A stretch of DNA of 64,000 nucleotides from Felis catus (taxonomy: Eukaryota): contig NC_058378.1 in NCBI RefSeq assembly GCF_018350175.1, forward strand, positions 71,114,001 to 71,178,000. Reading direction: 5' to 3'. A program made the position numbers and the translations under genes. The notes below the pieces were generated by a model that saw only the letters and a list, made by a program, of their open reading frames with translations, was not told where the DNA came from and did no database searches. Each line of letters starts with the position of its first letter. Positions within the stretch are counted from its first letter, which is position 1. Positions 1 to 64,000 of the stretch are shown here, in pieces.

Positions 1-72
1 GTCACATCCTAAGGACCTGAGGGCTGGGACTTGCACATATGAATTTGGAGGAAGACAATTCAGTCCCTAACA
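1..72 (-). mobile_element. MLT1-type (ERVL-MaLR) LTR 5' end fragment
   Basis: Reverse complement tgttagggactgaattgtcttcctccaaattcatatgtgcaagtccc resembles the MLT1 start. Confidence 0.65.
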
Positions 73-352
73 GTGCAGGGTCCGTTGAGCCTGTAATTCA
101 CACAGGGCCTTAGGGAGCCCATCACTGAGTGCCCTTGACATCGGCCACCCGGCCCCTGCTTTACGTGCCTCACTCGCTTTCTGTCCCCTCTTTGCCACAG
201 ACTTCGTGGCTAGTTTCCTAGTGGTCCCAAGGGAAGAAGGGAGCTGGGCCCTGGTGGGGCGCAGGGTGGTCTGCCAGATTCCCGCCTCTGGCCAAACCCC
301 TTCAAGCCTCTGAGCTGACGTGCTAGGCTCTTAATGGGCCTCTCTCCGATAG

Positions 353-460
353 GCGCCTGTGACTCGCAGCCCTGCCAGAATGGAGGCACGTGTGTTCCAG
401 AAGGACTGGACAGGTACCACTGCCTCTGCCCACCAGCCTTCGGAGGGGAGGCTAACTGCG
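353..460 (+). CDS. VWA2: VWA2 exon, EGF-like domain 1 (GACDSQPCQNGGTCVPEGLDRYHCLCPPAFGGEANC)
   Basis: AG at 351-352, GT at 461-462, 108 nt, six-Cys EGF pattern; not in the ORF track. Confidence 0.94.
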
Positions 461-960
461 GTACGTATGCACGGGACTTCTGAGACTGACCGTTGGGGAG
501 CCGTGGAACCCGGGCTCCCCCTACCAACCTCCCACCCCGCTAGCTCTAGGTAGAAACTGGCCCTTGAGTTTTAGAGCCACCTACTTTGCAGGCACACCGC
601 CGATCTGTTGTTTTGTGTGATACAGCCTCTGAGTGCTCCACGAATAAATAACTCAGGTGGTGATACCCTGGGTAGGACAGCGGCCCCTGGCGTATTATCT
701 TTAGAATGGCCACTGCTTGCTCTTTGAGCATGGCTGAGTTCAGGTGCAGGCTGACGCCAGTCCGACTCTCAGTCCTGGTTGTGGGCAGTCTCTTCTCCCC
801 TCTCATAGGAACAGGAGCAAAGGGCCTAACGCCTGGTATGAGATGAAAATTATAGTAGGCTTTACCCTGCAGGGTTGCTGGGCATTTTAAATGAGGTAGA
901 TGGAAAGTGCTTTGTAACAAGGCTTGACACAGAGTAGGAGCTTATTAAACAAAAACTTTA

Positions 961-1238
961 AAATATATATATATTTATTATATATAAAAAATATATATTT
1001 ATTATATATATTATATGTTATAATATATTGATAATACATATTTATTATAGATAATATATTATTTAATTATATTATACAAATANNNNNNNNNNNNNNNNNN
1101 NNNNNNNNNNNNNNNNNNNNNNNNNNNNNNNNNNNNNNNNNNNNNNNNNNNNNNNNNNNNNNNNNNNNNNNNNNNNNNNNNNNNNNNNNNNNNNNNNNNN
1201 NNNNNNNNNNNNNNNNNNNNNNNNNNNNNNNNNNNNNN
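961..1238. repeat. AT-rich/(TA)n low-complexity tract running into an assembly gap (N 1083-1238)
   Basis: Directly visible. Confidence 0.95.
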
Positions 1239-1259
1239 TAAAAAATAATAACTTAAAAA

Positions 1260-1505
1260 ACGTAGTGTTGGGTCAACTGGAGATCTCTATGGAAGAACAC
1301 AATCTTGACCCCCTACCTTCTAAGAGACACAGAAATCAGTTCCGGATGGATCGTAGATCTAAACGTAAAAGACAAAGCAGTGAAGTTTCTGGAAGAAAAC
1401 GTGGCATATCTTCCTGATTTGAGGTAGACAAAGATTTCTCACAGGGACACAAGAAGCACTAACCATAATGGAAGAAAGTTCTAAGTTACAGTTTAAGTTT
1501 TAAAA
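1260..1505 (+). mobile_element. Old L1 ORF2 fragment
   Basis: Matches L1 motifs such as gatctaaacgtaaaa..., tttctggaagaaaac and aaagatttc. Confidence 0.7.
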
Positions 1506-1734
1506 AGTGGCCAGACGGAGACCCGTAGTGAGAGCCAGGAGGGAGAGCCGTGTCCGGGCCGGTGTAACTCTGTGCCATGCGCCCCAGCCCGTGTCGCCTG
1601 CTTCTCTGCCCCGTCTCCCTCCTGGAAGGGAGGTGTCTCCTGCTTGGTGTAGTGGCTGGGCATCTCGGGTGGGACAGCGACCTCCATGCTCCAGGGGGTC
1701 ATAGCGTGACTGACGGCTGCTGTGATCCCGGCAG

Positions 1735-2307
1735 CCCCGAAGCTGAGCCCGGAATGCAGAATCGACGTCCTCTTCCTGCTGGCCAGCTCAGCGGACACCA
1801 CCCTGGAGGGCTTCCTGCGGGCCAAGGCCTTCGTGAAGCAGTTTGTGCAGGCCTCACTGGGCGAGGACTCCCGGGCCCGCGTGGGTGTGGCCCGCTACAG
1901 CAGCGAGCTGATGGTGGCCGTGCCCGTGGGCGAGTACCAGGACGTGCCGGACCTGCTCAGGAGCCTGGATGGCATCTCCTTCGGCGGGGGCGCCACCCTA
2001 ACGGGCAGCGCCTTGTGGCAGGCGGCTGAGCGCGGCTTCGGGAGCGCCGCCAGGACGGGCCAGGACCGTCCCCGCAGAGTGGTGGTCCTGCTCACCGAGT
2101 CACCCTCCCAGGATGACGTGGCCGGCCCGGCGCGTCGTGCGAGGGCCCGAGAGCTGCTCCTGCTGGGAGTGGGCACCGAGGCCGTGCGGGCAGAGCTGGA
2201 GGAGATCACAGGCAGCCCAGAGCGCGTCCTGGTCTACGCCGGCCCACGTGACCTGTTCCGCCAAACCCGTGAGCTGCAGGGGAAGCTGTGCAGCCGGCCG
2301 CCGCCAG
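1735..2307 (+). CDS. VWA2: VWA2 exon, second VWA domain (APKLSPECRIDVLFLLASSAD...QGKLCSRPPP)
   Basis: cag acceptor ending 1734, CAG|gtgag donor at 2308; core of ORF 1722..2546. Confidence 0.95.
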
Positions 2308-2359
2308 GTGAGGTCCCAGGACTCCACGGTGCTTCCTCTTACGAGGCGTTAAAACAGGG

Positions 2360-2660
2360 TGCATTTGTCATAGCTAATGAATCCACAAATATATTATTAT
2401 TTACTAAGGTCTATACTTTGTTCAGATCTTGGTCTCTACCTAGTGGCCTTTTTTTGTTCCAAGGATTCTGTCCAGGACCCTGCGTTATAGTTGCCCATCA
2501 TGCCTTCCTAGGCTTCCCCGGGCTTCTCAGATATTCCTTGTGCTGACGTGGTGTTTAAAAACCGACAAATCCGATCCACTGGCTCCCCTCTGCACTTGGC
2601 AGAAAACCCAGACTCCTTCCGCTGGCTTCTGAGAGCTCCCTGTGGCTGGTTCCTGAGATC
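2360..2660 (-). mobile_element. Old L1 (L1MC/MD-like) 3' fragment
   Basis: AT-rich segment resembling antisense L1M 3' UTR. Confidence 0.5.
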
Positions 2661-3487
2661 TGTCTGCAGCCCCAGCACGGTGTGGGGTGGGGGTGAGGGG
2701 GTCCAGCCACTCGGGGCCTCCCCCTGCCTCAGGACCCCACCCACCCCTCAGCTCACACTTCTCACAGAGAGGCCCTGACTTCTCCCGATCGGCTTTTGTG
2801 CTCCTGCTGGTCCCTCTCACAGTACCCTGGCTCGGGCCCCCAAGCCTGCTCACGGAATTTGTAATTCCGTGTGGGTCTCCTGTCTGTCACCCCACAGACA
2901 GCCCCTTGAAGCGGGGCGTGGGCCCATCTTGTTCACTTGGTACAGTCAGCGCCTCGAGTCCAGTTCATGGCACGCGGAGGGTGCCCAGGAAGGGAATGGA
3001 TGAGGGTGCGGGCGAGTTGCTGTCCCAGAGGGTCCCCGGAGCCCAGTGGCTTACAGCCGATTTAGACATTTCTTCCTCTCACAGTTAGGAGGTGAGTGTG
3101 GCCTCAGCCAGCAGGGTGGCTTGGCTCTCTTGTGCCGCCTCTGGGCCTGAGGTCCTTGTGTCTCAGCCAGCAGGAGGTGGGGAGAAGGAAAGTAGGAGGG
3201 AGAGCTTCCTCTCGAGGACAGGGTTTGGAGACCGCACGGTCGTTTCCGACCACATCCCGTGAGACAGGTGTGGCCATCTGCCTCAGCTCTCTCTGCCGGG
3301 GAGTCTGGGAATGCGGTCTAGCCTGGCATTCGTGTGTCCTCACGTTCGAGGAGCGGGCGGAGGGTGGCGGCTGCAGCGGCCGACTGGCTGGCCCAACCCA
3401 GGGCGGCCCCCCTTTCTGGCCTGGTGCCGAGGAGGGGGCTCCGCTGGGCAGGGCCTGGCCCGGGGCTCACTCTGCTTGTCCCCGCAG

Positions 3488-4039
3488 GCTGCCAGGCGCG
3501 GTCCCTGGACCTGGTCTTCGCGTTGGATGCCTCGGCCTCCGTGGGGCCCGAGAACTTCGCCCAGATGCAGAGTTTCGTGAGGAGTTGCGCGCTCCGGTTT
3601 GACGTGAACCCCGACGTGACGCAGGTCGGCCTGGTGGTTTACGGCGGCCAGGTCCGCGTGGCCTTCGGGCTGGACACCCACGCCACCCGCGCCGCGGTGC
3701 TGCGGGCCGTGAGCCAGGCCCCCTACCTGGGCGGGGTGGGCTCGGCGGGCACAGCCTTGCTGCACATCCATGACAGGGTGATGACGGTCCAGAGGGGCGC
3801 CCGGCCTGGTGTCCCCAAGGCTGTGGTGGTGCTCACAGGCGGGCTGGGGGCGGAGGACGCGGCTGTCCCCGTCCGGAAGCTGAGGAACAATGGCGTCTCT
3901 GTCCTGGTGGTGGGCGTGGGGCCCGTGCTGAGGGAGGCGCTGCGGAGGCTCGCGGGTCCCCGGGACTCCCTGCTCCACGTGGCAACCTACGCAGACCTGA
4001 GGCACCACCAGGACGCGCTCATCCAGTGGATATGTGGAG
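3488..4039 (+). CDS. VWA2: VWA2 exon, third VWA domain (GCQARSLDLVFALDASASVGPENF...IQWICG)
   Basis: cccgcag acceptor, GAG|gtgag donor, DxSxS MIDAS motif (DASAS); core of ORF 3334..4239. Confidence 0.96.
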
Positions 4040-4729
4040 GTGAGCGGGGGAGTCCACACCCTTCATTGTTGCTTCCGGGGTGGGGCTGGGGGCACTCAGC
4101 CTGCGCCCTTGGGTGCGTCATCGCCAGGATGGCAGCGCCCCCCAGCTGCCCCCGCGCGTTCCGTGCGCTGGCTTCTCTGCTAAATCCCCGCTCTGGTGAA
4201 ACCCTGCCCCAGGCGCAGCTGACCCAATCTGACATTTAAGGTGCAGAGAATTTGAGTAACAAAAAAAAATCCCTCTCTCCCGACTTGAGAGGTTTTGTAC
4301 CTCGTTTGAACAGAAGCCATCCCTAGGATACCCGCAGACGCCCCCAGGAATCTGAGGGCCCGGGTTGACACTGACCTAGGTAGTGAATGACAGAGCTGGG
4401 AACAAACATGGCCAGGCCAGCCTGACCCCAGGGCCTCCTTTTGCCAGTGACCTCCTTCCTGCTGTTTTAAAAGTGCGTCGGTGATAATAATGGTAAACAC
4501 TGCTATGTGCACAGCATGTTAGAGAGAGAGTCTCCATACGCAGCAGGGAAGGAAGGCTGTGTGGACGCCGGGTCTGTGACCTAGCCAAGCAGTGTGGGGC
4601 ACCAACCACGTGCCAACCTCCAAGCTGCTGCTCTACTCCAGGGGCCTCACCTCTGTTCTGGGCTTCCTTGGAGTCGAGGGCCTTGGGGCTGACCTGGGCT
4701 GGGCCTGCTGGGCACGTTCTCCCTTCTAG

Positions 4730-4855
4730 AAGCCAAGCGGCCCGTCAACCTCTGCAAACCCAGCCCGTGCATGCACGAGGGCACCTGCATCCTGCAGAAC
4801 GGGAGCTACCGCTGCGAGTGCCAGGACGGCTGGCAGGGCCCCCACTGTGGGAAAC
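4730..4855 (+). CDS. VWA2: VWA2 exon, EGF-like domain 2 (EAKRPVNLCKPSPCMHEGTCILQNGSYRCECQDGWQGPHCGK)
   Basis: cccttctag acceptor, AAC|gtaagt donor, six-Cys EGF pattern, 126 nt. Confidence 0.95.
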
Positions 4856-5721
4856 GTAAGTGGGGCTCTCGCTCTGCACGTGGGAGCTGGGGGTGGCCCT
4901 CAGACCCGCTGAGCCCCAGGGACTCCGCCGAAGGCAGCTTCTAGGGCGTTCGCTCAACAGAAGGACTCATGCAGTCGTTTGTCGTTCCCGCGCGAGACAT
5001 TGAGCGGGGCCGCCTGCACCCTGGGCGCCGTTCTAGGTGCGCGGAATATGGCAGTAAACAAGCAGTCCTGTCCTGCCGGAGCTCCCATGCCAGCGGGGGA
5101 GACGGACAGGGAGCAGGTGCAACATGCAGCGTGTGGGTGCTGAGCATATCCTGGGAGGGAGGTCTCCCAGGGGGGCCTGGGCCGGGAGCGCAGTGGAGGC
5201 GGGGTGTCTGGGAGACAGAGGACGCAGGCACCGATGCGGGTTGGTGGGGACAGGGTGGGGGGTGGAGGCTGGGGGGAGTTCTTTTTTGAACGTGTCTCCC
5301 CTCTCAGCGAAATGGGAGGAACAGCCGTCAGCAGAGAGTGAGGACAGGAGGGGGCACTGGCGGTTTGAGGACAGCTCGGGAACTGTCCAGGAGAGAAGGG
5401 GCCTCAACCAGACGGAGAGTAATGTTGGGCAGCCTTACGGGCCCACTGTGGCTCCTGCTCTTGAATTTCAAGTTAGGGGAGCCAGCGACCAGAAGATGCC
5501 CCTGGGAGCTTTGGGTTTTCGGCCACTGGCTGAGCAAGGCTGTCTGAGGCCGGGGAGTGGACCTGAAGGGCGCCGACAGGGCCTCTGATCTGGCACATGG
5601 GCTCGGGCTCGGGCTCGGGCTCTGGAGGAAGGGAGAGCCACCCAGGGCCCCACAGGCTGCCATTTGGCTGAAAAGATGACTCAGACACTCCTCCTGTTCT
5701 CAAGGTTCATCTCTCTCCCAG

Positions 5722-5810
5722 GGTCCTTGAGAGGAGATGCCCCCGAGGCCCGTGGCTCCCGCCGAGACCCCTCCCAGCAACTGCCCAGGTCTGAGCACCC
5801 TGGGCGCTGA
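5722..5810 (+). CDS. VWA2: VWA2 terminal coding exon (RSLRGDAPEARGSRRDPSQQLPRSEHPGR*)
   Basis: ctctctcccag acceptor (AG 5720-5721), phase 1 continues the frame, TGA at 5808-5810; LRGDAP resembles the remembered mouse AMACO tail. Confidence 0.85.
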
Positions 5811-7403
5811 AACTGCCGTGGCATCCGTGGAGCATCCTGCCTCCGGCTCCGCGCAGAACCCTCCCGCCCACGTGCCTCCGCCACAAAGAGCTGTCCCGGC
5901 TGCAGACCGTGCTGCTTGGGGACACAGCGACACCTGACTCCACCACTAATGCTGATGTTGAAAAGTCTTGACATGTAAGTATTTGGTTGCTGTGCCTGGC
6001 TGTGCCCCGGTGAGCTCGTGTCGTCGGCCGCCTTTCCCCTGAGGAGAAACAAAGGAGCGTGGAGACTCCCGATGGCCTGTTTGAAGCAACCTTGGCCCTC
6101 ACCAGATGCTAAATAGGATGTCGTTGGGAACGGTAATAGGAGGAGGCGCGGACTAGAGTGGTGTTTGGACCACTGAAGCCACGGCATTTCGAGATGGAAA
6201 AAGTGTGGACCTTTTCACACCTCTTTTGCCAAAGATTTCCTAGTGCGTTTGCTTTCGGTTCGCCAAGGGGCTTGTGTGGCATTTGTGACTTCTTCTGGTT
6301 TCTGGATCTGTGCGTGGCAAAGACCTAAAAAAGGCTCGGGACTGGAATGTGACCACTAACCAACTTGTTTGACTATGGGGGAGGGGCCAGGTGAAGATGT
6401 CCCAGGTCCTGGGCTACATTCCCTTTGGGGGGGCTTCCTCGAGAGATTATGTAGGGGGGCTACTTGGGGGGTGTTTATTGCTTGCTTTTTTTTTCTTAGG
6501 ACAAAGAGGATTGGAATTCTTAAACAAATACAGCATAAAGAAACCTAGAGGGTGTTGGCGTTTTTTAAGCATCGATCTTATGTTATCTAAGTGGCTTTGC
6601 TTCTCGCTAAAGGAATGTCTCAAGATATGATGTTGGTTACTTAACAGGACCCGTGTGGCAAAAAGGCTTTTTAGTTGGAGTGTTTTCTGGCAAACCAGGT
6701 ACTTACCCCTGCAGTGTTTAGGAATCAGTCCTTCCCCTTGGTTGTGGTCCTTTCGCTTTGGGTTTTCAGTAGAAACCTTTGTGGAGCTGTGACCTACATC
6801 CAGATATCCAGATACTTTGTCTTTTCTTTTTAATGTAAATAATGTAAATGTTTTACATGCAAATATTCAAGGCTGCTTTGACCTGAAGTACTTGAAGAGG
6901 CCGCCTGAGGGTATCCTTAGACATTTCAAATGAAAGGTCCAGAGTACCAAGCACCTTCATGACAGTCATTTGTGTTCAGGGATATTTTCACTCCTGTTAC
7001 TACTTTAGCCTGGGCAGGTGACATCAGAGCAGGGATGTCCACCTGGCAGGTGCTGATGGGTGATGTCTGAGAACTTACATGAACCCACAGTCTTTAACAG
7101 CAAGTTTAATCATTTTACAGTGTAGTCTCTTTGGGTCAGGGCTGATATTTGGACATCCCATTTGAATTGCTTTGACTTAAAAAAAAAAAACCCCACAGAC
7201 TTACACATTAAAACACTGCTTCTATTTTTAGATCCCAGACCTTGAGCCTTTTTTTTTTTTTTCCTTTTCTGGGGAAGGTACCACTGAATAATTCAACCGT
7301 CTCAGCATCCCAATAGTGGCAGAGAGAATTCCTATCTTATTGCCTAACCAGCCAAGACTTTTTCTTTCTTTTAAAAGAAACTGGCCTTTTTTAACTAACT
7401 AGA

Positions 7404-7622
7404 TTTTTTTTTAATTTAACGTTTATTCATTTTGAGAGACAGACACACACACACAATGAGCAGGGGAGGGGCAGAGAGAGAGGGAGACACAGAATCTGAA
7501 GCAGGCTCCAGGCTCTGAGCTGTCAGCACAGAGCCCAACGTGGGGCTCGAACTCACAAGCTGTGAGATCATGATGTGAGCCGAAGTCAGACGCTTAACCT
7601 CCTGAGCCACTCAGTCATTTCC
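7404..7622 (-). mobile_element. Can-SINE (SINEC_Fc-like)
   Basis: Antisense tRNA-derived body, (GA)n tract, T tail; TSD taactaactaga on both sides. Confidence 0.92.
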
Positions 7623-7657
7623 TAACTAACTAGAATTTAAATAAAAACTTGAAGCTA

Positions 7658-7848
7658 GTGGCTCAGTTGGTTAAATGTCCGACTTTAGCTCAGGTCATGA
7701 CCTTGCAGTTCGTGAGTTCGAACCCTGCGTCGGGCTCTGTGCTGACAGCTCAGAGCCTGGCTCCTGCCTCGGATTCTGTGTCTCCCTCTCTCTCTGCCCC
7801 TCCCCCCGCTCACCCTCTGTCCCTTAAAAATAGAACATTAAAAAAAAA
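7658..7848 (+). mobile_element. Can-SINE, slightly 5'-truncated
   Basis: gtggctcagttggttaa...gagttcgaaccc (A/B boxes), CT tract, A tail. Confidence 0.9.
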
Positions 7849-7879
7849 TGTTCTCCTTGGAAAAATTAAAACAGTGCAA

Positions 7880-8490
7880 ATAGGTCATAAATTTTATTTT
7901 CTGAATGATCCTGATTGCAGCCACCTTGCTAGACGCTCTACTCCTGTTGTTAATTTGCTTTTCTAGAAAGGTATTTGTAAATAATCAGTCTTATTTCTTC
8001 CTTTTGATATTTGTGCTAGTACTTTGTCATGTCGTTTTGCATTGTCTAGGGACCTCCAGAATAATGTTTTAAAGAGTAGTGGTATCTGTTTCTGGACCCG
8101 AAGCAATCTCCCATCATGATATGTTATTTTTGTGGATTACTTTATCAGGTTAGGAATACTTCTTTCTATTCCTGGATTACGAAGAGTGTTTATTAGGAGT
8201 ATTGAGGTTTGTGGTATACTCTTCTGTTTCCTTTGAGATGATGTTCTTTTTCACATTTAATCTGTTCATATCATAAATGGCCCATTAGTATAGTTTTAAT
8301 CGTTGAACCACTGTTGCTTCCGTGGATAAACATGACCAGGTCACGCTGCATGATTCTTTAAACACTGTTGAATTTCACTTGCCAATATTCGGGGTTTTTT
8401 TTCATTTTTGTCCCCAAAAATGAGATTTGGTTTTTCTTTGGTGATTTGTGTTGGATTTTTGGTATCAGAACTATGCTAGAACTTTATAAA
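7880..8490 (-). mobile_element. Old L1 ORF2 remnant
   Basis: T-rich antisense L1M-like sequence (ctagggacctccagaataatg, ttctattcctgg, ttgaacca). Confidence 0.65.
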
Positions 8491-8919
8491 ACGGAAAAGA
8501 CATACTCCTGAAACTTAAGGGCCTTTTACGTTGTCTTTTTATTAGTGATTTCAACGAGCCAGATTTTGTCCTTTTTGAAATAAGCGCATTCGCGCATGGA
8601 ACTTTTCGCTCCTTAGGCAACCTTCCAAGTATCGGCCCGTTTCTTTGCCGCAAGAATGATTTAGGAGTGTGTTTAACTTCCGGGCGTATTGATTTTCAGT
8701 CACGTATCTGCAGAAACCGATCACACAGGTTTCCTTTGTGTTCTGTACAGTTACACTGTGAAAATCCTTTTCAGCCTTACTGACGCTGGGATCACACTGC
8801 CACCAGTTTTTACTGGACGTATTTTCAAGTCTAGTAGGTAAATAACCAAGACGTTGCCCCCTGGAGGCAGAAGTCACCAGGCACTGCCCCAAATAATTCC
8901 GTGAAATAACAAGGAAAAA

Positions 8920-10121
8920 CCCAAAATACAATTAACGTTTTATTAAAAAAAAAAAAAAAAATCGAACTCATCACTTGGTAAAGGGCACCAAGCGTATATA
9001 GCACAAAGAAAATAAATGCCCTGGGATTAGAAAGACCGTAGAAATCAAAAGAATTTTAGTTCTCAGGAACCAGTGTTAGAGAACTCTGATTGATAACCGC
9101 CCCCCACCCCGCCCCCGAAACGAGGCAGAAATGACAGATGAAATGTTTCAATCGGTGTTAACAACAGACACATCAGAAGAGAAGACACAGAAGAACAGCA
9201 CTGCCAATTTTAAGAGGAGAGAGAGTCACCCCGAAACAAAATTCACCACCTTCTTCACGGAAGGGGCCTGGACATTACGCAGAACTTAAATAACTTTTCC
9301 CTTAAAAATGGCCTGGCCACAGGACGGAATCTGTAAACGCTGGGTCATCTTTTCTCCTATGGTAACGTAAAAAGTCCGATCTCAAAAAGATACTTTCAAA
9401 TCTCAAAAAGACACTTTTCGCTGTTCTAAATTACAGGATTTTAAACATTTTTCCCCCCTATATAATACAGCATCACTTAAAATTTTATTTAAAAGCAATT
9501 GATTCAGGCCTGCTTGAGGCTGGGAAAAAAAAAAAAAAAAGTCCTGAACTTAGTGGGGACCTCACCTCAGCTTGGTCCCAAATATTCTCCCCTGTTCCTG
9601 TTTTTTCAAAAAGCATGTCATGGATGGCTTTACACGGGTGATATCGAGGCTGTTTTAAAACCACGGAAGACTGAGTAGGACTTGCTAATGTTGGAGAGAA
9701 GACCCTTGGATGAGAGGTGACAGTCCAGAGTGCAGGTCTTCTCGGTCACCAAAGCCACACGACCAGTGGGTCAGGGTCCTGCTACCTTGATTTCTTTCCC
9801 ACCAAAGTCTCACCATCAGAAGCTTTTCGCTACTTACAAAGCTTGATACAGCAGTTGATGAAAACTTCAAAGAAGAAATACAGAATACACCTGAATACAA
9901 CAATGGATTGTTTCCACTCAGTAGACTTAGGTCTCCAGAGAAGCTCTCTTTTTGTTGTTATATATTATTTCCTTTGGCTCTGAAGACGGACAGAGCCTCC
10001 TCTTAGTGCTCTCCACCTGTAGTACCATAGTCCTTTTTTCTTCTGAACAAAGACTTTAATGAAGCAGGATTGTCACCAAGGTCCACGATGGCAGGAAAAG
10101 TCTTTAGATGAAACTCGTTTC
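8920..10121 (-). other. AFAP1L2: AFAP1L2 3' UTR (approximate 3' end)
   Basis: Runs from the TAG stop to AATAAA at 8944-8939, which is followed by a GT/T-rich downstream element. Confidence 0.7.
8939..8944 (-). terminator. Poly(A) signal AATAAA for AFAP1L2
   Basis: Plus strand TTTATT; minus-strand downstream sequence tgtattttgggtttttccttgtt is GU/U-rich; U17 run upstream. Confidence 0.75.
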
Positions 10122-10148
10122 CTAACTTGTTCCTTTCTTCTCCCATTC
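10122..10148 (-). CDS. AFAP1L2: AFAP1L2 last coding exon (EWEKKGTS*)
   Basis: ccctag acceptor, phase 0, TAG at 10124-10122. Confidence 0.93.
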   Translation of the reverse strand, partial: EWEKKGTS

Positions 10149-11023
10149 CTAGGGTGGCAAATACCAGCACCACCACCCGCCCCCCCCGCCAAAGAAGAGA
10201 GTTAGTTAACATTGTTCTGTGTATATGGAGGTTGCTACGGAGGGTAAGAAGTATTTTTTTTGAAACTTAGAGGCATTGGAGACGGTAATTGTTGTCTGTT
10301 CACAGTTTGGGGCACACATTAAGAGATTCGGAGACTGTGGCACAGCGGAGCATGCTGGGAGTGAGGGAGCAGAGCCTCACATGCTCATGTGGATTTAGGA
10401 GTTAGTCATCGGTGCATGTGCCCCCGAATCTCTCTGGTAGGTAATCAGGACAGAAATAAGGAACTGAGTTTGCCACCAACAAAGGCAGCTCGGGGCATGG
10501 TCTTTCGTAGGCGGAAGAGACTGCTAACACTTTAGCCCTCAGGGAGAAACCCAGTAAGGGCACGCTGTCCTTGCTTACACCTTACCAAGCCCTTGGCCAC
10601 CAGCTGGCTGGGGGGCTTTAGGCAAATCCTATCACCTGTCCCTTCAGTTTTAGTGGCAGAAGGCCTTTAAGAATCACTGACTTTCTGACTTGGAAACTCG
10701 CCCGTCACAGCTTGTCTCTGAACTCAGGCTATCACCCTGGAATCTACTGGGTAACCAATGGGTGGACAGTTGCAGGATCAAGGGTCCTCAGGCTGTGACC
10801 GGTAAGAACGTTTGGACCAAGTGCCCGCGCCTTTCTGGTTGCTCAGGGCCGAAGACGGAGCCAAAGGCACAAGGAAGCCTCAGCCCCTGCGTGAGAGCCG
10901 AGCGCTCAGAGCTGGCACCCAAAGCGGGGACGTGCTACCCTAGGCAGACGAGGGACCCCGCCTTAGTGACGGTTCTGCCGTCCACGGGGGCCCCGCAGGA
11001 GGCTGGGTGTGACCGCCGCTTAC

Positions 11024-11146
11024 CTTCGCTTTCTGGAGGACGGTGCCTTTGCCCGTGACCATGACCGAAAGAGGCCTATTCTTGAGTGCGGTGGCAGAGT
11101 TGACCGGGGTGCAGTCTGGGGCAGGGGTGGGGGTGGCAGCCTTGGG
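11024..11146 (-). CDS. AFAP1L2: AFAP1L2 exon (PKAATPTPAPDCTPVNSATALKNRPLSVMVTGKGTVLQKAK)
   Basis: cacag acceptor, AAG|gtaag donor, 123 nt. Confidence 0.94.
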
Positions 11147-11260
11147 CTGTGGTGGCAAGAGGAGAGCGAGGCCTGAGCCAAGGGCGGGGCACGTGACCCG
11201 CCTCCCCCAGCCCCGGCCCCGGAGGTCGTGCAGGCGGCCAAGAGGAACCGTGCCGCTCAC

Positions 11261-11454
11261 CCGGGGGCTCACGTTCTCCAGGTGGGTGGTGTCCACGGTG
11301 GTGCCCAGCGTCACGGGCCCGGCCTCTGCCTTCTTCAGGTTGTCCTTCACCTCCACGATGTTGAGCTCGAGGTCCACACGCCTGCTCTCCTCGACCCTGC
11401 ACTCCTCGTCGATTTCCTTCAGCTTCTGCTCCAGGCTGGCCAGGACTCCCTTGT
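11261..11454 (-). CDS. AFAP1L2: AFAP1L2 exon, coiled coil (DKGVLASLEQKLKEIDEECR...HLENVSPR)
   Basis: ggcag acceptor, CGG|gtgag donor, 194 nt. Confidence 0.94.
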
Positions 11455-12444
11455 CTGCCGAGAATTTATCCGGCTTCAGGGGACAGAACCCCGGTGGATG
11501 TGGCCCACAGTTCTGGCTCCACCACTCAGGGTCGGGGCCTGCGTGAGCATTCTGCAGAGGCTGGGGAAAGCTCTGGGGGGCAGAGAGCTCTGCCTTCATA
11601 ACAGGGCATAAGTCAGAGGCCAAGGTCCCTTCTGGTAGGTTCTTAGCAGGTATCAAAACTGAGGGCCCCTACTGTTGTAGCAACTGCCCAGGGAGGGAGA
11701 GAGCAGCTTTATTACTGACTCTTGGAGGATGCCTGTGCTGTTCCCACCTGCCCCACGCAGTCCCCTCAATCCTGCTGGCACTCAGGGCTTCTCTAAGCCG
11801 AACGGAGTGGTGGTCCTCAGTCTTGCTACTTTCTCAATCCTGTTTTATTGTCACCCTAGAGTTCTCAGATTGGTGCGGTAGCACCAAGAAATGCTGGCCT
11901 AGGAGCTCACCGCCAGGGGGAACAACGGTGCCATGTGTGTTCAATAGAGAGTCCTGAGCCAGCAGCCACTGGAATAACTTGGCCCTGTTTCCAAGTCTAG
12001 GGTAAGTGGCCACCTGTCAGCCCTTGTCAGAGGACAAGCAGTCACAGGGCCCACTGTATAAGGAAAAATTCACGGAGAAAAAGCTGACAAAATGTTAAAG
12101 ATGTTTTTGGAACCGGAGTCCTTGTTAGCAGTCAGTATCGCTACTTTGAGAATTACTTTCTTCAGGTCTGTGACTTACTAGCCTAAGATCTTCAGGGCTT
12201 ACTTGTCAGGAGAATACAGTAAAAGTTTTCTCCCACCCAGAAAATCCCCCTAGAAGAGAAAGGGCGGGGGATCCCCGGTTCTGCACCCCCAGCCCGGCTT
12301 GCTCTCCAGGTTGACAAGGACTGTGGCCAGTGCGCCTCTGGTCACGCTTGTTAGCGCACGTCCCAGCTCCGTAGGAAAGCCAGCTACTGTGTCCTTACCC
12401 CTGTGCGCTGGCAGCCAAGACCACTGGACCTTTGAAACCAGTAG

Positions 12445-12616
12445 TGCAAATTGATAGATTAGGGGCTGCCTAGGGATGGGAGGGTTGGGGGGAGACAGGG
12501 AGTGACTGCTAATGAGCGTGGCTGGTAAAAATGTACAGATACTAAAAATCACTGACTTGTACACTGTAAATGGGTCCACTGTATGATCTGCGAGTTGTAG
12601 CTCAGTAACGCTATTC
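12445..12616 (+). mobile_element. L1MB-like 3' end fragment
   Basis: gggagtgactgctaatg...cactgacttgtacact...gtatgatctgcgagttgtagctcagtaa. Confidence 0.6.
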
Positions 12617-12938
12617 TAGAACAAAGACAGTGGATGACTTTGGTGGAGGAGGGTCATGGGGGCACAGTCACATGCTAAGCTTCCCGGGAGTCTCTGGGTT
12701 TGTCCCCAGACCTGCTCAGGCCAGTTGTGTTGGTTGGTGCAAGTCTGCAATTTAAATAGCAGATAAGCACAAATACGGACTCTACGAAAATGACGTAAGT
12801 GCTTCGGGAAGGTCCTATAAAAGGCAAGTTTCTAGGAAATGACTGCTGACCGGTGGGAGGAGGATCTAGAAAATCATCTACAAGGAGATTTCCTGGCAAG
12901 TGTCTTAAGTGTGTGTTCACTGTAAGGAAACGAAGTCT

Positions 12939-13110
12939 GGGGCGCCTGGGTGGCTAAGCGTCTGACTCCGGCTCAGGTAACCATCTCACGGTTTCTGAGT
13001 TCACGCCCCACGTCGGGTTCCGCCCGCTCAGCCCAGCGCCTGCTTCCCAATCCTCTGTCTCCCTCCCCTGCTCGCCGGCTCTTTCTCTCAAAAAATGGAA
13101 TAAAGAACTA
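12939..13110 (+). mobile_element. Can-SINE (diverged)
   Basis: ggggcgcctgggtggct head, CT tract, A-rich tail. Confidence 0.85.
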
Positions 13111-13239
13111 AAGAGATCAAGCCTGGACATGATGGATGCCGCGGTGCAGGTGTGGTTAACACCGGAAAGGTGACCCGGGACTCCCGTTGGCTGGCCTACA
13201 CCTCGGCCAGAGGCTTTGGCACTCCATTACAAGAGGGAA

Positions 13240-13436
13240 CTTTTTTTAATGGCTATTCCTGAGAGCGAGACAGAGCACAAGCGGGGAGGGGCAGAGAGAG
13301 AGGGAGACACAGAATCCGAAACAGGCTCCAGGCTCTCAGCTGTCAGCACAGAGTCTGACACGGGGCTCGAACTCCAAAACTGTGAGATCATGACATAGAG
13401 CCGGTCACTTAACTGACTGATCCACCTGGGCACCCC
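13240..13436 (-). mobile_element. Can-SINE
   Basis: Antisense SINEC body ending cacctgggcacccc. Confidence 0.9.
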
Positions 13437-13734
13437 AAGACAGAAGGTGCTTTCAGTGAAAAGAAAACATGGCGGCCTAAATATGTAGTTTTTAGAGATT
13501 TCCTCCTCCCACCGGTTTTTTTTCCACTACCTCCTGGTCCTGTTGACGGCAGATCAGAGGGTCTCTGTACAGAATAGCAACATTTCAGACAGGATGGGGG
13601 AAGGACCTGGCAGGGGAGCACCCACCCGCACCAAACACCGATGCGGTGAAGGCTCACGGGCCCGCAGGCCCGGTGCGCAGATCCAGATTCTTCCCCCGGG
13701 AAGCCCACACCCCTCCACCTGGGAGGCCCCTTAC

Positions 13735-13890
13735 CTGTGCATTTTAACAGGGTCTCTCTCAGCTCCCGTTTCTCTCTCCGGAGCTGAGCCAGGTGCCCCC
13801 GGATTTCTTCCTTCTTCTTCTCGAGCCTCTCCTTCTCCTCTGTGTACCGCTTCACCTCGGCTTCTGTCCTATTCTTGCCCAGTTTGATCT
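13735..13890 (-). CDS. AFAP1L2: AFAP1L2 exon, coiled coil (EIKLGKNRTEAEVKRYTEEKERLEKKKEEIRGHL...LLKCT)
   Basis: tgtag acceptor, CAG|gtaag donor, 156 nt. Confidence 0.95.
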
Positions 13891-14148
13891 CTACAGACCC
13901 ACAGAGGAGAACCCCCAGGTCAGCCAGGCTGGGACACAAGGGCCAGCCCAACCCACGGTGCAGGCTCAGACACAACCCGGCCTGGCGGGGACAGACAAGA
14001 AAACTGGGCCCACGCTTTCTTTGCTGTGTGACTTTGGGCAAGTCCCTTCACCTCTCTGAACCTCTGCTTCCTCGTCTGAAAGGGAAGGAACTGGACTAAC
14101 TTCTGCAAGCCACTTCCAGAACATTCCACGCTAATCTAGCACAGGCAC

Positions 14149-14320
14149 CTGCAGTGGTCACCCTCAGCTTGTCCTTCACAGGCGGGCTGGCCCCCGCCGG
14201 GGGGACGGCCGTAGTGTCGGGGCAGCTCGATGGGAAGGAGATCTTCTGCTGTTCGGTCTGGATTTTGACTGTCGTGAGTCTCCCGGAAGGCTCTTCAGAC
14301 TCCGGACTCTCCTGCCGCGT
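14149..14320 (-). CDS. AFAP1L2: AFAP1L2 exon (TRQESPESEEPSGRLTTVKIQTEQQKISFP...KDKLRVTTA)
   Basis: agcag acceptor (an alternative in-frame cag lies 9 nt further in), CAG|gtgcc donor, 172 nt. Confidence 0.88.
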
Positions 14321-14405
14321 CTGCTTCGGGAGAAGGCGAACACGGCTCAGCCGGCCCAGGGGCCGCGAAGGCGAGGCCGGCCCACCTGCTAGAGGACAGC
14401 CTTAC

Positions 14406-14642
14406 CTGCAACTTGGGGTTCTCTGGGGGCTCTCCGAGGGGCTCATCTGGGGCAGGGCCCGGGTCTGCAGGGAGCGCCTCGGCTGGGGGGTCCAGGTGGG
14501 ATGGCACTGGGGAGTGGGCCCGGGTCTGTGCGCTGCTGGGGCTGTGCAGAAAGGACTTGACAGGCGTGAGGTCCAGGTACACTCGGTCCGGCGGGGGCTC
14601 GCTCACAGCGTCTGTCACAGGGGTGGCTTCGAGCGTTTCCAC
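14406..14642 (-). CDS. AFAP1L2: AFAP1L2 exon (VETLEATPVTDAVSEPPPDRVYLDLTPVKSFLH...ENPKLQ)
   Basis: ctctgcag acceptor, CAG|gtaag donor, 237 nt. Confidence 0.93.
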
Positions 14643-15271
14643 CTGCAGAGGAGAGACAGGTGGCTTTCACCACGGCCCCTGCTCCCCGGGCTGTGGAGGG
14701 GGCACCGGACCCGCCTCCTGTCCCTGCCCCGCGCTGAGTTCACAGAGACCAGCCTCCTGGGGAAGTTTCCACTGAGCTGGACTTACAAGGCCAGGGTTTG
14801 AGCCCTGGATTTGCTGTTCAGGAGGTGGGAGACCCAGGACATAGTACTTACTGCTCCTGAATCTCCTTCCTGTAGAGAAAGGGACTAGCGGTGCCTCTGA
14901 CCAGGCGGTTAGGATTCAGTGAGAGAATCCGCCGAAGCCCTTAGCACAGCACAGAGTTCAATGCCCAGGAACTGGAACCTGCTGTCACTATGACTATTCA
15001 CCATCAGTGTGGGCCTCGGTGGTTAATGGTGTCGCTGCTCCTGATCCCGACGCCACACCTCCCACCCCTCATACTGACCGGCGTGGTTGACCAGCTATGT
15101 TCGCTGGACCAGTCCCCAAGCCAGCTACGCTGCACAAAAGATGGCCTTATTGCACTAGGTTCCTGCACACTGCAGGTGACTGGGGACCTGCCAGTCTTAG
15201 GGACAACCTGCCGATCTCTGGCACTGAGGTTTGGTGGGAGGAGGAGGGGAGAGCCCAGCCTGTGTCCTTAC

Positions 15272-15383
15272 CATGGCCGTCAGCTCCGACACTTCCACGT
15301 CGTCATACAGCATCTCCTGGCGGTCCTGGCTGGGCAGGCCATCGATGTAAGTGTTTGGCTCTGAGAACTTCCTCTGCATCAGT
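15272..15383 (-). CDS. AFAP1L2: AFAP1L2 exon (LMQRKFSEPNTYIDGLPSQDRQEMLYDDVEVSELTAM)
   Basis: cttccag acceptor, ATG|gtaag donor, 112 nt. Confidence 0.95.
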
Positions 15384-15975
15384 CTGGAAGAGCCGGCAAG
15401 ATACAGCAAGGGGAAGATCAGGGCAGGGTGGCCCAAAGCCACCCGTCTCAAAGGACCTACGACAGCAGCCCAGGCCAGCTACGTCGCCCTCTCGGTACCC
15501 AGGAAAACGGATCCTGTTGCAGCGGCTGGGCCGGCTCCCGCCAGAGCCACCTCGGCATCCTGACCCGGGACCGCTTCTCCCTGAGCCCAGTCTGCTCGTC
15601 TGGAAAGCAGAAGAACGAACCCCGCTTATTGCGGAGCGAGCCTATCCCAGCAGGGGAGCCAGGACGAAGTGCTGAATCCGCAACAAGGAAAGGGGACGGT
15701 CAGGAGAGGCTCCGACTCTGCCCCGAGGAGCTGGAGAGCGTCCATCCAGGCCAAGGGCACGTGGCTGCCCCCGGCCCAAGGCCTGGCTCAGCTCCTAGCT
15801 CTCAGCTGCTCCCGGGGCCCGGGGCTTCCTGCTGCTGGACAGAACGGGGCTGACCCTGAGTCCTCAGCTGCCGCCCTGCGCGGCGGAACGGGCCACCGGA
15901 GGCCAGTCCGGGCCCCAGTCTTGAAGCGTGGCTGGGAATGGGAGAGCGTGAAGCAGAAGGCCCCTTAATACTCAC

Positions 15976-16121
15976 AGCAGAGAGGTTTTGGCCGCACTCA
16001 CGATACAGGACACCCTGTCGGCATCCACGTAGTCGTAGGTGAATTCCTCCGGGTCTGTCTTGGAGCCTGACTCAGAGAGCAGGAGGCCTAGCCAGTGGCC
16101 CATTTCCTCGGAAGACTTGGC
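15976..16121 (-). CDS. AFAP1L2: AFAP1L2 exon, end of PH2 (AKSSEEMGHWLGLLLSESGSKTDPEEFTYDYVDADRVSCIVSAAKTSL)
   Basis: cccccag acceptor, gtgagt donor, 146 nt; conserved PH Trp. Confidence 0.96.
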
Positions 16122-17131
16122 CTGGGGGGAGGCCGAGAGGCACGTGAGCAGCGCTGGAGTGCGTCGTCCGGTGCCCAGCCCTCCCGGCCCCGATGCCCGG
16201 CCGGGCAGGGCCCGGGAGAGAGCCTGGGGCCATGCTCCCTCACTGCCACTAGCTTCTCTCATCCCGGTGAGTCCAAATAACATTTCCTGCCACTGGGGAT
16301 AATGCCACCTCAGTGACGCCGTGGACATTTGTCCCGAGTATCAGATGTGATTCACACACGTGTATTTCTAGAAGGCCAAGGAGCCCGGAGAGGACGATTA
16401 ACACCATATGCATTTAAGGTCGACACCTCTATTTTATCAACAATCACAGGGCAGTTTGTCAACCTAATCCACACATACAAGACTGAATCCCTAAGACATA
16501 ACAAAATTCGAATTTCATTTCCAGTTTTACTACAGTCTTCCAAGAAAGGTTCTCTTAAATACCTTTCTTTATACCAGGTCAGCTGGCTCTAATAAATAAC
16601 TAAATAAATCCCGGTGAAGTTGGAGCCTGTTTTTTTTTTTTTTTTTTTTTTTCCCCCAGGGGACAATGCATTCTAATCAAATATGTACACTGGGTATCTT
16701 TTAAAATGCCAACGTTGCTTCTTGCCTTCCCCTTCCGTCCTTCCCCGACCCAGAAGCTGGAGGGGGCATCTCGAAATCCGAATCTGAGCCCGCCACCCTC
16801 CCCTGAACCCTTTTGTTCAGGGCCTCCCTTTGTATGCCAGTGGTTGTACCTCTGAGGGTCAACCCTCCCTCCCTCCCAGCCTCCCAACCCCGGCCTCCCC
16901 CCCACATGCAGGCTTCTGCACACATCACAGCACCCCCCATCGCGGCTTTCCAGCAACTGTAAGTAATCCACTGGGTAATTCGTTGAATAACACCCCAGTC
17001 TCACGCTAGAATCCAAGTTCTGTGACAGCCTGTCTTGTTCACGATATAACTGTACTGAGTAGATACCCGTCAACAGGACAGACGGGTGGATACAGACACG
17101 CTTGTCCCTGGGAAACAACCTGCGGAGCTTT

Positions 17132-17150
17132 TAGCCACCAGAGGGCAGTA
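17132..17150 (+). promoter_or_regulatory. Candidate CTCF site TAGCCACCAGAGGGCAGTA
   Basis: Close match to the CTCF core CCACCAGRGGGCRS, with an upstream TGCGG resembling the U-motif. Confidence 0.55.
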
Positions 17151-17721
17151 TTGGAGCACAATCTGGATGAAGACCCCGGCGTAAAGGACTAGGTGACCAG
17201 GGGTGAACCACGGGATGTTTCTTTGCGTGTTAAGAAGTCTGGCTCGGACCTGCCCCTGCTCAGTGCAAGGCATGAGGTCACCTCTTATTTTTGTAAATGT
17301 AACAGCACATCACACAGAGGGTGGGGAGTGGGGGAAAAGGTATCACAAACCTCGTTCTTGCCCCAGATAAGCTCTAACAATCGTCCCCTCTATGCACGGG
17401 GCCCCATCTGGTGATACACAAACCAAACCCACTGCGAATCCCCAGAAGGTTTTTCAAGCAGCTCAGGGAGTTATAAATACTCCTCCTGCCCTCAGGGCAG
17501 GAAGTAACTCATTGTCCCTTTCCTATAACACAACCACTCTGAGGTCAGAAAGGGAGTAGACAATTTTTTTTTTTTTTTTTTAAGCGCAAAGAAGTAAAAT
17601 GCAAGGGAGTAAAAATAACGCAGGGCTAGACTGCATCTCCGAACAGGATGACGGTCCGCAGAGCGCAGCAAACAGCCCGGAGCCCCGCGCCCCGTCGCCC
17701 ACCCCCGCGGGCCAGTGGTAC

Positions 17722-17933
17722 CTCGAGCTTGGCCAGCTCCTCGCCGTGGTGCAGGATGCGGAAGGAGTAGAGGTGGTCGGGGCTCGGGTCTGGGACCACC
17801 TCACAGCCCAGCAGGCTGACGGGCTGCTGGGCCACCTTGCTCCGGTTCCGGTCCAGGTAGAAGTGCAGGTGACTGTCCCTGACGGAGCACCAGCGGGACT
17901 TCCACTGGCTGTTGACCAGCACGTTCAGGTAGC
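17722..17933 (-). CDS. AFAP1L2: AFAP1L2 exon, PH2 domain (YLNVLVNSQWKSRWCSVRDSHLHFY...EELAKLE)
   Basis: ggcag acceptor, GAG|gtacc donor, 212 nt. Confidence 0.96.
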
Positions 17934-20166
17934 CTGCCGGAGGGGACAAGGGTGTCCGTAGCTGCCACCACCTCTGGGCCTCCTAGAAGCTCCCCCAGAA
18001 TCTCAGTTCCAAGACCTGTCGCGCTTCGCAATAGGTCTGTCCCGAGGGCAGCGAGCCGTGTCGTTGACTAGAGCAGGCGGGCGGTGCGGGTGTACAGGAC
18101 GAGGCCCCCTCACCCTCCTACCCCCACTGGCAGCCGTCTTCTTCACCGCCTCTGGTCACTTAGGCCACGTGCAGGAAGGTCCCCGGCCAGGGCCGCCTCG
18201 CTGCAGGTGCCGTCACGCGCTGACCTCCACAGCCCTAGTTCCGTCACCATCCCCGACGGACAACCTTTCCATCACTGGGCCTCGGCTGCCAAGTCCTCCT
18301 CCCTTCTGCCGGCACCCTCTCATCCTCCCCAGTGCGGCTGGCCTTGCTGGGCCCTGCCCCGGTCCTGCACTCCCTGCGAGGCCTTCCTTCAGAACCCCTG
18401 GATCCCAGAGCAGTGAAACCTGTTTCCGCGTCAGCCTCCCCAAGCGGACCCTGGGCTTCTCAAGGGCACGAACTCTGCCACCTTCACCTCCAGCGCCCAG
18501 GGCGCGTGCCCTGTGGCCTCCCCACCAGGGAGCCCCTCTCTCCGTGGGCCAGCAGAGGCGGCCAGCGCTGGGGTGCATCGGTCATGCAATCCTTTATTAT
18601 TCTCAAATGGTTGCAAGTATTGGGTTCCGCTTCCTGAGGACACGCCTTCTCCCTGCCTTCCACTTGGACATAGACGGAGCTGACACCATGGGCCCAGCAT
18701 GGCCTTGTCCCCGGGGCTACAGAGATGAGTAAAATCCAGTCCTCAGGACTCCCTGCACAACCCGTGGACCTCTCTCTGGGCTGCTCACCTTCCCAGAGGG
18801 ACCGGCTTACAAAGCGGATGCCTCCTCCATTCTAGAGGATTGGAAGCTGTTCTGAGCCCTAACTGGGCTGAACCAAGCCACGCAGCAGGTCACGGAGCCT
18901 GGCCACCTTCCGGCCCACCCAGTGCGGGGCATACAGTGGGGATCATGAGTCCCTCAAGGCCACGCGGACATAGCCACAAGGACACCTGCAAAGTAGAGGA
19001 ATCCAAGGCCAAGCCCTAGGAATTCTGGCTCATCCAGGCGGTGCCCCCACTTGTCTATCACAGTTCTCTGGACCACAGAGAACTCTGGGTCAAGAGAGCA
19101 GGGAGCCCGGATGCCACATCTTGAGGAAGAGAACAGCTATGTGCTCTGGCACCCTTCCCTAGCCACAGGGGACAGGGGCATGCTTCCCTGCTGCAGGGAC
19201 CTCCAGCAATAATCCAGTCACATCTCCCAGTGGCTCAGTGACACCAGGCTTTTGTGCCAAACACTGTGCCCCCTGAGGCTGCAGGGGCTGGCAGAGCTGG
19301 GCCACTACCCGGTGCCCTGGCCAGAGAAACAAGAGGCTCCAAAGGTGAGGGCCCCTCTGCTGATTTCCTGCCCCACCCGTCTACTCGGCCAGCCTCAAAA
19401 ACCACAACTCCACTGGGACTCAGGAAAGGAGCCCAGGGCTGGGACATGGGTTCCAGGAGGAAGAAGAAAAGGCCTAAAGGTGGATCATAATGGCCTTCAG
19501 GCTCCGGAGTGATCGCAAGGAGTCCCAGGTTGGGAGCCAGGACAGAGGCTCACCCAGGATGTTTTCTGGGACGGGCCTCAGTTTCCTCAAGGCTGAGAGG
19601 GGAGGAGAGATGACGTCTATGAGCCTAGCAGCACCCATAACATCCTCTGTACCCTTCTGTCTCTCCCTTAATGGGTCTCACTGTCCCCATCTCAGAATCC
19701 TTGCTCGTGCCCAAGGATGCCACCTCACCCTGTTTAGCTCCTGCCCGACCTTCAGGGCTCGGGCCTGATCTTGGAGTGGGAGAGGTTCTTTCCCTGAGTC
19801 CTTACAGCTATGACAAGGACACGGCGTGTGGTTTAGGGGTACGAAGCCACCGTCACTCCTGCGCCGTGAGTCGTCAGGGCTGTGTCCTCCCCCTGCCCGG
19901 TCCCCTTCCCCTAGCCCTGCTTGCCACGCTCCTTCAATACTGATCGAATAAAAAGAGCACTGGGGAGACAGCAATCAATTACCAGCACTTCTGCAAAGGA
20001 CCCAGCACTGCAGCAAAGACAGAGTCTGGTCAGGCATAAGGAACGGCCTGCAGCAAAGGTAAACAGCAGCCAGGAGCGACAGGTTCGCCATCGCCCAGAA
20101 ACGTTTAAAGCAAGACCGAAAATCTCTGCCTGTGCCGTGACAGCGGCCTTCGGCTACGGTTCTTAC

Positions 20167-20271
20167 TGGATGTCTCGAGGGACCTGTCCGGAGGCTCCAG
20201 CGAGGTAGACTTCTTCCGGCCCAGATTCATTAGGTTGCTCAGTTTGAGGCCAGTAGAACATTTCTTCTTGA
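20167..20271 (-). CDS. AFAP1L2: AFAP1L2 exon (VKKKCSTGLKLSNLMNLGRKKSTSLEPPDRSLETS)
   Basis: ttgacag acceptor, gtaag donor, 105 nt. Confidence 0.94.
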
Positions 20272-20810
20272 CTGTCAAGATGAGAGAGAAACCCATCAGC
20301 ACGGCACACAGCCCACCGAGGCGTCCCGATGAAAGACAGAAAGAAGACCAGACCCGTTCCCACTCCCTCTGCCCCTCCCTGCGCTCGGGCACACACGTGT
20401 TTGCACGCACACGCGCGCCTGCCCCCCAAACCAGGATGCACGGCCCAAAGTGAGGTGCCCCTAGAATCGCACATTCACGAGGGGCCCCCCCAGCTCCTCT
20501 CACAGAACATGTCGGCCCTCGAGAATCTCCGCGGACTCTTGGCTCAGAGAGATTGGGTCCGGGGTTAGCAAACGAGAAGAGATACAAGAATATTCCAACC
20601 CCAGAAAATTCATAAAACGTGACCCCAACGAGGTCATCTCTCTCTTTTTCCCGGATTTGTCAGCTGTGTTATTTCCAGGCAGTGTATAAGTTGGAGGCAC
20701 GTTGGCAGCAGCTGTCCAAACCCGTTAGGGTTGAGCCACACAGCCACGTCTCACGGCGTGGGGTCCCATCCCCCCTCCCAGGCCTCGGCTGAGGGCTACA
20801 AGCATTGTAC

Positions 20811-20895
20811 CATCTTTGGCCTCTGGGACCTCAGGGTGGCCATCTACGGAGCTCCCATATTCCGGGGCCGACCCGTACTTCTCCGTTACATCTGG
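20811..20895 (-). CDS. AFAP1L2: AFAP1L2 exon (PDVTEKYGSAPEYGSSVDGHPEVPEAKD)
   Basis: ttttccacag acceptor, ATG|gtac donor, 85 nt. Confidence 0.93.
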
Positions 20896-21311
20896 CTGTG
20901 GAAAAGAGGGAGACAGGTGAGCCATCTTGTCTGGGAACGGTTACCTCAGGGATCACGGTTTAAGGGAAACTAACAGATAGCTTTTGGGTGTCGCCTAGAG
21001 GTTCCTGTGGAGTCTGGGTCACCGATGGGACACTGGCCACGCTTCCCTTGGGCCTTCTGGGGGACATGCCTTCACCTTCCCTTTCGCTGCCCCATCCCAG
21101 AGACCGTCCTCTACTTCACGGCCACCACACATTCAAGTTTACAAGTTCTCAAAATGCTATTCGACCTGATGCAACAGCGGCCCCGTAGCCAGCGTGAAGG
21201 GCAGGTGGCCAGCTCTGGGGCATCAGAGTTGACGTCCCAGCCGAAGCCTGCTGTCAGGCTGGGAACTATCCAGACAGGAGCGTGAGCAAGGCTTTTAAGA
21301 ACTGACTGTGC

Positions 21312-21431
21312 GGGGGCGCCGGGGTGCCTCAGTCCGTTGAGCGTCCAACTTCGGCTCAGGTCATGATCTCGTGGTTCGTGAGTTCAAGCCCCACATCGGG
21401 CCCCGTGCTGACAGTGTGGAGCCTGCTTGGG

Positions 21432-21475
<44 letters not shown>

Positions 21476-21515
21476 TCTGCTCTTCCCCTGCTCACTCTCT
21501 CACTCTCAAAAAAAC

Positions 21516-21545
<30 letters not shown>
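21312..21545 (+). mobile_element. Can-SINE with long (CT)n and A tail
   Basis: SINEC head; imperfect TSD aagaactgactgtgc / aagaagggactgtgc. Confidence 0.92.
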
Positions 21546-21546
<1 letters not shown>

Positions 21547-22555
21547 GGGACTGTGCCACTAACACATCACTAACACATCAGGCTTCAGGGAAGGGCCAGC
21601 TTGCCTGCACAAGTTCAGACCACGATTTGAACCCTGGCTGGAACGCTCTCCATCCAGGCCTGGTGCTTGACTTACAAGCCTCTCTGGGCCCTGCGGTGCA
21701 TGTGTTTCAAGAGGGATAACATCCCCATCTATAGCCCTGGGGCTGCTAGGGGACTAGAGACTTTCTAGAAGGGTGTGGTGGCCACCGCTGCTGTTAGAAT
21801 GTGAAGCACCCAGAATATTCCAACCAAGCTTCTCCCAGAGAACCACTTCCTCCAGACCCCTGGGTAACAAGCTGAGGGTCTCCCAACCAATGGGACTGGC
21901 CTCAGGCGGTGGCTCGAGGACTGACATACGTGACCGGGTTACTCCATGAGGAATGGCCGGTGCCTTCCCGATGAACGGAGCGCCTCCTCCCTACTTGAGC
22001 CATCCGCCTACCCTCTGCCCTCTCCCCTGCCAGGGCAGGGCCGCCCAGGGTGAGACCCAGCGACGCCGCTCTGTGCACACCCGGGCTCCGGGGCACCTAC
22101 CTGCAGATTCTTGGGGACATGTAATGGGAAGCCTCAGGCGACGGCCCTCCCCTCGGCCAGCACTTGGCCCTTAAACTGGGGCCCCACCGCTCCACGCGAA
22201 TGAGCAACGGAGCCCCTCTGGCTGGAATCAACCCAGGACGGTTCTCCCAGCCCGGAAGCTCTACTGAAGGTAAGTGCAAAACAAGGGCCTCATACCACGA
22301 ATTTCCCTGATTAAGAATGGAGGGCACGCTGACCTTTGTTCCAATCGGCTTCCTGCGCCCAAGCAAGAAAACATTTCGGGTTTGTATCAACTTCCTCAGT
22401 TTTCCTGCCAACCTGGGAACCACTGCCCTTATCCCAGCATCGTACGTTTCCCACTCATGGGGCTGAGGTGCGAAAGCAAAGGTCTGTTTCATGCTTGTAA
22501 CGTTCACGGAGGAGAAACAGGACGGCACTCTCCTCCAGGCAGGACAGAGGCTTAC

Positions 22556-22645
22556 TTTCGGGCCGCTCAGGCGCTGGGCGTCTGGGGTGTACTGATTTCC
22601 CTCGGGCGCTCCTTCTGCAGGCAGGCCACTCACCTCCTGGATGAC
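22556..22645 (-). CDS. AFAP1L2: AFAP1L2 exon (VIQEVSGLPAEGAPEGNQYTPDAQRLSGPK)
   Basis: ccttcag acceptor, AAA|gtaag donor, 90 nt. Confidence 0.93.
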
Positions 22646-24053
22646 CTGAAGGACGAGAAAGCCGTCAGCGGAGTCGCCTGCCGGCCGGTACTCACGACCA
22701 GACGGCAGCTGGAGCCCCTGGAGGGGGAGCGGCTGGAGGCGACAGGCGACGCACAATTTCCAAGGGACGGAGACCCCGCCTCTCACCCCTGGCACCTGGC
22801 CCGTGACCGGGCAGCCTGCGGTGGGGGCGGCCCGTTCCGTGGGCCCACTCCCCTGCAGACCCCCCCCCCCACCCATGTTCCGCTGGTGGCCGCTTTACCG
22901 CAAAGCCTAAAGATGGCCCAAGCCGCCAGCCCTCAGCTCTGCCAGCCCCCTCCCTGCCCTCATCCTGGGCAGGATGGGCCGTTCGGCCGCGGGTCTGATG
23001 AAGAAGTGCACTTGTCAGCTGCCCCCCCCCGCCCCCCGGCTTTTCGGGAGCCATGGAGCTTGCTGCGGAGAGCCTCCACGCTGCTCAGGAAACAGGCCTG
23101 CCAACGGCCTTGGTCCGGCACTGGCTGTCCATCCAGACTCACCTGTCACAGTCCACCCCCCCGGAAGGAGCCTTTTAACTGGGGGCGAGGGGGGGTGCTG
23201 GGCTGGGGGCACCAGGGTCAGAGGCGGCTCTGGCCACTCTCAGAACCGCTGTTCTGAGCCCGGAGCCACCTGGGGGATTTCCAGAGGGTCAGAGCCCCGG
23301 GCAGCCACCAACAGCAAGAGTACGTTCAGAGACCCTCCCTTTTCGGTGGCTGCTTAGAGCAGTTTATAGAGACAAGTTCAAAATGCGAAAAGCCGAAGAA
23401 CAAAAGGAAGAAGGGCGGTGGGGACGGGGGAACACACAGCACTTCTCGCCTCTCCCACGGACTCCAGTTCGGGACGCTGGTCCACACGGCGGACCAAACG
23501 TGCAACGTGGTGCCGTGGGAAGAGGGCAGCACGGCAGTCGGCCCGCCAGCTGCGTGATCACGGGCCTAAGCTTCAGTCACCACGTCTGTGGGATGGGACG
23601 ACACCGACACCACCGGGCGGCTGTGAGGACTCGGTAAAGGACTCGGCACGGGCCAGGCACGTTCGTTACCATCCTCATTAGCTGGGGGCTGGATATGCGG
23701 ACCCCTTCGCAGGGGGAGCATGCTAAGCCTGGAGTCCAGGCTCGAGGGCTTCTCTGGGGGAGCCCTGCCTTGTGCTTTCCTTTTCTGGGGTTCTCATCCC
23801 ATATCCGCATTTCCCGTTCACCGCCACCTACTGTCCCTACAGCCAGGCCCATCTCTGTGCTCACCTGACCAGGGAGGAGAAGGGCCTCTGTGAAGGCCCA
23901 CAGAGAGGCTGTGCCTTCTGGAAGTATTCTTGTCTTTGAAACCACCGGCAGGGGTCTCAAGACGAGGGCATGAGAGTTGGGAAGGGAGGCTGGGGTCAGA
24001 GGAAGAGCAGGTGAGTGTGAGCAGTCAGAGGAATAGCACTGGGAGCAGGAGTA

Positions 24054-24178
24054 GCGCGCGCGCGTGTGTGTGTGTGTGTGTGTGTGCACGCACGCACGCA
24101 TGTGTGTACATGCATGCAAGTGTGTGTGTGTGTATCTGCAAGTGTGTGTGCATGTAAGTATTTGTATGTACATGTGTG
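24054..24178. repeat. (CG)n(TG)n/(CA) alternating purine-pyrimidine microsatellite
   Basis: Directly visible. Confidence 0.9.
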
Positions 24179-24240
24179 GATGGGGTAGAGGGCAGCTATG
24201 GTGAGTGCCCCTACACTGGACATGCATCAGTGTGGCCGTG

Positions 24241-25452
24241 ATAGAGGAGGTGGGGAGAGAAGGAAAGAGGAAGGGAGGGAGGGAGGAAGGGGAGAAGGGG
24301 AGAAGGGGGGAAGGAGGGAAAGATGGAAGGAAGAAAGGAAGAAAGGAAGGAAGGGGAGAAGAAGGGAAAGGAAGGGGGAGGAAGGGGTGAGTAAGGGGGG
24401 AAGGAGGGAAAGAGGGGGGGAAGGAAGGAGAGGGAAAGTGTAAGGAGGGAGGTAGGGGGAAGAGGGGAAGGAAGGAAGGGGGAAAGGAGGGGGAAGGAGG
24501 GAAGGAAGTAGTGGAGGAAAGGGGAATGAACGGAGGGAGGGAAGGAAGTTTGGAAGGAAGGGGGAAGNNNNNNNNNNNNNNNNNNNNNNNNNNNNNNNNN
24601 NNNNNNNNNNNNNNNNNNNNNNNNNNNNNNNNNNNNNNNNNNNNNNNNNNNNNNNNNNNNNNNNNNNNNNNNNNNNNNNNNNNNNNNNNNNNNNNNNNNN
24701 NNNNNNNNNNNNNNNNNNNNNNNNNNNGGGAGGTAGGGGGAAGAGGGGAAGGAAGGGGGAAAGGAGAGGGGAAGGAGGGAAGGAANNNNNNNNNNNNNNN
24801 NNNNNNNNNNNNNNNNNNNNNNNNNNNNNNNNNNNNNNNNNNNNNNNNNNNNNNNNNNNNNNNNNNNNNNNNNNNNNNNNNNNNNNNNNNNNNNNNNNNN
24901 NNNNNNNNNNNNNNNNNNNNNNNNNNNNNNNNNNNNNNNNNNNNNNNNNNNNNNNNNNNNNNNNNNNNNNNNNNNNNNNNNNNNNNNNNNNNNNNNNNNN
25001 NNNNNNNNNNNNNNNNNNNNNNNNNNNNNNNNNNNNNNNNNNNNNNNNNNNNNNNNNNNNNNNNNNNNNNNNNNNNNNNNNNNNNNNNNNNNNNNNNNNN
25101 NNNNNNNNNNNNNNNNNNNNNNNNNNNNNNNNNNNNNNNNNNNNNNNNNNNNNNNNNNNNNNNGGGAANNNNNNNNNNNNNNNNNNNNNNNNNNNNNNNN
25201 NNNNNNNNNNNNNNNNNNNNNNNNNNNNNNNNNNNNNNNNNNNNNNNNNNNNNNNNNNNNNNNNNNNNNNNNNNNNNNNNNNNNNNNNNNNNNNNNNNNN
25301 NNNNNNNNNNNNNNNNNNNNNNNNNNNNNNNNNNNNNNNNNNNNNNNNNNNNNNNNNNNNNNNNNNNNNNNNNNNNNNNNNNNNNNNNNNNNNNNNNNNN
25401 NNNNNNNNNNNNNNNNNNNNNNNNNNNNNNNNNNNNNNNNNNNNNNNNNNNN
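24241..25452. repeat. GA-rich polypurine tract interrupted by assembly gaps (N 24568-24727, 24786-25163, 25169-25452)
   Basis: Directly visible. Confidence 0.92.
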
Positions 25453-25634
25453 TCTCACCAGGGGTCCTGCTGGGTCTGGAGATCCCTCTGCAGCTGTGGG
25501 CCCCTTCTTGGTGCAAACCTCATACCTTCTGGAATTGTCATGCTTAGTTTTCATATGGGGCAAACCAGGTTTCATCATCACTGGGAGCTGTACCGCGTAT
25601 CTGTAGGCAGAACTGACCAAGGCCATTTGTGATG

Positions 25635-25865
25635 GTAGAATAGAGGGCTGCGGTCACGCAGCACCAGGTTTGAGACCCAGTCCTGCCACTCACTGGCCAG
25701 GTGACCTCGATTGGTCATCTCCTTCCTCTGAGCCTTAATCACCCCTGTAAAATGGCAGTATTAACATCGCCCAGCGCCCCCCCGCCCCCCCCCCCCCCCA
25801 CCCAGTGTGGTTAGGTGGGTTAAGTTTGCCAAGAACACATGGCCCATGGTAAGTGCTTTACACGT
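25635..25865. mobile_element. MIR SINE remnant
   Basis: cagtcctgccactcactggccaggtgacctc...ctctgagccttaatc...ctgtaaaatgg MIR core. Confidence 0.6.
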
Positions 25866-26168
25866 GGCTGTGCTGTCGATTCTTCCTTAATAAGGAGGCT
25901 CGTGGTGCCTCTCTACAGGCCAAAAGGCAAACGAGTGTCCCCAAGGGCCCAGCTCCAGGCCCGGCAGCAGGGTGCCGTGATCCCTTCGTTCCGAATGATG
26001 GCTACCACCTGGAACACGGAAGCCCTGGGAGTTTGAAGGACTGTAGATCCTTTACCCTTGACAATGGCCATCCCTTGTAGAAAAAGTCAGGGAGGCAGAA
26101 CTGAGGAGCCCCCGGGGAGCCCGCAGGGGAGCAGGCCCGTGTCCCCCCCAGCCCAGTGCCACCCTCAC

Positions 26169-26348
26169 CCTGAGCCACTGCTCTGCTTGGTCCCTGCTCT
26201 GCAGGCCGAGCACGATCACGTCGGCGTTCATGGGCGTGATCTTTAGCTTGTGCTCCTTCTTCCGCACTTGCTTCTCCTTGTGGATGACGCTGCTGCCCAC
26301 CAAGTTCACGTCCAGCTGCGGGCTGTGGTCCTTGGAGGATTTGTAGCA
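26169..26348 (-). CDS. AFAP1L2: AFAP1L2 exon, PH1 domain (CYKSSKDHSPQLDVNLVGSSVIHKEKQVRKKEHKLKITP...QAEQWLR)
   Basis: cccttctag acceptor, AGG|gtgag donor, 180 nt. Confidence 0.96.
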
Positions 26349-27320
26349 CTAGAAGGGAAGGGAGACGCTCTGAGGCTTTGCCAGGCCTGGTGGGGTTCCA
26401 CAGCAGGAACCCCGGGACCTGGGCGCTCCCCAGCAAAACCAAAGATGCGGACCCGTGGCCTCGAATATCAGCAGCTCTTGTTCTCGGCACCAGAGCGACC
26501 AGGCTGAATGTTTCCCCTCCCGCCCCCTCCTCCTTGCCAGTCTCGCCCAGGGATGCCCCAGACCCCGCTTATCCATGCTGCTTGAAGGTCCCTGTAGGCC
26601 TCAGGTTGCTCCTAAAAACATCCTCTGTAGCCAACTCTCATACTTCTGGCTGGACTCACTCACTTCCCCACCTGTCTACATTTCTTGCTTAGCGCCCTCA
26701 GGAAGGGGGCCGTAGGGAACCGAGACTGAGCTTCGTATCTGCTTAGTTCAGAAAATGGTGTGTTTGTGAAAAAACACGGGGATTTGCTTCCCCTCCCAAA
26801 ATACTTGGCCCCTCAATTTGTCACAGGTATAAAGGGCGTCCTCACGGGGCTGCTGAACAGGCTTACCAGAAAGAACATCTGCACAGAATCGGGCATGTTG
26901 TGAGTGGTGAATTAAGGGCACTTATAATGATTCCAAGGAACTGCCAATTAGGACATAAAACTGTGAATTTTAATTTAGAATCGCAGGAAACAGGGCTGTG
27001 GTCAGAGTAACAGCTTCCGATTTCCTTAGGGGTTTTGTCTTATAATCAGTAATTCAAAATACTGTGACTTCTGAGACGATGCCTCTCATCCTAGTGCCGC
27101 ACAGGCGAGTGCAGTAGCCGGAACTGGGGCTGGGCGAGTCCTGACCGTGCAGCAGGGTGGGGTCAGGATGTGAGGAAGGAGCCCTCAGGCCGAGGGGACA
27201 AGATTCCTGGAATCCGTCTACGGGATGGGACTCGGGGCAGGGAGTGGTAACCCCAGCCCCCTCTGAATGACAGATGAAGGCTACTAGACCCTTTTAGTTG
27301 AGATAAGGCACTTCCGTTCA

Positions 27321-27860
<540 letters not shown>

Positions 27861-29169
27861 TCAGTGAAGCTTCCTGGATGCTGCTTCTGGCCACAGACGC
27901 GTAACTAAAACCAGGAGTCTCTCCCTTTTCCTCCTCAAATCTGTCACCCCAGGCTCCGCAGAAACCTCCGACGAGACACTGCCCACAGGCGACTGTTCGC
28001 GCTTCACAAGGCCAGTGCCCCCCACCTCCACCCCCGGGGCCTGTTTCTTCACCTAAAGGAAGAAGCAGGGGGTGAGCCTAGCAACCGGCATTCTATGGGC
28101 CGCAGGAAGGGCTCACCATCTGAGCCCAGGCTGGGCGCATGCTGAGCCTCCCACAGCCGCCTGCCCAGCAGGGCCTGCTCTGTCCCCGGTCTTGTCCTGG
28201 GAGTGGGGGGGGTGGGGGAGGTGGGCTATAGCTTCTTAGGGTGAAAGAAACCGCAGTCGGAAATGGCTCTGTGGGGAAGGCCGGCCGGCCCCCTCAGTCG
28301 CAGCCCTTTCCCAAACCCGCTTCCAGCCTCCCCAGACTCTGCTCGCTCTCCCCCGCCCACTGCACACCTCCCTGCACAGACAGCCCCTTCTGCTGGCTTC
28401 CATTCCTGCCCTTCCTCCGCCTCTGGCGACCAGCCCGCCTCACGCGTGCGTTCCGTTCAAGAGAATCCCCAAGCTCACCAAGCACAAACTGTTCGATTCT
28501 GTGCACGCTCCACGTGCCTCAGTTTCTGTCCTCCCCCCGGACCCTGCGAGAGTTGCTCTGTTCTCTAGGCCTCGCTGCGCTATTCAAGATCAACAAACAC
28601 TAGGTGAAGGACAAAGTCAGTAAACCCCCAAAAAGCGGGACACGGAGAAAAGAGAATCTCAGGATCTCTGGTGCAATCCCTGCCTCGGCACGCAAATCCT
28701 GTCTGTTGGAATCTCGGTGCTGCGCTGGCCTCTGCTTGATTTCCCCCCTGGATGGGGAGCTCACTATCTTATGAGCACTGGATACCTCGTTCTATTACTG
28801 GGTAGCGATAACAGAAAGTCAGGCCGCTATCTACTCCCCCGGGACTTCTACAGACATGCTCTGGCCCTCTGAGTCGCAGTGAATACACCTCCTCTACCCT
28901 CCCCTGATCCCCTTTGGAAAAAAGTCAGCCTGTGGGCCCATAGCCTTCCCTTCTGCAGAAGCCCCTTCTACTATCTGCACAGCCGGGGTCCTACATACTA
29001 GGAAAACAGCACCACCTCTGAATTAAATCATAGAAAAACGGAACGAGGCCACGGCCACAGTTATCCCAGCTCCAATGCCAATGAAAATGTGCTTTACTAT
29101 TCCTAAAAACAACACCGTCGGTATTTTAACACCAGCTTTCTTCAAAAGCTCCCTTTCACATCGTCATAA

Positions 29170-29395
29170 AAACGGGGCACAGTTCATAATTTCACACCTA
29201 TTAAAGAAGCAAAGATTGAAAGCCGTGGCGTAGCCAGTGGGAGAGCCGAACTCTCCCACTGCCGGTAGGAACATACAGGAACGCAGGCCTCTCAGAAGAC
29301 TACCCGGCAGCTTGTTGTTTTGTATCGAGAGCCGTAAAAACACCCATGCCCTTTGACCCCCACAATCCCAGTCCTGGGAGTTGATCCTAGGAAAC
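29170..29395 (+). mobile_element. Old L1 ORF2 3' remnant
   Basis: atttcacacctattaa...gcaaagatt...ctttgaccccacaatcccagtcctggg. Confidence 0.6.
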
Positions 29396-30461
29396 TAGTT
29401 TTTTTTTTTTTTTTTTTAAATAAAGAAGCGGAGGGTGGGGGAGGTTACATGCGTCAAGATATTAAATCCAGGGCCATTTACAGTCAGCGGAAGGAGAGTA
29501 GGGAGGTGGGGAAGCATGACTGCATCCACTCTGGAGCATGCCCTGCGACAATCATCAAGGAGAACTCTGAAGGCCAGTCCCCAGCCCAGTAAATAGGATC
29601 TAAGTAAGAAGGCCCAGTTAAACTGATATGTGCGAGCTTTTATACCCACAGCTCGGTACTGAAAGGCAACAGGGAGAACTCAAGATAGCTGATTTGACCA
29701 GGTGGGAGGAGCAGGGTGATTTTACTTGAAAAAAAAAAAAAAATGTCCTCATGGTCACTGCAGTATTATCTGTACAAGAAGTGAAGAACGATACAATGTC
29801 ACTGGGATGCCTCCTTCAGTAGCAAAACTTAATAGAGGGAGGCCTCCGAGTTTAGCACGAAGAAGTGGGCCGAACCCCCTCACTGGTTGTGCTTCTGGGG
29901 TCCCCCAGGTGTTCCGTGGAAAATTCTAACACCTGTCCATCCACTCCGGGGCGGTCTGCGGAAGCTGAGAACAAACAGCAAATCGCAGTAGCTCAAACTA
30001 CCTGCAGCCGCACCGGGGGAGCTTGGGGCAAATGCACTGTAACTTCATTTATGTCTAAGAGCGATCATAACACGGCCGTGAACGTAGGGCAGTCTTAAAG
30101 CAGGTACTTGGCTTCCAGGGGTCACGGGACGAACAGGAGTGACAGGCAGGATGCTCGGACGATTCCATCCCATTTCTGCACCCCTGGGTGGACCGCACCC
30201 CAGCATGTGCTGCTGGAGGTTTTGGGGAACAGAGGGCAGAACCACCACGCGGCGTTCTGGTCCTTCGCCCACGCATGCGGATGCCAGCTGTGGAAGGCCG
30301 AGTAAGTCTCTCCTTCCGGAAGGATGACACATGCCGTGCACATGCAGGAACCATGCACAAGGCCCATGCGCAGGGCCACCCTCGGGGCATGCATCCTATT
30401 CCCTGAGAGGCAGGCAGCAGGCACCAAGTCACTGGCATTCAGCTCTGGGGACAGACAGTAC

Positions 30462-30545
30462 CCAAGGTGATCGTGGCGTAAATGACTCCGTCGGGCACCT
30501 GGACCCATCTGGGGATTCCAGTGGGCGAGAATCCACCACAGTGAC
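30462..30545 (-). CDS. AFAP1L2: Probable alternative cassette exon of AFAP1L2 (GHCGGFSPTGIPRWVQVPDGVIYATITL)
   Basis: Long pyrimidine tract plus tacag acceptor, TGG|gtact donor, 84 nt, phase 1-1 matching the flanking exons, no stop, cluster of GCATG motifs downstream. Confidence 0.72.
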
Positions 30546-32205
30546 CTGTATGAGATCCAGAAGCACAGAGAAAGGCAAGGTGGAGAGACACAAGCTGAAG
30601 AGAGGGACAGACCCAAGCGCGGAGGGTGACACAGAGAGACCCAGTTGTCCACCACAAGCCAGTACTTCCCCACTGGAGGGGTGGGTTCTCAGGAGAGGCC
30701 CTAGCCCGACCCAGGACATCTTTCCTCAGCACCTTCTCAACCAGAGATGACCGCGCAAGTACTCGTCACCAGTGGGAGGTGCGTAGAAGGCCCCTCTGGC
30801 TGGTACTTTTAAGAAGCACGTAGGAATTCTCTGCTGTCTCTTTGCAGAGGATTCTGTGGCCTTAGAGGGTGGCTGAGCCCACACTGGAAGGCGGCTAAAC
30901 TACCTGGTGAGCAGTGATCCCCACATAGGACAGTTCACGAGAAACAGACGTGTACTGTGTCACCATAACCTGGAAGGGAGGTTATCTGCTCCAGGAGCTG
31001 CCAGGTCCCCCACACGAGACACTACAGGCCAAGTAGCTGATGTCTCGGGCAAGGAGGCCTGACCCTCGTATCTCCTGCACAGGCCATCAGGGCGCTTACT
31101 AAGCTGTTACTCGGAGAGAGGGACCTGCCCCATCAGAGCCGGGTGGGGACAGTGCTGATGAAGCAGGACAAGAGCCCAAGCAACCGCTCTCTTGAAGGAA
31201 GTCCGCAAAATGGCTGGTGGCCAGTGGACCAGGGCAGGGGGCAGGGGGCCAGAGGTCACTCCTCCCGGTGTGACCAGCACGTGTCACCGCTCAAACAGGT
31301 GCAGGGGACAACAAGCAGGAAGTGAGGGCAGGCCGGCTTTCATATGCCGGTGACGCCCTCCCTTCGCGGCCCGTGTGACCAGTTCTCCCCAGGTCGTCCC
31401 CGGTCCTTGTCCCGGCACGAGAGGACAGGCCGTCGGCATTCTTCCTGCGCACCTTGCTGTGTTCACGCCGTCCCCACAGGGACGCCCCGGTCCCGGCTAA
31501 GACCAACCTGAATTCACAGTCGAGAGACAAACCCCGACAAGCTTGAGCCCACTTGTTGATGACGAGGTGTGTGTCTGCCCCACAGACAGGCCCCCGGGAG
31601 CGTCTGGGAGGCAGGCCCCGGCTGGCACGGGCCACACCCCGGAGAGCCAGGCTTGCGAGGCTCAGAGGTGCTCGTCACGGTGAGTCACAGCTTCCTCCTT
31701 CCACACGCATGAGGATGGCCGCGCCGCACCGTCGGCTTTGCTCTGGAATCACAGCCCCGCCGGAGACGTGGCAACACCCCACACGCTCAGTGGGTTCAAG
31801 CTAAGTGATGCCCGCCCACAAACCAGGAGAATAAAATAACCTCCATCCAAACAGGCCCTCACCTCCCACACAGTTCCTGGGACCGGAGGCAGTAGGTAAA
31901 GTGTGGAGAAGGATCCGACGCGGCTCCAAGGGACCCGTCCCACGTGATCTCTGGTCCTGTTCCTTACAGAGCCGACAACACCCCTCTCCAGCCAAGTTCC
32001 TTCCCACCACCAGGGACCCTTGCCTCTTGCATCTGCAAACTGCTCTGTGCTCTCAAAGACCTTTCACTTATCAAGGAAAGGAGCAGACTGAGGAAGAGGG
32101 GGGAGCGAGAGGGCCAGAGTCCAGCTGCTCGAGTAGGCCCGTGATACTCTTCCTTCTGGAACTTTTGGGGCCTTTCTGTGCTAGCGAATCCCTACGCCAA
32201 GAGCA

Positions 32206-32424
32206 CTTTTTTTTTTTAAGTTTATTTATTTATTTTGAGAGAGTGAGAGAGAGCATAAGCAGGGGAGAGGCAGAGAGAGAGAGAGAAGGGGACAGAGAAT
32301 CCCAAGCAGGCTCTGCACTGTCAGCGTGCCGCCCTACGTGGGGCCTGAACTCACAAAACCATGAGATCAGACCCGAGCCAAAACCAAGAGTTGGACACTT
32401 AACCAACTGAGCCACCCGGGCGCC
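32206..32424 (-). mobile_element. Can-SINE
   Basis: Antisense SINEC; TSD-like agagcactt on both sides. Confidence 0.9.
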
Positions 32425-32559
32425 TACCCCCTCCAGAGCACTTCTGATCTGAATCTCCCAGGCTGAGAACCACTGGCCAAGGCCAGAGGGCTCCAGTGTG
32501 AGTCCTGCCCCTATGGCACAGGTCACCTTAATTCCTAAGTTAGGTCAGTCACTAAGTAA

Positions 32560-33030
32560 CCCTCCAAAGGCTTGCAGTCTCATCAGAGAGAAGCCAAAGT
32601 CCTCACCATGACTGGCTGACTTCTTTACCCTTGCTCCAGCCACACAGGCCTCCTTGCTGTTCCTTAAACATGCTGAGAGCCACACACCCGCCCCCCCCCC
32701 CCCCCCCCGCCTCAGGGCCTTTGCATGTGCTACATGGTCTGGAAAGTTCTTCCTGGAGGTCTCTGCCTTCCCCACATTCCATTTCATTCAGGAATCAGCT
32801 CCAGGTCATGCTGTCAGAGAGGCCTTCCCTGTTTAAAATAACACCTTCTCCTGCCCCAACCCAGCACCTATGCTTTCCATCCTAACACTGTATTGTCACC
32901 TGACATGTCCCATGTTTATTTGTTTTTTGTCTTCCCTCACAGAATCTAAGGGCTGTGACTCTGGACTGTCCTGAGCTCTGCTGAGCTCCTGACTCCCAAA
33001 AGCATGCTTGGCACACAGAGTGAGCACAGT
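32560..33030. mobile_element. L2 3' remnant
   Basis: ctccagccacacaggcctccttgctgttcctt...cagggcctttgca..., typical of the L2 3' region. Confidence 0.6.
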
Positions 33031-33415
33031 TAACTATCAGGCCAACGGAGAGCCCCAGAAACAGCTCTGGCTCGGCCGGACCACATTCCCGTTGCTTACA
33101 CGTGTCCCTGGACTGACCCACCTCTCCTCCATCACATTTCTGTGCCAAAGCCAGCACCGTCCAGATGGGAACGGCATCAGACACAGGAAACCAGCTCACC
33201 GTGGACCATCCCACGCCTCCTCGCAGGCGGCCTGGGTCTGCTGGGAGCTCTCAGCTCCCCACCAGAGCAGAGGCCCAATGCTCTGTGTTCAGTTCTCAAT
33301 TCGGGCCACGCTCTCTGGGAACAGCAGCCCAGGCTGCCCGCGGCTTCCAGCCCTGGCATCTGTGCAGGAAGTGACTGGACCCCCTCCGAGTCCCAGCCCT
33401 GGCCCCGGGGTGTAC

Positions 33416-33506
33416 CGTTGAGTGATGTGTCGTATGGCTCAGCCTCTTCATAGTAACCCTCTGGAGACTCAATCTTGGGGACGGAGAGTTGCTTCCGCTC
33501 TGGAAT
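33416..33506 (-). CDS. AFAP1L2: AFAP1L2 exon (IPERKQLSVPKIESPEGYYEEAEPYDTSLN)
   Basis: ccacag acceptor, ACG|gtac donor, 91 nt; YYEE SH2-type motif. Confidence 0.95.
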
Positions 33507-35904
33507 CTGTGGTATGAACAAACAAAATAAACATACTCAGATATGATACACTGAGAACAACTTGGAATTAACCCTCTGGGTAGAAGGAGGGGATTCCAGA
33601 AGAAGAAGAAAACCGTCTGGTTGGACTTTAAGTCAGCTGGGAGGGAGAACGTGCAATGCCATGGCTCCCGACAGCCACCACGTCCGCTGGTCTGCTCCCA
33701 GAGAAGGGCTGTGGGCGCGTTGCTGAACCCCGCGGAGCCTCAGCTTTCTCCTCTGCAAAATGAGGCTCAAATCCGCCCTGGCCCCAACACACACACAAAA
33801 TGGCCTTGTGTACGTGATATGGAATGCATACAAACATCCAGATCGTGTCAGGCCGCTGTGGCTTCTAAATAGCATCTACTTTCGAAAACGACAAGGGCTG
33901 ATCAAGTACACACGGGGGAAGGTGACCTGGGTTCTAAGTCCTGAACTTTCACCATAATAAGTCCGACCACTCGGATGGATATCGGGTGGCTCCTGTGTCC
34001 AAGCTGCAAGGGAGGCGTCCGGATGTCCCGGAGTCAGTCCTGACAAAGACTTCACCAGGTGGTGGATGCTCAGGGCTCCCGCTCACGTGTACGGTGAGTC
34101 ATGTCCTCAAAGTTCTGTGGGGACCCGGAGGGCGTGAGGAGCGTTTGCCACCACCGGGAGGACACGAGCTTTGAGTGGAGTCTCAAAGATGACCCTGAGC
34201 TTCTTATGTGGCATGAGCACGACTGGGGAGGAATAACGAATATACCCAAACGTGCAGAAACGTGGAGTGTGCAATTCTGTACTCCTCCATTATTCTGTAC
34301 TGTAAATGGTTTGGGAAAGCCCTTGTGCTGGGCACTTGGGGAGCTTCGAATGAAAGCAGTAGAAAGGGGTGGGGGGAGACGGAAGGAGGGCGGCCAACGG
34401 AAAGACCCCACACGGCCCTGGGAGATGGGCCTCTGGACCTCGGAGGACTCCCTGTCCTGCCGGCAGGAGAAGGGGGAGATCTAGAAACCCCTGCCTCTGA
34501 AACGAGCTCATGAAAACGAGGGACTTAGCACAGAGAAGGCTCCCCAAGTCTTGGCCCAGGAGATGGTGGGAGAGCGGTCAGCCTGGGCCGGGGTCCCCAC
34601 GGTACGGGACTCGGCATGGGCTGCGAGAGCGTCCGCCCCCCGCCTCCTCCAGGGCAGAGCAATGATCCTGCGGCTGCTTCACCAAAAGCAGCATTCCAGA
34701 GCCAGGTCCGGTGTGGCCTGGCACCTCATATGGACTCTGGAGTGAATGTAACTTGGTTGCAGTCAGGGCTTTAGGACTCTGTAGATTCAACTGACGGGAT
34801 GTGATGGCCTCTCCCTCACCTTCCCTCCCGACAAACGAGAATAAACCCAGGGTTGTCTTGAGACAAAACGTGACGGTGTTTCCACAATGCCTGGCCCGTA
34901 TCAAACATGAGGAGGCTGTCACCATCATTGTCTCAGGGCCATCCACGCCCTGGGGGGGGGGGCTGCAGGAAGCCGGGTCCCCGAATCACCGTCCGACAAG
35001 CTGAGGCAGGTCTACACGCAGAGGGTGGGCGAGGCCAGGCCAGAGTGTGGGTCCAACTCTGAATCCTTCTAAATTCACCTGGCCTCGCATCAAGAGAGCG
35101 GATACAAGCTCCAGACGTAGGCCTCGAGCAGCTTCCAGCACCCGCACAGGTGCAAGAGGCAGAAAGGTACAGAGCATGAAAAGAACAGGACGTGCTCTTT
35201 TCCGAAGCAGATCGGCTGCTGCCCTGGGCCCGCAGATGCGGCTGTGAGTGGCACCGGGTCAGGCTCCTTCCCGAGGGCAGGCCAGGCACGCTGCACACGG
35301 TAGCTGCCAGCGGATGACCTTTCGGGTCTGCTGCCACAGCCTGGTGAGTCGTCTCTGCTCGTCTCGGCCATTCCCGGCCCCTTGGTCAGTTTGAGAAAGG
35401 GCTGCCCGAGACCCAGCCGTGGTCCTCGAGAGCCAGCTTCCTGGGGTCCCAGGGGAGAGCGTCGCCTCCCCTGAGAAGCAGCAAGGTCCCTGCAGATGGG
35501 TCCTGGAGCTCACGTTCCTAAGCTGGCCTGGCCCCCGGCTCCAGCCTCCAAGAAGCCCCATCCCCATCAGGTGGTGCTGGGACCCTTCGCTCAGGGAGGG
35601 GGTGGGTCCCATTTAGAGAGAAGCTCCAAGCATCCAAGGTCGAGCTGCAGCCCAGACTCGTGCAATCAGAACAGGACAATGGGGGGGAGGGGGGGAGGGG
35701 GGGAGGGGGGAGGGGGGAGGGGGACGAACCTTTCTTCAGAAGCCCCTCAGGGCTCATTCTCACCACGTGGGTCCTACTGTCCTATCTGGGGGCGGAGTAC
35801 TAGGGAGTGTCTTCTGAGAGTCTCCCAAGCCTCTCCCTGTAAAATCCCCTGTAAATGGATCTATGGGGAGAGGCAGGAGAGGGAGGTGGTAGAAATCCAA
35901 CCTC

Positions 35905-36065
35905 CAGGGCTAGGGTTTGAAACCTGACATGGCGCACCCCAGCTGTGTGTCCCTGGGCAACTTACTTGACCTTTCTGTGCCTCAGTTCCTCCACTGCAAA
36001 ATGGGGAGAGCAGAAGTACCTGTCACATGGGGGCCACTGTAAGGATTAAACTGTGCCCAGCACTA
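35905..36065. mobile_element. MIR remnant
   Basis: agctgtgtgtccctgggcaacttacttgacctttctgtgcctcagttcctccactgcaaaatggg. Confidence 0.7.
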
Positions 36066-36595
36066 TTATCCAGTACATATGCATTTTTACCAACCTAAAA
36101 AATACAAACGTATCAGTGAAGAGAGAAAAGTTGTCAGCATACACGTTCGACAGAGGAAGAACGGCCGTATCCTAAGGAGACAGAGGAGACGTCTGGGGTT
36201 GCCCAGGCTTATGCCCAAGCTCAGCCCTCATTAAAGAAGATGGTCCCTGCCCTCAAGGCTGCTGGGGCAAAACATAAGCCCTTGAGTCAAGTTACAGGTT
36301 AAAATGGTTTGCACAAAAATGCAGAAGAGAGTCACATAATGACACAAGTATAATGACCCGTTTTCTGAAGTCAGAGGAGCAAGGGAGGCTGATTTCTCAG
36401 GGAAAGAATAGAGAATGAGAATAAAAGGATAAAGATAAGGGACCGTTCAAGTTCATCATCATCATCATTGTGACGGTGCAGGTTTTAGACACTAAACGCA
36501 GGTGCAGAAGAGAGATGACTTCACAACCTTCAGAAGGCTCTGAGAATTCACAGGAAGGGACAGGAAAGAAAGCCACGTGGCTCAGCCGGATTTGC

Positions 36596-36818
36596 CAGAG
36601 GTCTACAAACTTCTCTGTAAAAGGCCAATAATACATTCCTAACGGATCGGCAGGTCATTTGAGGGTCGCTGATCTCAGCTGTTCAACTCCGCCGTTGCAG
36701 AGCGAAAGCATCCATAGATAATATATAACTGAGAAGCGTGGCTATGTTCCAATAAAACTTTATTTACAGTAGCAGGTGCCTGTGGATTTGGCCCGGGGGC
36801 TAGAGTCTGCCAGTCCTG
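36596..36818. mobile_element. MER58A-like hAT-Charlie DNA transposon
   Basis: Degenerate TIRs cagaggtctacaaac / gtctgccagtcctg; internal ggctatgttccaataaaactttatttaca. Confidence 0.75.
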
Positions 36819-38519
36819 ATTTAGAGTAGACATAAGAGCTGAACGTGGGCAGTGGCCCAGATGAGCTGAGGCATCGGTCTCTGTGCTGATGAGCAACCTG
36901 CCCCAGCGGGCACTGTGGAACATTCCCGGGACAGGACTAGCAGATCCGGCCAGCCCCGGCTCCCCAGACCGACCGTGGCAACGTCCTTGTGTGGAGTAAG
37001 CTGCTTCTCCCATAGAGAAACCCACTTAAGACCAGCGCCAACGCATGCTCAGGCCTCAAAGGGTGGCTGGGGCAGGGATGGCTGTGCTGGCCGGGAGCAT
37101 CAACGAGGCCAGCACACGTTTCTCCTACGGTGACCGCAGCACCTGGCTGGGCGCACAGCAGCGGGAAGTGCCACGGCTGCCTGAGTCACTGGTCGCACCC
37201 ACGAGGTGGCCCCGGACCCCTGGCTGCCTTTTCCCTTGCTATCCACGGGCTCTGCGGGGGTGGAGGGGGGACCCAGGCCACCAGAGAGGGAATCAGGGCA
37301 TCCTGAGCCTGCGACAGAGGCCACGCTCCCGGCCCAGCCACAGGCACCGAGGACCACAGGCAGACGTCCCGCCTCTGTCTCAGCCATCGGCCAGCCTGCG
37401 GGACTTGCCGCAGCTGTTGGGACGAGTGCGGCCTGACTAGTTTCTCCCAACAACCTGGTCCCAGACCCTGCGTCTCCCGGCCCACCGCCGTGTCTGCAAG
37501 GCACAGATTTCCAGAACAAGGCAGCACCACCCAGTACTTGCCTGTGAGGCTCTGACTGCTGACAGCCTCTCCCACCCGGTGCTGGGCCACAGACTGCTGC
37601 CCCAAGAATGGCAGAGCCCAAGGCCCTGGCCAGGGTCGGGTGCTGAATTCCGGAGAGGAAAGTTCCAGCGCCAAGCAGCCACCTCCCCTCTCCCCACCCG
37701 GCGAGCAGTGCCTGGAGCACCCCAGGAAACCACCGCATCTCCCACTGGTTAGACTGGCGGCAGCCGGTCAGGAGCAGAGGCCCCCCCTTCTCCCGAGCAC
37801 TGTGGAGGAAAGGGAGGAGAGCCCGCAGCTGGAAGGACCAGAGACTACAGCCTCACTCTGCTGGAAAGACGAGCTTAAGTCAGGCGGGCCTGCAGAGTGG
37901 CCTGGAAACCAAGAACCCGCATTCAGGTCTTGGCCCCGCTACCTCCCAGAGGTGGGCCCTTGGCCGGTTACTTTAACTGAGCCTCTGTTTCTTCATAGGA
38001 AAACAGTGACCAAAAATACGCATCTGTAGATGGATGGCGGGGAGGCCCCAGTTTGTGTCCATCAGGGCGCCAACGGCCCAGGTGTGGCAGTCACCCGCTT
38101 CGCAGCATAGTGGGGACAGCAGGGACTCAGGCTCAGGCCATCAAGTCTCACTCAGCCTGAGATGAAGAGTCCCCACCAGTTGGTGACGGGGGGGCGGGGG
38201 CAGGGGGGGTGCTTCACGTACAGGGAGACTGACCCAGGTGTTCCGGACATCCTCAGGAAGGCACGAACGGAGAGGGCCAGGCTGGGGTCCGGACGCCCTT
38301 AGAGGTGACCTGGGCCCACAGATCTGTCCCTGGATAGCACCCTGGGAGCTCAGTGACCATGGGAGTCACACAGCTTCCTGCTGGCACTGAACCCAGGACC
38401 CCACTGTCCCCCAAACCCTTCCCACTTCTTGACCCCAGGACCCTGCTATGCATAGAAATCCTTCCCGTTTCTCACCTCACACCTCTCTAGAAAGCCTCCC
38501 TAACCAGGCCCTAGACAGG

Positions 38520-39365
38520 GAAGAACTTGGGTTCAAATTCTGGCTCCACCATTTCTGTGTGTGGGACGTTCAGACGCTATTAACCTGCAAATTCTTGGTT
38601 TCCTCACCCGTACGATATGAACACCGCTACTTACCTCCCTGAACACCAACCCAGTGTGCCACGCATAGCCTTAACCCATCAAATAAGACAATCTCAGGAG
38701 ACAGAGATTCACATTCTTTTAAACACTGGGAAACAGAGGGCCAGAGACCTTAAACAACTTGCTCAAGACCAAAGAGCCAGTACCAGGTACAGCTGGGATC
38801 TGAACCCAGGTCTGTAGGATTCCATGATTCATTCCACTCATTCACGTGGCCTACTGCGTGCATATGCCGGGCAGGAAGCAATAAATGAGAGACACTGTCC
38901 CTGTCCTACGAAGCTTACGTCTGGTCGGGGAGGCAAATAGTACAAAGATCACTTCAGTGGTGGCAAGGGCCACGGAGGGGTAATTGGCCCTGGGGTAGAC
39001 GGTGACTGGGGTGGGGGGACAGAGTTGGGGTGCCTCACGCAGCAGGTCGGGGCAAGTCTGTCTGTGAATGTCTGGGAGATGAGAAGGCAGCCACTGGACA
39101 GCCAGGATCCAGACAGTACAAAGTCCCTGAGGCAGCACTGAGCCTGTGGTACAATCCAACGGCAGAAGGGAGGCCAGTGAACAGCAGGTGCAACGGGGCT
39201 GGAGATGCAGCTGGGCCAGGCTGTGTAGACCGTGTAGGCCGTGGGGCCGGGCTAAGGAACACGGATGTTTTTTGCCTAAGCTCAATGGAAGCGTCTGGCC
39301 GGTCTGAGGCAGGAAGTGCAAGGCGATATGATTTACATTTCCAAAAGTTTGCTGTGGCCTGAGCC
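38520..39365. mobile_element. Cluster of MIR and L2 remnants
   Basis: gggttcaaattctggctccacc (MIR); attcattcc...ctgtccctgtcc...agcttacgtctggtcgggg and gatttacattt (L2). Confidence 0.55.
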
Positions 39366-39697
39366 GGTGACCACAGCTCTACAGGGCCCCACTCACATGG
39401 TGCTGGGCAGAGCCCGGTGGAGCCTCAAGCACTTGGTGGCATCCAATAAAGGCAACCCCCTGCATCTCCCACTCCCTTTACCCTTAGCGTCCTGAGTACC
39501 GTGGCCCTGGGCAAATGATGCCACCCGCAGGCAGGCGTGCTTTTGTCCTGTCTCTCTCTCCCAGTGCGTCGCCCCATGTCCTGCACACAGTAGGCGCTCA
39601 GAAAACGCCAGATGTTTGGTGAACTGACCCCTGTGAGAGCAACTGGAAGTTCATGGGGCCCCAGTCATGAAATCAGGGGTGTTGGACAAACACTTAC

Positions 39698-39792
39698 GAT
39701 CTTGGGTGGCGGGAGGTCTGGAAGGCTCTTCTGAGGGGCCAGGGAGTGCTGGCCAGGCTCCCCGTTGGGCAGTGGGTTCTGCTCCTCAGGTG
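39698..39792 (-). CDS. AFAP1L2: AFAP1L2 exon, proline-rich SH3 ligand (APEEQNPLPNGEPGQHSLAPQKSLPDLPPPKI)
   Basis: cccacag acceptor, ATC|gtaagt donor, 95 nt; not in the ORF track. Confidence 0.93.
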
Positions 39793-40798
39793 CTGTGGGC
39801 GGCAAGCAGGGGGGGGCTTCAGTGAGGGGTGCCCAGTGTCATAGCAGGTGCGTTATACGGGAATGTCTGGTCACATGCGCCATGAGATCTATTTGAGCAG
39901 GTGCTAATTACCCACGAGGAGGTCCCAGCAGCCAATGTTGTTGTTTTCCTTCAAGAATAGGGTGCAGTGGTGTCCCAGCCATGGGCAGACTCCTCAGAAG
40001 GAACTGGTTTGGGGCTTCTGGAAGCCTCCACACCCTCTCTACTACCTGCCCTGTGCCAAAAATGGCCTAGCCACAGAGATTTAGCGAGTCGAGAAGCTGC
40101 CCTGTGGTCATTATACGGAGCAGCTCTCAGCACCAACCCTGTGATTATGGCTCTTTCCACCCCAGTTTCCCCAGAAGGCAAATGACCCTGGGCACTGTGG
40201 CAGCCTGCGTGTGGATAATTTCTGCTGAGCCCCAGGCTCAGCGGTGAAAACACGAGGCAGGAAAGCCACAGTGGAGAACTTGGCCACCAACTGTGTGTGC
40301 TTTTAAGGATAAGGATCCCAAGGCCCTTCTGAGCCTGGCCATTTCAGCCAGGGGCCCAGCCAAGTCCAGGGCAGGCAGGCTCAGGCAGATCTGACCTCGG
40401 GGCTTTGGTGGCTGGCACCTTGAAGCCAAATCTTTAACCGGACTGAATGCTTTGGAGCACTGCGTCCGACCTCTTGCTAAGCCTCTGCATTTCAGTCACA
40501 GGCTTGGGAGTTGGGGGATGGGGCTTTTAATCTCCTCTCCTCTGCAACGAGGCAGCTCTACAAACCTCTGGACCTCCCTAGGGTCCTGCCAGACCCACTC
40601 CTCAAGGTTTTCAGAGCAAAGGAGAGAGCAGAAGAGTAAGATACCATGGAAGACCTACTATGGCCTTCCAACATAAGATATAAAGTTCTGCTAAGAGAGC
40701 ACCTTTGAGCAAAACTTTTGAATATTAAGGCAGCTGCAGACATCAGCATTTCCATCCTCTACCATCCCCCCCCCCTCCCCACATCAAGTCCAGACTGC

Positions 40799-40997
40799 GG
40801 GGCACCTGGGTGGTTGAGTGGGTTAAGCGACCAACTCTTGGTTTCGGCTCAAGTCATGATCTCACGACTCATGAGTTCGAGCCCCGCATCGGGCTCCATG
40901 CTGACGGCGCCTGCCTGTGATTCTCTGTCTCCCTCTCTGCCCCTCCCCCCACTCACTCTCTCTGTCTCTCTCAAAAAGGAATAAACAAACATTAAAA
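40799..40997 (+). mobile_element. Can-SINE
   Basis: SINEC head, B box gagttcgagccc, CT tract, A tail. Confidence 0.9.
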
Positions 40998-41364
40998 CCC
41001 ATCCGGACTTCTATCAAAGATATAAAGCTGGGGTGTGGAATCAGCACCAAGGCTGCTTTCCTAGAGCATCGGACTGTGACTTCCTGTTTCTTGGGATGCT
41101 GTTGGGGAAAGGGTGAGAGACTTCAGGGGCCAGATTCCTTGTCCACGAATGGGACATGGGACCTTTAAGATTCAAGGAGGTGGCCTGATGAAATATCCCA
41201 AAATACCATCAACCCAAAATACCATCAACTAAAATGTGACTGCCAGAAATAACTCCACTGGGCTGTCTGGTGCTGGCTGGGAGGAAGGAGGGGTGGGACG
41301 GGACCACGGCTTGCGCGCCCCCCTCCCGGAAGCTGGCCGCACCACCAGTGGGCTTAGCCTGTAC

Positions 41365-41439
41365 CTTTGTCTTGGGACTCCGCATTCTGTGGCCTGTTGA
41401 CGGTCACTTTGTTCATATAAATGTACTCCTCATCGGAAC
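41365..41439 (-). CDS. AFAP1L2: AFAP1L2 exon (SSDEEYIYMNKVTVNRPQNAESQDK), with the YxxM PI3K-p85 motif at 41414-41425
   Basis: ctgcag acceptor, AAG|gtac donor, 75 nt. Confidence 0.94.
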
Positions 41440-42854
41440 CTGCAGCAGGAGGGTAGAAGACAAAGGTTTCATGTGACTCCACGATGGGAAATGGCTTCTG
41501 GAGAGAAAAAGCGTCCCCCGAGAGACACTGTCATTAGCCTGGGTTCCAGGAAAAGCATACAACATTCCGAGTTGATTTGAAGAGTCCATTACAGAGTTGA
41601 CAGGTTTCCAAAAACAGAAAGGCCAAGTTGCTGACTGTTAGGTTTTCAGCCTGGGGGTGGGGTGGTGGGGGTGGGGGAGGGAAAAGATGGGTCCAGAAAG
41701 ATAGCTTCAGGAATAAAAGTCTGAAGTGCAAAGATCTGCCCCGTATTTCACCAAGCAGATTTCTCTGGGTTTCCTAGCATTTCATTTAAACTAAAAAATA
41801 CTTCATATCCATCATTCTCACTCTAGTCTGGGTAACTCGTATGGGCTCATCAGAGTGATGTCTTTGTAAGACAGGGCACATTGAGGATCTGAACATTTAG
41901 CTCGCAGGCCTCTAGGTGGGGTGCCAATGTGGGGCCCTGAGACCCCCAAATCGCGAGCTCTGGGTTTGGAGGGGTGGGTGTGCTGGGAATTGAAAGTGGA
42001 GCCCCGCCAGGCACCTGCTCTACCCTGTAGATTGTACCCTGCAGCAGCTCGGCCCTTCCCTCTTTTAAAATCACTTCTGTGTAGGCGACCTTCCCAGTGC
42101 CTATCTGGACAGAGAAATGTCAGTCTCCTGACACCTGCTTAGTTTCTTGTGCCCCGAAGACCCTTTCTTCAGAAGACTGCACAGGAAGCTCATTCTAGTG
42201 CTTCTCCTCTTAGAATTCCACCTGCATTTCTCTTTTGCCCCTTAATTTGCATTTCCTAGAAACCCGTGGCTCCGGTAGTTGGAGACGGCGTTACCCAGCC
42301 AAGGGACCCAATTCAAACCCCTGGCGAAGGAGGCAGTTCAGTGTCAGATCCACCCAGCCTCCAGCCAAGAGGCCTGTGAAAACCCAGAGGAACGTGGGGA
42401 GGATACAGCCAGCGGGGTCTTTTGCCATCAGCCTGCCGGGTCGCCATCCTGGTGCCCAGCCCTGCCAGGACCCGTCAGCAACATCACCCCCCACCACGGC
42501 AGGTTATGGGAGGGCACTATGAGATCTAAAAGTAGTCAGCCACAACCAGTATACTTCCACTGACTGCGACCCAGAGGGGCCGGGTCAGGACCTTTTCCAG
42601 AGAAAAGCACCCAAGGAGAGTGTTCTGCAGGGGCAGGCGGCAAAGCTGTGCCGTGAATGGTGTCATTCTGAGCAACGCAGCTAACGCGTGTGCGTTGGTT
42701 TTCTTGTCCGCTTGGGATACTATGGAAAACGACTGTGATAAATATCACTTGTTTTTACCTAACTCTGAACACTTCCAAGAGTATAAAACTCTAATATTAG
42801 GGAACTTGAAAAAGTGAGCCCTATAACTAACAAAGATTACACATGACAAGCCTA

Positions 42855-43041
42855 GGGGCACCCGGGTGGCTTGGTTGGTTAAGAATCCGACTTCGGCTCA
42901 GGTCATGATCTCGCAGTTCGTGGGTTCGAGCCCCGTGTCGGGCTCTGTGCTGACAGCATAGAGCCTGCTTGGAATTCTCTCTGCCCCTCTCCCACTCACT
43001 CTCTCTCTCTCTCAAAATGGATCAATAAACTTAAAAAAAAA
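42855..43041 (+). mobile_element. Can-SINE
   Basis: SINEC consensus-like. Confidence 0.9.
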
Positions 43042-43132
43042 ATCAAAATAAATGAATTACTAGAGAGTGTGTAAATTGGCACAGCCGTTTTGGAAGCGAT
43101 TTTAGAGGATAATTTAAAGTGTTTGTATTCTT

Positions 43133-43311
43133 GGGGCACTTGGGTGGCTCTGTCGGTTAAGCATCCAACTCTTGGTTTCAGCTCAGGTCGTGATCTCACA
43201 GTTCATAAGTTTGAGCCCCGAGTTGGGCTCTGTACTGAACAGTGCAGAGCTTGCTTGGGATTCTCTCTTTCCCTCCTCTCTCTCTCTCAAAATAAATAAA
43301 CTTAAAAAAAA
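43133..43311 (+). mobile_element. Can-SINE within an old L1 remnant (about 43060-43760)
   Basis: SINEC consensus-like; flanks gtgtaaattggcacagccgttttggaa are L1-like. Confidence 0.88.
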
Positions 43312-46300
43312 TAGTGTTCACTGCAATATTGTAGAAGTTTTTGGTTTTTTTTTAAAGTACGAAACTTAAATGTCACTAATGGGAGGCTGGTTGAACATCA
43401 CTGTTCATCTATCAGTGGACACCTACCCAACTGTGAAAAATGACAAAGCAGCTCTATGTCTGCTATTTACAAAGATATCCAAGACTTACAGTTAAAGGAT
43501 CATGTTTCAGAATAGCAAAAAGAGAAAAAGTATGTGAACTGTCAGCACATGGAAATGTGCACAGGCAACGATTCTAAGTATAAAAATAACGTAAAGCAGA
43601 ATACAGAGGCAAACCACAACTACATAAAAATATTCAGATGACTCTGATAACGATCAAAATAGGAATCGAAAGAATGTAAATAGCCTAATGTTCATTTTAT
43701 GTTCATTCCTTTTTTCTTACTGTTGACTAAGCCCACACTCCTGTAAAAAAAAAAAAAAAAAAAAAAAAGGCAAGATATTGCTGTCATTGTTTTAACTGTT
43801 AGATTCTGGGCAGGTGCTTTCTCCGCAAGATCGTGACTTGTGCACTGCAGAGAAAACTCACACTGGCCTCTTCCTGAGGCCGCGTCTCCTCCCCTGGGCA
43901 CTCTGCTGCGAGCCATGTTGGCTATGGTTTGATGTTCCAGAGTTGCCAATCCAGAACCATCCAGGTAGGTAAGTAAGAGGCTCCCAGGACTGTCTGCAAT
44001 CCTAGGAAATGCCCAGTGAACTTGGCCCTGGAACTGGGAGACTGCTGAGCTGTCCCATGTCTGGGAGGCAGTAGCCTTGGGTTGGAGAACTTCCTATCAT
44101 TCCCTCATTCATTTGCAGAAGTGCGCTGAGCACCCGCACCGTGCTAAGTGCTGGGGACACAGCACAGAATGAAATAGAAGACACTGTCTCTCTCTTTATG
44201 AGCCCAACAATGGAGAAGGGAATAGATCCTAATGGGATAGTCAACACAAGCATGTGGGAAATGACATCAGCATAGGTAGGGCTGGAAAGGACAGCTGACC
44301 GTGCTCTGAGGAAGTGTGTAACTTGTGGGAAATGACCCCTGTGGCAGGGGGTAGTCTCTCCCAGAGAACTGGGTGGGGGTAGAGGGGAAGCACACGGACC
44401 CTCTTTGCTACCGTTGGACACACAGAACATTGGCAGCTCTTCCTATCAGAGGAGCAGCCCCCGAACTCTCCCAGAGTCTCCGAGGAGGGCACTGAGGGAC
44501 CCATGACACTCTCAGGTGAAGGCAGGAATGAACAGCAGGCTCCTGATATACAAACTTCATTCCCTGCCGTGACCTCACCATCCAGATAAAAGGCAAAGAG
44601 AGTAGAAAATTCTTGTTACAGTCACACAGTAAAAGATCAGAAAACCCAAATGGACAACTTGAAAAGTGTAAACACTCTCTCTCTCTCTCTCTCACACTCC
44701 ATCCAAAATGTGTGGGAGTAAACAACAGCTCAGCCAGTGTAGACCACAGACTATCTCAAAATGATCAGCCTGCCTCCACCTACAAGTCTCATCAAGCTGA
44801 GCTCATTTTCTGGAACATACACAGCAAGACATGCCTGGGAGGCTGAGAAGGGAGACAAATGCTCTGATTTCAGGGGGCTTTGGATTCTGTCCTGCGTAGC
44901 GCAATTACTGTGGTGCAGATGAATCTGGAACGTGGGACAAGGAGGGGAGTAGAGCGGTTTGGTCCCTCTGCCCGGTCCCAAGCCCTGGCTCGGCCACTCA
45001 CAGCCCTGTGCCTTGAAGACGTGACTCTCCGAGCCTCGGTTCCCTTGTTGAGAAGACGAGGACAACAACTCTCTCCCTGACCCGGGATGGGGACTGGGTG
45101 GCACAATCCATGTCATTTCATACATTAAGCACCGTGGTGGGGCAGAGTACGTGCACGGCAGACGTCAGCGGCTGTTATAATCACTCTGCTAGCCGAGGGA
45201 GCGCACAGACGACCAGAATGGATCTCAGCCTCGAGAGCAGGAGTGGAGAGTGGCGGCCGCAGGTCCCGGTAAGGCCGTGCGCACGCTTCCGGTGGTCTGA
45301 GCGGTGCTCTGTGGGCAATTCACACTGGGCGCCTCCTGACCGGTCTCAGCAGCCCCGGCGGCCCTGCGAGCTGCAGAGACCAAGGGTAGGGGGAAGGTCT
45401 GACTCGATCAGAGCAGAGCACACAAACACCTGGGGTGAAACAAAGGTCAACCTAGAGGAAGCTACACAGCACATTAAGCCACAAAGGGAACCCACCCAAG
45501 GGGCCCTGATAGAACGATGAGAACCAAGAACCACTTGGTTCTTGGGACCAAGAAGAGGACCAGGATGATGGTGAGAGCCCGTCACAGAGGCGTCTTCCCA
45601 TTCCCAACGGAGGTATTGTCTATCATTAGACACGCTCAGGTCAGAGCACATCTCGACAGTCTGGGCAGTGTGCTTCTTCAAGGTTTGCATCGGCTCCTGC
45701 CGTGGGGTGACTCATCTCTAACTCCCCGGCTTTGTAATGCGGATTTCCCACCCACCACCTTTGATGTGCCGCTCGCCAGCACTCACGCAGGCCAGCCGAC
45801 ACTAGCCACGGAGCCAGGAGGGGCCTGGGAACCAAGGGTGGCCTGGAGAGTGGCAAAGGCCACACATGGGGCTCCGGGAAAACACCTTTCCTGGAAGGCT
45901 AAGAGAGCTGGGGCATGCCGGCAAAAGAGAAGGCTGCCGGGCCTACGGCCACATGCCTCAGTTTTATGACTTCTCTCCCATTCAGAGCATAAAAGCCGGT
46001 TTCCACAGGGAACAAAGAAAAGGAAAAGCGACCCTGAAACGTAACCTGGCGGATCCAGGTTGGACATACGGGAGGACTTCCTGACGGTGATGGCTGTAGA
46101 GGGTGCGCTTCCCTTCTCGGGCGGGTGGGGTGTGGATTTGGGCTGCTTCCTGCCCCGAGGCAGATGGTCCCTTACTGTCCCAAAATATCACTCCCAATTC
46201 TCAAACATCCGATATAGAAATAGACTCAACTAAGCTGTTAGGACTTCACAAGAAGGCGTTTCCTGTTAAAAAAGATAATCTGAATGTACTAGAAATGAAA

Positions 46301-46319
46301 CCACCATGACCATTCTTGT

Positions 46320-46797
46320 GCAAGAATGTTAGAGCAGCCTTACTATTTGCAATAGCCCAGGACCAACAACACAAAAGTCCAGCAACAAGTGAATGGACAA
46401 GAAGACCGTGGTACATTCACAGACTGGAGCACTACTGAGTAATGGAAGCAACAAACTACGGACGCAGCTCATAGCACGGACGAATCCCCTGAGCACAAGA
46501 GGCCAAACAGAGTACACACCCTACGATTCCATTTATATGAAGCTCTAGGATGGGCAATGCTAATCTGTGGTGGGAGAAATCAGAACAATGGTTGCCTTGG
46601 GGTGGGGGTTCAGGAATTCACCGAAAGGGGGCAAGAAAGAACTTTCTGGAAGGATAGAAATGTCCGATGACTTACTGTGGGTGGCAGGTACACAGGTGTA
46701 TATGATTGCCAAAATTCACTGAATTGAAGGCTTAGCTGAGATCTATGTATTTGATTATGTATAAAATGTACCTCAGTAAAAAAGAAAAAAAAAAAAC
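46320..46797 (+). mobile_element. L1MC/ME-type 3' end with A tail
   Basis: gaatggacaa...gtggtacattcac...gattccatttatatgaa...tacctcagtaaaaaa. Confidence 0.75.
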
Positions 46798-47157
46798 AAC
46801 TATGTACTCAAGGTCAAGGTTCTGTGATCTATAGCCTTAAAACTATGTTTTCCTCTGGGCCATATGATGCAGGGAAGGGATTTAACCTCTCTAAGCCTCA
46901 GTTTCCTCACCTGTAATAACAGCACCCATCTCAGAGGAGTGTCTTAAAGATGAAACAAGTGGATGTGTGTGCAGGTGGGTAATGTTCAACGAAGCGTTGG
47001 CTATTATTATTATCACAGTTTATTATCCCTTCTCTACTTTGAATGAGTAAGGAAAAGTGCTTTGAAAACACTTTGTTTAAAACCTCACGCAGGGCCGCTG
47101 TGCTGGGTGTCCGGAGATTTCTGGGCTCTCTTTCACGTCACATCACTCCTGTGCTAT

Positions 47158-47715
47158 TGCTAATGGGCTGAATTACGCACCCCCACCTTCATATATTAAG
47201 TCCTAGCCCCCAATACCTCAGAATGTAGGAGGAGAAAGTGTTGTCAAAGAGGTAACTAACATTAGGGATGCCTGGATGGCTCAGTAGGTTAAGTGTCTGA
47301 CTTCAGCTCGGGTCATGATCTCGCAGCTTGTGAGTTCGGGCCCCGCGTCAGGCTCTCTGCTGTCAGCTCGGAGCCCGCTTCAGATCCTCTGTTTCCTTCT
47401 CTCTCTCCCCCTCCCACCCCCTCTCTCAAAAATAAATAAATATAAAAAAAAAAAGAGGTAATTAACATTAAATGAGGTCACTAGGACAGGCCCGAAACCA
47501 ATATAACTGGTATTCTTTCTTGTATGAAGAAATTTGGACACGGCCATGCACACAGAGGGAAGATGGTATGACGGCCCAGAGAGAAGACGGCCATCTGTAA
47601 GGAAGAGAGGGAGGCCTCGGAAGGAACTGACCCTTCCCGACACCTTGAGCTCAGATTCCCGGCCTCCCGAACTCTGAGAAAACATTTCTGTTGCTTGAGC
47701 CACGCAGTTGGTGGC
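47158..47715 (+). mobile_element. MLT1-type MaLR LTR, interrupted by a Can-SINE
   Basis: tgctaatgggctgaatt...aagtcctagccccc...gaagacggccatct...atttctgttgcttgagcca. Confidence 0.8.
47265..47451 (+). mobile_element. Can-SINE nested in the MLT1 LTR
   Basis: 19-bp TSD aaagaggtaa(c/t)taacatta at 47246-47264 and 47452-47470. Confidence 0.92.
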
Positions 47716-47751
47716 TTAGGCCCAACTCCAAGGCCCCCGGGCCACACTTAC

Positions 47752-47880
47752 TGCTGCTTTTGGTGTAAAGCCGGAGGAGCTCAGCCAGGCCACTCTTCTT
47801 GACCACAGCGGTGCTGCTCAGGCTCTCTTGGTCGAGAATCTTGAGGAAGTCATCCAGCTCTGTCAACAGCTGCTCCAGGG
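47752..47880 (-). CDS. AFAP1L2: AFAP1L2 exon 2 (ALEQLLTELDDFLKILDQESLSSTAVVKKSGLAELLRLYTKSS)
   Basis: tctctag acceptor, gtaagt donor, 129 nt; AFAP-family N-terminal helical motif. Confidence 0.96.
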
Positions 47881-48787
47881 CTAGAGACAGGAAAGAGAAG
47901 AATCCGTTACAGCAGTTGCCTTCTCTCCAAAGGCCCAGCTCAGAGGGGCACCTCCTGATCCTGCATCACCTCGACATGCGCCCTGTGGTCCTGAGGGGGA
48001 GGGGCTTGGGGTAAGGCCTGGAAGCACCTGGCGTGGGGGGGCGGGGGGTGGCAGCCAAAAGGTGGTCCTGGGGAGAGGAAAACAGGCCCTTGGCTTTGAG
48101 ATGGATAACCTTGGCTGACGCTGCAGGTCTACCGTTTGCTGGATTGACAGCGGCCAAGACGGCCCAGACAAGCCCATCGGGCCACGTGAGTCTGGAAACA
48201 GGATTTGCTTCCTTGAGAAAAGTTCAATCAGGACGGTTCAGGGCCTGGGGAACTTGAATGCAGGTCAAACCCATAACCATCAAAAGAAATGCTGTGGTTG
48301 GCCCAGTTGTTGATCCCTTCCCCAAGGACAGGGAAGCAGAGTCACTCCGAGGAGACGAAACCGTGAGTACGCTGTCCCCACAGAATTATGGATGATCCCT
48401 CAAAAGCCACGGTTATTGGGCAAACAGAAAAACAAAACCTTCCTGAGTTTCTTCAGTAACTAAGCCACCTCAGCCTGAAATGGAGTCCAGCATCACTCCC
48501 AAGCTGGCTGTGGGCTCTGGTCCCACAGATCAAGGTATCAAATAGGCTCCCACAAGGACCACCAGGGTAGAGACACTTGTCATTTCTAGCTGGAACCACC
48601 TTGCAGACATGACAGTGCAGAGGACAACAGTGTAGGAACAGGGCATTCACCGTTGTTGCTATTATTACTATTTGTGATCTAATTTCTATTAAGAATAGGA
48701 TGCTGCATTTGCTGATGGGGTCGTCACCTTGGCTCTCCTGCCCGGCTGGCTCTCCAGAACATGCTCAGGAATGACAGCCAGCTCCTT

Positions 48788-49001
48788 TTTTTTTTTTTTT
48801 CTAATCTTTATTTATTTTTGAGAGAGAGACAGCATGTGAGCAGGGGAAGAGCAGAGAGAGAGGGAGAGACAGAATCCGAAGCAGGTTCCAGGCTCCGAGC
48901 TGTCAGCACAGAGCCCGACGTGGGGCTCGAACTCACGAACTGTGAGATCATGACCTGAGCCGAAGTCGGACGCTCAACCGACTGAGCCGCCCAGGCGCCC
49001 C
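48788..49001 (-). mobile_element. Can-SINE (young, CpG-rich)
   Basis: Near-consensus; TSD gacagcca(g/t)ctcctt. Confidence 0.94.
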
Positions 49002-49029
49002 GACAGCCATCTCCTTAAGGCTCTACTCT

Positions 49030-49415
49030 CTGCTTTCCAAACCTGGCTGCACTGGGTCCCCTGGAGGGCTTTAAACAGTCCTGATACCTGGAGTAGCTGG
49101 GTGGCTCAGTCGGTTGAGCATCTGACTCTTGATTTTGGCCCAGGTCATGGATCTCACAGTTCGTGAGTTCAAGACCCAAGTTGGGCTCTGTGCGGACAGC
49201 GTGGAGCCTGCTTGGGATTCACCCCCCACCCCCTGCTTTCTCTTTCTCTCTCTCCAAAATAAATAAACATTTTTTAAAAGTTTTAAAAAATCCTGATACT
49301 TAAGGCACACCTCAGATTGATGATATCAGAATCTCTGGGAGTAGCACCCAGGGGTCAGCAGTTCTAAAACTTGCTAAGGTGATCCCAATGTGCAGCCGAC
49401 ATGGAGAACCGCGGG
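49030..49415. mobile_element. MER5A-like DNA transposon interrupted by a Can-SINE
   Basis: tttccaaacctggctgcac...atcagaatctctggg...aggtgatcccaatgtgcagcc. Confidence 0.7.
49090..49290 (+). mobile_element. Can-SINE nested in the MER5A-like element
   Basis: SINEC body; TSD core tcctgatac. Confidence 0.9.
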
Positions 49416-51752
49416 TCTACTGGCAGTGACAGGGGCTCCACCTGAGGGCCCTGCTCCCAAACACAGAAGCCAAGAAGCCCGACTTGTCTTTTGTCACCTG
49501 CTGTGGGAACTCCGAGCAGTCACGCAATCTCTCCCAGCTCCTGTCCTCATCTGGAAAGTGGAGAAGACCACACAGGCCCTACCCATTTCACAGAGTTGTT
49601 GGAAGTGACAAAACCTGTGAGCTCAATGAGAGGACTACATCTGTCTTACGTCTTTGGCACCTAGCACTGTTGTAACTGTTGAATGTTTATGGAATGAATG
49701 AATGAATGAATGAATGAATGAGTTCACTAGGCACCTACTAGTTCACAACAAGTTGAAGAGATAAGCATCATTATGCCCATGTTTTACAGGTGGGCCCGAG
49801 GGCCCAGAGAAGGCCCATAAGGTCCCACGTGGCCCACGGCAGAGAGCTCATTTGCTGTCTGATTCTTAAGACTGAGCTATTGGCAACGCTCGACTGGGTG
49901 TTTCTATCCATGTAGTGCGTTCTTCCAGCATCTCCCAAAGGCCTAGCTCCCCAGAACTGAACAAGAGCCGAAGATTATCCCCTCACCCCTTTCATTAGAA
50001 AAAGAAGCTGTCGTGCTCTCCCGGTTCTAAGGGAGAGACACGCAGTCTCTTTCTGGTCCGACACCCCCACGGATCTCAGTGGGGTAGTAGCCTCTGAAAC
50101 CCATCCCTGCAAAACCAAATTCCCTGGAATGAACGTTGCTATTGCCAGAGGAAGGGAAGGGGGTGAGGATTTGCTTGTTTCAGGGAACGGCAGTGACAGC
50201 AGTGCCGGCGTGTGTGACTGTCACGTCAGACACGGGGGTCAGCCAGCTCGCCCACACGGGTGTGCACTGCCTGGCAAAATCAGAGCCCTCTCTTCCTGGC
50301 AGGGGTACTCACAAAGGAAACTCCACTTTGCCAAAGCCGGAGGAGAAGAAGCAGAGAAACCTTCACTCTCCCTCTCAGGGTCCTGGTAAAGGATGAAGAA
50401 CCGAGCAAGCGCCACAGAGGTCCCCGTGTCCACTCCCCTCTGGCTTGTCAAGAGCCGAGTGAAGGTAAAACACAGCCAGCAGCCCCGATGCCGCATGTAG
50501 TCAATGATGGCTCAGCTCATACGCTTAGAGGCGAGCTGGAAGGTGGCCCTCATCTCTGCCAGTGGTGACGTGGGTACCTGGTGAGCGCCAAGATGAGGCA
50601 AGAGGGAAGCCATGTTTGGGTGGTCCTGTCTGGGTAGGAGCCCTCGGCCAACAGCAGACTCTCTTGCCCCATTCCTGGGTATTGGGAAGACTACCACAGC
50701 GGGTCTCCAAGAGGCCAGTGGCTTTTGCCCGGGTCACTAAAAACCGATTAGACTCTCAGCAGAGCAGAATTCGAAAGGGCAGCAGCAAGAGCCCCCAGAG
50801 GCCACCAATCAGTAAGGATCAGGTGAGACCCCAGGGTGAGCCCAGCACTGAGCTGGGCCCTTGGCCTAAACTACCCAGGAAATTTAGATGGAGGCCAGGA
50901 CAGTGTGGTTCTTGCCTTCTGCAAACTCACAGGCAGAACAAGGCCAGCCCCAAGATTTCCAGACCAAGGGACACCACCAAAACTCCTCACCAAGAAGTGC
51001 GAGAGCAGGTCAGACAAGAGTCCTAGGCCTGGAAGGCTTCTGGGAAGACGTACAGTAGGGTAAGGTCTTAGGTTGTTTTTTGTTTGGTTTTGAGTGTTTT
51101 CTGAACAGCTATTCATGACTTTCCTGTTGGCTGCAGGAACTCAACAGGCCAAAAAGCAGTGAATTTGAAGAAGTCCAGACCGAGAGAACAAAGGGCAAAT
51201 CTGAGGAAATGACACCGAGCCTTGAACTCAGCTACAGTGGCTGTGGAAAAGCCAAGGGGCCATGCAAGGCAGTCAGCATCTCGAGTTGTGCTTTTCCTGA
51301 CCTTCTGAACCCTTCCAGGCTGTGCCTGCCGCTGCTTCCGCTACAGAAAAGAAAAAGGCACTAAAACTCAAGCATGTCTTTGGTTTCACATCCTCAGCTA
51401 TTCCCCAAAGCTGCCCGATTCCTGGAAAACAGCTTCAGTTTGTTTCCAAGCAAGCAAACATGTACGGGGCCAAAGGGTAAGAAGGTCGTGCCTGCTTCTG
51501 AGGAGACAGAGTTGACTGGAAAGGGGTCCCAGCCTTTCCAGGAGCTCCAAGTCTGGAGAGGGGGTGCCCAGGGGGTATACCGGGGGAGAAGAGAAGAGAC
51601 TCGGGAGAGTCCCCGAGGATCAAGACACAGACTCTAGGGTTATCTGCAGGAAGAATATAGAAGTGGGTCACTGAGGATGCATAGGAGTTCACGGGGAAGG
51701 GGCAGAGGCATTTTAGGAAAAGGGAAAGAGCTGCTCAGAAGACCCAAGTGCT

Positions 51753-51964
51753 GCGGGCGCCTGGGTGGCTCAGTTGTTTAAGTGTCTGACTTCAGCTCAG
51801 GTCATGATCTCGCAGTTCGTGAGGTCGAGCCCCGGGACGGGCTCTGTGCTGCTGACATCTCAGAGCCTGGAGCCTGCTTTGGATTCTGTGTCTCCCTCTC
51901 TCTCTGTCCCTCCCTCACTCATGCTCTTTCTCTCTCTCTCTCTCTCAAAAATAAAGATTAAAAA
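51753..51964 (+). mobile_element. Can-SINE
   Basis: SINEC consensus-like; TSD agaagacc(c/t)aag(t/c)gct. Confidence 0.92.
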
Positions 51965-54129
51965 AGAAGACCTAAGCGCTGAAAGCACATGGACTAGTTG
52001 AGAAAGCACAAGTCTGTCTGTACACTAGGGCACACGGAGCACGGGAGCAGGGGGCGATGGCGGGCTCCGAGGCCAGAACTGCCGAGTTCGATCATGCATG
52101 CACACCATAAAGGCTTGACCTGCTTCCCTAAGGAGTCAGTGCCTTACCCCGCAGGGCCTCTGGAAAATGCAGCGGGAAGGCCATGCACATTATTCTTCCA
52201 ACAGGCCAGAGACAGGATAACCCCGCAGACAGCAGGGAGGACAGGGGGACCACGGGGGGAGGCACCATGGGCAGCACATTAGCACAGATGAGAACGACAA
52301 GGGTGTGATGACCTAACCACAACATCCAGGGGCCATGCAGGATGCTGCACCCCGCCACCTCCAATTCTCCCAGCTACCCCACGAGTGCACAGCATGGGCT
52401 CCTGAGGCCTGTATCTATAGTTAGAGGTGGCACGGGGGCTCAAATTCAAGTACGTCTTAAGCCCAAAGCGCATGCTGTCTGTCGTCCCTTGGCTGTAGCC
52501 ATTCCTAAGTCAGGGAGGTTTATGTAGGTCATGACCTCTGCATCCTGTTCCATCGTACTGGGCAAAGGGGACGGGGGGAGGGGGGCAGGGGACTCTAGAT
52601 AGTATGTAGAGGCAATGGGACCTGGTGATAATTCCATGAGATGAGGGACTTAAGAGGCCCTGAGTGACTGAGAGTCAGACACACAGAATGCCATCAGACA
52701 CACAGACTTGAAGACACTGTAGTGAGACACGCCGTGTGGTCTCTGCCACAGGAGAACACACAGGCATGGCTAGTGGGTCGTGGGGCACCAAGAAAGCATT
52801 CTCCTCGAAAATGGCTATGCTAGGTGAAGGGCAAGCACCAGGGTTGAAGAAATGCAGGACCAGGAACCCGAGTCACAAAGCCCGGGATGTCATTTCTGTC
52901 TCTCTCTCTGCATCAGCCTTCAAGGTCCATCCATCTACACAGCAGCCCGTGACCAAGAGCAATCAGCTTCTGCCTCCTTGGACTCCTCACCATCAAAGCC
53001 AGTTGTTCATGGTCGTCTCCTTGTATTCCCAGTCAGTATCCCAGGCGACGCACGAGCTCTTCCTGGTTGAGGGTCAGCCTTTGCAGGTTCAGGGCTCTGA
53101 AGAGGTGCTAAGCACAGCAGAGGCCAGGGATTCTCCTGTGATCATACCCTTTCAGGCCCAGCTCCTGGCTCTTAGAAATAACAATCAACAAAAGCAGGGC
53201 CCTAATTTGTGCCAACCCTGCTGACATTTTTCAGCCCTCAGAGCTGGGAGGAATGTGGCTATTTCATTGAGGCTCTGGAAGGCACCCATCCCATTTCCCT
53301 CCCCGTCCCCCCCCCCCCCCCCCCCCCCCCACTCCTCAACACTTCTCACTTTGGTCTCTCTCGTCCTCCAGCAGAGGGAGGGGAAAAAATAAGTGTGTTG
53401 TTCATTCTGGAAACTGTAGGCCCTTGTGCAGGCTTTCCATCCTGGCTCTGTTAAAGTTCAGAGTTGTCTGCTCAGGGTCTGACAAATCATCAATAAGATT
53501 CTTGTTCAGGGCTTCGAAGGCCCACGCAGAGCTGGGAGGTTCAACTGCTCGATTCATTGTCCTCGGCCATGGCCAAGCTCTGCCTCCAGATGACCTCCTC
53601 CCCCGGTTTTTCTCATCTTGAGGCAGTCTTGCCTTTTGGTCACTAGGTTCCCAACCATAAATATCTTCCCAACATGCCGAAAGAGCTGTTCCTCATGGTT
53701 CCCCTGCTGTTTCATGCACACATTTTTATTTATTCAGCTGCATTTGCTGAAGACCCATGATTGAGCACGATTTTCCTTCCAAACATGAAACGAAACAAAC
53801 CTATTCTTTAAGTAAAAAGACATGCATCCCACTCTCTACCCCAAACAGTTCCCGAGATGAAGCCACTGGGCATATTATCTGCATGAACCCAACCGCTAAG
53901 CACGTGGAAGACGTTTCTGTGATGAGAGAGAACACCGTGTCATTGCAGCAGAGGGCAGACAATGGCAGGTCGGTTCCTCCTGATCACAGAGAATCCTCAA
54001 GTTCTCAAGAAGGAGGTTTTGGAAAATGTTCCCTTTCGTTCCACCTAAGAAGGGACACATCAGGCCAACGTCTCCTGCCTTCAGAAGAGTCAAATGCCAA
54101 GCCAGCCTTTGCCAAGTACCTGCTGTGTT

Positions 54130-54520
54130 TTTCTTTTTTATGGTGGCAAGAGACCCATGACATAAAACTGACCATTTTAATCACTCTGAAGTGTACAAAT
54201 TAGTGGCATTAGGTACATTGACAATGCTATCCCTATGGATTTGCCAATTCTAGACATTTCAAATATACACGGAGTCAAGGAACATGTGGCCTTTTGTTGA
54301 ATGGCTTCTTTCACTGTGCACGAACGATTTCAAGGTTCATCCGTGTTGTAGCCTCTGTCAGTATTTCATGCCTTCTTATCCCCGGAAACCTGCGTTGCCT
54401 TTGAGGTCTGAGTCCTTTTCCTTAACGGAAAGCATTTGAGATTTGTCTATGTTGTTGCATGTGTGAGAAGCTTGCCCCTTTTGATTGCCGTGTGATATTC
54501 CACTTTATAGATGTCGGAAG
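54130..54520 (-). mobile_element. L1MB-like 3' remnant
   Basis: cataaaactgaccatttta...gtgtacaaattagtggcattaggtacattgacaatg; ttcaaggttcatccgtgttgtagc. Confidence 0.7.
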
Positions 54521-54707
54521 CCCGAATATCTGCCTCCATGTGTCCATAGGTCTCCTCTGCTGCGTGCTTCTGCACAGACACGGCAAGTTCCTGTCTCCTG
54601 ACACCAACGTGTGCTCTTGAAAGCACCTTCCTGCTGGCTTGAAAGGGTACGCCTGCTTTCGGTACACTTCACGGACGACCACTCAGGGGCTCAGATACAA
54701 AAGGAAA

Positions 54708-54892
54708 AGTGGTGATTGTCAGCAATAGCGGGACAATGGAATCATCTGGGGAGTTAAAAAAAAAAAAATTCCTGATGCCTGCATCTACCTCCAGAGATCC
54801 TGCTGGAATTGCTCTGAGTGTAGTCTGGGCCCCAGGAGTTTTTAAAGCTTCCCAGGAGATTCTAATGTGCAGCTAAGGTGATAAACCACTGA
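54708..54892. mobile_element. MER5A/B-like DNA transposon
   Basis: gaatcatctggggag...ccaggagattctaatgtgcagc...aaccactg. Confidence 0.7.
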
Positions 54893-55299
54893 GATGAAAA
54901 GAAAAGTGTGATTAATGCTTCATAAAAAGTCTTTTTACTTTATATGTTTGGATAAAAACACACTTCAATAGTGTTTCTATAGGACTCGATTCTGATTTTA
55001 CTTGTAGAACTTTGCAGAACTTTCTAGGTTGATTCCTGGTATATAGTCAGAGATGTTTGAAAATACCTTCCCCCCCCCCAAAAGTCTTTTCCATCCTGGA
55101 CAGTAAGGATGTGGAAGGCAAGGACCACCATGTCTATGTGTTTACCCATTGTTGAACTCAGCTGTTTATCACTGAGGACCAGCACCCAAAAGATTCACAG
55201 GCCACCCCTGTCATGGACCAGCGTCATGGACCACAGTTTCTCCAGTGTAAGAAATACTCCAGGAGTTCTTATCTCCATCTTTAAGAAACGGTGGGGAGC

Positions 55300-55502
55300 G
55301 GCAGGCACCTGGGTGACTCCGTCAGTTAAGCACCAACTCCGGCTTGGGTCACGATCTTGCAGTTCATGGGTTTGGGCCCCATGTCGGTCTCTGTGCTGAC
55401 GGCTCGGAGCCTGGAGCCTGCTTCGGATTCTGTGTCTCCTCCCTCTCTGCCCCTCCCCCGCTCACACTCTGTCTCTCTCTCTCTCAAAAATAAACATTAA
55501 AA
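55300..55502 (+). mobile_element. Can-SINE (older member of a tandem pair)
   Basis: Diverged SINEC head, CT tract, tail followed by a T run. Confidence 0.88.
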
Positions 55503-55540
55503 TTTTTTTTTTTTTTTTTTTTAAGAAACGGCAAGGAGGA

Positions 55541-55766
55541 GGGGCGCCTGGGTGGCGCAGTCGGTTAAGCATCCGACTTCAGCCAGGTCATGATCTCGCG
55601 GTCCGTGAGTTCGAGCCCCGCGTCGGGCTCTGGGCTGACGGCTCAGAGCCTGGAGCCTGCTTCCGATTCTGTGTTTCCCTCTCTCTCTGCCCCTCGCCCA
55701 TTCATGCTCTGTCTCTCTCTGTTCCAAAAATAAACAAACGTTGAAAAAAAAATTTTTTTAAATAAA
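55541..55766 (+). mobile_element. Can-SINE (young SINEC_Fc)
   Basis: Near-consensus; perfect 18-bp TSD aagaaacggcaaggagga at 55523-55540 and 55767-55784. Confidence 0.95.
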
Positions 55767-57814
55767 AAGAAACGGCAAGGAGGAGAGAATTTTGCTTCGT
55801 TTACTAGCAGTGTGCAAGAGCTGCCCCTTGCTGGGCCTGATGTTCCAGGTCAGCTTGTCACCATTTTTGTACGATCTGCTTTTTTTCGCCTATCTTGGAG
55901 TCTCATCACTTAGGACACTTTCCCCGAGAAGAGGCCGCCCTCTGCGTTCCCGGGTTAGTTGGGCGGGCTGGAGACACGGGACACATGGTCTGCTGCAGCT
56001 TGCGTTACTGGAAAAACAACGCGAGTTGCTTGCTCACCGGTGACCTCTCAAATGGAACCAGCCTCCCCAAGAGCAGAATTCCAGCCCCAGCCGTGGAGCC
56101 AGCTGGAACCGGAGCTGCTTAGTTAGGGCCCTTCAGAAATGCACACAGTAACAGCCGAAGACATCAAACAGGGCAGAGCGAAGCAGAGAGGCCCGGGGCC
56201 TGCTGAGGGCCACTCCCCCCCCACCCTCCCCGCCACCCCGCTCTACCTCAGTCTACCCAAAGCACCACCTGTCCCGTGAGCCCGGCAGCACATGGCCAGT
56301 TGGCCATTGTCCTTTCTTATTTTTCTGTTTGTCCCATGAAGGCAAGTCCTCTGTCTCCAGTGAAAATGAAAGCCCTCTGTAGTAGCAGCTACCTGGCTTG
56401 GTAATGCTTTACTCAAAGTCAGTGCTTGGAAAACATCAGCTGAGCACAAGGAAAGACAGACACAGACAGACGTACACACGCGCGCACACACAAGCTAATG
56501 AAAACTCCTAAGTTGCCTCCTGCAAAAGGGTCTGGGCTGGTCTGTCCAGGAGGCCAGGGCAGAGGGCTCTCTGATCCCTGGCCGTAATTGCAGTCCCTGC
56601 CCCAGGTCACATAACATCTCTGGAATGACCACCCAGAGGCGGCCCCTGGCAGGTGAATGGGCTGGGAGCATATAAGGTGTCTCAGTCCCAGATGGCGCCG
56701 TGGTGGGAACACTTCCTCAAGGGTGCGGGTAGGAAGGACATGGAGGCATCTGGGCCCCCCCCCCCCCCCCGGGACCAGGAACCCGGAGCCCGAGCTCGGT
56801 CCCCGGGGCACTGCAGCAGCTCAAGGGGCACACGAGGGCAGGGGCGAGACTCGCCAGGTTCTAGCAGCCACCAGGGGCCGGGCCAGACAAAGAGGCTTTG
56901 GGGCCCGGGGAGGCCTTTGTTCCCCAACCCAGTCAGGACATTCCTTAAATGCAATCTGCCAGAAGAGTGGCTTCATTCAGACTTGGCGGAGGCCCGTTGT
57001 GTGGGTGGGGCGCAAAGGTTCGGGGGGGGTGGCTCTCTGCGTGGCAGGTCCCACAGCTGGTACAAACCACTCCAGTCTCTGAACGAGAGGCTGTCAGGGG
57101 TCACCCAAGGTCACACTGGAAGTTTGGGAAGTACTGTCTGACAGAAAAAGAAGAAGGCTGGAAAGGAACAGTGGTTATCTGTCAGTGGAGGGGTTATGGG
57201 AAGGTTCGCGTTCTTCCTTTCCATCCCCCTGTTCGGCAAAGCCGAAGAGGGACTTGTCGCCCGGAGAGAAGCCACGGCTACGGCAGCTGCCGTGCTTTTG
57301 GTTCACTTGCTATTTGTATTAGAGAAAAAGGACACAAACTAAACATGTAGAGAGAGAAAAAAAAGATGATCCTCCATCCCGATTTCCTGTTTCTTTCCAG
57401 CATTTGGCAGAAGCAATCCAACACCATTGGACTGATGTGTTGAGAAGAAGCTGTATCCTGTTCAGGCCTCTGCCTCCAAGGAGGTCAAAATCAGCCCCAG
57501 CAACCCAAAACCACCACCATCCCGGCCTTGGACTTGGCAGGAGGCTGCTCCCCCCGCCCCGAGCCGATTCAGGCCCATCGGCCCACACAGACAAGAGCCC
57601 TACCTCGAGCTCCAGGCAGCTGGGCTGGGGAACAAAGGCCTCCCAGCCCCTCAAGCTTCTTTGTCTGGTGGCTCCCAGAATCTGGAGTGTCTCACCCCTG
57701 CCCTCATGCTCCTGTGGGTTCTCTGGGCTCCTTCCTGGTCCAGAGGCAAGCAAGTCCTTCCGGCCCCTCCCACCCAAACCATGTTCCAGATTCAAACTGC
57801 CCAAGTCTTAGCTC

Positions 57815-57990
57815 CAAATCTGGGTTCATTCCTGGCTTCACTATACACTGGCTATGTGGCCTTGGGGGGCTTAATTAACTTCTTTGGGCCTCAGTTTCCT
57901 CATTTATAAAGTGGGGTTAATAATAGTACCTGCTTTAACAGGATTTGTGTAAAGATCACAAGTAATCCCATCAAGTGTGTACACTAAGTT
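57815..57990. mobile_element. MIR remnant
   Basis: ctgggttcattcctggcttca...gggcctcagtttcctcatttataaagtgggg. Confidence 0.7.
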
Positions 57991-58609
57991 CGACGTCAGC
58001 TGCTAAATAAAATCTAAATTCCGCCAATAAGATGGATACAGAAAGCCTCCATAAACATATCCCCCCAAACCCCCCGCACAGACATACACACATATGTTAT
58101 AATTTGAGTAGGGCAGCTTCAAAAAGGTGATTGGAAATGTCTCTGATTTTGCAGGACTACTAAGCCATGTCCTCACGGAAGGTCAGCAAGGGCTTCTAGA
58201 AGGTGGAATTTGGGTTAAGCCCCTCTGGAGAATGACCTCCCTCAAAACACACACTGCTGAAAATAAACAAGTGAATGTTTTCAAAGCTCCTACGGCTGCC
58301 CAGCCCAGGTCTCAACAAGTTCAAATTGATCCCAGTAGCATACAGGGAGGAGAGTCAGTGCCAGGCTGTGATTTGAGAGGTAGCTGTCAGGTCCTTCCTT
58401 CTACTCTCGGTCTGTTTTCTAACCCTTCCCCCACCCCCACCCTCACCCCCAATGGGCTGCCATCTGCCTGCCTGCACAGCCAACCCAGTTTCCTTTGGGC
58501 AAAGGAAAACAAAAACACTGCCTGGGGAGGGATAAACCATGAGCCTGTGAGGTGCGTATCTATTGCATTCCCCCCTTCCCTAGCATCCACCTGCCCTTCT
58601 TATTTGTAC

Positions 58610-58940
58610 CCAGTTCTCCTTTTGGAAACCCCCTCACCCAACTGTATTTGTGGCTTGGGTAAGACCAGAACCCCCACCTCTACTGCATGGGTAGCCATAT
58701 GACCCTGGACCCAGCCAATCAAAGCACTTCCTGCCCCCAGCCAGTGACTGACTTCAGGATGGCCTCATGACCAGAGACAAGCCAATGGGCATCAGCCTTG
58801 GGGCTCTCCCGAGGCAGTGCCCATCTCCCTCCTCAGGCTCCCTGATCTGCTAAGAATGTCAACCCCAGGCCGCAGTGGCCACCTCTGGGAACAAGCTACC
58901 TGAGAAGGAAAACAGGGACTGGAGATTCTGAAGAGAACCT
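58610..58940 (+). mobile_element. Old ERVL LTR remnant (LTR16-like)
   Basis: ccagccaatcaaagca...cagtgactgacttcaggatgg...gccaatg motifs. Confidence 0.45.
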
Positions 58941-59789
58941 TTCAGCCCAGACTCAAACTAACCTTCCCCTTGTAACACTCGGTTATGTGTGGCAAGGACA
59001 TCCCATTTTTTCATTAAGCCAGATCAAGCAGGGGCGGGGGGGGGGGGGGGGTCTCCTTTGCTGGCAAATGGAGAGTAGACTACCGCAGCACATGTCTGGA
59101 TGCTGGAACCTGGGCCAGGCAGGGGAGATCTCAGGCCAAAGCAGGGTCACACAGTAAATACCAGAGCTCAGAATCAACAGGTCCTTCTGGCCCCAAGCCT
59201 GGAGTTTATCCGGAGTCATCTGAATCTACTTCGCATTGGTAAAGATTCGCTTATTAAAGCAGACTGTCCAGAAAGTGAAATTCAAAAACATTCTAATGAA
59301 AGCAAAGCATGGAGAAAGACCCAGGAAAAACAAAAAAAAAACCAAACACCTGGAGAAACCTGAGATAAAGTGTCACCAAGGCCTAGGGGGAGGGCAGAGG
59401 GCAGTGAACACAGCTTCTGATGGCCTTAGGAACAAGCTGGAGTGGAAACCTCCACGCCTCACTCCCCAGTGCCAGGGGCCAGACCCAGAGGATCAAACAG
59501 CTGATGAAATGGGTGTGGTGCGATTAAGTTATGAGACAGCCAGGAAAGAAGAGTCTGCCTAAAATGGTCCTTAATATTAGGAAGAATGGAAAAGCAAAAG
59601 TTCCACACAAAGGAGCAACTTTAACAGAGCCAGCAGATCTGAATGGCTGTCTAGCTAGGCTAACATCTCCAACGGACAAGAACTGATAATCACACAGAGA
59701 GCGGTGCGTAATACGTGAACCCCGTCGACTCGGAATCAGTCCCTTGCAGGGGTTAGGAATCAATAAGGAAGGAAAACTAATTCTTTTGG

Positions 59790-60265
59790 CCCACTTAATA
59801 TTCTTCCTCCCTTCTTTTGGTAATGGGAGGACCTATTCCATACGGTTCGGATTTGGCTGACCCCACCTTAGCCACAGGGGGTAGGCATGTGCCCGAGGAC
59901 TGGCCATCCTTCGGGCCACTGTGATGGATTCAAGCAAGGCCAGAATTTGCCTCAGGATTTGCTCTACGGGCTTTGAGAGCAGGAGGCCCTTCTTTTCTTT
60001 GGATTACAAGCCATGAGGATATATACTGGGAGCTGTAGGAGACCACTCCCCTTTCCAGTCTGAGGATAAAGCCAGTGTCCAGAAGGGAACAAAGCTGATC
60101 ACCAGAGAAAGATACAGGGCCCTACCCACTTTGCTAGAGTCCCTAGGTCCAGCCGTGCCCGAAGCTAACTTTGCACCTGCCGACTACAACTACATGAACC
60201 AATAAATTCCCTTTTCCACCTAGGCTGGTGTTTAGTCATTGCTGACCAAAAGGTCCTCATTAATA
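59790..60265 (+). mobile_element. Old ERVL LTR (LTR16-like)
   Basis: ggtccagccgtgcccgaagct...tacatgaaccaataaattccctttt...aaaaggtcctcattaata. Confidence 0.6.
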
Positions 60266-60791
60266 TGGAAGTGAAGTTTGAACAAATGGTGGTTCCATGT
60301 AAACCACCCCTTTTATAAGACACACCTCAATTCCCCAAAGCCGTAATTGTATGGCTCCCTTTGAAAGATCCAAGCACAAAGCCTACTGGGCCAGGTAATT
60401 TTCTTGGATGACCCACATGGTGCCCAAACCACCAGGAAAACTGCTGACAATGACCAACAGACACTGAGGGCATGGCTGTGACGGTCCTGGTAAAACCACA
60501 GAGGAGAACAGCCAACAGTGAGGATAGAGGGTGGGAGGGGGGTGCTGCTTCCCCGCCAGGAGCCCATCTCCCTTCTCTTTTCTGACTGGCACTTATGTCC
60601 TTGTGCTGGTCTCCACGGTCCCCGGTACGGGGCCCACAGTGGTGCTTTTCAAACTGTAGGCATGACACTTCAGTGGACTTTGCTGTCAACTCAGTGATTT
60701 AGGACACATAGCTTAAAAAAAAAAAAGTAGTATAAAATATCAAAATGCATTGCATCAAGGAGTGAAATCTTTCATAAAACCTTTGATTTAG

Positions 60792-60792
<1 letters not shown>

Positions 60793-60825
<33 letters not shown>
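60793..60825. repeat. (TG)n microsatellite
   Basis: Directly visible. Confidence 0.95.
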
Positions 60826-60827
<2 letters not shown>

Positions 60828-60949
60828 TCCGGGATACACATTTCTTACCACGGTCACAATAAAAAAGTTTGAAAAACACGACTACAGACCCATGATCTCT
60901 TACCTGAAACCTGCAAAGCTAGAGGTGTTTTGAAATTCGGTGTATTTCA

Positions 60950-61200
60950 GGGGCACGTGGGTGGCTCAGTCGGTTAAGCAGCCAACTTAGGCTCAGGTCA
61001 TGATCTCATGGTGTGTAGGTTTGAGCCCCGCATGGGGCTCTGTGCTGATAGCTCAGAGCCTGGAGCCTGCTGTGGATTCTATCTCCTTCTCTCTGCCCCT
61101 CCCTGGCTCATGCTCTGTCTCTGTCTCTTAAAAGGGAATAAAACATTAAAAAAGAAGAAGAAGAAAGAAAGAAAGGAAGAAAGAAAGAAAGAAAGAAATT
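60950..61200 (+). mobile_element. Can-SINE with a (GAAA)n-expanded tail
   Basis: TSD aattc(g/a)gtgtatttcag. Confidence 0.9.
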
Positions 61201-61744
61201 AATTCAGTGTATTTCAGACTCTAGAAAAGGAACATGCCACATATGCCCCAGCAGGGTCCAGACAAACACTCAGGAATAAAACACATTGATATTTCTAAGG
61301 CAAAATGCACAAATACTCATGCTAAGTGGGCTTGATAGATTATAAATCGTCTCACATCATTTTGGATCCCTCCAAATTAGTTTGTGTCAAGCTCACACAC
61401 ATAAAAATTTCTGCCTTTCCAAGTTTGGGGATTTGGGAATTGAGGAGAAACGGTGGAACTTTCTTGGGATTCCTAGGATCCTTTTCCTTCTGTGGCCTCA
61501 AAACTGGCTTTTAATTGTCTGGGGTTTGTGCGTGCGTGCGTGTGTGTGTGTGTGTGTGTGTGTGTTTAAAAAGACCTCACGGACAGTGGCAAACCCACAC
61601 TAGCCGTTTAATGAATTAATGCAAAGCTGCAGGGTCTAAGAAACCACAGGGCTGTGGGCAGGTAGGTCTTTTAACCAAATTAACTGTGCTTCTACACAGA
61701 ACTCACTGACTTTTGGTCTAAAATGGTACTGCTCATTCTTTGCT

Positions 61745-62109
61745 ACAAGCCATATGTGGCTACGGAGCATGTGAGATGTGGTTAGTCTGAACTGAGATGC
61801 GCTCTAAGTGACCGAGTGTTACTTCCCCCCACCCACCAAAAAGAATGTAAAATATCTCAAGAGCGTTTTTTCTTTAAATATTGATTGCATGTTGAAATGA
61901 TGGCATTTTGGATGTACTGGGTTAAAAAATATTCTGGAAATTAACTTGACCTTTTTTTTGTTAAAAACTTTAAAAATGTAGTTTAAAATTATGTATGCAC
62001 CTTGCTTTCTATTTCCTTCTTTTTTTAATACGTTTTTTTAATGTTTATTTATCATTTACTTTTGAGAGAGAGAGGGAGCATGAGCAGGGGAAGGGTAGAG
62101 AGAAGGGGG

Positions 62110-62158
<49 letters not shown>

Positions 62159-62313
62159 CGAATCCCAAGCAGGCTCTACGCCGTCAGCACAGAGCCCAAC
62201 ACGGAGCTCGAACCCATGAACTGTGAGACCAGACCTGAACTGAAATCAAGAATCAGACACTTAACTAAGCCACTCAGGTGCCCCTTGCTTTCTATTTCTG
62301 TTGGACAGCACTG
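61745..62313. mobile_element. MER3/MER33-like hAT element interrupted by a Can-SINE
   Basis: agccatatgtggcta...ctgaactgagatg...tgttgaaatga...ttggacagcactg. Confidence 0.7.
62016..62284 (-). mobile_element. Can-SINE with long (GA)n
   Basis: Perfect TSD ttgctttctatttc at 62002-62015 and 62285-62298. Confidence 0.92.
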
Positions 62314-64000
62314 GTCTGACCCATCTATCACAGACTCAGAGCTTATAAACTCATGAAACAACTCGTCCTCTGGATGGACGCAAAATTCGCCCAAGTCACA
62401 CAGTGAGTTTGTGGAAGGCTCGATGTCCTGTGTCTGCCCAAGGCTTTCTGAAACCTAAATTGAAGCGGTTTTGTATCCTGAAGAACACAGGAAGGAATAC
62501 AGGTCACTCTTTAATGAGAGTTCCAGGGAGCCGTGGCAAAGGGCTTGGAAAAGGTGGAGCCCTTCTCCGTGTGCTGGTTGTGACTGATTAAGGTGAGAGG
62601 GGCAGCGAGAGAGAAGTCCTCTCTCAGGAAAACAGCCATGACCTGGACGAAACAGATTGGGATACTCGGTGCAGGCTGTCCTGTGTTTACCCGAACAAGG
62701 GCCAGTTATTCATCACACAAATGTTCTAAACGGAACCCCTGAAGCTCTGTTCTACAAACAACGTAAAGGCATCACCGAGTGTTGAGTTGGATCACTCTTC
62801 TCACGTAATATTTCAGCCAACATTTGTCAAAAGAAATTGCTGATGTATGATTTCCGACCCTTCCAGGGCATTTCAGTTTTTGAGAACATTGTAAATTTGC
62901 ATTTGGCTCCTTACTCCAGTCTCCCTCCCCGCCCCCCCTCCCACCAAGCCGATCTCAAAGGGACCCCCTCAGCTCCTCTCCTCCCCGCCCCACCTCCTCT
63001 CCCTACACCAACTTCTCCAACATTGTGGCCCCCATCCTGAACACTCCAGAAACTATCTTCAGCCACTTTTTCTCTGGCACGACCAAGTTCTCTAATGCAA
63101 GAACCATGCACACCACTCTCTCTCCCTGAACTAGTATCCCCTTGACCCTCACACCAGGCTTTCAGGGCACCCCAGTCATGGTCACTATTTCAGCCCATCA
63201 ATGCGCCCTGCCTCATCCCACCACGACCCTGGCTCTGTCTACCCATAACAACTGTTCAAAAGTATTTTCCCGGTGCTAGCTAGGCATCTATCCTCTTTTT
63301 AAAGATGTACTGAGCACCGACTCTGCTAGGGTCATGCTAGGCAATGCAGTGCGGAAGACAAGCAGCTAGGTCCCTATTTCCATTTTGACTGTATCCCCCG
63401 AACTCATAAAATAAGAATGCATGTTGCAACTGTTTGCAAGTTAATGCGGAAGCATTTCCTTTTTTTCCCCTCAGCTATGGTGTTCCTAATTGAGGATGCT
63501 TCTTATAACCCACGGCATCTCAGAATCAACCTTCCAATCATGGTGATGTTTACATCTCCTCATAGGGAGGGGGCTGTTTGCACCACGTTATGTTTCTTTG
63601 GACGACAGATTACTCATTTTTCAAGTCCCTTGCATGCTAACATTCCAGCTGTTCAAACCTCATACCAGATTTCCAAGAGCACAAGCATTGCATCTTGGAG
63701 TTCACTCTGGGCACCCCCTCCTGTACCTGGTAAGGCACCCAGCCTGGCGCAGGGGCTCACAGATTTGACCAATGCACACGGAGTTGGGGTGCGGGGGGAC
63801 GGGTCAAGAACTCCCCTCTTCCAGCCCATGGTTCTGAAAATCTTTGCCCTTTCCATTCAGAATTGGTTGTTGGGATCCCATTTGGAATCTCCAGAACAAT
63901 CCCAGCTCTGAATCCCAAACTTGGTTCAGGAGTTGCTCACCTAGAAGTGAGGCTTAATTAGAAAAAGCTGGAAATAAAGGAGTTTTGCCTTCCCATTGTT

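Follow-up and report, generated by a model that had tools for sequence, protein, structure and literature searches.

Gab1/Gab2, IRS-1, and FRS2 are docking adaptors with constitutive, paired SHP2 sites, and adaptor-bound SHP2 usually promotes RAS/ERK signalling (Gab1, IRS-1, FRS2). The N-SH2 domain is the SHP2 domain whose engagement activates SHP2. In receptors, ITIMs are toggled by splicing, as in PECAM-1 exon 14, CEACAM1-L/S, the PZR short forms, and Drosophila Draper-II. The Y-A-T-I core occurs in the PD-1 ITSM and in the EPIYA-C/D motifs of H. pylori CagA, which are SHP2 ligands.

The window analysed here, a 64,000-nt stretch of Felis catus DNA, carries AFAP1L2, which encodes XB130 on the minus strand and whose exons agree with the Lynx rufus protein at 94-100% (within-exon alignment). 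With an optional 28-residue exon included, XB130 resembles Gab1/Gab2, IRS-1, and FRS2 in that a cytosolic, membrane-targeted adaptor combines a PI3K YxxM site with an SHP2-type tyrosine motif. Unlike in these adaptors, the site of XB130 is optional, and the SHP2 C-SH2 matrix gives no second one. XB130 also resembles the splice-toggled receptors, in which the choice of splice form decides whether a tyrosine motif that docks a phosphatase is present, the dock in XB130 being a predicted one; the receptors are transmembrane, whereas XB130 is a cytosolic PH-domain adaptor with an internal, frame-preserving cassette. The original prediction had considered such a mechanism undescribed, which seemingly holds for this instance, whereas splice-toggled phosphatase docks as such are familiar in receptors. 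The four-residue core of the PD-1 ITSM and CagA EPIYA-C/D is the same as that of the exon; the ITSM Thr at -2 was observed in 0 of 62 distinct inserts, and identity with an ITSM was rejected.

XB130 is phosphorylated by Src-family kinases, binds the SH2 domains of Src and Lck, activates Src, and binds p85 through Tyr54, according to a review whose available text mentions seven putative splice variants without detail (PMC4068053). The form described there and in PMC10300607, as far as their available texts go, is the 818-residue protein, in which the exon is skipped; according to the latter, AFAP1L2 limits the survival of T cells and sustains that of cancer cells in a manner that the paper calls undetermined. 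No publication on the function, regulation, or phosphorylation of the exon was found among the openly accessible papers and supplements searched, and the available parts of PMC4153654, PMC4905481, and PMC6563982 contain nothing on it. The exon is annotated and ancient, yet apparently unstudied, and the cluster of RBFOX motifs downstream of it is new here.

The cassette exon and its catalogued isoforms

On the minus strand, the edges of the cassette exon read tacag/GTCAC at 30545 and TTGG/gtactg at 30462, the donor of the upstream exon reads AACG/gt at 33416, and the acceptor of the downstream exon reads cag/AGGAC at 27667 (Table 1). The junctions 33416^30545 and 30462^27667, put forward in the original prediction, match these donor and acceptor positions. 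With one carried-over base, the frame reads GHCGGFSPTGIPRWVQVPDGVIYATITL. The prediction of an 84-nt, phase-symmetric exon agrees with the AG/GT edges, with the equal phases, and with the translation, and a frame-preserving length combined with equal phases and AG/GT ends is what characterizes a cassette exon. The end of the upstream exon and the start of the downstream exon, at 27667, are both in phase 1, so that the frame is preserved when the cassette exon is included. In the same adaptor, the Y-I-Y-M codons of the PI3K YxxM site lie near window position 41420, and the exon tyrosine is 102-104 residues from this site (Tyr54/56). At window positions 1710-2543 on the plus strand, convergent with the 3' end of AFAP1L2, a long open frame resembles an exon of a von Willebrand factor A domain, which we take to be likely that of the neighbouring VWA2 gene.

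Table 1. Positions in the window of the cassette exon, its neighbouring exons, and the associated motifs
Feature	Position	Strand	Basis or remark
Cassette exon, 84 nt, 28 residues, phase 1/1	30462..30545	-	Sequence and RefSeq proteins with the same insert
Upstream exon, YYEE / YDTS tyrosines, phase-1 end	33416..33506	-	Sequence
Downstream exon, YESY tyrosines and PH1 start, starts in phase 1	27462..27667	-	Sequence
Motif half of the exon, D/E-G-V-I-Y-A-T-I-T-L	30463..30492	-	Invariant columns; Tyr codon 30478-30480
GCATG cluster (six motifs, of which three are TGCATG), 70-184 nt past the exon	30274..30393	-	Probable RBFOX enhancer
Weak 5' splice site TGG/GTACTG	30456..30461	-	Departs from the consensus at -2, +4, +5, +6
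Long pyrimidine-rich acceptor region, repeated TCTCT	30546..30640	-	Sequence

The exon is present in the human isoforms 6 (NP_001337995.1) and 20 (NP_001338009.1), the prefix NP_ denoting curated RefSeq entries, and RefSeq carriers in other species include mouse XP_036017467.1 and Puma XP_025773542.1. The exon is skipped in mouse Swiss-Prot Q5DTU0 (825 aa), in rat NP_001292113.1, and in the 818-aa forms of chimpanzee and gorilla. This bears out the claim that it is absent from the canonical protein; the accompanying suggestion that it may occur in predicted isoforms was right as to its occurrence but too narrow, since the two curated human isoforms carry it as well. An 846-aa protein with the insert and an 818-aa protein without it are encoded on intron-free sequences of 3,544 and 3,193 nt, respectively, and these entries are taken to be spliced transcripts because such lengths are too short for introns. 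The exon is real, yet previously catalogued, and is not a discovery.

A 40-residue query gave five matches among seven candidates, with the 28 residues between identical flanks in the RefSeq models of Puma, Lynx, and Suricata. A regional protein query gave 1,072 matches, the best 120 of which were used, bringing the protein set to 127. Of these 127 proteins, 120 have both flanking anchors; the insert has 28 residues in 119 of the 120 and is longer in one, and its carriers include rodents, afrotherians, marsupials, birds, an alligator, a tortoise, and lizards. In annotation models, included and skipped forms are both found in mammals, birds, crocodilians, turtles, and lizards, and also within one species, as in mouse, rat, koala, Anolis sagrei, Alligator sinensis, Gopherus, and horse. 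The protein set contains 212 included forms, 70 skipped forms, and 4 others, figures that are skewed by the choice of query and uninformative on the inclusion level.

Several models vary at these junctions. The insert of Microcebus murinus begins 26 residues earlier, the additional residues being translated from the pyrimidine tract, by an upstream alternative acceptor or as a model artefact. Diceros bicornis minor has a different 16-residue insert without the tyrosine motif at the same junction, probably another predicted exon. The Glu that opens the downstream exon is present in some bird, alligator, and turtle models and missing from others, which suggests that the acceptor there is a tandem (NAGNAG) one; in the window, no second AG is seen three bases past the acceptor of the downstream exon.

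Candidate RBFOX elements around the exon

The (U)GCAUG element is the RBFOX site and, in the downstream position, favours inclusion, and RBFOX proteins are important in muscle, heart, and the nervous system, as stated in the available part of bioRxiv 10.1101/2021.04.20.440659. In the 250 nt downstream of the exon, six GCATG motifs were observed versus 0.79 expected, a count reached in 0 of 20,000 dinucleotide shuffles, and this densest cluster on the minus strand is the only 250-nt region with five or more. No GCATG was observed within the exon or in the 550 nt upstream. The TCTCT motif occurs six times in the 250 nt upstream, against a strand average of 0.71 per 250 nt. A 13-nt tandem duplication (2.1 copies, 30351-30377) overlaps part of the GCATG cluster and may have multiplied the motif locally.

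In 19 genomic read-through frames of the exon from other species, the Cys-Met dipeptide was found 11 times among 879 downstream residues and 0 times among 1,084 upstream residues; the dipeptide needs TGYATG, so that TGCATG and TGTATG are indistinguishable, and the frames are related, not independent trials. The downstream Cys-Met was seen in 9 of the 19 frames, partly at the offsets of the window itself, and the six frames of bird/reptile type are short and lack it. Immediately past the donor, 17 of the 19 frames read G-M/T-A-C, which would allow a GCATG some 7 nt from the start of the intron; the window has G-T-V-C there and lacks such a motif.

Judged from these motifs and from the weak donor site, the layout of the exon is likely of the regulated, RBFOX-enhanced type, and its inclusion is probably RBFOX-dependent, hence biased by cell type. 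The candidate motifs in AFAP1L2 are reminiscent of the RBFOX-activated INSR exon 11, where, in the part of the account available, a downstream (U)GCAUG lies amid YGCY elements. In PMC5989265 (12 of 15 files), the one neural splicing table that includes Afap1l2 does not show this exon: its two Afap1l2 rows describe a different one, roughly 50-55 nt long, and neither row is labelled an Rbfox target. In the supplements of PMC5630039 (11 of 27 files), no match to the AFAP1L2 exon was found.

Constraint on the tyrosine half and its predicted readers

Among the 62 distinct 28-residue inserts, Gly-3, Tyr0, Thr+2, and Ile+3 are invariant (62/62), and Ala+1 (61/62), Val-2 (60/62), and Glu-4 (61/62) are nearly so, Val or Ile occupying the -2 position in 61. 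The first half of the insert is variable, up to 2.8 bits. In a 38-sequence alignment, the column identity is 0.94 for the ten motif columns and 0.65 for the first 15 insert residues, compared with 0.96 for PH1 and 0.83 for the whole protein. In addition, the exon Tyr is never Phe in the 62 inserts, whereas the nearby Tyr130 is Phe in rodents. As read from these columns, only the tyrosine half of the exon is constrained, which indicates that selection acts on the motif. Conservation of the tyrosine motif, on which the original prediction had been staked, is therefore observed, Tyr0 being kept in every distinct insert. In Arvicanthis niloticus, the otherwise invariant SSSYESY stretch past the exon has diverged, and the exon motif is intact.

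For the frogs, a profile search gave a 28-residue insert in Ascaphus truei; the insert of Discoglossus pictus, 15 residues long, consists of the motif half alone. Both have Glu at -2. The exon is therefore likely to be older than the amphibian-amniote split. Among 25 proteins (one representative per 50% cluster) and 38 candidates, a coverage weak for absence, neither a fish or shark version of the exon nor a version in the paralogues AFAP1 and AFAP1L1 was found; 5 of the 25 profile-search matches were unrelated repeat proteins and were dropped. The 28-mer had no match among the Pfam families and solved structures searched. In a predicted model, built from the shallow 38-sequence alignment, the insert (residues 136-163) is coil with pLDDT under 30, and residues 47-199 are low-confidence coil. 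This is what one would expect of a linear motif that lies within a disordered linker.

The position matrices in the supplements of PMC10065799 were applied to the 23 scorable tyrosines of the human long isoform, the SH2 domains scored being the SHP2 C-SH2 and Src SH2 domains, two of the three with matrices. For SHP2 C-SH2, the exon tyrosine scored best of the 23, at 2.09 (99.8th percentile of random), and the next best scored 0.32, leaving no second site of the SHP2 C-SH2 type in XB130 by this matrix. For Src SH2, the exon tyrosine scored 0.96 (85th percentile), below YEEA (2.21) and YDYV (2.19). With the c-Src kinase matrix, it scored 2.15, at the 98.5th percentile (within a range of 98.5-99.2th), and is by this score predicted to be a good Src substrate. 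The SHP2 C-SH2 score ranges from 1.85 to 2.33 among the amniote inserts and is 1.15 in Ascaphus, which has Glu at -2. The C-SH2 domain prefers a beta-branched residue at -2, a small one at +1, and an aliphatic one at +3, as stated in the part of PMC10065799 consulted, and the invariant positions of the insert coincide with those that this domain reads (-2, +1, +3). In the Src SH2 matrix, Ile is the favoured residue at +3 and Ala is tolerated at +1; the SHP2 matrix, not the Src SH2 matrix, rewards Val or Ile at -2.

Measured peptides were taken from the available part of Dataset S3 of PMC11287265, with a binding cut of 3.2, the look-alikes being the rows listed with Val at -2, Ala at +1, and an aliphatic residue at +3. 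Of the 14 natural look-alikes listed there, five passed the cut with C-SH2 and three with N-SH2, and none of the seven V-x-Y-A rows in which an aliphatic residue is missing at +3 bound (PMC11287265). Close likenesses to the exon are MPZL1/PZR pY241 and pY263 and CLEC12B pY7, which share a V-x-Y-A-x-L/I core and have measured SHP2 SH2 binding: MPZL1 pY241 (VIYAQL) gave 5.1 for N-SH2 and 7.8 for C-SH2, and MPZL1 pY263 gave 24.2 for C-SH2 (PMC11287265). The YATI peptides of PEAR1 pY925 and MEGF10 pY1030, likewise with measured SHP2 SH2 binding, bound C-SH2 with values of 5.3 and 2.5, respectively, and did not bind N-SH2 (0.59 and 0.60; PMC11287265); both are without the -2 Val. In another screen, MEGF10 pY1030 gave 14.0 for c-Src SH2, higher than the 9.4 for SHP2 C-SH2. 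The sites of MPZL1, CLEC12B, PEAR1, and MEGF10 are located in the tails of membrane proteins, unlike that of XB130. The canonical XB130 Tyr54 peptide did not bind SHP2 (0.47, 0.64).

The exon core, scored over five central positions, reached 2.53, above all 16 analogue cores scored, and only 6 of the 11 analogues with a core score of at least 2.0 bound. A pattern match thus predicts SHP2 binding poorly. For an SHP2 proximity-labelling study, 12 of the 23 files in the supplement were searched, and AFAP1L2 was not found in them. Another AFAP1L2 tyrosine is a predicted SHP2 substrate in the available part of PMC9481563, an entry that fits SHP2 docking.

The favoured reading and its rivals

In the reading that we favour, RBFOX proteins bound downstream would promote inclusion of the exon, and RBFOX-rich cells would make the long form, whose 28 added residues place a single invariant tyrosine motif in a linker predicted to be disordered. 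Src-family kinases quite likely phosphorylate the exon tyrosine, which would then dock SHP2 via the C-SH2 domain; given phosphorylation, the matrix scores, tempered by the measured analogues, lead us to lean slightly towards SHP2 as the main reader. The long isoform would resemble Gab1/IRS-1 in bearing both an SHP2 site and a PI3K site (Tyr54 YxxM) on one PH-domain adaptor. The recruited SHP2 may trim the adaptor's own phosphotyrosines and dampen PI3K recruitment, and by analogy with Gab1 and IRS-1 the output would shift from PI3K/AKT towards RAS/ERK, not off. Since SHP2 on adaptors usually promotes RAS/ERK, the switch would more probably redirect signalling than turn it off. A lone C-SH2 site would localise SHP2 more than activate it; SHP2 could be fully activated only with another site, which a second XB130 chain may supply. 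Taken as a whole, an optional, RBFOX-promoted, Src-phosphorylated exon that docks the SHP2 C-SH2 domain has about an even chance of being correct. If the exon docks SHP2, the long isoform is wired differently from the published descriptions of XB130. A splice-controlled phosphatase dock might then explain why XB130 helps some cells and restrains others, and the exon opens a direct way to examine why its effects are opposite in T cells and cancer cells.

The original prediction had called the motif ITIM-like. The pattern S/I/V/L-x-Y-x-x-I/V/L is indeed present in 61 of the 62 distinct inserts, the exception being the frog Ascaphus. The same pattern is found by chance in 3.6% of random 28-mers of XB130 composition, and the skipped form also has one match, SSYLNV. 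The pattern alone is weak at this random rate, and it is therefore conservation, not the pattern, that raises the motif above chance. XB130, moreover, is not a receptor tail; it is a scaffold of the cytosol that contains two PH domains plus a coiled coil. No partner site scores on the C-SH2 matrix, the frogs have Glu at -2, and YATI peptides bind Src SH2. The pattern therefore stands and the label does not: as the motif is not in a receptor tail and the C-SH2 matrix shows no second site, an SHP2 dock of the Gab/IRS type describes it better.

The main rival to SHP2 docking is that the motif is an extra dock for a kinase SH2 domain (Src family, Csk, or Syk), which would tune the XB130-Src loop instead of docking a phosphatase. 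The preference of MEGF10 YATI for c-Src SH2 (14.0 versus 9.4), the matrix with its favoured Ile at +3 and tolerated Ala at +1, and the retention of YATI in frogs despite the missing Val at -2 are consistent with this rival, as is the reported binding of XB130 to Src and Lck SH2 domains with activation of Src, in the available text of PMC4068053. However, the Src SH2 score of the exon tyrosine is in only the 85th percentile, better sites exist in YEEA and YDYV, and the -2 Val/Ile of 61 of the 62 inserts is rewarded by SHP2 and not by Src SH2. We regard a kinase dock as rather unlikely.

An exon that is truly inhibitory, whose recruitment of SHP1/SHP2 would shut signalling and restrain chronically stimulated T cells, is improbable. 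The ITIM pattern of the inserts and the near analogues among the rows listed, which are tyrosines of the inhibitory receptors CLEC12B, SIGLEC10, LAIR1, and KIR3DL2, are in its favour, and AFAP1L2 limits the survival of CD8 T cells under chronic stimulation and promotes that of cancer cells, as stated in the part of PMC10300607 available. On the other hand, the words 'isoform', 'SHP', and 'ITIM' never occur in the main text of PMC10300607, RBFOX control points to heart, muscle, and nerve instead (the available part of bioRxiv 10.1101/2021.04.20.440659), and the exon has one motif only, without a membrane anchor. The broadest reading, in which a tetrapod-old, RBFOX-controlled exon turns XB130 from a Src/PI3K-activating into an SHP2-recruiting adaptor and thereby explains the opposite survival effects, including a checkpoint-like role in T cells, is quite unlikely.

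No more probable than the inhibitory exon is a conserved half that acts independently of phosphorylation, as a beta-strand packed on a domain or partner or as a tyrosine-based sorting signal, with the SH2 fit incidental. Its hydrophobic residues alternate, as would suit a beta-strand, the sorting pattern of adaptor proteins has the form Y-x-x-hydrophobic as well, and no phosphosite report was found in the literature searched. However, the segment is an unattached coil in the model (pLDDT under 30 from 38 sequences), and the Tyr is never replaced by Phe in the 62 inserts, unlike Tyr130, which is Phe in rodents. The tryptic peptide holding the exon tyrosine is acidic, has 35 residues, and includes three tyrosines; its properties, together with its being missing from the canonical databases, possibly account for the lack of phosphosite reports.

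Finally, a low-level or near-neutral exon, whose protein motif would be a by-product of conserved splicing signals, is very improbable: the canonical human, mouse, and rat forms do skip the exon, but its length and frame are kept throughout amniotes, the substitutions in the motif are mostly conservative in the protein (I/V/L, L/M, D/E), and one frog retains the motif half alone, in frame.
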